Assembly: GCA_951406725.2 (NCBI GenBank)
Contig: OX597821.1
Coordinates: 16,182,001-16,246,000, forward strand
Length of the DNA stretch: 64,000 bases
Origin: Octopus vulgaris
Lineage: Eukaryota
Reading direction: 5' to 3'
Translations under genes and position numbers: made by a program
Notes under the pieces: model-generated
What the model was told of the DNA's origin: nothing
The model's database searches: none
What the model saw: the letters and a program-made list of their open reading frames with translations, nothing else
Part shown: positions 1-64,000 of the stretch, in pieces
Position numbering within the stretch: the stretch's first letter is position 1
Layout of the letters: each line of letters starts with the position of its first letter

Positions 1-300
1 GCATGTGCACTTGAAGGACACGGAAGATATATACTAATGTTTTCGTTGAGCTAGGAAAGGGTTACGATGCCCCAAATATTTCATAACATGAACTCAAAAC
101 GAAAGATGAGATTTATGGTAATATTCCATCTGTATGTGTTATTATTACATAATCAAATTAGGTTTGTTGGCCATTGCTTTAGTGCTAAACAGGTCTTATC
201 AGATTTTATAAATTTATAGATTCCTCATCCACTTAGAGAATACAGAACACTTATCTACATTAAGTTTGGTAGAGAAGCACCACAAGAAATTGGGAACATA
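1..300 (+). mobile_element. Decayed RTE/RTEX-like LINE ORF 3' fragment
   Basis: Broken frames read ...TKDEIYGNIPSV... and ...IRFVGHCFSAKQVLSDF..., resembling the RTE-clade C-terminal 'IYG.lP' and 'rLRFaGHC' motifs; stops and frameshifts present. Confidence 0.55.
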
Positions 301-339
301 CGAATGATAATTCAGTGGATTCAACTGAAGGAAACAGAA

Positions 340-730
340 TTATTTTCTACTCTAGTCACAAGACCCGAAATCTTTGGAGAAGGGGCCAGTCGATTATATC
401 GACCCCAGTACGTAACTAGTACTTAATTTATCGACCCCGAAAGGTAAAGAAATCCTCGGCAGAATTTTGAACTCAGAATATAAGGACATACGAAATACCT
501 ATTTCTTTACTACCCAAAAGGGGCTAAACGCAGAGGGGGACAAACAAGGACAGACAAACGGATTAAATCGATTCTATCGACCCCAGTGCGTAACTGGTAC
601 TTATTTTATCGACCCCGAAAGGATGAAAGGCAAAGTCAACCTCGGCGGAATTTGAACTCAGAACGTAACGGCAGACAAAATACCGCTAGGCATTTCGCCC
701 GGCGTGCTTAAAGTTTCTGCCAGCTCGCCA
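340..730 (-). mobile_element. SINE family A (tRNA-derived), head plus tandem second body
   Basis: Contains GAAAGGATGAAAGGCAAAGTC..CTCGGCGGAATTTGAACTCAG, shared with more than 8 other copies; on the minus strand it has a B-box-like GAGTTCAAATTCC. Confidence 0.85.
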
Positions 731-889
731 TTGTAGAAATTAAACAAAATTATATCAAATATATTTCACATTTTCGGAGAACTAAGTATTTACTGAACTT
801 TGAATGATCGAACCCTTCCAGATCCTAAACCTCAGGCTCAAACATTTTTGGTTCGATAGGATAAGAGTATGTATTATGCAAATGTTTCT

Positions 890-1210
890 GAAGGCTCTTG
901 GCTTAGTGATTAGTGTATTCGGCTCATGATCACAAGGTCATGAGTTCATCTCCCTGTGACGCGTTGTGTCCTTGAGCAAGATATTATATTTCACGTTGCT
1001 CCAGTTCACTCAGCTGGCAAAAATAAGTAGTACTTGTATTTGAAAGGGCCAGCCTTGTCACATCCAGTGTCACACTAAATCTCCTTGAGAACTTCGTCAA
1101 GTGTACACGTGTCTCTGGAGTGCTCAGCCACTTGCACATTAATTTCAAGAGCAGGCTATTCCGTTGATCAGTTCAGCTTCAACTCTTATCATCATAACCG
1201 ACATTGTGCC
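890..1210 (+). mobile_element. Older tRNA-derived SINE (family C-related)
   Basis: tRNA-like head TGGCTTAGTGATTAG...GAGTTCATCTCCC; its 3' half matches 20630-20800. Confidence 0.7.
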
Positions 1211-2727
1211 AGTTATTATTCAAATGTTTAGATTAAATGAAATTTTTTTTTTACGCAACCATAATGCTAAGGGCTTTTCTACTATGCTTCTCTGCTCCGC
1301 GAAATTGTTCCTCAATCTAATCTCGATAGATATTATGCAACCTGAATGATAGGTATCATACCATAAAAGCAAGAAGAAATTGAGTCGAGGAAATTTCAAT
1401 ATTACATTACTTCAATCTGAGTTTGGGGCTATTTAACATCGCTTACATCACGAAGACTGTTGAAAACGTCAAAGTAATCTCATGTTCACTACCAAATAGG
1501 TCTGTAGCGAAGATGAAAGACGCGGTCAATTATTAGAATATCAGATTAAATATTATATTTAAGCAGTTTAATATTTGGCTACTTTGACCACAAAATTAAC
1601 TAAGATGCACTTCTATGAACTGCAAACTTGCCAATCAAATATATAACTCGGTGATTTGGTCAGTTTCGTGTAATGTAATAATCGTATTAATTTGTACACA
1701 TAACAGAAGCCGTGAAGATTGAAACACTTAACTTTGTAATTACATCCCTATTTAAATGAACCTCCGCTGCTCATACACTAAATTTCCATTGCAAATATAT
1801 GGGTCTTTATTGAACATACAAGACTCTTTCGCAAGTATGCGGATAATTATTGTGCATATATGAATTTTATTTGCAAATGCGCTTGGTCTCTTTTGCTTAT
1901 GTATAACTATAAATATAATTATAATTGAATGTGTGTATGTGTGTGTATGTGCGTGCGTGAGTGAGTGCGTGCGTACGTGAGCATGTGTCTGTGTATGTGT
2001 GTGTTTGTGTGCGTACGTGCACACTCAGTACTTATTCTCATTGTTAGATGCTACCGTTATATATGCGTGTGGCTATATCTATGCGCGCGCGCGTGTGTGT
2101 CTGTGTATGGGTGTGTATGTGTGTTACAACGTTAAATTAAAGCTATATATATATATAATATGCATAAATATATATATAATATATATATACTAAATATAAT
2201 ATGTATATACACTTCTATCTATCTCCATTAGAGCCGTATAAATCACTGAATATATGTGAATATCCGTTGTACATGTACGAATATGTCTTGCTGCATAATC
2301 ATTGCACTTACATTTAAACATACGGTTCGTGTATAAAATATCATATGCTTAGTATACGATATTCCATGCAATGATTTTAGGAGCGTATATTGTTGTTCAG
2401 CTAATTATGTCTATAGTATCTAATTAATGGATTAACAAACTGCATTGACCACACGATTAATTATCTATGATTAATAATGCTATTAAAATGCTACCTCTTA
2501 CAAATACAAATTTGAGAATTTTGAGATTACACATTTTTCCGATGAACAAACGTTTAGGGTTATATATATACCATATATATATACGTTTTATCTATTATTT
2601 TGCACATTACTTAATCATCGTTATATGTTTTATCTCATATCTAATCATTCTATAATATGCAATTTTCTAGATGGTATAATTAAATTTATCATTGTCGAAT
2701 TGATAAAAGGTGGTTACTTTTCTAATT

Positions 2728-2769
<42 letters not shown>

Positions 2770-2829
2770 AATTCGTTATTTGATTCTCATATAATGTAAT
2801 ATGACGATTTAAAATATGAGAGTTACCTT

Positions 2830-3062
2830 CTCGCATGACACCGACGGGTAGGATCGGACGTCCCGGTTTCATGGCGTATTCCCCACATGAACGAGACACC
2901 GGACCCTCGCAGGGTTACTTATGTTTGCCTGTTGAGTGGACTGAACAAACGTGAAATGTGGTGATTGCCCAAGAACACAACGCGTCACCTGGTGCAGAAA
3001 TCGAAGCCACTTTCTTAGGATCATTAGTGCAACACCCTAACAACTACGCCACGTGCCTCCAT
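2830..3062 (-). mobile_element. Diverged tRNA-derived SINE (family C-related)
   Basis: Minus-strand head ATGGAGGCACGTGGCGTAGTTG...; tail resembles 23470-23550. Confidence 0.6.
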
Positions 3063-4328
3063 TTCATATACTATCTCTTATAATGTTGCTACTGATATAT
3101 TTCTGTGCATAGACTGTATGTCTACCATCTACAAGAGATAATATCTCAGATCGATATACAGAACACCGCAGTTAATTTAGCTCTTCGTGATGTATGTGCG
3201 TGAAGTATGATACACAGATTACTATTTTAAACTAACAATAAATCTGTTGATCATAACGTATCGTTATCTAGCAGGCCGCCTAATTTCGGTATCAGGGATT
3301 TTTCAATCACCTTTTTTTCATACCAGTGACGAGGAATTTTATCTTCCTGAACGGCTTCCAGTGCGTACTTTCTACTGACAAGTTCTAAAATGGCAGAAAT
3401 GTGAATCTAACAATACCACCGCCGTTTCTGGATGATTTTTGCTTGTCTGGATTATTTTTGCTTGAGTATATTCTTGTGTTTTTGTTCTTTTGTTTAACAT
3501 TGAACCTCTATAACAGATAATATCGAACGTAATTTGGTTTTACATGATGTGTCTATATTAAGAAAGATACACCGTTTGCTTTGGGGGATAGGTTCGTAAA
3601 TATGCAGATATAGTTTGATATTTGAAAGTCTAATCGAAATAGATAACCATCTTTAGTTAAATACAATTTTTAGTTAACTTCTTAGCTTTTAGTTTTGATC
3701 AGGTGTCTAGATCAACAGTATGTGTAATTAAAAGACTGATTTATCCAAAGCAAAAAGCCGCCGGTGTTATTGATATTGAAAGTGTAGACGCACTAAATGA
3801 AAGGTCTGTTAATGTATAATGTCACGTTGTTATGTAATTAATCGGATATCGTTTACTTTGCTATAACTGTCAGTTTATTTACTGGGGCTATTTCTTTCCT
3901 AGACTTGCTTCGGTTTGGGAGTCGAGTCCATACGTTGATTGGGATTGTAAAATATATAAACGTCTAAGCCTTTATAAAATTATGTTTTTAGTATAACGGA
4001 AGCAACTAGTTGATCACATACCCCTAGCATTTTCAGACAAAATAATCTAAGCGTTAAAGAGTTACAGACATTCAATAGAGAGCGTGAAATTTGCAAAACA
4101 CAAAGTTATACATTGGTATGAAAAAAAATTATTTACCTTGCAGAGGAGCAAGGTAAATGATATAAACTAGTAGTGGTCACAGGTAAGGTAACTAGCAGTG
4201 TATATCATAGCTTGATAAACTTTTAAAACAGAGCATATGAAACGAAATATATGTAAAACAAGATATGATTTAAATAAATAAAACAATGAAGCTAAATGTG
4301 TGCGTACGATGTGTGCCTCTGTGTGTGT

Positions 4329-4380
<52 letters not shown>

Positions 4381-4399
4381 CGTCGGCTTTGTCTCGTAT

Positions 4400-4565
4400 C
4401 CAAGTATTTATTAATCTTCCATTTTGCTGAACTCTTCCTTTATGGTGAAACTGTTGATGATTTTGTAGACCAATTCTTGCATGGAAGAGTCGACAGCATT
4501 GATTGAATGGCAATGTTGTTGGAGGACGATGCTGATTTTTCGAGCCTTTCTCTCCTGCCGTTTGA
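4400..4565 (-). mobile_element. RTE LINE extreme C-terminus (C2H2-finger-like) relic
   Basis: Minus frames give KRQERKAR, then after a frameshift QCCRLFHARIGLQNHQQFH, matching the RTE end motif C..C.R.F.ARIGL.SH...H. Confidence 0.65.
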
Positions 4566-5163
4566 ATTAAGTAAAGAAGTTAATTTAACTTATTTTGGAT
4601 AACTCACTCGCAGAAGGATGAGATATATTAATGTCAATGAAATCACAGTACCCTAAATCACAATTTTCCCTTGACATTTAATCAGAATTGCAAGTTACTG
4701 CCGTAGGTTATTCTTCTTACAAAATATTAGATCCAAAACACATAAGGAAGTTGGGATTTCCATGACTCCAATAACATAAGAACTCCTATTCCAATTTTAT
4801 CGCTTCATAGTTTCCTGTTTCCGTTAAACAGAGGCCCATAAATTACCTTTATTACTATATGTGACGCAGATGTATTGCTACAAGGAACGAGCAGCCCCAA
4901 ACCCTAATTTTAGTACTTAATATAGTGTATAACATCGGGATCGAATGGTTTTGTGAGATCATATCTCTAGAAACCGACCACATAACCATCTCTACTTCTG
5001 CTGATCTTCGCCCTTCTTTTGTTCCATGTTCGAGATACGTTTAAACAATAATTCGGTTTGTTGAAATGCCACGCCATCAGATTTTAAAACAACCGTAAAA
5101 TGCTTTATGCGTTCCGTAACCGTTGCATTGTTAAGGACGCACGGCCTAGTGGTTAAATTGTTA

Positions 5164-5397
5164 TAAGGCGGTGAGCTTGCAGAAACGTTAGCACGCTGGG
5201 TGAAATGCGTAGCCGTATTTCGTCTGCCGCTACGTTCTGAGTTCAAATTCCGCCGAGGTCGACTTTGCCTTTCATCCTTTCGGGGTCGATTAAATAATTA
5301 CCAGTTACGCACTGGGGTCGATATAATCGACTAAATCTGTTTGTCTGTCCTTGTTTGACCTCACTGTGTTTAGACCCTTGTGGGTAGTAAAGAAATA
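5164..5397 (+). mobile_element. SINE family A, full copy with 13-bp TSD, nested in an older SINE
   Basis: GGTTAAATTGTTA occurs at 5151-5163 and 5398-5410, splitting a family-C-like tRNA head. Confidence 0.9.
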
Positions 5398-6117
5398 GGT
5401 TAAATTGTTACATTCACGATCGGGATATTATTGTTACAATTCCTGGACAGGATGGTGCGTTGTGTTCTTGACGAAAACACCTCATCATTCATGGATCTAC
5501 GTTCACTTCGAGATCTGACTCATGGAACAACGTGCACCTTTTCAGACAAACTTGGTTTCATGTGGGGGAAGGGGGAATGAGCTAATGCACAGCACACACT
5601 GTAAACGAATCATATATAAGGTTGTTCAGCAAAAATTTGCGAAACTGACTTTCTTGGACTACGAGAGACAAGCATCATATCACCATCTGTGTCCCATTTA
5701 ACAGGATCGAGTAACTCATGTAGGCCTAGCAATGCACATCTACAATATTTTTCTTCATTTTCGTGTATGTGCAAAAGTTCTGGTAGGGGATTTTAAGCCC
5801 AGTGCTGCTATGCGATCTTTAAAGTGTTTATTTATAGCAAACACAATGTTTGTCTGCTGCAAATTGTATGTGCAACAGAGGAAAGTCAAGTTCCTCTTGA
5901 ATTGCTATCATTGAAAAATGCAGAGTTATTTCCGTTTCGCAAAGTTTGTGTGTGTACATAGGCGTGTGAGAGAGGATGTGTGATCAAGTTTAACTTTATT
6001 GTTGCTTTACCAAATTTATCGCTAGAATCGCATCTCTCTGAAACACTTATCTAAACTTATGAATGTCAATATCCCTTCCTTCCCCATTCGAGGGTGGCTA
6101 TATCTTCTTCTTCTTCT

Positions 6118-6147
6118 TGTTATTGTCATTATTATTATTATTGTTAC

Positions 6148-6196
<49 letters not shown>

Positions 6197-6245
6197 GTTG
6201 TTACTACTATTATTATTATTGTTGTTACTATTATTATTATTATTG
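6118..6245. repeat. (ATT)n microsatellite
   Basis: Direct reading. Confidence 0.95.
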
Positions 6246-6577
6246 AGTGAGCGAGCAGAGCATGCCATCAAAGTGACACTGGGGTAAAATATACGAAGCC
6301 CAGTATACCCATCATGACTACCCGTCCGATAAGGGTACACCAGGCACATGCATCACAACCATATGTGCGCTACATGGTGATCTCATATCAAGATAAACAG
6401 CACATGACCTTGCAGGTGGAGCCCAGTTAGAATTTTCTTCAGATCGAGTAACCCATCCCGCTCAAAAGGTCCCTGAATAAGGGTTGTTTAAGGGTGTTGA
6501 ACGAAACACCCATGTTTCCAGAGGTGAATTATTCAAATCCCAAAGAATCCTTCTCAACACATGGCTATGATGCTCCC

Positions 6578-6578
<1 letters not shown>
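6245..6578 (-). mobile_element. Dispersed repeat between (ATT)n tracts, probably a non-coding part of an R4/Dong-like LINE
   Basis: 6510-6575 matches 15853-15918; the same family recurs inverted at 58300-58465; (ATT)n on both sides. Strand inferred. Confidence 0.55.
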
Positions 6579-6613
<35 letters not shown>

Positions 6614-6981
6614 CATTATTATTGTTATTAATAGTAGTAGTAGTAGTTGTTGTTGTTGTTGTTGTTATTATAGTAAGAAGAGATGGAGGAGAATGGAGAT
6701 GTGGATTCAACTCCGTGAAAATTCTAACGATTTGGGATTTGGTGAGTTTTAGTGTTGCCATATTTATGTATACGTAAGCAAGATAATAAAATAATCTTTT
6801 TTTTTCTAACGACAGAATTCTTTGTTCGTCTGTACCCCGGATGGGCAGAATTCCAACGGTTCAAACAAATGCTGTAAGAAGATAAATCTAAAATGTTGTT
6901 CTTCCATGAAGTTTTAAAATATTGATATCCAAACGCACTAAAAATGATAAGAGAAAGACGTCTGCAGTGATGGCAGAAGAC

Positions 6982-7031
<50 letters not shown>

Positions 7032-7069
7032 TGATGATGATAAGGAGGAGAAGAAGAAGGGGAAATGGA

Positions 7070-8410
7070 AGTCAACTATATCGACCCCAGTACTTGTCTG
7101 GTTCTTATGTCATCGACCCCCGAAAAGATAAAAATAAAGTCGACTTTTAGCGGAATTTGAACTCAGGAAGTAAAGACATACAACATGCCTGTTTCTTTAC
7201 TACCCACAAGGGGTTAAACACAGTGAGGACAAACAAGGACAGACAAACGGATTAAGTCGATTATATCGACCCCAGTGCATAACTGGTACTTATTTAATCG
7301 ACCCTGAAAGGATGAAAGGCAAAGTCGACCTCAGCGGAATTTGAACTCAGAACATAGCGGCAGACGAAATACCTATTTCTTTAGTACCCACAAGAGGCTA
7401 AATACAGAGAGGACAAACAAGGACAGACAAACGGAATAAGTCGATTATATCGACCCTAGTACGTAACTGGTACTTAATTTATCGACCCCGAAAGGATGAA
7501 AGGCAAAGTCGACCTCAGCGGAATTTGAACTCAGAACGTAACGGCAGAAGAAATATCGCTAAGCATTTCGCGCGGCGTACTAACGTTTCTGCCAGCTCGC
7601 CGCCTTAACTACCATAAATATGTTGCCTACAGGGAGCTAAACACAGAGGGGACAAACAAAGACAGACGAAGGGATTAAGTCGATTACATTAACCCCCAGT
7701 GCGTAACTGGTACTTATTTAATTGACCTCGAAAGTATGAAAAGACAGACAACATACCGCTAAGCATTTTAACCAGCGTGCTGGTTTCAGATTTTGGCACA
7801 GGGCCAACAACTTTAGGGATGGGTAAATCGATTTCCTCGATCCTATTGTTCAAATGGGACGTATTTTCCCCGATTCAGAAAGGCAAAGTCAACCACAGTG
7901 AAATTTGAACTCAGAACGAAAAGACGGACAAAATGCAGCTAAACATTTTGCCCGGCGTTTTAATGATTCTACCAGGTCGTCGTCTTAGTAAGAGTTTCAA
8001 GTTTTGATACCAGGCCTGCAGTTTTTGAGGATGTTATTATATATCAGTTACATTGACTCCAGTGGTTAATAGGTAATTATTTTATCGACTCCGAAATGCT
8101 GTCCCAAGAGGTACGTGAACACATAAGTTCAAGAGTCAAAATTGCTACTATGACTTTTATCCAAAGCTCTAGCTTTTCCACCAACTCGCCGCTCTAATAA
8201 ATAGTAATAGTTTATATTTTGGTATAAGATCAGCAATATTCGAGAAGGGGCGACATCCTGCCCAGTACTCAGGTTTATTATTATTATTTTTTTAGCGACG
8301 GTGAAATGATGGAAATGAAATATACTTGAGCAGAATTTGAACTCAGAACGTAAAGAATCAGAAGAAATGCCACTCAGCTTTTTATCCAACACGTTAACGA
8401 TTCTACCATA
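7070..8410 (-). mobile_element. Cluster of tandem and adjacent SINE family A copies
   Basis: A ~180-bp body repeats at about 7190, 7370 and 7630; heads end near 7604, 7985 and 8407. Confidence 0.85.
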
Positions 8411-9771
8411 AATTTTATGAGTTATTATGTCTGCAAATATCTATTTTAGATGCTTAATATGTTTAATAATGTCGCCGGTGATGTGGATAGATCAAGCTAA
8501 ACAATTCACTTTTTGTAATGTTATTATGTATAGATTTTTGTGTTTTTCTGAATACAAAGGGATGGACGAAAAATGAAACAGATAAGATATTGTCTGTGGA
8601 GAATGAAAAATTCGGTAGAGATTTTTTTTATTAATTATTCATTTTTCTTTGAATCATCTAGAATAATAACATATAATCTAGTATTTGATGTGTCAGTGCT
8701 ACAGTAGAATTTATTTTTCTAATTATCAGTTTCTATAACAATACTTAGAAATACATTAACGGTGGAATAACACATTTTTCTCAATCCTCACTTTAACATT
8801 AGCACATTCATATCGTAAAAAACTATAAGGGCTATTTCAGCTCTATTCTACCCCACTACCTCCAAACATTCGCTTATTTTTCTGTGTTCTATCTCTAAAT
8901 TTTGACTCGAAGTTGTACAGTAACTGCCAATAAGACAAGACAAATGCAAAAGTTTGAGAAAAGGCAGAGAAAACATATATATTATATGATATATATTATT
9001 AAGTTTGAAGCTAATTCATTATATTGAACTCAGTCAAGCTGAGAAGAATGATAGCCCTTACACACCACATCCAGATTATTATAACTAAAGTGGTACGAGG
9101 ATATATAGGAGTACCAGATATATTCAAGCACTGCTTCCACCCTTAAATTTCCAACAACGTATTATAGCAAAGTACTAGGAATACAATTTGCATGCCAGCA
9201 TAACATAGGCTACACTCTGGTTGTACATCTACAAGGAAGCATTTTTTCCCGAACATGAAATACAACGGAATTATATTTCGATCCTCACAGTCTCTCCAAA
9301 ATATATTCATCTGTAGGACATATATACACAGTATATATGCCCTACATCAATTCAGATAAGAAGAAAATATTTCTGCATAAAATAAGTGCAAAAAAGAAAT
9401 AAATATCATATATCAAACGGGCTTTATCTTGTCTGACAATTTGGTGTCCACCGAGAGAATCAATTTAATTTGGAACATTTAGGATGCCTCCTTGAAACAA
9501 CAGTTAAATCTCACGCAGATTATTCTAGTTATCTCCTTCTACAAAATATAAGCTAAACACATATCAAACAATACACTTCTATATAACCGAAAGAAGTCGG
9601 ATGGTTATATCCAAAAGGATTCTGATTAAAAATGAGGGTAACGAAAATATATCTGCGGCGAAGTAACAACAAAACAAACGACGTACTGACCCAATTTTAA
9701 ATGAAGGCGCACAACTGTTATCTACACCGAAATTTATCATTTAAAATTAGCTATATATCATTTCTTTTCTT

Positions 9772-9993
9772 TATTACCCACAAGGGGCTAAACACAGAGG
9801 GGACAAACAAGGACAGACATAGGTATTAAGTCGATTACATCAACACCAGTGCGTAACTGCTACTTAATTTATCGACCCCGAAAGGATGAAAGGCAAAGTC
9901 GACCTCGGCGGAATTTGAACTTAGAACGCAGCGGCGGACGAATACTGCAAAGCATTTCGCCCGGCGTGCTAACGATTCTGCCAGCTCACCGCC
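9772..9993 (-). mobile_element. SINE family A copy
   Basis: Near-identical to the reverse complement of 5164-5397. Confidence 0.9.
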
Positions 9994-10680
9994 CAGAATG
10001 TTCGATATGACACATATCAAAACGTAGGTATGAGATATCTGGGACAGTGGTCCACTTCATTTCACACGACCGTCTCGTCAAAGCAGAGCACAAATAACAG
10101 AGCAGCTGAATTTTTGACATAATATTTATATGTTTATATCCGGCACTTATGTACGGAGTTATCAGCAGGTCATAATTCTGTACATATTGTATACAAACTA
10201 GGAAACAGCGAAACAGATTAGAAAAAATTGCATAACAATACATTCAGCTGACAGAGTGGAATAATCGAATCATATAACACAATGTTTGTCGATAATTTGA
10301 AATGGAATTTTACTTGTTTTAATAACCAGTGTATAAATTGTAGACGTTGAAGGATGGAGAAAAAATTTGCATAAGCTCTCGTTAGGAAATTCGGCAAATT
10401 CAGATAATTTTATATACCATGACAATGCAAGAGTTCTGGCGTCAGCAATATCGTTTCCTTTACGACATAATATCTTATATTACTACTGAACTTATCATAT
10501 CTTTCTGTTGAGGCAAATTTCAGCTAGTTCCATCAGATATTTTATTTCCACTTATTACGTTTTTAAAATTATTGTTTATAATAAAGCATTATAATTTGAC
10601 AATGGTAGATAATGTATTAACTATCACTTTATTTTCATGTCTATGGGCGTGTGTGTCTTTGTATGTGTGTGTATGTATGT

Positions 10681-10714
<34 letters not shown>

Positions 10715-10995
10715 AAATAAGAAAATGGAGAAATACATCGAAATCAAATATCAATTACCAGATAATACTCAATCACATACTTTATTAAACCACCACATAA
10801 GAAACTATAAGGTTAAACATAATGATGTAGAACAAAACAGTGTACATAAAGGGGTGTACATAAAAGAGTGATGTTATACAATTGCATCGCAATTCTTAAC
10901 ATTTATGTATTAACTTTGTTGGGTACTTCACTGGCAGTATATTGGATATATGTTATCCCATGGAGGGTTGCATTTACAACCCCTATCACAATTTG

Positions 10996-11032
<37 letters not shown>

Positions 11033-11568
11033 AAACAAAGACAAACACATATACACATATATAAGCAAATAAGTAACAAGGATATCATGGTATTAGTGTA
11101 TTGCGGCCGTATGAGGTGGCTCCATTTAATCGAACAGTGCAAGTATTACATCAATTTGAAATACACAGCCATTTTCGGATGCATAATATAGATTTTCAAC
11201 ATACAAGATACTTCATTATAATTTTTAACAAATATTTCATCAGAACTGGAGATATATTTGTGTATGGTCATATATATTTGTAGATGGTCGTATATTTGAT
11301 ACGACACGAGGATACACGTGGGCTGGAGAGTCATTGCAGAGATCACATGAAGTGTGACGACAGATTTCAGAAAAGAGGACACCAAAATAAGAATAGTAAT
11401 AAAGCTGAAGTGAAGACCAAGAATATAGTGAATGCAGTTTAGGAAAATTATTACATCTACATACATAAGAATATCTTACAAGACACAATTTCACACCGGG
11501 AATCTTACAAATCAAATGCATAAAAAGTACATACATATATATACATATACGTGTGTGTGCACACACAA

Positions 11569-11624
<56 letters not shown>

Positions 11625-12126
11625 ACATGATATATATATGTGTATATATAATATATACACATAATATATATATAAATGTATATATATATATATATTAGGA
11701 CAGGTGTCTTTCGACTAATCATAAATTGAATTAAGCTGGCGTGTGCGGAAGTGAAGCCTTACGGCAGGGATACAAGATTTTACAAGCATAGGGAAGAATA
11801 CAGATGTTGCACGGACATTGGCCGAACCAAGAAGATCAGGTTTCGCCAAACACCGGTGACGTGGGGGAGAGAAGAGATTAGGGTAGAGACAGAGAGAGAC
11901 AGAAGAAATAAGGAGGGGAGAGAAAATATAACAGGGACACAGTGCGGTGAAAAGAGGAGGGAAAGTGAGCATGAAGAGAAGGCAATGAAATATGAGAGAG
12001 GGGAGACGAAAGAACGAAGAGTGGAATGAACGAAAAAAGCATAAAAGCATAAAAGAAGAAAAGAAGTCGTACAAGATTGAGATAAATAGATACTTACATA
12101 TAAGAGACCAAAGTGTACGCACGCCG

Positions 12127-12202
<76 letters not shown>

Positions 12203-12324
12203 GAAACGGGATAAGGACGCCATACATCCAGACAATAAGGTGATACAAGAAAGGGAAAACAAAACATCCAATAGACGATACAAAGAAATCAAGAAGGGTC
12301 ATTCAGAGTTTTCTTTCCTCCTCC

Positions 12325-13410
12325 TCTTTTAACATCCGCTTTCCATGCTGGCATGGGTTGGACGGTCTGACTGAGGACTGGCAAGCCAGGAATCTTCTCC
12401 AGGCACCAGTCTGATCTGGTAAGTTTTCTGCAGCTGGATCCTCTTCCTATCGCCAACCACTCCGAGAGTGTAGTGGGTGCTTTTTACGTGCTACCGGTAC
12501 GAGGACCAGTCAGGCGGTACTGTCATTGACCGCGCTTGAATGGTACTTTTTATGTGCCATAGAGCAAAAATAATTTTGTATATATATATATATATGTGTG
12601 TCTGCTCCATATAATAGTAGATGCCATTTACGTGCCACCGGCACGATAGCCAGCCAGGCGGTACTAGCATCGACCACGTTCGAATGGTGCTCATTACTTT
12701 CCACCCGTACGGATGCTATACAGGCGCCACTGGCACCGGCCATGACTTCGATTTCGCTTCACTCAACAGGTCTTCTCAAGCAGTGCATATTGCCCGATGA
12801 TTGAAGCGTACCTTTAAACGGGCCGGTCATGACACAGTGACATCGACAACGAGTCACAGCATATCTCCAAAGGACTCTGTCGCTTGTTAATACCTCTGTA
12901 GGGCCGAACGTTTGAAGGTCGTGCTTCAACTCCTCATCCCATGTCTTTCTGGGTCTACCTCTTCCACAGGTTCCTTCCACTGTTAGGGTGTGACACTTCT
13001 TCACACAGCTGTCCTCATCCATATGCAATACAGCGCAGTTGTGTCTTTTGCACACCGCATCTGAAGATTTTTATGTCCAACTTTTTGTCTTAGGGCGCTT
13101 ACACTCTTTCGTCTATGTACATTGACATTACACATCAAGTGGAGCATACTAGCTTCATTGCTTTCAATATTAAGCATGCCCACAGCAATCACAGTCCATT
13201 TTTCACTGCCGTGTATCATGGCTGTTTGCACACATGCAGCATACAATGAGAGGCTCTTTGTTACCAGCAGAAGTAGAAGGCCACTGTACTTTGCCAAGTC
13301 TATTCTTATTCTAGCAGCTATGCTCTTAGAGAATCCACCGACGCTATTGACTTGGTCACCTAGGTAACAGAAGCTATCAATCAACTATTTCTAGTTCTCC
13401 CCACTAGCAT
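12325..13410 (-). mobile_element. 5'-truncated RTE-clade LINE (RT C-terminus plus 3' UTR), pseudogenised
   Basis: DSFCYLGD, IAARIR, LYAACVQTAMIHGSEKW and VEGTCGRGRPRKTWDE are typical RTE ORF C-terminal motifs; frameshifted. Confidence 0.85.
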
Positions 13411-13559
13411 GTGATGAATATATATATATACGAGCAAAAAGCCCCGCTCCAATGGACCAAATTTTCTCAAAACAACTTGTCCAACCGTCCCATAGGCCTC
13501 CCTTTTGAGAAACACTGATTTAACCTAAATTCGAGACACCAGCAAAAGAAGGAATAAAG

Positions 13560-13932
13560 TTGCTCGGGTTTGTAAGGGAAATAACTATATAAGCATTTTT
13601 AGAGATGTAAAGTATAATAGCCATCTCAATATGGCTAACCACAAAGGGGGGGGGGACTGTAGCTTTTTACGTTCTGAGATTTAATAATAAATTTTTAGAG
13701 AGTTACTTTCCTTATATATGCCAAAAATGCATTAAAAATGGAAAAAATTGATGGTAATTTTTTTTTAATCGTAGACTCATCGTAGACGCGCGCTAATACC
13801 CAGAAGGGCTCGATATGAATCACGACTATAAGATACCCGGTTTTGGTTAAACTGCACCGCAAAATGTGGGAGTAGTTAGGAATCTAAATCGTAGGAGACA
13901 GACAGCACACAACCTCACTTTAATATATAAAT
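13560..13932 (-). mobile_element. Non-autonomous Helitron-like element, terminus eroded
   Basis: Ends ...CAGACAGCACACAACCTCACTTTTAATATATAAAT, an architecture similar to 35065-35989 and 46150-46258; hairpin remnant TTGCTCGGG at the left. Confidence 0.5.
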
Positions 13933-14446
13933 ATGTGCCATTGTATATTTTTTTATGTTTGTATATTCATATGTATAAATATATATGTGTGAACGCAGAT
14001 ATTTTACTTTTCCCCAAAATTACCACCCTGCGCCTTATAATCTGAAGGTCAGATTTTGGGTTGACGTATACATCTGACAAGTGTTAACTTTAGTGCTGCT
14101 GAAGGCCTACCAATATCTCTTCTTAGATTAGCTATTGCGACTTATAAATAAATAAACAATAAAGCTATACATGAGTAGATTTAGTAATGAATTATAAATA
14201 TATTTATCCAGTACATCATAAGCAAATTTCAGCCTTCAGACGTTGTGTGCTGTTAAATTTGTACACGAGAGGATAGATAGGAAATAGTGGCATTAGTGTT
14301 TCTTGGTTTCTACTCATGAAAATGTGTGAAACATTTCGCTAGAGGATTCAGGCTCAGGTGTAGTTATATTTTGCATTTTTCTTCAATTTAGGTCTCTCAA
14401 AATTGAGGAAAGCCTTGTATGTGTGAAATTATGTTATTATACGCGC

Positions 14447-14494
14447 TTATCTACCACAGATGTTATCTACCACAGATGTTATCTACCACAGATG
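14447..14494. repeat. 16-bp tandem repeat x3 (TTATCTACCACAGATG)
   Basis: Direct reading. Confidence 0.9.
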
Positions 14495-14514
14495 ATGATG
14501 ATAATAATAATATG

Positions 14515-14705
14515 TCTTTCTACTATAGGCACTAGGCCTGAAATTACATCGTCTCCAGTATTTGCCTAGTACTTATTTCATTGGCCCCGAAAGGATGAAA
14601 TGCAAAATCGACCACAGTGGAATTTGAACTCCAAACGTAAGGACGAACGAAATGCCGCAAAATATTTTGCCCGGCGTGGTAACGATTCTACCACATCACT
14701 GCCCA
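14515..14705 (-). mobile_element. Diverged SINE family A copy
   Basis: CCCGAAAGGATGAAATGCAAAATCGACCACAGTGGAATTTGAACTC core. Confidence 0.75.
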
Positions 14706-14741
<36 letters not shown>

Positions 14742-14784
14742 TATAGGGTTTAGGTTGTTTTAAGATGAGTAATTTTTTTTTTAT

Positions 14785-14988
14785 CTAGTTTCAGCTCACA
14801 AGCTGTGGCCATGCTGGGGCACCGCCATTTGGTGTTGCTACATGATTTTACTTCACGAGTGCTTTTTAGCAATTGCCATTTGGTGAATGAGAGAGTTCGA
14901 TGCAGCTGCCCTCATCTGCACCTCCTGCCGTGAAGTTGGTTCATCTGGGATACCTGACAAGAAGAGATCCAGTTTCATTTTAAAGACA
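14785..14988 (-). mobile_element. CR1/L2-like LINE 3' end
   Basis: Encodes VFKMKLDLFLSGIPDEPTSRQEVQMRAAASNSLIHQ; homologous to 44920-45115. Confidence 0.85.
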
Positions 14989-14999
14989 TATCAATATCA

Positions 15000-16030
15000 T
15001 TAGCTGAAATTATAGCCCTAAGTGCAAGACGGATTTTAACAATTACTGTCAGGTTTTGGTCAGAATTGCGAACTTTTGGGAGAGTCGCGTTCATTCGTAC
15101 TGGTTTCTTTAATTTTCAGCCATTCGATAATGATTTCACTATTTAGATCATGAAGTTCTGTTGGGTGAACTTTTGTGTGACTTTCTTCATTTATTTAATT
15201 TTCATATGCCTTAGTATTTATGGTTGGTTCATTGTGTATTTCACTTTGCTTATCAGTTACATTAACTCTTTCAATCATTATTGCATTTTATTCAGACCTA
15301 GGATAGTCTATAATTATTCGTTCTGTGGCATCTTCTTTAGCTGCAACTTCGTTTCTTTTATCCCTTATTGATTGCTTACTTTGGTCAATCTCTAACTAAG
15401 TTAGTAATTACTTTTTCCTAATGTTTCTTCTGACGTTGGCAAGTGTGTTACTGTCTATGCAGGTTCTTACTTCAAGGTGTTTCTGCCTCCAGTTTAAGTA
15501 GGTTTGTAGAGTATTAGAGTTATTTGTATGAAAATACATGGCATGATGAGGAATAGATTAGGTTATTTAAGGTTGTTAGATCATTTCTCTTATTTCTTAA
15601 GATCTGTCTAACAGCAACATTATATATCATGATTATGCTTTTATTCTTTATGCTCTGTCAGTGCTTCGGTAGACCTTTTCTATTGATCATTTCAGTGAAG
15701 TCAGTCTTGCAGAGTTTTATTCTATTTTCTTTCGCTTCTATGATATTCCCTTTATTATTCACCTCAAATTCTGTCGTATCTATTCTAGTGTTCTTGAAGA
15801 AAGTCTACTTTCTTCTCTTTTCACACATCTGTTCTGATGATGAACAAAAAATCCCATGTTTCCAGGGGTGAATTATTCAAACCCCAAAGAATTCCTCTCA
15901 ACAAATGTCTATGATACTCTACCAATACTCCTGATCGTGATCAGAGATGCACATATTGTCAGTCACTAAAGGACATGCTCAACAGGTTAAGGTGAAGAAA
16001 CTGACAAGCAAATCAATGGTATTGAGCAGA
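15000..16030 (-). mobile_element. Highly decayed R4/Dong-like LINE N-terminal region plus adjoining non-coding repeat
   Basis: Fragments NDLTTLNNLIYSS, NWRQKHLEVR and ETKLQLK resemble R4/Dong ORF N-terminal motifs; many stops. Confidence 0.45.
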
Positions 16031-16099
16031 ATTATTATCATCATTATTATCATTATTAATATTATTATTATTATAATTATTATTCATATACACTGTTGG

Positions 16100-16335
16100 A
16101 AATGAAAAGAGTCCTAACATCAGGCCACAACAAGCAGCCTTAGATGCCAAGAACCCTCCTAAGTATCCTAGCTGTCCCTAATAACACTGTTTTATGCAGC
16201 TGTGCTAAACTGGGTTTTATGCCTATTTCCTCTATCCATCTGTTCAGATCTTTAGGGATAGTTCCTAATGCACGTATAACTACTTGTATACATTTTACCC
16301 GCACTTTCCATAGACTCTGTAATTCAATAAGTGTT
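16100..16335 (-). mobile_element. R4/Dong-like (restriction-like endonuclease) LINE C-terminus
   Basis: LIELQSLWKVRVKCIQVVIRALGTIPKDL...LHKTVLLGTARILRRVL* followed by a (TAA)n tail. Confidence 0.8.
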
Positions 16336-16606
16336 TCCTTGTGCTTTGTTATCATCATCATCATCATCACCATTATCACATCACCATCATCATCATCATT
16401 ATCACGATCATGATCATCATCCCTTTTCCTGAAATCCACTAATTTTCAAGACGAAGAATTAGCCGAGAAAAGCGATCTTATTACGTTAGTGAATCGGCCC
16501 CAGATGGATGAAGGACAGATATGACTCTGGCGCGAATTCAACACAATATACACATCGGAAGAAACAACACAAAGCATATTTCTAAGCAATAATAATTATA
16601 TTATTA

Positions 16607-17006
16607 GGCGCAAGAGTGGCTGCGTGGTAAGTAGCTTGCTAAACAACCACATGGTTCCGGGTTCAGTCCCACTGCGTGGCACCTTGGGCAAGTGTCTTCT
16701 GCTATAGCTCCGGGCCGACCAATGCCTTGTGAGTGGATTTGGTAGACAGAAACTGAAAGAAGCCTGTCGTATATATGTATATATATATATATGTGTGTGT
16801 ATATGTTTATGTATCAGTGTTTGTCCCCCTAGCATTGCTTGACAACCGATGGTGGTGTGTTTACGTCCCCGTCACTTAGCGGTTCGGCAAAAAGAGACCG
16901 ATAGAATAAGTACTGGGCTTACAAAGAATAAGTCCCGGGGTCGATTTGCTCGACTAAAGGCGGTGCTCCAGCATGGCCGCAGTCAAATTACTAAAACAAG
17001 TAAAAG
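16607..17006 (+). mobile_element. SINE family B (tRNA head, CORE-like ACCTTGGGCAAGT, internal TA/TG microsatellite)
   Basis: Full copy; about 10 homologs in the window. Confidence 0.9.
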
Positions 17007-17879
17007 AAAATGAAAGAAAATAAATACAAATTTGTACATTTATCTTCAATTTTATATGCATGGCGTTTGGCTTTGCATGACGTTTTATAAGCTGTCGTCT
17101 GGAGTGTGTGAAACAATTTGCTAAACGAACGACCCATAGGCATACCACTATAAATGCGTACATGATATTATCGTAATTAGTTCAAATTATTGATGAATAT
17201 TTTGCAAGAAAAAGAAAAAGAACAACATAATTGGTAAAATATCTCCGATTTCGCATTCTACAATAGTACAGTCAAAACATAAAAGCATCAAGAAAATAAT
17301 CTATAAACCTACGCATACATAAAATTAATACAGCGCAGCAGAAGCAAATATAGACATTTAACGTTTGTTTTCGTCCACTGTTGTTAAAGCACAAATCTTT
17401 TGCTTTCATTTCATCAAAATGCCTCTTTCTGCTTAATCAAATTCAGAAGCATGGACAATTTAGACATAAATCAATTCAAAGCAGCAGAAGGGAAATTAAG
17501 ATAACCTGTAGCATTCATCATTTGAAGGGTACTGTAGAATGTTTGCCGTATTAATTAATTACATTAATGCATAATGGGTTTGTATACCAGCCTCGCATAC
17601 ATATATTTTGGTTCCGGTCCACATATAGAGAATGTAACAATTCAACCTCAGGAATGGTAAAGATTTATATATTTTTGTGCAACTCTCTTTCTTTCCCTCT
17701 CGCCATCTCTTTCTCTCTGTTCTCTCTCTTCTCTCCTCTCTCTATCCTCTTTCTCATATATATATTTATATATGTTTGTGTATGTGTACAGGCACGTATG
17801 TATGCGTTGTATGTCTGTGAAAGAGAGAGAGAGAGACAGAGACAGACAGAAGCGAACACACACTCATTTACTCATTTAT

Positions 17880-18537
17880 TCATTTACTTGTTTCAGTCTT
17901 TTGACTTCGGCCATGCTAGAGCACCGCCTTTAGTCGAGAAAATCGACCCCTGGACTTATTCTTTGTAAACCTAGTATTTATTCTACCTGTCCCTTATTCT
18001 ATCTGCCGAACTGCTAAGTTACGGGGACGTAAACACCACCAACATCGGTTGTCAAGCGACGTTGGGGGGGGACACGCAGACAATACACAAACACAGACAC
18101 ACACACATATATATATATACATATATACAACGGGCTTCTTTCTGTTTCCGTCTACCAAATCCACCCACAAGGCTTTAGTCGGCCCGAGGCTATAGTAGAA
18201 AACACTTGACCAAGGTGCCACGCAGTAGGACTGAACCCAGAACCATGTGGTTTGTAGTTAGTTAGTTAGTTAGTTAATTTGGCTCAAAAGCAAATAGCAA
18301 GGCCATGTAGGGGGACATGGAGTTAAGTACAGGGTGGTGTTCATGTAAAGAGTTCAGGCCACTTGAGGTCCAGGGAGGCTTTGAACAAAGCGGTCGTCGG
18401 CATCTTCACCATCTCGTCTGGCAGCTTGTTCCACGGATCCGCAACCCGGACGGAGAAAGCTCCTCTCCTTCGATTGAGATGAAATCGTCGCAGGTAGAGC
18501 TTTGTAAGCTAGCTATTTACCACACAGTCACTCCTGC
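17880..18537 (-). mobile_element. SINE family B copy interrupted by a CR1 fragment
   Basis: SINE sequence stops at 18256 and resumes at about 18507. Confidence 0.85.
18257..18502 (-). mobile_element. CR1-clade LINE 3' fragment with (TAAC)n tail and TTTGTA TSD
   Basis: 18341-18502 encodes KLYLRRFHLNRRRGAFSVRVADPWNKLPDEMVKMPTTALFKASLDLKWPELFT*; TTTGTA at 18251-18256 and 18501-18506. Confidence 0.85.
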
Positions 18538-19467
18538 AAACATTCACATACACACACGCACGCGCACGCACGCACGCACACACACACACACACACTAACA
18601 TACACGCAGAGGGAAAGATAGATACAGACGGTGATAGGCATTACAGAAACTTTTCTTTCAAAATATGTGTATATATCAATATTAGTATGTGTATCTAGAT
18701 ATGCGCGTATCGGTATGTGTATCTATAAATGTGTGTGTGTGTTCGCGTATGTGTGTGTGTGTTTATTCAGGAATTAAATATATGTAAATTATATTTACAT
18801 GGCATTTTTCAGATAAAATATATGAATGTATGCATGAATAATTTTATGTGTTTGTATCAATGTGCAGTCGAGTTATTTGTGTGTAATTACATGAATAAAT
18901 GAAAGAGTAATCTGTTACGAGGACTTGAAAATTTCATTATTCGCATCATTTTTAACAAACATCTATTACATGAAAATGACACCATAAGGAAACGCTTCTG
19001 AGACCTTCCGGTATATGTTTTACACCATCCCAAATCATATATAATATTCAGGCTAAGTCACTCTCACTCCTTCTCACTCACTCTCTCTCTCTCTTTCACA
19101 ATCTATCTATTTCTATCCCTTTCCCTCTCTCTCCCATACATACAAACACATTTTCCCTAAAATCACACAACCATACGGATATATTCGTGTGTGTGTTTGT
19201 GTCTGTCTGTGTGTGTGTTTATGAATATTACATAAATACATAAATACATATATACATACATCATACATGCACATGTGTATGTACACAGCTGTCGCACATG
19301 CTGCAACGATGACCACCTCAGACAGTAGTTGTCATGGTGACTCAGGCCTTTATTCCACCATGGAAATGTTTATTATATACGTTGTCTCATCCGTCTACCA
19401 TGCAATTGAACACATGATAGGGATGCTAAAAATTAAACAACACCTTTGTCTCACGCTTTTTAAATTC

Positions 19468-19830
19468 AGCTTGCTTACCAACCACATGGTTTCGGGTTCA
19501 GTCCCACTACGTGGCACCTTGGGCAAGTGTCTTCTTGTGAGTGGATTTGGTAGACGGAAACTGAAAGAAGCCCGTCGTATATTTGTATATATATTATGTG
19601 CGTGTGTGTTTGTGTTTGTGTGTCTGTGTTTGTCCCCCCAACATCACTTGACAACCGATGCTGGTGTGTTTATGTCCCCGTCACTTAGCGGTTCGGCAAA
19701 AGACACCGATAGAATAAGTACTCGGCTTACAAAGAATAAGTGCCGGGGTCGATTTGCTCGATTAAAGGTGGTGCTCCAGCATGGCCGCAGTCAACTGACT
19801 GAAACAAGTAAAAGAGTAAAGAGTAAAAGA
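19468..19830 (+). mobile_element. SINE family B, internally deleted
   Basis: Homology to 16607-17006; it explains the spurious 247-aa ORF. Confidence 0.85.
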
Positions 19831-20415
19831 GTATTAGTAGAGACAACTTCAGTCTCTCAGCAGTGTGTTTACCTCAGACAAAAGAGGAATCTGTCTACAT
19901 CAATGGATAAAAACTCTTGGATGGTCTTTTTATCTACTTTCTCTTTCCCCTTGCCAAAATTTGAAACCACTGTTACTATTGTTGACGTTGACGTTATTAT
20001 TCTCATTTGAATCATTATCCAAACTCTTGAACTATAACCAGTTTATAGCAAATCAATTTGTGTCACGCTCTAATGATTCAGCCGAGCCAATACTCTACTC
20101 CGATGAAGTATTGACCTTGTTCACATTGTAGACATCTGAAATGTTGTGCTGTTGATGCTTAGTCCCATTTCAGTTCTCATTAATTCAAGAAGATTTAATA
20201 GAATAGCGCATTAAATATCTTACGGTACATAGTTATGTCCCTCACTCCATGTTCAAAGCCTGGACATGTCGATTTTACTTTTCGTTTTTCTAGAGAAAGA
20301 TAAGTACTAGAGCAACGACATAGTCGACATATTCAAATATATCTTTCCTCAAAATGTATTGCAGCGTGCCAATATTAGAGACTATGGTTTTTACTATGTA
20401 TCTATCCACACACTT

Positions 20416-20802
20416 GTGGAGGCGCAATGGCCCAGTGGTTAGGGCAGCGGACTCGCGGTCATAGGATCGCGGTTTCGATTCCCAGACCGGGCGTTGTGAG
20501 TGTTTATTGAGCGAAAACACCTGAAGCTCCACGAGGCTCCGGCAGGGGATGGTGGTGATCCCTGCTGTACTTTTTCACCACAACTTTCTCTCGCTCTTAC
20601 TTCCTGTTTCTGTTGTACCTGTATTTGAAAGGGCCGGCCTTGTCACTCTCTGTGTCACGCTGAATATCCCCGAGAACTACGTTAAGGGTACACGTGTCTG
20701 TGGAGTGCTCAGCCACTTACACGTTAATTTCACGAGCAGGCTGTTCCGTTGATTCGGATCAACCGGAACCTTCGTCGTCGTAACCGACGGAGTGCTTCCA
20801 TA
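20416..20802 (+). mobile_element. SINE family C, young copy with 12-bp TSD
   Basis: tRNA-like head TGGCCCAGTGG...GGTTTCGATTCCC; ATCCACACACTT at 20404-20415 and 20803-20814. Confidence 0.9.
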
Positions 20803-21239
20803 ATCCACACACTTATGTGGATAGAATTTATAATTTGACCTAACGATAACTAGAATTATCAATGCGCAGATTATCAGCCTCCTTTATTTTGGTGAACTAA
20901 CACGTGATTATATTGTTTCCAGTACTCGAGCGGTACCAATTTTATCTTCAGTGGGAAGATGACGAGAAAAGTCGACAATCAATAGAGTTTTGAACGCAAA
21001 GCTTACAGATCTAAATTAATTTATTTCAAATTATTTTGTTTCCGGCCCCCTCGTTTCTGTCAATCGACTGCTAAAAGCATCAATATACTATCACTATAAA
21101 ATAATGAATTTCTGTTCATTGTTGATATCAGAATCATTGGTGGGTTGTTGTCGTTGTTATCTTGTTGTTGCTGTCATTGTTGATATTATTGTTTTTATCA
21201 AGTAGACTCATGATGACTGTTCTTCCACTTAGGTGCTCG

Positions 21240-21460
21240 CCATAAAGCAGCGAACTGGCGAAGCCGTTAGCACGCCGGGCAAATGCTTAGCGGCATTTCG
21301 TCCGTACTTATGTTCTGAGTTCAAATTCTACTGAGGTGGATTTTGACTTTTACCCTTTCGATAAAATAAGTACCAGTTGAGCAGTGACCTCGAAGTACTC
21401 AACTTATGCTCCATCTCCACCCACTAAATTGCTAACCTTGTGCCAAAATGTGAAACCAAT
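21240..21460 (+). mobile_element. Diverged SINE family A copy
   Basis: Head GCGAACTGGCGAAGCCGTTAGCACGCCGGGC...GAGTTCAAATTC. Confidence 0.75.
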
Positions 21461-21516
21461 TCTTTAATTCAATGAAACATGTGTCTAGGAATATATCTTG
21501 AATATATTTCAAATAG

Positions 21517-21580
21517 CCTCTGACCGACCAACGCCTTGTGTGTGGATTTGGTAGACGGAAACGGAAAGAAGCATGTCGTA

Positions 21581-21644
<64 letters not shown>

Positions 21645-21857
21645 CGTGTATATATGTTTGTGTATCTGTTTTTCCCCTCTAGCATTGCTTGATAACCGAT
21701 GCTGGTGTGTTTACGTCCCCGTCACTTAGTGGTTCGGCAAAAGAGACCGATAGAATAAGTACTGGGCTTACAAAGAATAAGTATTGGGGTCGATTTGCTT
21801 GACCAAAGACGGTGCTCCAGTATGGCCGCAGTCAAATGACTGAAACAAGTAAAAGAG
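21517..21857 (+). mobile_element. SINE family B, 5'-truncated
   Basis: Homology to 16710-17006. Confidence 0.85.
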
Positions 21858-22555
21858 TATACAAAAAATGTTATTTGTGGCAGAGTTATCAATTATATCG
21901 TAAAGCGGCTTTCATCAGGCAGACGTATGACGGAAGTTGTCCTAGTCGTGACTATACCATCTTCAATTTAGCCAAACGTGTTTAGTAATATATTTCAATA
22001 AGTTTTAAATGCGATTTGAGTATATGTGATTGTTACATAGTAAAGGTCCAATGCCTAACGTATGGTTCATATGAGGGATAAAACTGGTCGTGATGGCCAA
22101 AGCATTAATATAGAGCCAAATATATTGCTGTCTCCCTCACATTGTTCTAATTCGGTTTCGATTCTGGAATGGATCGGATTTGATAATAAAAAACATATTT
22201 AAACCCGTCCATTGTGACACAGACAGGCAACTATTTCTCTAATAACCGTCTTTATATATATATATATGAAATTTTGATTGTAATGTAGACAACTTTAATA
22301 AAGTTGGTTAAGTTTCATTATTAAAAAAGAAAACAGAACATTGCTTAAATAATGAGAACGTTTATAGATCTTATTAAAAATTACTTCCCATAATCCTAAT
22401 AACTAAGTAAATACAGGGAAAATGAAACAATCTATGATAAAATCTTATCAATAGCCATTAACATCCGAACACGGATATAATTAGCAATAAATTCAGATTT
22501 AATACAAGCCTAAAATGGGTTTTTATGACAATGGAGAAAAAGTAACTTTCGATTT

Positions 22556-22691
22556 ATGATCATCATCATCATCATCATCACCATCATCAACATTTTACTC
22601 CTCAACCTTCACGTTGCCACCCACCTCCTCTGTCTCATCATTATCAGCCTTGTTGTACTCGTCGTCGTTGTCGTGAAAATCGTCACCATCA

Positions 22692-22722
<31 letters not shown>

Positions 22723-22872
22723 TTTCAGCCCTGTCATCCCCATCATCATCGTCGACACTAATATGATCGTCCTAATCCTCATCATGATAATCACCATCCT
22801 CCTCCCCCTCATCATCATCATCATTATCGTCGTCATCATCGTCTTCATTACTTTCCTCATTTTAGTCGTCGC
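22556..22872. repeat. Degenerate (CAT/CGT/CCT)n trinucleotide tract
   Basis: Direct reading. Confidence 0.85.
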
Positions 22873-23254
22873 CAATGTTATAGTCATTGTTGCTTTCTAC
22901 ATAGTTATAGTTCACTGAAGTGGTTTTGCTTTTTATTATCATCGACTTTCCAACATTTATCTGCGAGTTTTTAATGCAGTGCCAGAGGAAACTTCGTCTT
23001 CCAGATGTTCGTACAGCATCGCCTATTTTCGTATTCTGCATCTGCTTTACTTTGTTGTAATGTTTCTGTTGTCCTTTCGACTGTTACTTTATTAAATCAT
23101 TCGACAGAAGTAACATTTTAGAGATACTTCCGCTGTATGATATAATATTGGATGGTATTTAAGCACAAAAGTGCAATTCAAATTGTTGGCAGTGGGAAAG
23201 CTGTACTATATCATAGGATGCACATATTATATACAATGTATTATATCATAGGAT

Positions 23255-23554
23255 TGTGGAGGCACATGGCCTAGTGGTTAGAGCAGCGGAGTCGCGGTCG
23301 AGGGATCGCAGGTTCGAATCTCAGACCTGGCGGTGTGTGTTTATGAGCGAAACACCTAAACTCTACGCGGCTCCGGCAGAAGGTAATGGCGAACTTCTAC
23401 TGACTCTTTCGGCACAACTTTCTCTCACTCTTCCCTCCTGCATCTTGCAGCTCATACGCGACAGACCGGCGTCCTGTCTAGGCGGGGAACCTATACGCCA
23501 AGAAATCGTGAAACCGGCCCTTATGAGCCAGGCGTGGGTCGAGAAGGAACAAAC
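23255..23554 (+). mobile_element. SINE family C variant (different 3' tail) with 12-bp TSD
   Basis: Head homologous to 20416; ATATCATAGGAT at 23243-23254 and 23555-23566. Confidence 0.85.
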
Positions 23555-24470
23555 ATATCATAGGATGCAAGGAATATCCTGTGAGATTAGAGCTGCTTAA
23601 TTCAGTATATCTCTGAAACAAGGATGACTGGACGTGGATGGTGCGCTAAGTTCTAAACGCATGTATAAGCATGTTTGTGTAACTGCATGTATGTGTTTGC
23701 ATGTCTGTGTATGTCTGTGTGTGATATCTGTATGTGTTTCTATCTGTGTGTGTTTCCCTGTGTTTATGTATTTGTATATGATTATGCATCTTTGTGTGTC
23801 TATATGTGCGTACTTCATATTTATATTCATATTTTTTATCGATTTATTTAGTATTTTCACCATCATAACATCTTTGCTACATGTTTCAACTTCAATTTCC
23901 TTGAGACGTTTTGATTTCCACCATTTTCTTCCGACCCTTAATGATCACATCAAGAACAGTTCTTTTCTTGATATATTTCTCGCTAGGAGAAGGTAGTAAA
24001 TTTCTCAGTCTGGCTACTTCGATACCATGAATTACATTGGCACTGATTATAACCCATAAACCATTTTTATATGTGTCCCAGTTGCCCAGCTGACGACTTG
24101 TGATTGCCTCATTTATTCAATACCAAACGCTATACAATACGTTCTATTTCGATGCATATGTCTATTTATAAATTGCATCAAGCACAGACTTTGGTAAAAT
24201 AGTTGCGAAATGTTGAGCAAAATAGCCATGAACTTCTCTACACCCTCGCTCATTTCCACCCCACCCCCTCTCTCACTCTCTTTCACTTTCTCCTTATTTC
24301 TGTATTTATGTACTTATGTACGTGTATATGTATGTAATTATGTGTAAGCATATGTGCGTTTCTATAATGTTCATGTGTGTGTGTGTGTGTATGTGTGTGT
24401 GTGTATGTGTGTGTGTATGTGTGTGTGTGTATGTACATTCACATAGAAGTTACGTGCGCACACATGTACA

Positions 24471-24473
<3 letters not shown>

Positions 24474-24569
<96 letters not shown>

Positions 24570-24780
24570 GTATATATATATGTATATATATATATATGTA
24601 TTTATATATATATATATGTATTTATATATATATATGTATTTATATATATATATATGTATTTATATATATATATATATGTATTTATATATATATATATGTA
24701 TTTATATATATATATATGTATTTATATATCTATATGTATTTATATATCTATATATATTTATATATGTATATGTATTTATA

Positions 24781-24819
<39 letters not shown>

Positions 24820-24840
24820 TTATGTATATATATATGTATT

Positions 24841-24890
<50 letters not shown>

Positions 24891-24906
24891 TGTATATATA
24901 TATGTA

Positions 24907-24967
<61 letters not shown>

Positions 24968-24973
24968 ATATAT
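24474..24973. repeat. ~500-bp (TA)n tract with recurrent TGTATT interruptions
   Basis: Direct reading. Confidence 0.95.
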
Positions 24974-26749
24974 TCAGACATCGAAATCACTTTTGGAAAA
25001 TCACTGCTTGGAGACCGATGAAACACGTACCAGTAACTCAATGCACTGAGCTCTACCAAGTAACACACATCATTCTGCTAACACCAGTTCTGTATGTCAC
25101 TAAAATATAATAATATATATCGACGTTACAGAAAGCTATGAATAGAAATAAGTATAGAGATAGCTATGTCTTGAACTACGGAGCAATAAGTAATGACCTG
25201 TGTAGCATCATTCACAGCCATCTTATCAACTGTATCAGCTCTATCGCCAACCTCTGCTTAAAACACATAATAGAGGTAATATAATTGATATTTCCAGTAT
25301 ATATAGACTTTGAAAATGGCTTGTCTGTCTGTATGTGTAGCATTCGTCTTTATGTTTGTGCTCGCATACAGGCTTACTTATTTCTTCGTATGTGTTTACG
25401 AGTATGACTGTATGTATGTGTGTGTTTGCATCTCTCTAGTTTCATCAGTTCTGTATATGCATTTAATACTTATTCTGTGTATGTGCATATTTATAAAGAA
25501 ATATTTTCCTCTCTAAGCAATGTTATATGTCCAGATTATTTCTATATTTCTTTTACTTTTGGTCTTTTTTTTGTAATGTTGTTGTGTGCGTTTGTGCGTA
25601 TGTGTGCAAAAATTTATGCGTTTGTGTACGAATATCTCAGCGCCTAGAATTACTCATAGGAATCTATAAAGTGTGTCTATTTTTCGCTGTTTAAGTGTCC
25701 ATTCTCCTATTGTATGTTTGTTCATAGTATAAATAATTATTTCAATTTAAGTTTTTTTCCTCTAATTTTTGTCGTACGCCGTATCCGACTGTTTACTTGT
25801 ACATATACATACACGTTCGTGTATGCGTATATCCACGAATTTATGTTTGTGTAAGTGTGGCCATGAATATGTATGTATAAGTGTATGTGTTTGTAGGTAT
25901 AAGTATGTATGTGTGTGAGAGAAAGATAGAGAGATAGTGCGTGTGTGTGTGTGTTCGTGACAGTGTGTGTGTTTGTGTGTGTGTGTGTGAGTGTGTAGTT
26001 TACTGAAATATGATCAAAATGCTAAGAAGGTCCTAGTTTTGGTAATATCGAAGATACCAGTCGTTATTAGTATATCGTCCTAACCCTGACACCTTAGATG
26101 CAAATTACTTCAAAAGTCTAGTCTAGTATCCCAGATATTGGTGCTGCGAAAGTGTTGTAGAATGGAGTTTCATAATTTTCAAACAACTTTGACTCCGATA
26201 TCATCCAAAATATGCTGAAGTAATCTTTTGTCAGTGTAGCTTTACTCACACTACAAACATATACAATATTCTCGTAAGTTCATCCGCATTTATAACATTC
26301 AACACTAGTGAATGAGGAGATATACAGGATGTTATTATCAATATTCATTGTTTGGTTGATATTCTTCCCTCGTATGACTAATAAATAAGATCACTGACTT
26401 TGATCAAACTCCTTTTCCATATCCTGCAAGAATGACTTGACCAGTTCTGTTACACGGTGTCACAATATTACTTGAATAATCATAATGGTCCTATCATGTA
26501 TCCCTGGCTTCCAGGTTGCCACCGCCAAGATAAAAGCAAAGAAAATAAGCTTTCACTCGGAAATGTTCCTATAGATAACCCAATTCTCTTAGGAACTATA
26601 GTGGCACTAGTAGTAGCATTCAGTCCTTATTGATAGCCCTGTTCATCATGTAGTTGTAAATTCCTTCATCGCATCGATTGTAGCAGTTGGAAGCTAAATA
26701 AGGTGAAGGGACTCTTTAACTCATGAGTGAGAAACACAGCGGATAATAA

Positions 26750-26904
26750 GTGTTTTGCAGTGTTCTAGAAGGAATATATAATATATAATATGTGTTTTGC
26801 AGTGTTCTAGAAGGAATATATAATATATAATATGTGTTTTGCAGTGTTCTAGAAGGAATATATAATATATAATATGTGTTTTGCAATGTTCTAGAAGGAA
26901 TATA
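26750..26904. repeat. 42-bp minisatellite, ~3.7 copies
   Basis: GTGTTTTGCAGTGTTCTAGAAGGAATATATAATATATAATAT starts at 26750, 26792, 26834 and 26876. Confidence 0.9.
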
Positions 26905-27460
26905 TTTAAAGATCCTACAAACAACTATATGTAAGCATGCTATGGGTCTATATCCTTTGGCCATATGCACCTCTTGAGTTTTAGCTAGTTGTGTTCCAAG
27001 TGGAAACACCAGCCACAACTATCTGCTACAGTTATTAATTCAGTTGGGTGGGGCAGCGAGCTGGCAAAATCGTTAGTACACCGAGTGAAATGCTTAGCGG
27101 TATTTCACCTGTTTTTTCGATCTGAGTTAAAATTGCGCCGAGATGTTGTGCCTATAGTAGAAAGGATTATTAATTGAATTGGGTGAGAGAGGAGTGCTTT
27201 GTTAATTGTGGAATTTCTGTAACATTAGCCTACCATCAAGTTTCACTCGCATAATTTTCTGTTCGGTAGTTTGCTAGCAACATTTAAAATTTCCCTGGTG
27301 ATATAATATGCTTTGAGAGAAACGTTTGCACAGTATTACTCTCTTCGCATGCATGATGAATGTATGTAGGCATATTGGTAAGTTCATAGGCAGGTGGTTA
27401 CTTATGCAAGCAGGCAAATATGCCTTCTGTGTTTGTGTGTGTGTCTGTATCTGTAAAAAA

Positions 27461-27502
<42 letters not shown>

Positions 27503-28069
27503 ACACATGTATATATATATATATACATATATTTTTTCTTGTTAATCGTATAATGTATGTACGTATGTGTGTAACTGTTTGAGTCGAGTGTGCATATACA
27601 TGTACTGTGCATTCTCTCAGAACATTACGTCATATGTAAGCAAATGTAATTCAAAGAAGTCAGATCGGACAGCCTCGAGGGCAGTTGTATAAGCACATGT
27701 ATTACTCGCTAGGATGGAAAATTTTATTGATCAAGAGAGAAAATATTATTTGTATCAAGCACTTTATAAACGAAAATTCGTTATCTGCACTCGAGAAAAC
27801 CTACAGAAAAGGACCATAACTGGTATTTGTTAATAAAATATTGGTTAAAAATTTATAAAAGTGTCAATCTGTTCAATGAAATAATACAATATATTTGGTC
27901 AGGATATTCAGCACTTTGCAGCCCATTCAGTAGTGAGCGCTATGAATGAGTGGAATGAGTAATGCTCAAATAACGCCGTCATCGTTTCGGGAGCGATAAA
28001 TAAAGCATCCTCCTGTATTGGGGCCGTTCTTCTCAAGCTCACATGTTTCTCTGTCTGTCTCTCTATCTC

Positions 28070-28325
28070 ACCCGAAAGGATGAAAGGCAAAGTCGACCTC
28101 GGCAGAATTTGTACTTAGAATGTGTAGGCAGACGAAATACCTTTTTCTTTACTACCCACAAGGGGCTAAACACAGAGAGGACAAACAAGGAGAGATAAAC
28201 GGATTAAGTCGATTATATCGACCCCAGTGCGTAACTGGTACTTAATTTATCGACCCTGAAAAGATGAAGGGCAAAGTCGACCTCGGCGGAATTTGAACTC
28301 AGAACGTAACGGCAGACGAAATACT
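28070..28325 (-). mobile_element. SINE family A tandem bodies
   Basis: Same body and internal junction as 7190-7550. Confidence 0.85.
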
Positions 28326-30128
28326 TTTCCTTCTGAGTTCACTCACACTCCCCAAATGTCTACTTTAATTTTCATCCTGTTGGTGCACATAAAATCAGTA
28401 CTAGTTGAGTAATGGGGGTCGGTATAATCGACTGACACTCTCAGACCGAATTTTCTGGGCTTTGGCCAAAATTTGAAACCATTAATATTATTCACTCTAG
28501 AGCTATATACATCTAATATTTTCTGCTGTTTAATACGTATCTATTAGTTGTCTATAGCCGTCGGCATAACTGTTTGTATTATATCTCTCTGTACATCTGT
28601 GAGTATTAACTAAGTAGCTACGATTCATTTTGATAGCGAAAGGTCATACTATAACCTTGTCATCAAAACATTTGATGAATGCTGGCTTCAACTAATGATG
28701 TTTGCTTGTTTGTAGATTTGATTGATTGGTTATTTTTAATTACATTGATTAAAGAAGCCGAATAGCATTTTTATATCAACACCAATTGATTTACGCATAT
28801 GGCATCTAAATAATTATTTCACAGCACAAACAGATAAAATCTTATCTTGTGTTATTTGCCTCACTGCCTGTTTGTCTATCACTCGGCAATTATGTTCCGT
28901 CTTTCTTTCACCATTTCTCTTTATCTCCGTCTCTGTCTATCTGTCAGTCTCTCTCTCTCTCTCTCTGTCAGTCTCCTTCCTTCTCTCTTTCTTTCAGTCT
29001 ATCTATCTATCTACCTACCTGTCAGTTTGTCTGTCTACCTAACTTTACGATACACGCGCATACACACACACACACTTGCACATATGTATGTGTTTTAATA
29101 TGCGTGTTTATGAGTTATTGTAGAATAGACAGTTAAAGTGATAGAGAACGAGAGACAGATCTAGAAAGAGACAGAAGAGGAGACAAATATATATTTGTGT
29201 ATATTGATTCGAGATAGTGTATTCGTGTATATATATGTGAAATGCTTCCTTGTGCACACCTACATACGCCAAACATGCATGGGTATATACACACGCGTAT
29301 ATAAATTAATGTGTAGTGGTATGTGAGGATAAATTAATGGATATATTAATACATTTATCGTTGTCTACTTTTTTTATACATAAATACATATATGGTTGTG
29401 TTTGTATTTCTCTATACATACAGGTGTGTGTGAATAATGTGTATGTGTGCATGTACGTTTATGAGTGCGTGTATGTGGATGAGTACGTGTGCGAGATTGC
29501 CTATGTTTCTTTGTGTGCTTGTGTGTGCATGTGTGTGAGTGTGTAAAAAGAGAGGCAGAGAGGGACAAGGAGATGAAGAGAGAGGGGAGTGAGAGGAAGA
29601 GAGAGAGAGCAGTATTTTCTTTTATATTCATATCAACGCTCAAACAACATTTAGCACAGGAATATTCTTTTAATACATTTTTAACTTCCAATAACGCATA
29701 AGCAAACATAAATATCCTTATTTATGTTTGGTATTTATTTATTTTCCTTCTGACACACTTTTATATTGGAAATAATCCTTTGATATTAACATTTCCAAAG
29801 GAAAAAATTCTAGTAAAATCAGATTCGTTATATGGAGTGCACAAAAATTATTTTTTACTCATAAAGCGTACACCATTTATTCATATCTTTATTTTAAGAT
29901 TCTGTCTGATATAAACACATATAAATTATTAAAAAAGGAGAAAAAAATGACTAAATTGTAACATTAGATTTTAGCCATAATGAAAGAGAAGAAATAGAAG
30001 TGAATCGAACTATAAAATGTATGAAAAGAAATTTAGCCATTAGCCATGTTTTATTTGTGAGAATGAGCAGATGATATTCACATAATATCTAGCCTTTGCC
30101 CTACTGCGAGAATTTGTGTCCGATATAC

Positions 30129-30400
<272 letters not shown>

Positions 30401-31339
30401 TCGCGCGCTCAAACGTATGTATGTATATATGTATACATGTATATATGTATATACGAACACATTTAAATAGATATAAGACTTTGTATCTGAAAAATGCTGA
30501 AGTGGGGTCAACTCTACAGATCAATTCCCACCGTTCCGAAAAGGCGAGGCCTGTTTTGAAAGCAAGGAGGAACGTTACTTTTTTGTTGATCTGGAATTGA
30601 AAGGATTTGCTGCCAGCTGAATATGAAACGTCTCATTCTGAAGAGTCACACAGCATTATTATCCTTTTTTTGTTTAGTATATTTCTTTAACTTTTTTTTA
30701 TTCATATCCAATTTTATGTCCTTAATAATTGCCTCTATTCCTCGAAATGAAGTCGACTGATCAGCTGATATTACAACTCATTATTCGCAGTCTTCAAAGA
30801 TGTGACTGTGGACAGCGTGCTCATGTCGATGAAAATGAATTGTAAATTATACTGAGCAATACAATTGTACACCCTCTTTGTTGTGTTCGTATTGAAATGC
30901 AAAATATGGCAAAGGGGTAAAAACAACTGCATGCATACACAATGAGACACATGAAACAAGTCTTGAACATCACTTAAAACGACAAGGTCAAAGACGTCAC
31001 GGTCATAGCTAACAGCAAATTACATATACAGTCATAAATCCAAGCAATACAAAATAAGGGATGACATACATCAACCACACGCAATGACTATGTTACATTA
31101 ACTATTAACATTTCCACACACGTAACAATCATTCAAATGTTATAACACACATATTACATTTTTAAAATTATTATCCAAATGGATTTGGAAACTTCAAGAA
31201 AAATATAAAAGATCTGTTTGTGGAAACACCCACGACAAGTCTAGGGAATGGAATATCTATTTCTCCAAATGAATAATGTAAAGGAGCCCCTCTTCCATCA
31301 TCTATCTATCATAGCCTTACTGTGAATAGGTAGAATACA

Positions 31340-32700
31340 TTCATGTCCAGAGGTTGCCGTGGAAGGAGGGCCTTACTGCTCAATGACCTAGATTTAATAT
31401 GGATGTGGGGGCACATTTCACGCACATTTTACGCGGATAATGTGCGTAGAAATCTGCGTGTAGATCGGAACTGGAAGTCGGTATCGCTGTTTTCTTTCGA
31501 CAATATTTGGCGGATGTCCTGGCAGCTACCAGTATTAGTCTTGTCTTCCGCAGTTGGACCACTGTAATATCAAACTACATCTGCTCGATTAGATACCCCA
31601 CAGTCGAAACAATTCGGCTAATGTCTCATCTCTTGAGTATGATCTGAGTCTTGGACCACTACTGCAAAGACAAGAGAAGTTGAGGGACTTCCCAGGTACA
31701 GTAGAATATGGGGAATCCATGTCAACACACGCAGTCGACAAGACAAACATAGTGTAGGTGATCGGCAATGAAATAAAGCAAAATTTACGAGACTGTAGTA
31801 GGAGAAACATTGAACTACGAAACGTCAGTGTGTCTGCATTTCGGTATCTCGTGAGGGGACATCGTGCTTTCCAGCAGCTTCAAGAGTCATCGTTCAATTT
31901 GTCCGAAATCTATGTTGGAATAAAGTGGATAAGGTGAGGATCATGGCTGGGAGAAATCTATGTTGGAATAAAGTGGATAAGGTGAGGATCATGGCTGGGA
32001 GAAGTCATTCCTGAAAGGTCAGGCAGACGTGGTGAAGCTTGCATCACTTTCTTTATATATTAATGTCTGGCCGCCATTCGTTGCCTCAGGTTCTGTCGTA
32101 CCGAACTGGGAACCCTGCTCTTCTACTTTCTGTGGAGGAGACTCAAATCACTGGTTAGATGCTTCCTTTGTTGTCAATACTTGCTAAGAGGAGGGCGGGA
32201 TATACTGTGTCTAGTGGTGCACATACATGCAATGAGACGGTTTCATTCCAGCGACTCCTTTTAGAATGAGAAGGTGTGGTCGCTGTTTGGTAGACTCGCT
32301 TTTCACAGCTCCTCTTTTCGACAGATGTGCAGTCCTGGATCAAACGTAAAACCATACGGAACCCCCAAACACCTAGATCGCCGTCAGGCGCTCACAATTT
32401 CCGATCTGTCGGGCAGAGTAGCTGGTGTAATTTCCATTTTCGCGTTCTACAATGTGTTAGATGCAAGGAAGGTCGACGACGTCGTCACAGGGACACAGGT
32501 CGTCCACGAGAATCAACTTATTGTTTTCTTCCAGTGAACCTTCAGAGGATCCATCGATGCTCTCAAGAGATCTCTACCGTAATAGTGCTGCCAGATGGCA
32601 CTGCTATTTCGAGGCAAGCTCTACAGTCTAGAAAGTGCCATTATCCAAGCTTGACCGAGTTTCATGCATTGTTAAGATCGCGCCTCCGCCTTCTTTAGGC
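31340..32700. mobile_element. GC-richer decayed segment, possibly an L1/Tx1-like LINE relic; contains a 48-bp tandem duplication at 31905-32003
   Basis: Minus-strand FIADH and PGKSLNFSCL resemble the APE endonuclease 'SDH' and 'PG.WKLN.SLL' motifs; no intact frame. Confidence 0.35.
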
Positions 32701-33164
32701 TAGGAAAAACAGATATCCTTCGTATGGCAGTCGGCAGAACTTAGCGAAAGAACTTATGCATTCGGTAAGATTGAAAGGGTTGAAGACAGACCCCTCCCTT
32801 TTGGGAGTTGGAAATAAATAGAAAGAAGGGAAGTAAGAGTGGGAAGTTTTGCCTTCTAGGAAACTTTGAAACTGTGATGAAAGTGATGTCACAGTCCCAG
32901 TAAACGGGCATCACGAACGAAGATGTTGGCGGGTATTACTATAGTAGTCAGAGTGAATGTTTTTCTTGTTTTTTTGTGTGTTTGGTTTTGGGGAGGATGG
33001 GGAGGTTGAAATTCGCGAACAGTCATCGGTTGTCTCCCTTTCTGGGAGAACTCTTTCTTCTTTGAAATATTTGGGGTGTTTTTCCGTTATTTTACTACTT
33101 ACATGCCTTTATTTGACAAACATTTTATCCTTTCACGAACCCATACTGATTGATAAAGAAAGCA

Positions 33165-33260
33165 TTATAATTATTATAATCATCATCATCTTCAGCATCA
33201 TCGTCATCATCATCATTATTATTATAATTATTATCATCATCATCATCATCATTATCATTT

Positions 33261-33327
<67 letters not shown>

Positions 33328-33362
33328 CGCAATCATCATCGTCATCATTATCATTATTATTA
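33165..33362. repeat. (ATC)n/(ATT)n microsatellite
   Basis: Direct reading. Confidence 0.9.
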
Positions 33363-34364
33363 TGTGTAATCATGAGTTCTAACTGATAGGGTGTTAGGAT
33401 CATGATTAAAAGTCCGTGGATACAACACTGGCACTGGCTTATGTATTTTGTTCTTTGATGTGAGACTTCAGTTTCATGCCGCGCAAGCCTATTCAGCTGT
33501 ACTATATATTTCAATCGCTGCTGATACAGTATGTTATTACATGAAAATTTGGTAAAGCTAAAATCGGTGGACGTTTGAATGCATTTCCTATATTGTCATT
33601 CCGTTTGAGTGCAATAAAAGAACTTGTAATGAACGTGTAAGCTATTGATGACAGTAAGATTTAACAGCGGTTAGGATTAGACCACAAATATTGGTCTACT
33701 TCTATTGCTTACCGTTACAAAATCTATTTATTTTTTCGATATCAAGAAATTTATTAGACTATGCTAATATTATCGAATTCAGTTCGAAAAACAACGTAGT
33801 ATTGGTCCTTGTCATGTATAAAACTTAATACATAAATACAATATCCAACAAGTACTTTACCACAATTTCTCTAGCATTGTAATAACATTCATCATTTATA
33901 AAATGCCTCAGATATCTTAGAAGTCCAAATATATTCAAGTTCCTGGTGGTTTTACGTAGTGAGTCTTTTACTTTGCCAACAACAATAAAGTTCAGCGTTG
34001 TCACTTGTATTTGTGGAATAAATACGATAATATTAGTCATGGATGAAGGTGGTTTTTATATTCACCGTCTAGTTATTTCTAGTAAGCCATTTAATGTTCT
34101 CCACATTAAATATGTTAACGTTACCTTAAATACACTTCAATCAATTTAACCTCTAACTTCTAGGGAAAAACTTGCAAGCACCACTGATCAAAGCTTTTCA
34201 ACTCCAAGTGTTGGCTGGCCTAACCGTATCATTAAATTAGTAGTCAGAACATTCTATTCGACATGTATTTAAACTTTTTCTTAAATGAGCATACATACGT
34301 ACACATGCATTGCATACACCCGCAATGACCATATGTGTGCCTGCATGTCCACATACACACACAC

Positions 34365-34459
<95 letters not shown>

Positions 34460-34978
34460 GTTACACACATATACATATAAATATATGATTATGTATGCAT
34501 GTGCAAATAAATATCTTTGTGTACGTAACTATAAATGAACTTATATATATACACACACAAATGAAGGTATATATCAATATACATGTATGTATGGCTATAT
34601 ATGTGTGTGTATGGGTATCCATGCATAATACTTCAAAATAGCGAACAGCTTGCATTTTAAATAAATATTAAAAACACGGTTATGTTCATGTGTGATCAAA
34701 AATTTTTCAAAATTCTTAATTAAACCTTTATATTTGGTGCAATTCAGTAGTCCCCTTATTTCCTGCAGGCTACCGTGTCGACAGTAGAACATTATTTTCA
34801 TAGACATGATCACATTATCTGCACCAAATATGATAATGGCTTATTCATAGTGACCGATTGACTTAAATCGTGAAAATAACTCTACCTTAGATTTACAATC
34901 CAAAGTAGCTTTAACATAAATTCAAATCGTAACACTATTCAATTTACACATATATACATACACACATACATACATACG

Positions 34979-35064
<86 letters not shown>

Positions 35065-35065
<1 letters not shown>

Positions 35066-35989
35066 TAGCAGCTAGGCCCGGTTTCACCCGGGCTGTCTGG
35101 ATGATCTAGCAGTGATCGTTTTCGGCTAGGCATAATCTATAACAGCGTTTCTCAACCTTATCATTTTGGGTCCCCTATTTCGATTGGAGCCTCCAGCTGT
35201 ATGAAAAATTTCTGCCTCCCCACCCCTGTCAGAAAACAGCTTCACGAGTTGTGAAGAACGAATTTCTACGTCGTCTTTTTCTGAGAGCTATTCTCTTGGA
35301 CCTCTGTCTAACCATCAAAACATTGATTTAATTATGAACATAGAAATAAATTATACATTAATCCCTATTTTTGTAAACAATTGTATCCGTAAAAAATTTA
35401 TTTGCAGAGAGCAGAAATTGAAAGAAGATATATGAGATGGACGTGTGTGTGTGTGTGCGCGCACTTTCGTATGTGTATGTGAGAGAGAAACAGGGTGAGA
35501 AAAGGAGTTAGAGAGAGTGAGTGAAGGTGTGTGTTGCAGAGAGCAGAAATTGAAAGAAGATATATGAGATGGACGTGTGTGTGTGTGTGCGCGCACTTTC
35601 GTATGTGTATGTGAGAGAGAAACAGGGTGATAAAAGGAGTTAGAGAGAGTGAGTGAAGGTGTGTGTTGTGTTGTACGTAGTAAGAGAGACAGCATAGCGA
35701 AATTTTGGTTGATTGTCATCCTGTACTCCCCTTGTTGCTAGCGAAATGGTATATGCCGTCTGTGTGAGCAACTGGTTGTTTTAATGGCGGAAGAAACAGG
35801 GGAATTTCATTAGGAAAAGTTTTAATCTATTGTCTCGGTATGTATGGGGGCTAGGAAAACAATACAAATCGCATTCCAATTTACGCACCCGTCTCCACAC
35901 GTGTGCCATTTTACACGCGAATCCACCCAGCCGTTTGGCTGTGAACCTTAAGACAATGTCCAATTTATATTATATATATATATATTAGA
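35065..35989 (-). mobile_element. Non-autonomous Helitron with internal 132-bp tandem duplication (35402-35665)
   Basis: The minus-strand 3' end has hairpin GCCCGG-GTGAAA-CCGGGC followed by CTAG|T into (TA)n; 5' TC near 35989. Confidence 0.7.
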
Positions 35990-36293
35990 AGAAATGAGGT
36001 AATCAGAAGATCGGATGGTTCATATTTACAGATATATATTTATATATTACATTTTTTACATATATATATATCATATCATTCAGATCATATCATTCAGATC
36101 ATTAATGCTTTCTCCCATTCTAGTGGGGTTTTCAAATCAAAATAATTCCTTTGTGGGGAATTTTAATCATTTTATAGAGTTTCGTAGTGGTGGGCAGGAA
36201 CAAGACAGCACAAGAGGTGCGTAGATTGGAATGCGATTTGTATTTTTGTCCTAGCCCCCATACATACCGAGACAATAGATTAAATAGATTATG

Positions 36294-36325
<32 letters not shown>

Positions 36326-37277
36326 ATATACACATAAGAAGGAAATTAACACTGATAGCATCTCTGTTTATACCTTAAAAATATTTTAAATTTCATCCGC
36401 TAAAGAAGACTTGAATAGTGAAACCAGTTACATAATAATAACGGATGATGTTGAGAGATTAGAAGACCAGGTTACACAATAATTCGACAATAAATCAACC
36501 TCACTGGTACAAAAGAACCAGCAATCACAGAAATACACAAATCACATATAAATTACACAACAGTAACCGAATTTACTCTGCTAAAAAAACTCTACTTATA
36601 AATTGGATGAGTAGACAATGAAAGAAAACTCATAAAACAGAACACAGTCTGCAATATATAGCCCTAAAACCGTTGGTATATTATATTCCAGTAACAGCAA
36701 AATGAAAATTCTCCTTTTAACATAAAACCACAAGTAAATAAGTGACAACGTGCGCTTCAAACACTGAATATAGTTTACAAATTTCAATAGCAACAGGTTG
36801 TATATTTTCATTCTAATTCTTACAATGGAAGCACAGTTACGATGATTTCTCGTCGGTTGACCAAGCTGGATACAAGACACTCGTTTATTAGGCAATTAAA
36901 AATAAATTGGATAGGGAACCATTTGTTGAAAGTAATAGTAAGGAAGTACTGTGAATACAAAATACAAGCTTAACTTAATAACGACGCGTAAACATAAGTA
37001 CGACATATTACCATGACGTATACAAATATTTACTGTTATGCAATTTTATTACTAGCATGTGTGTTTTGTGTGTGTGTGTGTGTATGTGTGTTTTACGGCA
37101 AAACGCACCGCAAATACTTCATTACAATTGATTCATTTGAAAATGAGATTATAAAGGTCTCGTAACATCAGACTAAATGTTTTGGAAATGTTTGCAAAGA
37201 AAGCATTATAAAGATTAATAAGGGAGTATGAATAATCTTCAATGAACATAGTCATGATTTCAATATATTTGCTTGAA

Positions 37278-37317
<40 letters not shown>

Positions 37318-38557
37318 CGTGTTGCTGTGTATGCATATATATATATATAGTAATAGATAATGTTGAAAGATAGATGGATAGATAGACAGACAGACATTTA
37401 GACATATTGATAGATAGAAAAATAAATAGACAGATATTTAAATAGATAAACAGACAGAGAAAGACAGATATTTAGATAATTGAGTCCTATTGTGTTTGAA
37501 TCTTAGTGATTGCAATTTTTCTGTCTCTTGAGATTGTATTTTTGTAACATAACATAAACATATATATTTATGCATAGTTTGGTTAGCTGAATTAAAGTAA
37601 CGACTTTTTCTTTTAAGAAATGGAATGAGCAACAAAAGAGAGAAAAAACTTAAGAAATTTGATGAGGAGAAACGTCTTTAATTTGGTGATGAAAATGAGG
37701 AGAATAACAACAAAATAATTCTAGTCACAAACTCTTTCACAATCTGTAAACTTTCTCGCTGAGAACGATTTTGTTTTTCATTCTTTCAAGGCCGTAAGTT
37801 AAGTATCAGTATAGGATGGGGTTCGTTGAAATCGACTGGCCCTTCCCACAAGGGCATCTGGCCTTGTGCCTATGGTAAGAATTAATTATTTAAATAGATT
37901 ATGAATTGTTAAATAGGATACTGTTTTAAATAGATCGTTATAAACGAAGGTGAAATAGTTTAAATTTGTATGAGAGTAGATGAGACACAGCTTATATTCA
38001 AGCAATCAAAAGTATATGCGTGCCCACCTAAACTACCTCACACATAGATATACACACCAGATGTGTGGACGTGTCAAGTTTTGTAAGAGTAGAATAAGTA
38101 TTCAATGAAATGCGTTGCGTAATCATTCAGTTTAAGGTAACATCAGTTTCATTATAATTCAACGTAAATATATATATATATATATATAAATATATATACA
38201 TAGAAGAAAATAAAATATATATCGTGGTATATATATATATCTGTGTGTGTGTGTGCATGTATATGGCATATACATGTACAGCCGGAGAAGCCAATAAACA
38301 AATGTTTTGTTTCTAAACGTAATTTGCCTTATATATCTGCCACCAAGAGTGTTTGACAAGTAATCGGAATTCCTTGTTTATGTACTATATATATATTCGG
38401 GTGTTCGACTATTTAAGTATGAAATGCTTGCACACACACACACACACACACAAGCACACACATGTATGCTTACACAGTCATATACACACATATATGCATG
38501 TGTATATATATATATGTATACACATTATATATACATGCATACACACACACGCACACA

Positions 38558-38592
<35 letters not shown>

Positions 38593-38637
38593 CGTATATA
38601 TATATACATATATATATCTATATATATATATATAACG

Positions 38638-38718
<81 letters not shown>

Positions 38719-40959
38719 TATTCCCATCAAGGCAAATTATAGAAGCAAATAAATTATTCACCAGATGCAATCGAAAATTTATCATATGGCTGCTAAGATA
38801 AAAATGATGTCCAATATATCAAAAGAGCATTGATAAGAATTCAAGGAAGATTAACCGAACATAATATTATTGTCTATTTGTTTAAAAATAGGATTTCACT
38901 TTTCTGGGCAATGTCATATTTGGAAGAAGGTCAGAGTCGTGTAATTCCATTGTAGTAATTTATAAGATCTTTTGAATCAACTCCTTAGGGATTTCAGGCT
39001 TATTTGAATTTATAAGTAAGATGTTACTGAACATAGACGGCAACATAATTTTGTCGGTATCGGTTGCTTGTGCAGCACTAACTCGTATTTCATAAATATG
39101 TATATAGTAGTATGATTTAGTTATATTTCGTGCAGTGAGAATAATAATGGTGTCATAATTTAAAAGTTGAAAGCGATAAAGAGTGAGAAGTTGTTGAAGC
39201 TTATTAGGGGTCAGATGAAGGAAGATGTTAATCGTCTGCAAAACGATACATAGTTACATCTCTATTTTTTATTTTAGTCACAGCTAACAAATTTAGCTAA
39301 GCAATCTAAGGAGTGAGATTTAAACCTCCGGTGAACTCAGTCTATGCAACCAGACGCTATTGTCTTAAAATACGGCTAACACGTTAAATTTCATTTATTC
39401 TTTCGTCTTTTACTCTGCGGCAATGCTCACGTAGACGTTTAGAGAAAGTAATGGGAAAAAATTATAACGGTAAAGAGAAAACTGAGGATCGCACATTTAA
39501 ACACTGGTTTGTCCGGTGTATCCGCTGTCCTAACGATTACCTAAGAAATATGAGCTTGCTCAGTTTGAATTTATCGGCTCAACAGCAATTTATCTGAGCA
39601 TGTGCAAGTTTCCTCCGATAAGGAGTAAAGCTGGGTGGAGTAACGAGGAGAAATGGAGTCCAGGTTTGGTCAAGGGACATCCGAGAGAGGTGATGAGAAT
39701 GAGAGGGATTGAGACGGGGGCACAATAATAGGGTGAGAGGAAGGATGGGCGTAAGAGGGCGAGACAGGCAGACGAGACGGGCGAGCGAGACGGGTAGGCA
39801 AGATGGGTGGGCGAGACAGGCTGGCGAGACGGGATAGAAGGTGAGATGGGCAAGGTGGCGAGGGGAACGAGTTTGGATGCGAGTTGAAGAAGCGAAGGTT
39901 GTCGTTTTTGTGGGGGCGGCACTTTTGGGCCTCCTCTACAAAACTGTATCGGCGTTATTGCTGGGCTGTACTGATGGCAGCAAACCAAGGCCTACCAGGC
40001 GCTCTCACCAATCATGAACAAAATAATAAAAGTAAAATTAAATGTAAGAAGAACAAACGTCTGTTTTCGATTAGCTACAAATTCTTAAAATCTTTCATAT
40101 ATTTCTCTACAAGCTAGGAAGGTGTCTCAGGAGAAGAATGATAAAAAAGGCGTGTTTTTAAATATCGTTTAACGACGTCATTATTTCTGTAGCTGTTAAA
40201 TACCACCTTATTTCATATGAGAACAAATTTGACGGAATCCTTTCTTTCTATGGCCTTCCCGAACTTTCTTATAATTACAGAGACTTCTTATGTGTTTATT
40301 CATTTTTTTAAAGCCACGTCACGATTTGTTAGTGATTACGCTTCCATTTCAAGTGCAAAGACATCTGGCTTATTTCAATGTCAATCATAGTGTTCGGTAT
40401 AATAAGCAAAGACATTTTCAGATATTTCATACGTTAAAAGTATTACAGAACTTTTCAAATAGCTTTTTTGGGGAAGGATTTATTGTAAGAATAAATGCGA
40501 ATATATTTTTTTATATAAAAAATTATATGGTGTAGCAATTACACACACAAAACTCAAACACACACACGAACTCGCACACACCCATACACACACACACACA
40601 CACATACATTCAGAAACATTTATTGGTAAGATCAAGCAAATTGTTACATAAAATAAATATGTCCTTTATATTTAGTAATTACTAATGGCACACTTTGAAG
40701 ATGGTGGATTAGCAGAAAAACTAGATCGTTACAAATATCAATTTTCTGTATAAATATTTTCTCTGTACATTCTGTGTTCAAATTCTATCACAGTCAATTT
40801 TGTTTTCCATTTCTCAAATGTTGGGGCAACCTTCAAGAATTTACAGTAAAATTAACCAACAAACTATCTTCTTCCAATTTCGTGAGTGTGTTTCTATGGT
40901 CGCAACATATATTTGCAAATTTTGGTTCACTTTATAGAATTTTTGAAGTGAAATAATAT

Positions 40960-40961
<2 letters not shown>

Positions 40962-41052
<91 letters not shown>

Positions 41053-41053
41053 G
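40962..41053. repeat. (AAT)n directly fused to (ATT)n, a palindromic microsatellite
   Basis: Polarity switch at about 41000. Confidence 0.9.
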
Positions 41054-41055
41054 TT

Positions 41056-41127
41056 AAGGTCACTGCCTGAAATCGAACTCGGAATTTTGGGGTTAGTAGC
41101 CTGCGCGCTTAACCACTACGCCATATG
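41056..41127 (-). pseudogene. tRNA-like sequence (SINE head or tRNA pseudogene)
   Basis: Minus: ATGGCGTAGTGGTTAAGCGCGCAGGCTACTAACCCCAAAATTCCGAGTTCGATTTCAGGC; A and B boxes present, acceptor stem poor. Confidence 0.6.
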
Positions 41128-41157
41128 GTGCCTTCATCAGGTGTCTTGTTTCTCCAA

Positions 41158-41202
41158 GACACCTGATGAAAGCTGGAGGGTATATCAACTGAAACGTTGT
41201 GT
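41158..41202 (+). ncRNA. Minimal type I hammerhead ribozyme motif
   Basis: Stem I GACAC/GUGUU; core CUGAUGA (41163-69); stem II AGCUG..CAACU with 1 mismatch; GAAAC-GUU with palindromic AACGUU. Confidence 0.6.
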
Positions 41203-41299
41203 TAACAACAAACAAGATGAGGACAAATATCCGTCAAATATAAATAATGTAAATAATGAACATCAAAGGACATAACAAAGAATATATTACTAGAAATTT

Positions 41300-42050
41300 G
41301 AGATAGCAAAGAGACAGAATCCTCACTAGCAGGGCAGTCCACCTAGACTAATAAGGAGTAAAGCACTACGCAAACGTTCCGGATTACTCTGTCATCTCCC
41401 AGGCATTGGAAGTGTCATCTTCCATCGGAAGTGTCATCTTTCATCGGAAGCGTCATCTTTCCTTCTCCTTACAAAAGCACACTTAGAGTAGAACCATTCA
41501 GTCTCACCAGTCTTACCACTCTCATCCACCTTTTGATGAAAACACTAAATGGCAGTACCTCCCGCTCTAACCTCAAATGTTACTTGAAGAATTAGATGAG
41601 TTCTTGGCCAGATAGAAACGTACTTGTCTTCAAACCTTACTGTCTCTTTCGCCACAGCCACAAAACAAAAATTTGCCTTTCTTCTATACACTCGACGGTC
41701 AGCTTGATTCGTCTAATACGTGACAACAGCCATTCAACGTCAATGCAGAAATCTCTAATGTGCGGGCATTAAACGATTGCATCCAGGTTTCATACCAATT
41801 CGACTGTTAACTTTCGTGACTGAAAAACCTCGCCTCAAACATGCAATGCACTCTTGTAGCATAGCCATATCAATCTTCTTGGGAAATTGTCCATGATATT
41901 CGATCTGAGATTCCTCCGAAAGAAACCAGGCGGACTGTTCTCGCTGATGCCCAGATTCACACCTTGGTTATCGTCTCTTATACCCGCAACTATCCCTGTT
42001 AAAAATCTTGGGTTGTTTTTCCGCGCATGCGTAATAAGAGTCAAACGACA
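41300..42050 (-). mobile_element. L1/Tx1-like LINE ORF2 C-terminus plus 3' UTR relic
   Basis: Fragments MDNFPRRLIWLCYKSALHV, CPHIRDFCIDVEWLLSRIRRIKL, VAVAKETV and LEREVLPFSVFIKRW; a 19-bp x3 repeat near 41407-41463. Confidence 0.6.
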
Positions 42051-42248
42051 TAACACTTTTGTACATATGATTTAAGATTTAAGATTTATATACAGACAGA
42101 AGACTATTCGCAAGACTTCTTACATGCTAAAAAGGGCAGTTAAATCCAAACCACGAAAAAATAAATTTTAAGGCACACTGATAATGACACTAGAATAAAT
42201 ACAACGAAAAATGTATCCTGTCAAGGGTCTTCTCTCTGTATATTAACT

Positions 42249-42289
<41 letters not shown>

Positions 42290-42290
<1 letters not shown>

Positions 42291-42483
42291 GAGGAATGTT
42301 GAGGAGTTCCTGACTTTGTCGCAAAAGAAAATAGAGGAAGATCAGTTAATTATATTCAACATAGTCCTCTTTCACATCCATATGCCAATTGAGGCGAGTT
42401 CTCTAAAAGAAATCAGAAGTTTGAGCCTCTAACCATGCCTTTCGCCAAACCCTTACAGCCATGAAATTTACAGCATCCCCTCG
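42290..42483. mobile_element. Tc1/mariner-type MITE relic
   Basis: Left end TA|CGAGGAATGTTGAGGAGTTCC and right-end reverse complement CGAGGGGATGCTGTAAATTTC form degenerate TIRs beside (TA)n. Confidence 0.6.
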
Positions 42484-43248
42484 TGAATATACATATGTAT
42501 GTGTGTCCGTGTGTGTGTGTCTGTTTATGTTTGTGTGTTTTTCATTACTGCCTAACGTACTAAGCTACATATCTATCAGGCAAATCATTGTCTTATCTCT
42601 AAATATATAATATTGCTCTATTGATCACACAGACTATTCTAATGTTCCACTTTATGAATTAGATACTTTGAAAACTGAAAAGATTACAATCAGTATTCGA
42701 AATACTGTAAGCGTTACTGTTATTTATAATCCATACCAATGTTTCATAAACTGCGGGCAAAGATAGATTATTTGGAATAAACATAAAACAGTCTTATGAT
42801 GCGAAAGTTTCTTGTTTACAAAAACAGACCACTAAAACTCGACTGAGATCTGGAAACCAGTCCGTTTATGTGTCAGTAGTGATACTCAAAACACATAATT
42901 CTGTCTGCAACATAGATTCCTGTCTGTTGCGATATCTACCTTCATTATATATGTGCATGTGTGTGTGTGTGTGCGTGCGTGCGCGCATATATATGAAGAC
43001 ACACATATTTTCTGTATATCTCTTTATCACAAATATATGTTGGGCACCACAATATAGGCTTATTGTGTTTATACATATTGAATAAATGTTGACTTTGATG
43101 TGTATTTCTACTTTACATACAAAATAAAAGAAGTGAGACAAAATTCAAAACGTCAATTCATCAATAGACCGACCATTTATTGAATAGTTTCCGTGTACAA
43201 ATTCATATATGTGTGTGTCTACGCGTATATATATATATCATTCTATCT

Positions 43249-43352
43249 ATATGTCTTCCTGTCCGTCTGTCTCTCTGTCCGTTTGTTTTTCTGCCTGTCT
43301 GTTTATTTATCTATCTATCTTTATACACACACACAAACACTCATATATATAT

Positions 43353-43407
<55 letters not shown>

Positions 43408-43498
43408 TGTTTGTGTGTATAAAGATAGATAAATAGATAGATAAACAGACAGGCAGAAAAACAAACGGACAGAGAGACAGACGGACAAGAAGACATAT
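43249..43498. repeat. ~100-bp-arm inverted duplication around a (TA)n/(CA)n spacer
   Basis: ATATGTCTTCCTGTCCGTCTGTCTCTCTGTCCGTTTGTTTTTCTGCCTGTCTG is mirrored at about 43445-43498. Confidence 0.9.
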
Positions 43499-43499
43499 T

Positions 43500-43563
<64 letters not shown>

Positions 43564-43914
43564 CTATTACATCCATACATCCATATACGTAGGTGAAAAC
43601 CCCGTGAGAAGAAAGAAAGAGAGCAAAAAAAAAGCGCCGATGTGTTTATAAACTGAAAAGGTAAAAATTAAAAGATATGCATACAACACGATTACGGATA
43701 TAACTAAGAATTACATAATGAATTAAAAACACAGTTCAAGAACAACGGAGTAATATTAACTTGTATAACATTTCCTAACAAATTGTTCCGTATTCTCATC
43801 TTCCTGTCCAAACACAAGTACTGCACGCACAATTTCAACCGGAAGCAATCGAAATTATACTATCGTAAAACACAAAAAGGACATTTAATGAATGCATAAT
43901 ATCAGCCAAATACA

Positions 43915-43975
<61 letters not shown>

Positions 43976-44014
43976 GTAGGTAGACTAATATATAGACATG
44001 CATGCATGCATACA

Positions 44015-44081
<67 letters not shown>

Positions 44082-44706
44082 GTATATATGAGTGTGTGTG
44101 TTTGTGTGTGTCCTAAAGGAACTACAGTCCATCGGTCGATTGATCTTATGTCTAAATTTGGGGTTAATAAACCGACGAATCATAATTTAACTAAGAAAAG
44201 CTCATATCACACATTTATAAGTTTCACTATTCCCCTTTGAATCACAAAGGTTCTCTACTATGTAATAAAATACATCAATACATACACATCATACTTATTG
44301 ACAAAACTATGCATGATGAATCCTATACACTTGTGATTAAATGCATGTGCGTGTGTGTATACAAGTGTTTGTCTGTGTGTGTGTGCATGTATATGTGTGC
44401 GCGCGTGTAATATGAAGTCGCGGACATGTGAACTTAATAACGGTTCCTTAGTAATAACTCATAAGACACACCCTAAAAAACAAAAGATCATCAATCTTGT
44501 ACAAAGTCTCGATATCATATCCAAACAGGTCTGGAACCAGTTGCCAGAAGTCTCATTAACATATCGATGCTGACTCATCACTACTTATAAACCTCAACAA
44601 CTGCAACGCTATATATGTGTGTGCGTGTATGATTATATAACACACACACACATATATATATTATATATATAAATAAATATAGGGATGGTACTATTAAAAT
44701 ACCATC

Positions 44707-46127
44707 ACAAGTGGTTAAGCGAATTATTAGCCGTACAGGCAAATTAATAAAATATATACTTACAATATTAAATATGTACGTATATACACAAGGGTACCTC
44801 ATGAGTACCTATATCTCTAGTGATAGAAGTCAAAAAACTTCTGTACCACCGAATAGTCACAAATCTATTTCAGACAATATAGGAAAAAATATCCTTAAAT
44901 CCGTAAATCCTTAAAAATGTTTTAGCCCGTAGGCCGCTGCCATGCTGGGGCACAACCGCTGAATGAGCTACACTAATATGTGAATCCACCTCTGGTACGT
45001 GGCACTTGATCAACAAGGGAGTTCGATGTCGCTGCCCGCATCTGTCTCCTGTCGTGAGGTAGGTTCATCTGGGACCCCCGACAAGAAGAGATCCAGTTTA
45101 GTTTTAAAGAAACCCACATCCACACCATGTAAGTCTCTCAGGCATTTAGGGAGGATGTTAAAGAGCTGTGGTCCTCTGAAACCCAAGCTGTTGCAGTATC
45201 TGGACCTGTATTTTGATGGTGATGTTGGAATTTTTGGTACCATGCAGTGGCGCCCCGTTCTGCGGTTGGGGTAACTTTGAATGCCAAAGTTTGGGACAAG
45301 ACCCTCCAGGATTTTCCAAATATATATCACCGCATATCTCTCCCGCCTTCGCTCTAGGGAGAAGAGGTTTAATACTTTCAGTCTTTCCCAGTAGCTGATA
45401 TTTTGCATTGAGACGATCTTCTTTGTGTAGCTTCTTTGAATTGCTTCGAGTTCTGCTGTTAGTTTTATATTGTGTGGTGACCACAGTTGGGAGCAGTAGT
45501 CCAAGCGGCTGAGGACGAATGTTTTCCATAGGACCATCAGTGTCTCCTTCTCTCTTGTTCTGAAAGTTCGAAGAATCCATCCAGCTAGCTGTCTGCATTT
45601 TATCACCAGATTAGTAATATCCACTTGGAAAGATGCATCGTTGCTCATGTCAATGCCCAGGTCATGCACTGATTTTGACTCAGGGATTGCAATTCTTCCT
45701 GGGCCAGTGTATCCAGTCTGCACGTCGTTTACCTTTGTGTGCCGATAGCGCAGGGCCTGGAAATTACCTGCGTTAAACTGTATGTTGTTGTCCTCAGCCC
45801 ACCTGTATATTGTATCCAACTCCTGTTACAGATGCGAAATATTTTCAGGGTTTTGTATTGTGTGGGAGACTTTTGTGTCATCTGCATAGCTAGCAATATC
45901 AGTGAACAATAATAATGTCTTACCTCAAATGGGTCAGAACAAGTAAATTCTGGTCAACTTGGTACCGGTTTCGTAATTTAGCGCCACCTAGGTATCGAGT
46001 TGACCAGCATTCTATTATTAGCGATATATGTACTCATGTGGTACCCTTGTGTATGTATGTATATATTTAATATTGTATGTATATATTTTATTAATTTGCC
46101 TGTACGGCTAATTCGCTTACCACTTGT
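44707..46127. mobile_element. Element bounded by ~120-bp inverted repeats (MITE/foldback-like), interrupted by a LINE
   Basis: 44707-44828 is an imperfect reverse complement of 46010-46127 (ACAAGTGGT...GCCGTACAGGCAAATTAATAAAATATATAC...). Confidence 0.7.
44891..45895 (-). mobile_element. 5'-truncated CR1/L2-group LINE: RT C-terminal half, 3' UTR and 8-bp tail repeats
   Basis: ASYADDTK at about 45870-45894, an in-frame stop, then the 269-aa ORF (DLGI, SRLDYCSQLWSP, LEAIQR, SLERRRER); ATCCTTAA-like repeats at 44891-44914. Confidence 0.92.
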
Positions 46128-46149
46128 AGATACATACATATATATATAT

Positions 46150-46258
46150 ATACGTACAGGTACTCCAAATTTCATTAGAATCGGTCCAGTACTTTTGTAG
46201 TCTATAAGTAACACACGAGCACACAAACACATAGACATTAACTTTTATTTAATAGATG
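46150..46258 (-). mobile_element. Helitron-like 5' terminal fragment
   Basis: CCAAATTTCATTAGAATCGGTCCAG...ACATTAACTTTTATTTAATAGAT; A|TC start on the minus strand. Confidence 0.45.
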
Positions 46259-46902
46259 AGCATGTCTAGACATGAACTATATGCCTGAGAATACATACAT
46301 AAAACATAAAAATCTGCACATACATGCATTCCGACCGACATACATACATGCATACATACCCGTTTGCTGATGTTGAAATTCTAATAAACAAACCTTGGAG
46401 CTAGGGTAGAAACCAGTTCTTTTTCTATTGGCAAGAAAATTTGAAATAAATTGAATAAGGACATACATACTACATACATACATACATACATACATACATC
46501 AATACATACATACATACAAATATGCACATACAATGGCTCCAAATATTTACCCGCATGCAAATATACTTGCACAATTACTGTGTCGACGGAGTTGAAATTC
46601 CACACATATGCATACATACAGAACAGGATAATAAATAGTTAAGACTTCTACAGACCAACTTGTCTATGATGAAACGAAGAATATTGGTGGATTTTAGAGG
46701 TTAAATACGCCATTTAGGTTCTCGGTGTGAGAATGCAAGTCCTTAATTCATACACTACAAATGATTACAATATTGGATGTTATAAAAGATATGGATGCCG
46801 TCTTACGATTTAAAGCAATGGTTCCCAATCTTTTCCCTACCAAGAACCGTTATAATATGTTTATCCTTATGTATATACATACATATATACTCTTTTACTA
46901 TT

Positions 46903-47107
46903 TTACTTGTTTCAGTCATTTCACTGCGGCCATGCTGGAGCACCGCCTTTAATCGAGCAACTCGACCCCAGGACTTATTCTTTGTAAGCCCAGTACTTAT
47001 TCTATCGATCTCTTTTGCCTAACCGCTAAGTTACGGGGACATAAACACACCAGCATCGGTTGTCAAGCAATGCTAGGGAGACAAACACAGACACACAAAC
47101 ATACACG

Positions 47108-47174
<67 letters not shown>

Positions 47175-47554
47175 GACGGGCTTCTTTTAGTTTCCGCCTA
47201 CCAAATCCACTCACAAGGATTTGGTCGGCCCGAGGCTATAGTAGAAGACACTTGCCCAAGGTGGCACGCAGTGGGACTGAACCCGGAACCATGTGGTTGG
47301 TAAACAAGCTACCTACCGCACAGCCATATATATATATATATGTGGTTGGTAAACAAGCTACCTACCGCACAGCCATATATATATATATATATATATATAT
47401 GGCTGTGCGGTAGGTAGCTTGTTTACCAACCACATGGTTCCGGGTTCAGTCCCACTGCGTGGCACCTTGGGCAAGTGTCTTCTACTATAGCCTCGGGCCG
47501 ACCAAATCCTTGTGAGTGGATTTGGTAGGCGGAAACTAAGAGAAGCCCGTCGTA

Positions 47555-47600
<46 letters not shown>

Positions 47601-47735
47601 CGTGTATGTTTGTGTGTCTGTGTTTGTCTCCCTAGCATTGCTTGACAACCGATGCTGGTGTGTTTATGTCCCCGTAACTTAGCGGTTAGGCAAAAGAGAT
47701 CGATAGAATAAGTACTGGGCTTACAAAGAATAAGT
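46903..47735. mobile_element. SINE family B copy (-) plus its local inverted duplicate (+, 47401-47735)
   Basis: Both arms share private variants absent from the other family B copies; (TA)n centre at 47375-47400. Confidence 0.9.
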
Positions 47736-48656
47736 ATATATATATATACGAAATTTTGAATTTAGTTTTTGGACTCCCAGTACTACATTTGCGGACCACC
47801 AGGGTGTTTCACAGGGTGTTCAAATTTTAAAAGATGATGATCAAAGTAAGCTGCTTTCCGTCAAAACCTTTCCACCAAATATTTGGCTGGTCAAAATTAT
47901 TCTGAATTAACAAGAGAAAGAGATAATGGCTAAATGCTAGATATATCAATGTAATACATAATTCCTTTGTAAATGTCTTCAAGATCTACATTTAAAATTT
48001 TCAACTGACATAGGGATGGAATTTGGCCAACGATGGAGCTTAATATCTTCGTTACAAACTTTCTCCTTTCTCAGAGGAAGAATGCATATTATGGAAAATA
48101 TACATACATACATACATACATACAAAACGGAATTAGAAAAATCTTCCCGACCGAACCTCTAACAACCTCAGTGTATCAATCACCTTTGTATGGCTCTAAG
48201 TTTGATCGAACTCGGATGGCAATTCAAAGTTGAACACGGCGATTCTGAACTCAGGGCACAGAGGTTTAAACAAATGCCGATTAGCATCCTACGCAAATTT
48301 CAAACGATTCTGTTAATTCGGCAATTTGGTTCGTTGAATAAAACTCCTTTAATACTACCGAGTAAAGGTGAATAAACAACTAACAAACAAAGAGACCGTA
48401 AAGAAAGATTCGTTTCAAAATGGCTACCTTTATTAGACTAAACATTTGATTGCATAAATATATTACAACACAAACAGACCTTCAGCAATAGACATATGGT
48501 AATGTGATACCTAATAAACTCAAATTTGTTAATAACTTCAACTGTTGATGTACTAATTTCAGAACTAGGCAATAAATGCAGAAGCGTGAGCGTAGAGGCA
48601 GTTATCTAAAGAGGTAAGAAGGGGGATAGACAGATGAATAGATAGAGTGAGTGAGC

Positions 48657-48729
<73 letters not shown>

Positions 48730-48769
48730 ATAGATTGATAGATAGATGGAAATAGATAGATAGATGGAA

Positions 48770-48821
<52 letters not shown>

Positions 48822-48843
48822 GGAGAGAGAGAGAGAGAGAGAG
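48657..48843. repeat. (GATA)n plus (GA)n microsatellite
   Basis: Direct reading. Confidence 0.95.
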
Positions 48844-49417
48844 CAAGAAAACACTCAAACATACACCACTACACAATCCCACACAGACACACCCACGTAA
48901 ACATACAAAAAACATATACATACACATACAAACACACTAGCACACATATATATGTATGTGCACACACACACGTGTGTGTGTGTGTGTCTGTATGTATATA
49001 TATATATATAGTCGCAGTCGTAACTGTGTGGTAAGAAATTTGTTTCCCAACCACTTACTTTCATGTTCAGTTTCACTCCATGGAATCTTCGGCGAGTGTT
49101 TTCCACTGACAATGTGTAGAGTGTACGGGTGTGCGTGTACGCGCGCACGAGTCTGTAGTATCATCTGCTTGTACATGAAGGTGTGTCTACGTCTGTGCAT
49201 GTCAGTTCTCTGCTCCCCATCCATCGCTGGTTTAGAGAGGACCCAGTAATTTAGCAGATAAAAAGTTTATAGAGTACCAGACTTCCTATATTACTACTGG
49301 TGTGGATTAGTTCGATGAATATCCGTCAACTTGTTCCAGTGAGTGGAAAAAATAGAAGTTAACAAATACGGATAGTCATGATGGTATGTCATTATTGTTA
49401 TAAATGTCGATATAAAA

Positions 49418-49821
49418 GGCGCAGGAGTGACTGTGTGGTAAGTAGCTTGCTAAACAACCACATGGTTCCGGGTTCAGTCCCACTGCGTGGCATCTTGGGC
49501 AAGTGTCTTCTGCTATAGCCCCGGGCCGACCAATGCCTTGTGAGTGGATTTGGTAGACGGAAACTGAAGGAAGCCTGTCGTATATATGTATATATATATA
49601 TGTATGTGTATGTTTGTGTGTTTGTGTGTCTGTGTTTGTTCCCCTAGCATTGCTTGACAACCGATGCTGGTGTGTTTACGTCCCCGTAACCTAGCGGTTC
49701 GGCAATAAGAGACCGATAGAATAAGTACTGGGCTTACAAAAAGACGAGTTGCTTGACTAAAGGTGGTGCTCCAGCATGGCCACAGTCAAATGAGTGAAAC
49801 AAGTAAAAGAGTAAAAGAGAG
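49418..49821 (+). mobile_element. SINE family B copy
   Basis: Homology to 16607-17006. Confidence 0.9.
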
Positions 49822-49991
49822 TAACGGTGAAGTAGAAAACCGTATACTTCTTTTATTAAATTCCATAAATTAATAAGTTATTTTCTATAAACAAGATCCA
49901 TAATCCTTAAGTTTGTTATAAATTAATCTTATCAATTAAACATACGCAGTAAATTGAGTAAGCAGAAGAAGAGGAGACGTGTCGGATTCAG

Positions 49992-50036
49992 GGTCGCTGA
50001 TGAGGTCACAGGATGTGTGACGAAAGAGCTTCGATT
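49992..50036 (+). ncRNA. Minimal type I hammerhead ribozyme motif
   Basis: Stem I GGUCG/CGAUU; core CUGAUGA (49997-50003); stem II GUCACA-GGAUG-UGUGAC; GAAAG-AG-CUU. Confidence 0.65.
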
Positions 50037-50289
50037 AAATGACAAAAACAATAAGGATAAAGTGAAGTGGGGACCAAATATATAATGCGTGTGTCAAAGT
50101 GGCCAAATATGACCGTCCCCCAAGTATACCAATATCTGATTCAATATAACAAATGTATTTGGCATTTTGTTGGTTCATAGATTAATCATCACTCCAATAC
50201 TCTACTGTCAATACAAAATATATATATCATCATAGAAAACCTCCCTGTCTCTCTCTCCCCAACTCTCTTTATCTCTCACTCTGTATGTA

Positions 50290-50353
<64 letters not shown>

Positions 50354-50643
50354 GAGAGAGAGAATGCAGAGAATCACGACAAATCACATACACACACAGA
50401 CACACAAACACACACACACACAAACACATACACACATGCATATATATATATATGTATATAAAGGGAATGTTCTTTAAGCTGCCCGTCTCGTTTCTCTATT
50501 TGCTTATTTCGTTGTTCGGAAAAAGTTCGTTTTCCATGTTTTTGTATTTAATGTATCCTTTCTCATTTTGTTCACGTATATTTTTACATCATGTACCCAT
50601 AAATGCACGAATATATACGTATATATGTAGGTATGTACATATA

Positions 50644-50685
<42 letters not shown>

Positions 50686-50826
50686 GCAATAAAGATTCAA
50701 GTCAATTTTAATGAATTTACTTGAATATGGTACCTAACTTAGATGCACCAAAAAACTATACGGTTTTAACCATACAGTAATGTGGGGTGATTATAAGCGA
50801 GAAAGAAGCAACAAGAATGGATAAGT

Positions 50827-50917
50827 TTTTAGTACAATCGTTTCATACAAAGACAGGCTTTATTAAAAGTTGCAAAGATTGCAGCATATAAACGTGTCCT
50901 GTACTCATCAGCTAAAA
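50827..50917 (-). ncRNA. Type I hammerhead ribozyme motif (left palindrome arm)
   Basis: Mirror image of 51677-51767. Confidence 0.7.
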
Positions 50918-51676
50918 TACATGTGAGTTCTCTAGACATCTTAGTGGTTGAGGCTATACTCATGAAGTAATGTAGATAATTAAGTAACATAAACAGATTT
51001 CCAAAGTTCATTAAAGTTCTTTAAAGATGATGCATAGTCTTATCACAGATTTTTAAAAAAGTTTTAATAGCATCACAGAGAAGGTGACTTAATCCATAGT
51101 GTACATATGAATTTCCAGAGATATGAGGAGGGATTACATACTCACAGACGACAAATTTATCCATGGCTAATCACAACGAGGTGGGTATCAATTCCTGCGT
51201 ATTAGCATTACAGAGAGGGTGAATTAATCCTTTGTATAGGTGCACAATTTCAATGGTGTAGATGTAAATTTCCAGAGAAATGAAGAGGAATTTCAAATTG
51301 AAATTCCTCTTCATTTCTCTGAAATTTACATCTACACCATTGGAAATTGTGCACCTATACAAAGGATTAATTCACCCTCTCTGTAATGCTAATACGCAGG
51401 AATTGATACCCACCTCGTTGTGATTAGCCATGGATAAATTTGTCGTCTGTGAGTATGTAATCCCTCCTCATATCTCTGGAAATTCATATGTACACTATGG
51501 ATTAAGTCACCTTCTCTGTGATGCTATTAAAACTTTTTTAAAAATCTGTGATAAGATTATGCATCATCTTTAAAGAACTTTAATGAACTTTGGAAATCTG
51601 TTTATGTTACTTAATTATCTACATTACTTCATGAGTATAGCCTCAACCACTAAGATGTCTAGAGAACTCACATGTA

Positions 51677-51767
51677 TTTTAGCTGATGAGTACGGGACAC
51701 GTTTATATGCTGCAATTTTTGCAACTTTTAATAAAGCCTGTCTTTGTATGAAACGATTGTACTAAAA
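51677..51767 (+). ncRNA. Type I hammerhead ribozyme motif with long stem II (right palindrome arm)
   Basis: Stem I UUUUAG/CUAAAA; core CUGAUGA (51683-89); ~60-nt stem II (GUACGGGACA...UGUCUUUGUAU, apical UGCAA/UUGCA); GAAAC-GAUU-GUA; predicted cleavage after 51761. Confidence 0.7.
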
Positions 51768-51796
51768 ACTTATCCATTCTTGTTGCTTCTTTCTCG

Positions 51797-51840
<44 letters not shown>

Positions 51841-52050
51841 GTGTGTGTGTATATATATATATGTATGCATGTATATATATCAAAATAATCAACAGCATAT
51901 CAAGTAGTAATGCAGTACGACCCACTTGATATCCTGTTACTAATTTTGCTTGGATTCACCTTTCTTCGAGCTGGCGGATAATAGCGGACCGACTTGGTAA
52001 TTCAACTTAAGTACCTAATTCAACCGAATCTAAGTCATTTCTTTATATAC

Positions 52051-52082
<32 letters not shown>

Positions 52083-52146
52083 TTGTGTGCACGTGTGTGT
52101 GTGTGTATATGTATGTATGTGTGTATGCATGTATTTTTTTAAATTT

Positions 52147-52346
52147 CTTTCGATCATTTGACTGCGGCCATGCTGGAGCACCGCATTTAGTCGAGCAGAT
52201 CGCCCCCGGGACTTATTCCTTGTAAGCCCAGTACTTATTCTATCGGTTTCTTTTGCCGAACCGCTAAGTGATGGGGACGTAAACACACCAGCATCGGTTG
52301 TCAAGCAATGCTAGAGGGACAGACACTGACACACAAACACACAAAC

Positions 52347-52377
<31 letters not shown>

Positions 52378-52538
52378 CGACAGGCTTCTTTCAGTTTCCG
52401 TCTACCAAATCCACTCACAAGGCATTGGTCGGCCCGGGGCTATAGCAGAAGACACTTGCCCAAGATGCCACGCAGTGGGACTGAATCCGGAACCATGTGG
52501 CTGGTTAGCAAGCTACTTACCACACAGCCACTCCTGCG

Positions 52539-52540
<2 letters not shown>
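52147..52540 (-). mobile_element. SINE family B copy
   Basis: Reverse complement of the 49418-49821 type. Confidence 0.9.
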
Positions 52541-52592
<52 letters not shown>

Positions 52593-52597
52593 TAGAG

Positions 52598-52642
<45 letters not shown>

Positions 52643-52734
52643 TATACACACACACTTACACTCAGTCACAGAGACATGCATGCGGTCCTAAGGAATTTGT
52701 GGTTATATATATTTTACGATATCTTTTATCTTTT

Positions 52735-53011
52735 CGTTGTTTCGGTCATTAGACAGTGACCATGCTGGGGCACCGCGTTGACGATTGAGCCGAAACCAGT
52801 ACATTGTTTAAAACCTGATATAGTTATTTCAATGGTTCTTTATTATTTTTTTTTTTTTTTGCCGCAGCAGAAAATAACTGTGAGAACATATACAAGTACA
52901 CACCGGTTGTGAAGTAGTGATGGAGAGACAAACACACACGGGTGGCCACGCAGACATACACGCACACTCACGCATACAGACACACACGAACGCGTACACA
53001 CACAGTCAGAC

Positions 53012-53079
<68 letters not shown>

Positions 53080-53225
53080 ACATAACTGGATTCTTCCACT
53101 TTCCCTCTCACAAAATCCATTCACAAGACATTGGTCGGCCTGAGGTTGTACCAGAAGGCCACTGAACAGGTTGGACCCGAAACCATGTGTTTGGGAAGCA
53201 GGCTACATATCACGCAGTCACGCCT
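52735..53225 (-). mobile_element. Old diverged SINE family B copy
   Basis: CATGCTGGGGCACCGC tail and AAATCCATTCACAAGACATTGGTCGGCC body. Confidence 0.65.
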
Positions 53226-53305
53226 AAAATATTATATAGCTTTTGTTATTAGAATTTGTTATTAGATATTCTTTCTAAAATATACAACATATCTATCTAT
53301 CTATA

Positions 53306-53341
<36 letters not shown>

Positions 53342-53745
53342 AATATATATAACGAAACACACATATAGTCATAATTACACCCGCAAAGATCAATCGGTGA
53401 TTATAGCTGCAACTCGGTCTACTTATCTCCCTTGATGACATAAGCAAAAAAGTCGTACACGGTTACGTCCCTTATTCACTATTCATTTTGTTAAGTCAGC
53501 ATATCTGTGAATAAATATGTAGTAATGCAGGTACGTAAAATATAATCATTGCAGCGTAGATCATACACCACTATATTGTGTAGCTGTGAAATACGTACTT
53601 AAATTGAACTAAAAGTAATAATAATAAAAGCTAATGTGAAGATTAAACAAACACTGCGTGTGTATAACCAGTAGGAGATGACCTTTCCCACAGATACATA
53701 CACATACGCATGTAGAAACGACAGCAAATTCATATATTGAATGTG

Positions 53746-53787
<42 letters not shown>

Positions 53788-53814
53788 CGGCGAACCAGTG
53801 TATATATATATATC

Positions 53815-54015
53815 TTTTATTTGTTTCAGTCATTTGACTGCGGCCATGCTTGACCACCGCCTTTAGTCGAGCAACTCGACCCCGGGACTTCTTCTTTTTG
53901 TACTTATAGTACTTATACTATCGGTCTTTTTTTGCCGAACCGCTAAGTGACGGGGACATATACACACCAGCATCGGTTGTCAAGCAATGCTAGAGGGACA
54001 AACACAGACACACAA

Positions 54016-54056
<41 letters not shown>

Positions 54057-54225
54057 CATATATACGACAGGCTTCTTTCGGTTTCCGTCTACCAAACCCA
54101 CTCACAAGGCCTTGGTCGGCCTGGGACTATAGTAGAAGACACTTGACCAAGATGCCACGCAGTGTGACTGAACCCGGAACCATGTGGTTGGTTAGCAAGC
54201 TATCTACCACACAGCCACTCCTGCA

Positions 54226-54227
<2 letters not shown>
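53815..54227 (-). mobile_element. SINE family B copy
   Basis: Homology to the family. Confidence 0.9.
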
Positions 54228-54303
<76 letters not shown>

Positions 54304-54339
54304 TATGTATGTATGTATGGATGGATGGATGGATGTATA

Positions 54340-54700
54340 GGCGCGGGAGTGGCTATGTGGTGAGAAGTATGCTTCTCAACCATATTGTTCCAGGTTCAGT
54401 CCCACTTGGCAAGTGTCTTCCACTATAGCCTCGGGCCCACCAAAATCTTGTATGTGGATTTGGTAGACGGAAACTGAAAGAAGCCCGTCGTATTTAAATA
54501 TATATGTGTTTGTGAGTCTATATTTGGTCCCCCACCCCACCATCGCTTGACAACCGGTGTGCTTAAGTCCCAGTAACTTTGCGGTTCGGCAAAATAAACC
54601 GATATAATCAGTATCATGCTTACAAAGAATAAATTCTGGTGTCTGTTCGTCTAAAGGCGGTGCTACAGCATGACTGCTGTCAGATGACTGAAACCATATA
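54340..54700 (+). mobile_element. SINE family B copy, head-to-head with 53815-54227
   Basis: Homology to the family; more diverged, so an independent insertion. Confidence 0.85.
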
Positions 54701-55186
54701 AAAGAACTAAAGAAGCGAGTTCGATTCCCTGATCGGTTGTGTGTTTTGTTTATTTGGTATTGCTCCAGTTAACTGAGTTGTAGAAATAAGTTGCAACGTC
54801 ACTGGTGCCAGGCTGTACTGACTTTTGGCTTCCCCTTGAATAACATCGGTGGCGGACAGAGCATACGCTGGTATGCATGGGTGTCATCGGGTCTTCCATA
54901 AACAATATTCCCCGGACTTTTGCCACGCAGAGGAACCTTCTATGTTCAATCTTATATCCGTTCACGACTGAAGGGGTTCTTTACTATACATTTATACGTA
55001 TGCATGTGTGTGTAGGTATACACTTTTATACGACTGGCTTCTTTCAATTTCTGTCTACCGAAACCACTCACAGTACTTTAGTCGATCTGGTCTATTCCTA
55101 CACACACTTGCTCAATTTACCACACAGTGATACTGAGCCCGGATCTATGTGGTGGGGTAGCAATCTTCTTACAACATAGCCACCCC

Positions 55187-55662
<476 letters not shown>

Positions 55663-57360
55663 ATCGGTATGTATGTATGTGTACATTTCTGTATATTACC
55701 TTGTTCTTGTGTTTTCTGTCTTTGGTACCGTCTTCAATGTTTTAATGAACCCTGTTGTTCCAACGTGCCTTATGGTAAATTATATCGTTTTCTATTCATC
55801 CAAAACCCTATAATTACGGTACGTAAAAGGAACACTACGACCACTACTGCTTTTCAAACATACTTTTTCATAAACGCAAATTTGAACTTTCACGCTAGTA
55901 ACAACACAAACACACACACGCACGCGCATACACACACACATTCACACACACACACATTCACACACACACACACAAACACTCATCCACACACATATATATA
56001 CAATATTTTCCTTGTTTGCTTTTCATATACAATTAGTATATTTTTGTATATACCGTATTTCTAGTGTTAAAAGTAGATATCTACGTTACAACGCTTCCTC
56101 GTTTTTACATTTTATCTGGAGTAATTACATAGTTAGCGATTTCTGTTTCATTTGTAACTAAGTGGAAATGACAGCTTTTAGTTTCTCCCTTTCGTCTTAA
56201 TGTTTTGTAAAAATTCGATACAACATTGCAAATAATGAAAAATTCAATCTTGTATGTTTAAGATGACAAAACCTGAAAAAAAATATGCTGCTTTGAACAT
56301 GTGCATTGACATTACATGCCTGCTTCTGTCGTGCCATCTCTCTATGCAAATAAAATATCTAAAAATGGTTATTCTTTCTAGTTAAAATCTATTGTGAACT
56401 TTAAATGAGGATTTCTACTGACAATGAGATTTATAAGTCCAATAAGTTTATCATGAGATTTCTGTCAATAAATGAAACAGTTAAATAAATTTTTGCGAAA
56501 TAATGCTTCCAAATATTTATAAAGATTCATTTTCTTCTCATGGTAATTCATCTCTCTTATAGCAGTAGAAGGGATAACTCTAGTTCCCATTAGTAGCACA
56601 AACTTTTATACATCAAGACAATGTTTAAGGGCTCTAATTTCATAGTCGTGAGTGATATAACTCTATAAATCGACCTTAAACAATAAATGTATTTTGGCAC
56701 ACTACTTTCCGATACCCAAAATGCAAGTTTGCATTTAATACTTTAATAGTATATCAAACATTTTTAATCTGTCTTTTACGGACATGACCCGCTTTAACTA
56801 ACTCAGATCTCTGGAGATGATATTTTACTATTTTTTGTTTTCGACTATTTAAAGAGTCAAGTACAGTTTTATGTTTGTAAATTTGGGGTAGGCCATAAAA
56901 AAGTGTCTTTGTGCATCAGATGTTGTAAATATGATCAAAGCGTTTGTTACTCGAAATTCACGGCACACACACAAACACACACATGCAAGTTAAAGATTTT
57001 GTGCGAGAGAGACAGAGAGAGTGTTTGTGAATGTATGTGTACACGACAGGCTTGTTGCACGCAGTCCTTTTTCCAAATCATACCAAAGAAATCACCGCAT
57101 TAGCCTAGAGGCTTTGTTTGAAAACATTTCTCTGTGGAGTAACGCAGCGATCGATCACATGTTCTCGCGGTTGTGGAGTATGTTTTTCCACCTCACAGCC
57201 AAGCAGACCCCCAAAATATTGACTCATTGATCATTTATGAAATGCGTTCTTCGTGTCATATTTTTCTGGTAATCTTCCTCAAATTTCTTTTCCTGTAGTG
57301 ATAGTGCCATGTTTATTTTACAAACCTCCATTCCTAATTGATATTTGGCCAACTGAGAAG

Positions 57361-57434
<74 letters not shown>

Positions 57435-57445
57435 ACATATATACC

Positions 57446-57493
<48 letters not shown>

Positions 57494-58299
57494 TGAACGT
57501 ATTTATGCATGTATGCACGCATACATCCTTGTATGTATGCATGAACATTGATATGCGTGAGTGTTCGTATATCTGCATAACATTAGCTTTGCAAATCTCT
57601 ATGTTTTGACTTATGTCAGCATGTCTATTGTTATATTCTCCAGACGTTCAGCCTGGAAAATTTTACATATTCCTGCAGTTCCATAAATGTATTGTAATGG
57701 CATTTTCGTAATAAACCTTGACCTTCCATTTTATTGATCTCTTTTATTCATTCAAGCCACGCTGCTCTTGTTTTCTGTATTACGCTTTCATTTTGGCAGA
57801 TGTTTTCTTACTAACATTGCAGCTGTATGATTTAATGTACTAAATGTGTATGGTTTCCATATCAGTGTGACTTCTGGTCTTTCTTTTTCTGGGCCAAATA
57901 TTTATGTGAATTGTTTATAGAGTAGTATTATAACTCCACATCATACCTTGTACCTAGTGACACGAAGGCATTCATACAACATCTTTCTGGTGTAATTGTC
58001 ATCTTTGGTGTTTACGGATACTTAAAGGTTAGGGAGATAATGAAGCAGATGTTAGTTTGGATATATAACCCTAGTTGCCTGATTACACTCTGTAATAGAA
58101 ATTTTATTCATTTGTTGAGGTCTTTCGCCAGTAAGTATCATTTCATATTGGCTTCTATCAAGAAAACAAAGGATATGACTAGTATTTCCTTCACACTTTG
58201 CTTTTCGTGTCCTGGAAATCAACGTTTTGAAACTGACCTATTTTCCATTACATTTCAAACAGATTCAACGATGAGTTACAGAAGCAGATACAATTATAG

Positions 58300-58465
58300 A
58301 AAATATTCTGCTCAGTAGCACAGAATTGCTTCTCAGTTGCTTTACCTTCACCACTTGAGCATGTCTCCTAGGAGTTGACAATAAGTGCATCTCTGATCAT
58401 GAGTAGGAGTAATTGGGGAGCGTTATAACCATGTGTAGAGAAGGTCCCTCTGGGACTTGAATAGA
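58300..58465 (+). mobile_element. Inverted diverged copy of the 15870-16033 repeat
   Basis: GTGCATCTCTGATCATGAGTAGGAG is the reverse complement of the CTCCTGATCGTGATCAGAGATGCAC region. Confidence 0.6.
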
Positions 58466-59176
58466 TGTAACAAAAGCAAACTTCGAAAGAAATATTTGCC
58501 TTTTTTCACACTTTTTAGGGATAAGCAAATAGGAAATAACAGTTGTTACCTAAGGCAAAAATTGTGTTACACAATGTTATTATTAATCTGAATGTTCTTG
58601 ACAACGTTTCTCTAAATGTTTTGATAATGCAGAACAACGCAGATTTTTCGCATGGTATGTATCAATGCAGATCGGGTTATTTTCGAATGATCACTTTTCC
58701 AGTTCACGGAATATTGTTTGCCTACTGAATGAAGAATGTTAGATGGAGACACTGATGAAATTTCACGACTAACAGATGATATTCTTATACATCTTGCACA
58801 TTTTTCAGTCCTGGGACGTCGGCCACACTGGAAAACATCTTTGAAGTGTATTAGCCAAATTCATCGACCACAATACTTATTTTTATTCTGGTACTTATTT
58901 ACATTTCTGGTGGGTACATTTTGCTAAACTGGTAAGCTTCGGGGAAGTAAAGAAGCAAACATCGATGAGAAAGCTGTGTGGAGAAGCAAACACTGACACA
59001 AAGGCGCGCATAAAATATTTTCCAGCATTTTCATTTGTTATGCATATAGCATGCAAATATAACATGTACATACGGATCCGCAATAGAGATGTTCTCCAAG
59101 CAGTCACACATTCGACACATTGTAGATCGTTAGCTCCTACACTCATTGTTTTCTCTCCTTATTTTTTTTCTGTGTA

Positions 59177-59214
59177 TCTTTCTGTCGAAGAGCGTAGGCT
59201 CGAAACGTAAAAGA
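59177..59214 (+). ncRNA. Hammerhead-like motif with variant core (CUGUCGA) at a Penelope-like terminus
   Basis: Stem I UCUUU/AAAGA; CUGUCGA-A; stem II GAGC-GUAG-GCUC; GAAAC-GUA; ~100 bp T-rich tail, then (TA)n. Confidence 0.55.
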
Positions 59215-59308
59215 CTTTTTCTATTTCTATTCCTGAGTGCTATACTAATACATTTGTTTGTTTGTACTCCACCTGCCTTCGCCTTTTGTTTATTTTCATA
59301 ACTTTCCC

Positions 59309-59362
<54 letters not shown>

Positions 59363-59712
59363 AAGTAGTAAATATATGGCACAACGAAGTACCGATATTT
59401 ATTGGAAATAGCGAACGTAATAATACGACGCCAATGTATAGTATTTCATCTTTCAGATGTTCTCCCTGGAGGTAAGACAATTTTTTCTAGTTTGTTGCAC
59501 ACACGCATTTTTGCTAATACATACGCGGTGAAGCTATACATTAGCGTCGTATTTTTACGTTCGCTATTTCCAGTAAATATCGGTACTTCGTTGTGCCATA
59601 TATTTACTACTTTGTGTATTTTTCCCTCACGGGCTATTTTTTACTGGAAAGCAATACTCTAGTGTTGCATTACTAATTTATTGAAGCTTCTTCTGAGATT
59701 TTGTCATGGTAT

Positions 59713-59791
59713 ATGCTTGGCTGATGAAGATAGAACAAGATTATGGGTGGCAGACATATCTTGTAAAATCTGAAACCTGCAGGTCCCACAT
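59713..59791 (+). ncRNA. Type I hammerhead ribozyme motif (tandem unit 2)
   Basis: Stem I UGG/CCA (plus AUG/CAU); core CUGAUGA (59721-27); stem II AGAU..ACAAGAU../..AUCUUGU..AUCU; GAA plus perfect palindrome ACCUGCAGGU plus C; GUC cleavage after 59785. Confidence 0.8.
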
Positions 59792-60142
59792 TATCCTTTT
59801 CCAGGTATTTCATCTTTCAGATGTTCTCCCTGGAGGTAAGACAATTTTTTCTAGTTTGTTGCACACACGCATTTTTGCTAATACATACGCGGTGAAGCTA
59901 TTCATTAGCGTCGTATTATTACGTTCGCTATTTCCAGTAAATATCGGTACTTCGTTGTGCCATATATTTACTACTTTGTGTATTTTTCCCTCACGGGCTA
60001 TTTTTTACTGGAAAGCAATACTCTAGTATTGCATTACTAATTTATTGAAGCTTCTTCACCGTTTTCGTGCTGTTGGCTTTTCGGCGTTTCAGTCGAGTGT
60101 ATTGGCTTTAATGTGGTAATATCTGAGATTTTGTCATGGTAT

Positions 60143-60221
60143 ATGCTTGGCTGATGAAGATAGAAGAAGATTATGGGTGGCAGACATATCTTGTAAAATC
60201 TGAAATCTGCAGGTCCCACAT
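60143..60221 (+). ncRNA. Type I hammerhead ribozyme motif (tandem unit 3)
   Basis: Copy at +430; stem III AUCUGCAGGU keeps pairing via U.G; predicted cleavage after 60215. Confidence 0.75.
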
Positions 60222-60469
60222 TATCCTTTTCCAGGTATTTCATCTTTCAGATGTTCTCCCTAGAGGTAAGACAATTTTTTCTCGTTTGTTGCACACACGC
60301 ATTTTTGCTAATACATACGCGGTGAAGCTATTCATTAGCGTCGTATTATTACGTTCGCTATTTCCAGTAAATATCGGTACTTCGTTGTGCCATATATTTA
60401 CTACTTTGTGTATTTTTCCCTCACGGGCTATTTTTTACTGGAAAGCAATACTCTAGTATTGCATTACTA

Positions 60470-60533
<64 letters not shown>

Positions 60534-60568
60534 ATGTGTGTGTGTGTATGTATATGTATATATATGTA

Positions 60569-60622
<54 letters not shown>

Positions 60623-60637
60623 TATATATATACATAC

Positions 60638-60717
<80 letters not shown>

Positions 60718-60727
60718 TATATAGAAG

Positions 60728-60780
60728 GAGCTTCTACAGGACTAGTACTGTTTCATTCAAGAGAAATCTTCAGGAAGCTC
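60728..60780 (-). ncRNA. Type I hammerhead ribozyme motif isolated between (TA)n tracts
   Basis: Minus: GAGCUUC-CUGAAGA-UUUC UCUU GAAU-GAAACAGUACUAGUCCUGUA-GAAGCUC; perfect 7-bp stem I, near-palindromic stem III, GUA triplet. Confidence 0.75.
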
Positions 60781-61023
60781 AAGCTTTGATATATATATAT
60801 ATATCAAAGAATACCAGATAAGGCACCCATAATAGGATACAACTCACCCGACAAGAACTCACTACTTGAACAAAACTTGACTTAAACAAAACTTGACTGA
60901 AACAGGATTCGAATAATCCTATCAGGTGGTGCTATTAAGTTAGACATGGCCTGGACCAATCTTTGGTCGAAACATATCTAAGTTTATCTAAGTTTATACA
61001 CACACGCACATATATATATATAT

Positions 61024-61063
<40 letters not shown>

Positions 61064-61100
61064 GGATAGAAAGAGATAGATACATACATACATACATACA

Positions 61101-61132
<32 letters not shown>

Positions 61133-63379
61133 GATACATAGATTCAGTAGGGTATATAATACCACTTGCTAAATCAGAGGCAATGCTCCAAAACCACCAG
61201 AAGCTCACGATACAAGATCAATGCAATGAACGTATGAGAAATAGGCTTACTTTGCGTTGAATACATCAGTAAGTAATGTATATTTTAATATCAATTGATT
61301 TCACGGTTTGCATGACAAACATACTCTGAGATTTTTTTTAGTTGAAAATGGCATTTTAACATCTATTTCTAAAAACTTGAAAGCTACAAAATCCACACTC
61401 AAGTTTCTCTCGGCACCGGGTTATATCGGATGACACATACTCATGACTGAATCCCAAAACACGTAGTTGTGATACATGCTTTTAAACCACACACCCATGC
61501 CTTCGCCAGGCCAAGTTCACAACAAGCATATTAGGGAAAACTGAAGCATTGTATGTCCCTAATGTGTTGATGCTTTCTTCCCCTGCGTGTCAAAATCTAT
61601 AACAGTGGATTGGTAGAATCGTTATATGTCTTGCAAACAACTTGCACATACAAGTGCTGCCAGTTAAAAGCTCCGTATATCGGAAGCTAGCAAGTGTATG
61701 GGGTCATCAGGAGAGAATGTGCGCCGTTTCGGGGCCTACCTCTCGACGGCATCGATGCACACCGGCCCCCCTCACTGATATGAGGCCCTACTTGCTAGAT
61801 CAGCTGGTTATGAAGAACTCAATATACTTCTAGCCATCGCTCATCGTCTCTTTTTAACCAAATCCAGTGGCTAGCCTTCTCCACCTAGATTGGATATCAG
61901 TCATGTTGGTATTGACTTTACGATGAGTTAGGCCTAGCGATAACAACAGTCATCTCACGCTGTGTCCTACATACCCTCTACATCCAATAGAATCAGTTTT
62001 GATATTCCTTCCTGCTCTCTGCGTTCTTAATTTAAATTCCACCTTCGTACTCCTTTCGGATTCGATAAATCCAGTAATGAAGTCAACTCATTTCTCTCAT
62101 TCTCTCTCTCCCTCCCTCCCGTTCTCAGACTAACTTACTCTCTTTCTCTTTTTCTCTCTCTCTCTCTCTCTTTTTGTCTGTATGTTACTCTGTTTGTCTC
62201 ACCCTCTCGTTGTTGTTAAAATAAGTAAAAGCTTTCTCTTCATGCAACTTATGCATTCCCTAGTGTTAACATTAACATAGATTGTTTTAAAACTCTATAA
62301 CTAAACATTAATATTGAATGTGATATAGCAATATTCCTGAAATGTAATGAATGATGAGAAACGAACAGAAGGGAAATTGCACTACTTTGTAACAAAGGTA
62401 AAAGTGTTTGTCTGTTTAATAAAAGTAGCAATAAATCATGTTTCGTAACAACTGTATCATTTAATAGAGCATCACTAAAGTAAATTTTGCTATTACTGCC
62501 CAGAAAAGAAAAACATCCATTATATTTGAAATTGTCTGTCTGAAAACACAAAACTAAAAACGATGAAATGCATCTCGTCAAATCACGGTGCATTTTTGAG
62601 AAATATGATCGGGCAAGCAGATAGAACCGATGTCCAAGAAAAGTTACAGAACATTGTTTGCTATCATTATTTTTTTTAATCTGATATTCTATGTTTAACT
62701 TTCATTTGTCCTCTATATTTGCCAAACTAATCGATTTCATTATATGGATGTTTGCATTGTTATTGTTAACGAGTAAGAAACAATAATCGTTGGTTAAGAA
62801 CCATGAAAGTTGGAATTTACTCTTGATAAAATATCTGTACATCTCATAATATTTTCAAGCAATGTCTTGTTTCTTATTCCCTTTAGCCATGAAATGAAAT
62901 ACATTTAATCATGTTTCATTTTGGAATTAGATATTATGTAATATACTTATTACGCCATCATGATAGACTAATATTATGTAAAGACAGAATATATTCACAA
63001 GAGATATTGTTTGGTGTTCAGTTTAGAAAAAGATAAATAGATTGTCACATTTTGTTACCTCAGTTCAGGACATTCAAGTATCCCAATAAACATTTCTTAT
63101 ATGATGTTAATATATAAGTCAACAACTTACAATGGTTCTTTCTTGAAATATTGATTTTGTTATTTAAAACGAAAGTAAATAATTTTGTGATTAAAAACTG
63201 GTCGAATGAAACAGCCATCTATATTATGATAACTTCTTTTATGATGAGAGAAAGAAGTGTTATCCTCAGGCAATTTGTCACAGTAGTTTTTACGCACACA
63301 CACGCATTCTCTCTCTGGCACACACACATGCACGGACGTCAACACAAACACATATATATGTATGAGTGTATACACACAC

Positions 63380-63445
<66 letters not shown>

Positions 63446-63470
63446 TTGTATATATAAATGCATGTGTGCG

Positions 63471-63513
<43 letters not shown>

Positions 63514-64000
63514 GGTGTGTGTGTGAGATAGATAGATAGATAGATAGATATCGGCGGCTTCGTTTTTTATATAGAAAGGTATTTTAAATATGATGCGAAA
63601 CATTTCATTGCTTTGGTTTGCACAAATATCCGTCTTCAGAGTAGTTGCAAATGTCAATGCATCATTAAAAGAATAGATAGGTTTTCATTTTAACATGTCA
63701 AACTGCGTAACATCTGCAATTATAAACCCTGCAAATATGTCTGTGTATTGTGCGAGGAAAATGCGTTATAAATAAATTGTAGTTAGTTACGAGTACTATT
63801 TGCAACTATTGGTAATATGACATTTTAGTCAAAGGAGCAGTGTCGATCGACTTAATCCGGTTGAGCTCGGTGATGATGATGCCATCTTTTTAATCTGTGT
63901 AGAATAATATAGATTAAGGTCCGCACTGAAGGTTTAGAATTGCAGTGTCAGAATGATTAGAAGGCAGTGAATCCGTCATTGACGACGAAGACGTTTCGAA

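Follow-up and report, generated by a model that had tools for sequence, protein, structure and literature searches.

In Penelope-like elements (PLEs), an inverted copy on the 5' side and a tail at one end only are standard features, according to the available parts of PMC8557442. The closest described relatives of the element reported here form the Hydra clade of C-terminal EN+ PLEs (Craig et al. 2021, PMC8557442), which includes Hydra-1_Obim and Penelope-13_HM. As far as the accessible text of that paper goes, the clade shares with the octopus element the RWK, DKT, CxCX5C, CxxC and CxH motifs, the lack of CCHH, a C-terminal GIY-YIG domain, (TA)n targeting and a type I hammerhead ribozyme (HHR) near the 3' end. 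Its supplement, in the part available, gives Penelope-13_HM an inverted 5'-truncated copy with an HHR on each strand. In contrast, the octopus unit measures about 4.6 kb, versus under 3 kb in the Hydra clade, and its open reading frame (ORF) of about 955 amino acids (aa) carries Asn-rich inserts. Helix II of its hammerhead is 60 nt long, versus about 10 to 25 nt in 26 Hydra HHR rows of the accessible part of the supplement, and its tail is about 110 nt, versus the usual 30 to 40 bp. Since the HHR sequence also differs from that of Hydra-1_oBim, we treat the octopus element as another family.

Head-to-head palindromes in Penelope insertions have been published before. In the available portions of the work on Adineta vaga Penelope (Arkhipova et al. 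2013, PMC3846280), inverted pLTRs stand head to head with palindromes at their junctions, the tail is optional and confined to one arm, and the ORF has Asn-rich inserts, all as seen here; self-priming was proposed there. Unlike the octopus family, these elements have a low copy number, and their palindromes, of 18 to 38 bp and situated at the 5' ends of pLTRs, are described qualitatively; those portions do not count how many junctions are symmetric. The literature searched, mostly open-access papers, contained no census of PLE junction symmetry.

Biochemical data come from Poseidon PAc of Anolis (Frangieh et al. 2024, PMC11167929). In the sections of that study available, the anole PLE protein is modeled as a dimer and cuts and extends both strands of an AT-rich target, two internal reverse transcription (RT) start sites bracket the tail, and HHR cleavage is dispensable. 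The octopus family resembles Poseidon PAc in its AT-rich target and, in the mechanism proposed below, in these two starts, in the extension of both strands and in the dispensability of cleavage. However, Poseidon PAc belongs to a different clade, its RT starts lie inside the ORF rather than in the 5' UTR as here, and end-joining was not studied there. According to the same sections, the steps of Penelope integration that follow first-strand synthesis are still unvalidated.

The same type I core and the same short self-complementary helix III occur in minimal and dimeric hammerheads of PLEs and in non-LTR retrozymes (PMC4209133, PMC7229834 and bioRxiv 10.64898/2026.07.22.740005, each in part). 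Unlike retrozymes, the octopus element forms no head-to-tail tandem array, and its helix II is much longer. HHR pairs on opposite strands, 100 to 700 bp apart, are noted in Schistosoma in the available text of PMC4209133.

Results

The longest inverted repeat of the window (the 64-kb stretch of Octopus vulgaris DNA analyzed here) is a 1-kb palindrome. Local alignment confirmed what a preliminary description of this DNA had stated, namely, that the 505-bp arms at 50792-51296 and 51298-51802 differ by three transitions and two single-base indels and are separated by a single unpaired base, 51297. The central junction sequence around this base occurs once in the genome. As also described earlier, the left arm runs on for 110 nt (50682-50791) up to (TA)n, and the right arm passes straight into (TA)n. 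The parts of the locus are as follows, where e coordinates are positions along the natural full-length copy L045.

50611-50681, no strand: (TA)n-rich target microsatellite, left flank; TA-rich runs flank all 36 paired insertions (sample C, below)
50682-50791, minus strand: PLE tail of about 110 nt, ending at the fixed distal end of the family, e4636
50792-51296, minus strand: tailed arm, a 5'-truncated pLTR/3' UTR (e4016-4524) with 96.9% identity to the full-length L045
50827-50917, minus strand: left copy of the type I hammerhead motif, with its core at 50911-50905 and its cut predicted after 50833; these positions mirror those of the right copy
51297, no strand: head-to-head junction, 1 unpaired base
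51298-51802, plus strand: tail-less inverted arm (e4020-4524), stopping at the fixed proximal end of the family, CTCGCTTATA
51677-51767, plus strand: type I hammerhead motif, right copy; predicted cut after A51761
51799-51880, no strand: (TA)n-rich target microsatellite, right flank; TATA is common to the flank and the element end

The arm substitutions are at 50877/51717 (G/A), 50900/51694 (T/C) and 51037/51557 (G/A), and the indels are at 51251/51343 and 51272/51321. Each indel shortens a CC/GG dinucleotide near the center, and the G absent at 51320 is present in contigs of all four sequencing runs placed on 51255-51795; the indels may therefore be sequencing errors or private mutations. Their closeness to the center would also suit a fold-back read or assembly artifact, as would the finding that none of the contig pieces listed for these four runs spans the center (3,135 further pieces lie beyond those listed). 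However, a fold-back chimera would mirror the tail and the left flank, whereas the right arm stops at the fixed tail-less end of the family and meets a different flank, which makes an artifact unlikely. In addition, the three arm substitutions are within the range of other insertions, and the same layout is found at 27 loci with distinct centers. The palindrome is very likely real genomic DNA, and we give the artifact reading almost no credence. The preliminary description had favored the same view because the substitutions are all transitions; the indels are a caveat on its argument. One of the three transitions falls on a CpG that differs among family members (G in 97, A in 17).

The arm proved to be the 3' end (pLTR) of a PLE of about 4.6 kb with an RT domain and, C-terminally, a GIY-YIG domain. 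A search of the 2.8-Gb genome with one arm gave 2,078 first-look candidates, of which the best 40 were scored and were 96 to 100% identical over the whole arm. Inverted copies and a linked PLE ORF, which the preliminary description had proposed to look for, were found. The full unit, L045, reads pLTR-tail-ORF-3' UTR-pLTR-tail over 4,636 nt, with an inverted piece on its 5' side. The arrangement in which pLTRs result from a partial tandem and an inverted 5'-truncated copy with a one-sided tail is seen in L045, L113 and L182-L192. In full-length tandem copies, the tail sequence is the 5' UTR, and in L045 it runs on to the ORF start. Fifteen exact matches to the pLTR-ORF junction were recovered; the ORF of 949 to 957 aa is uninterrupted in six, interrupted in eight and unscored in one. 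Given six intact ORFs, the family is likely still able to move.

One uninterrupted protein, P0062 (957 aa in a single ORF), contains YRDD and VIY...YIG. Pfam matched GIY-YIG on the C-terminal piece below its cutoff (E = 0.005) and gave no hit to the longer proteins; 58 homologues, mostly unnamed, were found. The Hydra motifs of P0062 are IRWKTY at 37, ADKTGN at 124 with no DKG, CKCRIKSKC (CxCX5C), CQLC (CxxC) and CVH (CxH); reading by eye found no CCHH. Insertion into (TA)n, another Hydra trait, is borne out by the printed flanks of the insertions. The unit of 4,636 nt departs from the Hydra length of under 3 kb, which is a tendency and not diagnostic in the available text of PMC8557442. Judged by its motifs (RWK, DKT, CxCX5C, CxxC and CxH, without CCHH), the element is a member of the Hydra clade. 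The family is undescribed in the open literature searched and may already be in Repbase or Dfam. We consider it nearly certain that the palindrome is a shortened (5'-truncated) head-to-head insertion of a Hydra-type Penelope-like retrotransposon in (TA)n.

Related sequences were also seen elsewhere. In Octopus sinensis, the gene model P0022, which bears the name of an ankyrin-repeat protein, contains about 200 aa that are 69% identical to the N-terminal/RT region of the element; it is either a merged annotation or an exonized relative. Sequencing runs of four organisms contain a third or more of the words of the arm, which points to close relatives of this PLE family in other species.

A 25-mer covering the HHR core has 928 exact matches in the genome, and its reversed control has 0. 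Among the first 100 of these 928 matches, neighbors within 6 kb were outward facing in 37 cases, inward facing in none and on the same strand in 2. A non-LTR retrozyme reading was rejected on these counts and on the head-to-head arms, and a Naiad reading was rejected on layout and domain order. From the same 100 matches, 36 outward pairs were assembled as sample C, with the composite locus L164/L165 set aside. Every pair (36/36) has one tailed end (e4636), one tail-less end (about e4524) and TA-rich flanks, and one tailed and one tail-less end were likewise found in all 9 full-length insertions with both ends seen (of 12). The earlier reading of the locus as a PLE insertion with inverted pLTRs and a variable tail was thus borne out, with the tail confined to one side. 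Because hundreds of copies have the same layout, the locus is ordinary: its palindrome is a product of the likely integration mode and not a unique RNA device.

When the whole window was scanned on both strands for hammerhead core and stems, exactly two type I HHR motifs emerged, at +51683 and -50911, matching the earlier account of one outward-facing hammerhead with a stem II of about 60 nt in each arm. The layout is TTTAG-CTGATGA-(60 nt)-GAAA-CGATTG-TA-CTAAA, which contains the type I core CUGANGA / GAAA / NUH with helices I to III. The right copy has a 6-bp stem I, CUGAUGA at 51683-51689, an irregular 60-nt helix II at 51690-51749, GAAA and a self-complementary helix III, ACGAUUGU. Against 51677-51767, Rfam Hammerhead_1 gave a weak match (18.4 bits versus a gathering score of 34; E = 0.041 with 161 bases searched), probably because of a 56-nt insert in helix II. 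Rfam over 45000-57000 returned no HHR; its matches, all with scores under the gathering threshold, were to miRNA, snoRNA and comparable hairpin or repeat models. The 60-nt helix II probably causes standard HHR descriptors and the Rfam gathering cutoff to miss the motif. Conservation of the hammerhead among homologous copies, on which the preliminary description had made its reading depend, was high: the core, stem I and the closing pair of helix III are kept in 107 of 117 full-length instances from 70 insertions.

The predicted HHR cut site is at e4483; the two ends of insertions are found 41 and 153 nt further downstream. The 15 upstream pLTR starts span e3324-e4605, and none is at e4484, the HHR cut. 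HHR cleavage was therefore rejected as the source of the insertion ends. The monomer fold of the HHR is predicted to lie 2.8 to 3.5 kcal/mol above the minimum free energy (MFE), and a helix III self-duplex is predicted at -5.8 kcal/mol. The self-complementary helix III is typical of dimer-dependent PLE HHRs.

These results bear on the proposal that the palindrome functions, or is under selection, as a hairpin RNA whose 3' end is made by the ribozyme and which serves as a substrate of ADAR or Dicer. A read-through transcript is indeed predicted to form a duplex of about 505 bp (the predicted fold of 50682-51802 has -908 kcal/mol), and both arms retain an intact HHR core. If transcribed, a long duplex could incidentally serve ADAR or Dicer as a substrate. 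The pLTR of the family is covered by contigs from a run presumed to be RNA, although they are not assignable to the window copy. Against this proposal, the locus is a young copy among hundreds with a unique center, and its ends do not map to the cut site. In an outward pair, the sense HHR lies downstream of the antisense copy, which is transcribed first, so a read-through transcript is predicted to zip the HHR into the duplex; the duplex of about 505 bp would thereby mask the ribozyme, whose monomer fold is in any case above the MFE. Finally, single minimal metazoan PLE HHRs had no detectable in vitro cleavage in the available part of PMC4209133. A hairpin RNA with a self-defined 3' end, as suggested earlier, is therefore very improbable.

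Junctions were compared in two samples that share two loci, and a junction was scored as symmetric when both 5' ends lay within 15 nt. Sample C yielded 33 simple junctions after 3 complex pairs of the 36 were left out. Sample A comprised 43 tail-less ends, including that of the window, and also yielded 33 after 10 loci without a simple resolved junction were left out. Symmetric spacer-less junctions numbered 14/33 in sample C (permutation mean, 1.8; maximum, 9 in 20,000) and 14/33 in sample A (1.5 expected). About 40% of the paired insertions of the family are thus spacer-less palindromes, and the earlier impression that such a palindrome is unusual was not supported. Arm lengths range from 140 to 2,633 bp in sample C, and the window copy is a mid-to-large member of a common class. 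The longest arms belong to L153 (G000:C1:224763950-224769800), a spacer-less palindrome centered on a natural palindrome of about 20 nt in the ORF.

The longer arm is the tail-less one at 10/33 and 9/33 junctions of the two samples; the tail-less arm is therefore not always a copy of the tailed arm. Because either arm can be longer, the tail-less end must itself be a genuine site of initiation and cannot solely mark where a copy of the other arm ended. A search for a variant tail-less end pattern, one T shorter than that of L045, gave no match. Arm-to-arm substitutions amounted to 3.7/kb in symmetric and 6.0/kb in asymmetric insertions, with medians to other copies of about 9 to 35/kb; in sample C, the values were 6.8/kb (symmetric) versus 3.8/kb (asymmetric), with L153 supplying 37 of 44 substitutions. 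Alleles exclusive to both arms of one insertion were present in 14 of 21 insertions checked, symmetric and asymmetric, and in L043 the arms share private alleles even though the tail-less arm exceeds its tailed partner by 1.85 kb. As judged from this low divergence and these private alleles, both arms of an insertion come from one source. L046 is an exception; its arms differ at seven family-polymorphic sites, which suggests two templates.

Two routes could yield symmetric junctions. In the first, which we favor, two cDNAs meet. In the second, the element is the same but the spacer-less class arises by snap-back, in which the 3' end of a single cDNA folds back and primes a copy of that cDNA; afterward, the newly made strand either pairs with the other end or is cleaved at TATA before the tail. 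Snap-back explains symmetric junctions equally well, and self-priming, on an antisense template, was proposed for palindromes at PLE inverted junctions in the accessible text of PMC3846280. Natural hairpins have been reused independently (e4214 in L109 and L145; e4073 in L069 and L142), and the window center is one base off a fold-back of natural sequence with a 3-nt loop. Symmetric axes fall on short natural palindromes above chance (mean stem, 2.36 versus 1.44; P = 2e-5; 22/27), in an axis-based test whose reference is about 3% divergent and whose outcome is partly built into the definition of a symmetric junction. It replaced a cruder test of hairpin preference, anchored on BLAST ends, that was negative (P = 0.33). 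However, 12 of the 27 symmetric centers have 0 or 1 unpaired bases, frequently at 4-nt palindromes that would be too tight to loop in cis, some symmetric junctions (L116, L154 and L162) contain fillers of 25 to 125 nt, and snap-back fails for insertions whose longer arm is tail-less. We consider snap-back possible but somewhat improbable, and we lean toward the two-cDNA route.

Further features of the junctions were observed. Independent insertions L171, L173, L175 and L138 share a 5' end at e4224-4229, possibly a transcription start or the boundary of a source copy. Junction fillers in L116, L123, L131, L137, L141 and L154 are short, local templated duplications, which we take to resemble polymerase-theta end joining.

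Within the pLTR/3' UTR lies a tandem duplication that is old and imperfect (51093-51138 versus 51250-51295; 158-nt spacing, 80 to 83% identity), which is family-wide at approximately e3960-4062 versus e4118-4220. Either side of the PLE insertion, 2.5 kb apart, lie inverted copies of a common short repeat (49417-49705 and 52253-52541; 289 nt, 94%). A small fold-back at 47291-47432 is a 49-nt tandem duplication of the end of a short interspersed repeat between two inverted copies of the repeat. On the minus strand, 45010-45825 is a 271-aa open frame with no Pfam hit at 1e-3 that presumably represents the C-terminal part of a LINE reverse transcriptase. The search for host genes gave no Pfam hit in the 62 of 147 candidate ORFs scanned.

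Discussion

As a whole, the locus is with good probability explained as a truncated head-to-head insertion of a Hydra-type PLE, likely made by two cDNAs. In the mechanism that we propose, both cut target strands would prime reverse transcription on RNA of one source. RT would start at two fixed sites about 112 nt apart, giving one tailed and one tail-less cDNA. In about 60% of insertions, the cDNAs would stop independently, leaving unequal arms; in about 40%, they would stop at the same template point, for which the simplest explanation may be a shared RNA 5' end. Host end-joining would then connect the cDNAs, either at self-complementary microhomologies of 1 to 10 nt or with short fillers templated locally, and a shared stop would produce a perfect palindrome like that of the window. 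The two outward-facing hammerheads would be passengers of the pLTR. By analogy, the anole PLE data fit a true start at the tail-less end and priming on two strands.

A broader statement is conceivable, although we consider it less likely than not: that the element represents a recently active Hydra family, so far undescribed, whose HHR has a 60-nt helix II and whose tail is about 110 nt long; that its hundreds of young insertions record two-cDNA integration, with both target strands primed on one template at two fixed sites and one tail in each insertion; and that about 40% of them become perfect palindromes, up to 5 kb in size, where the two cDNAs end at a common RNA 5' end.

On its own, the locus is of little importance, being one of hundreds of transposon insertions. 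Modest interest lies at the level of the family, in its long helix II, its long tail, its six intact ORFs and junction statistics that constrain integration. Young copies with a strict one-tail rule, arms of the same source and a large symmetric class yield predictions that are testable with an intact ORF. If the two-cDNA statement is true, the family would be a steady source of long palindromes able to form double-stranded RNA in its host and, with its six intact ORFs, would be readily usable for studying in vitro the unsolved second-end step by which Penelope elements integrate.
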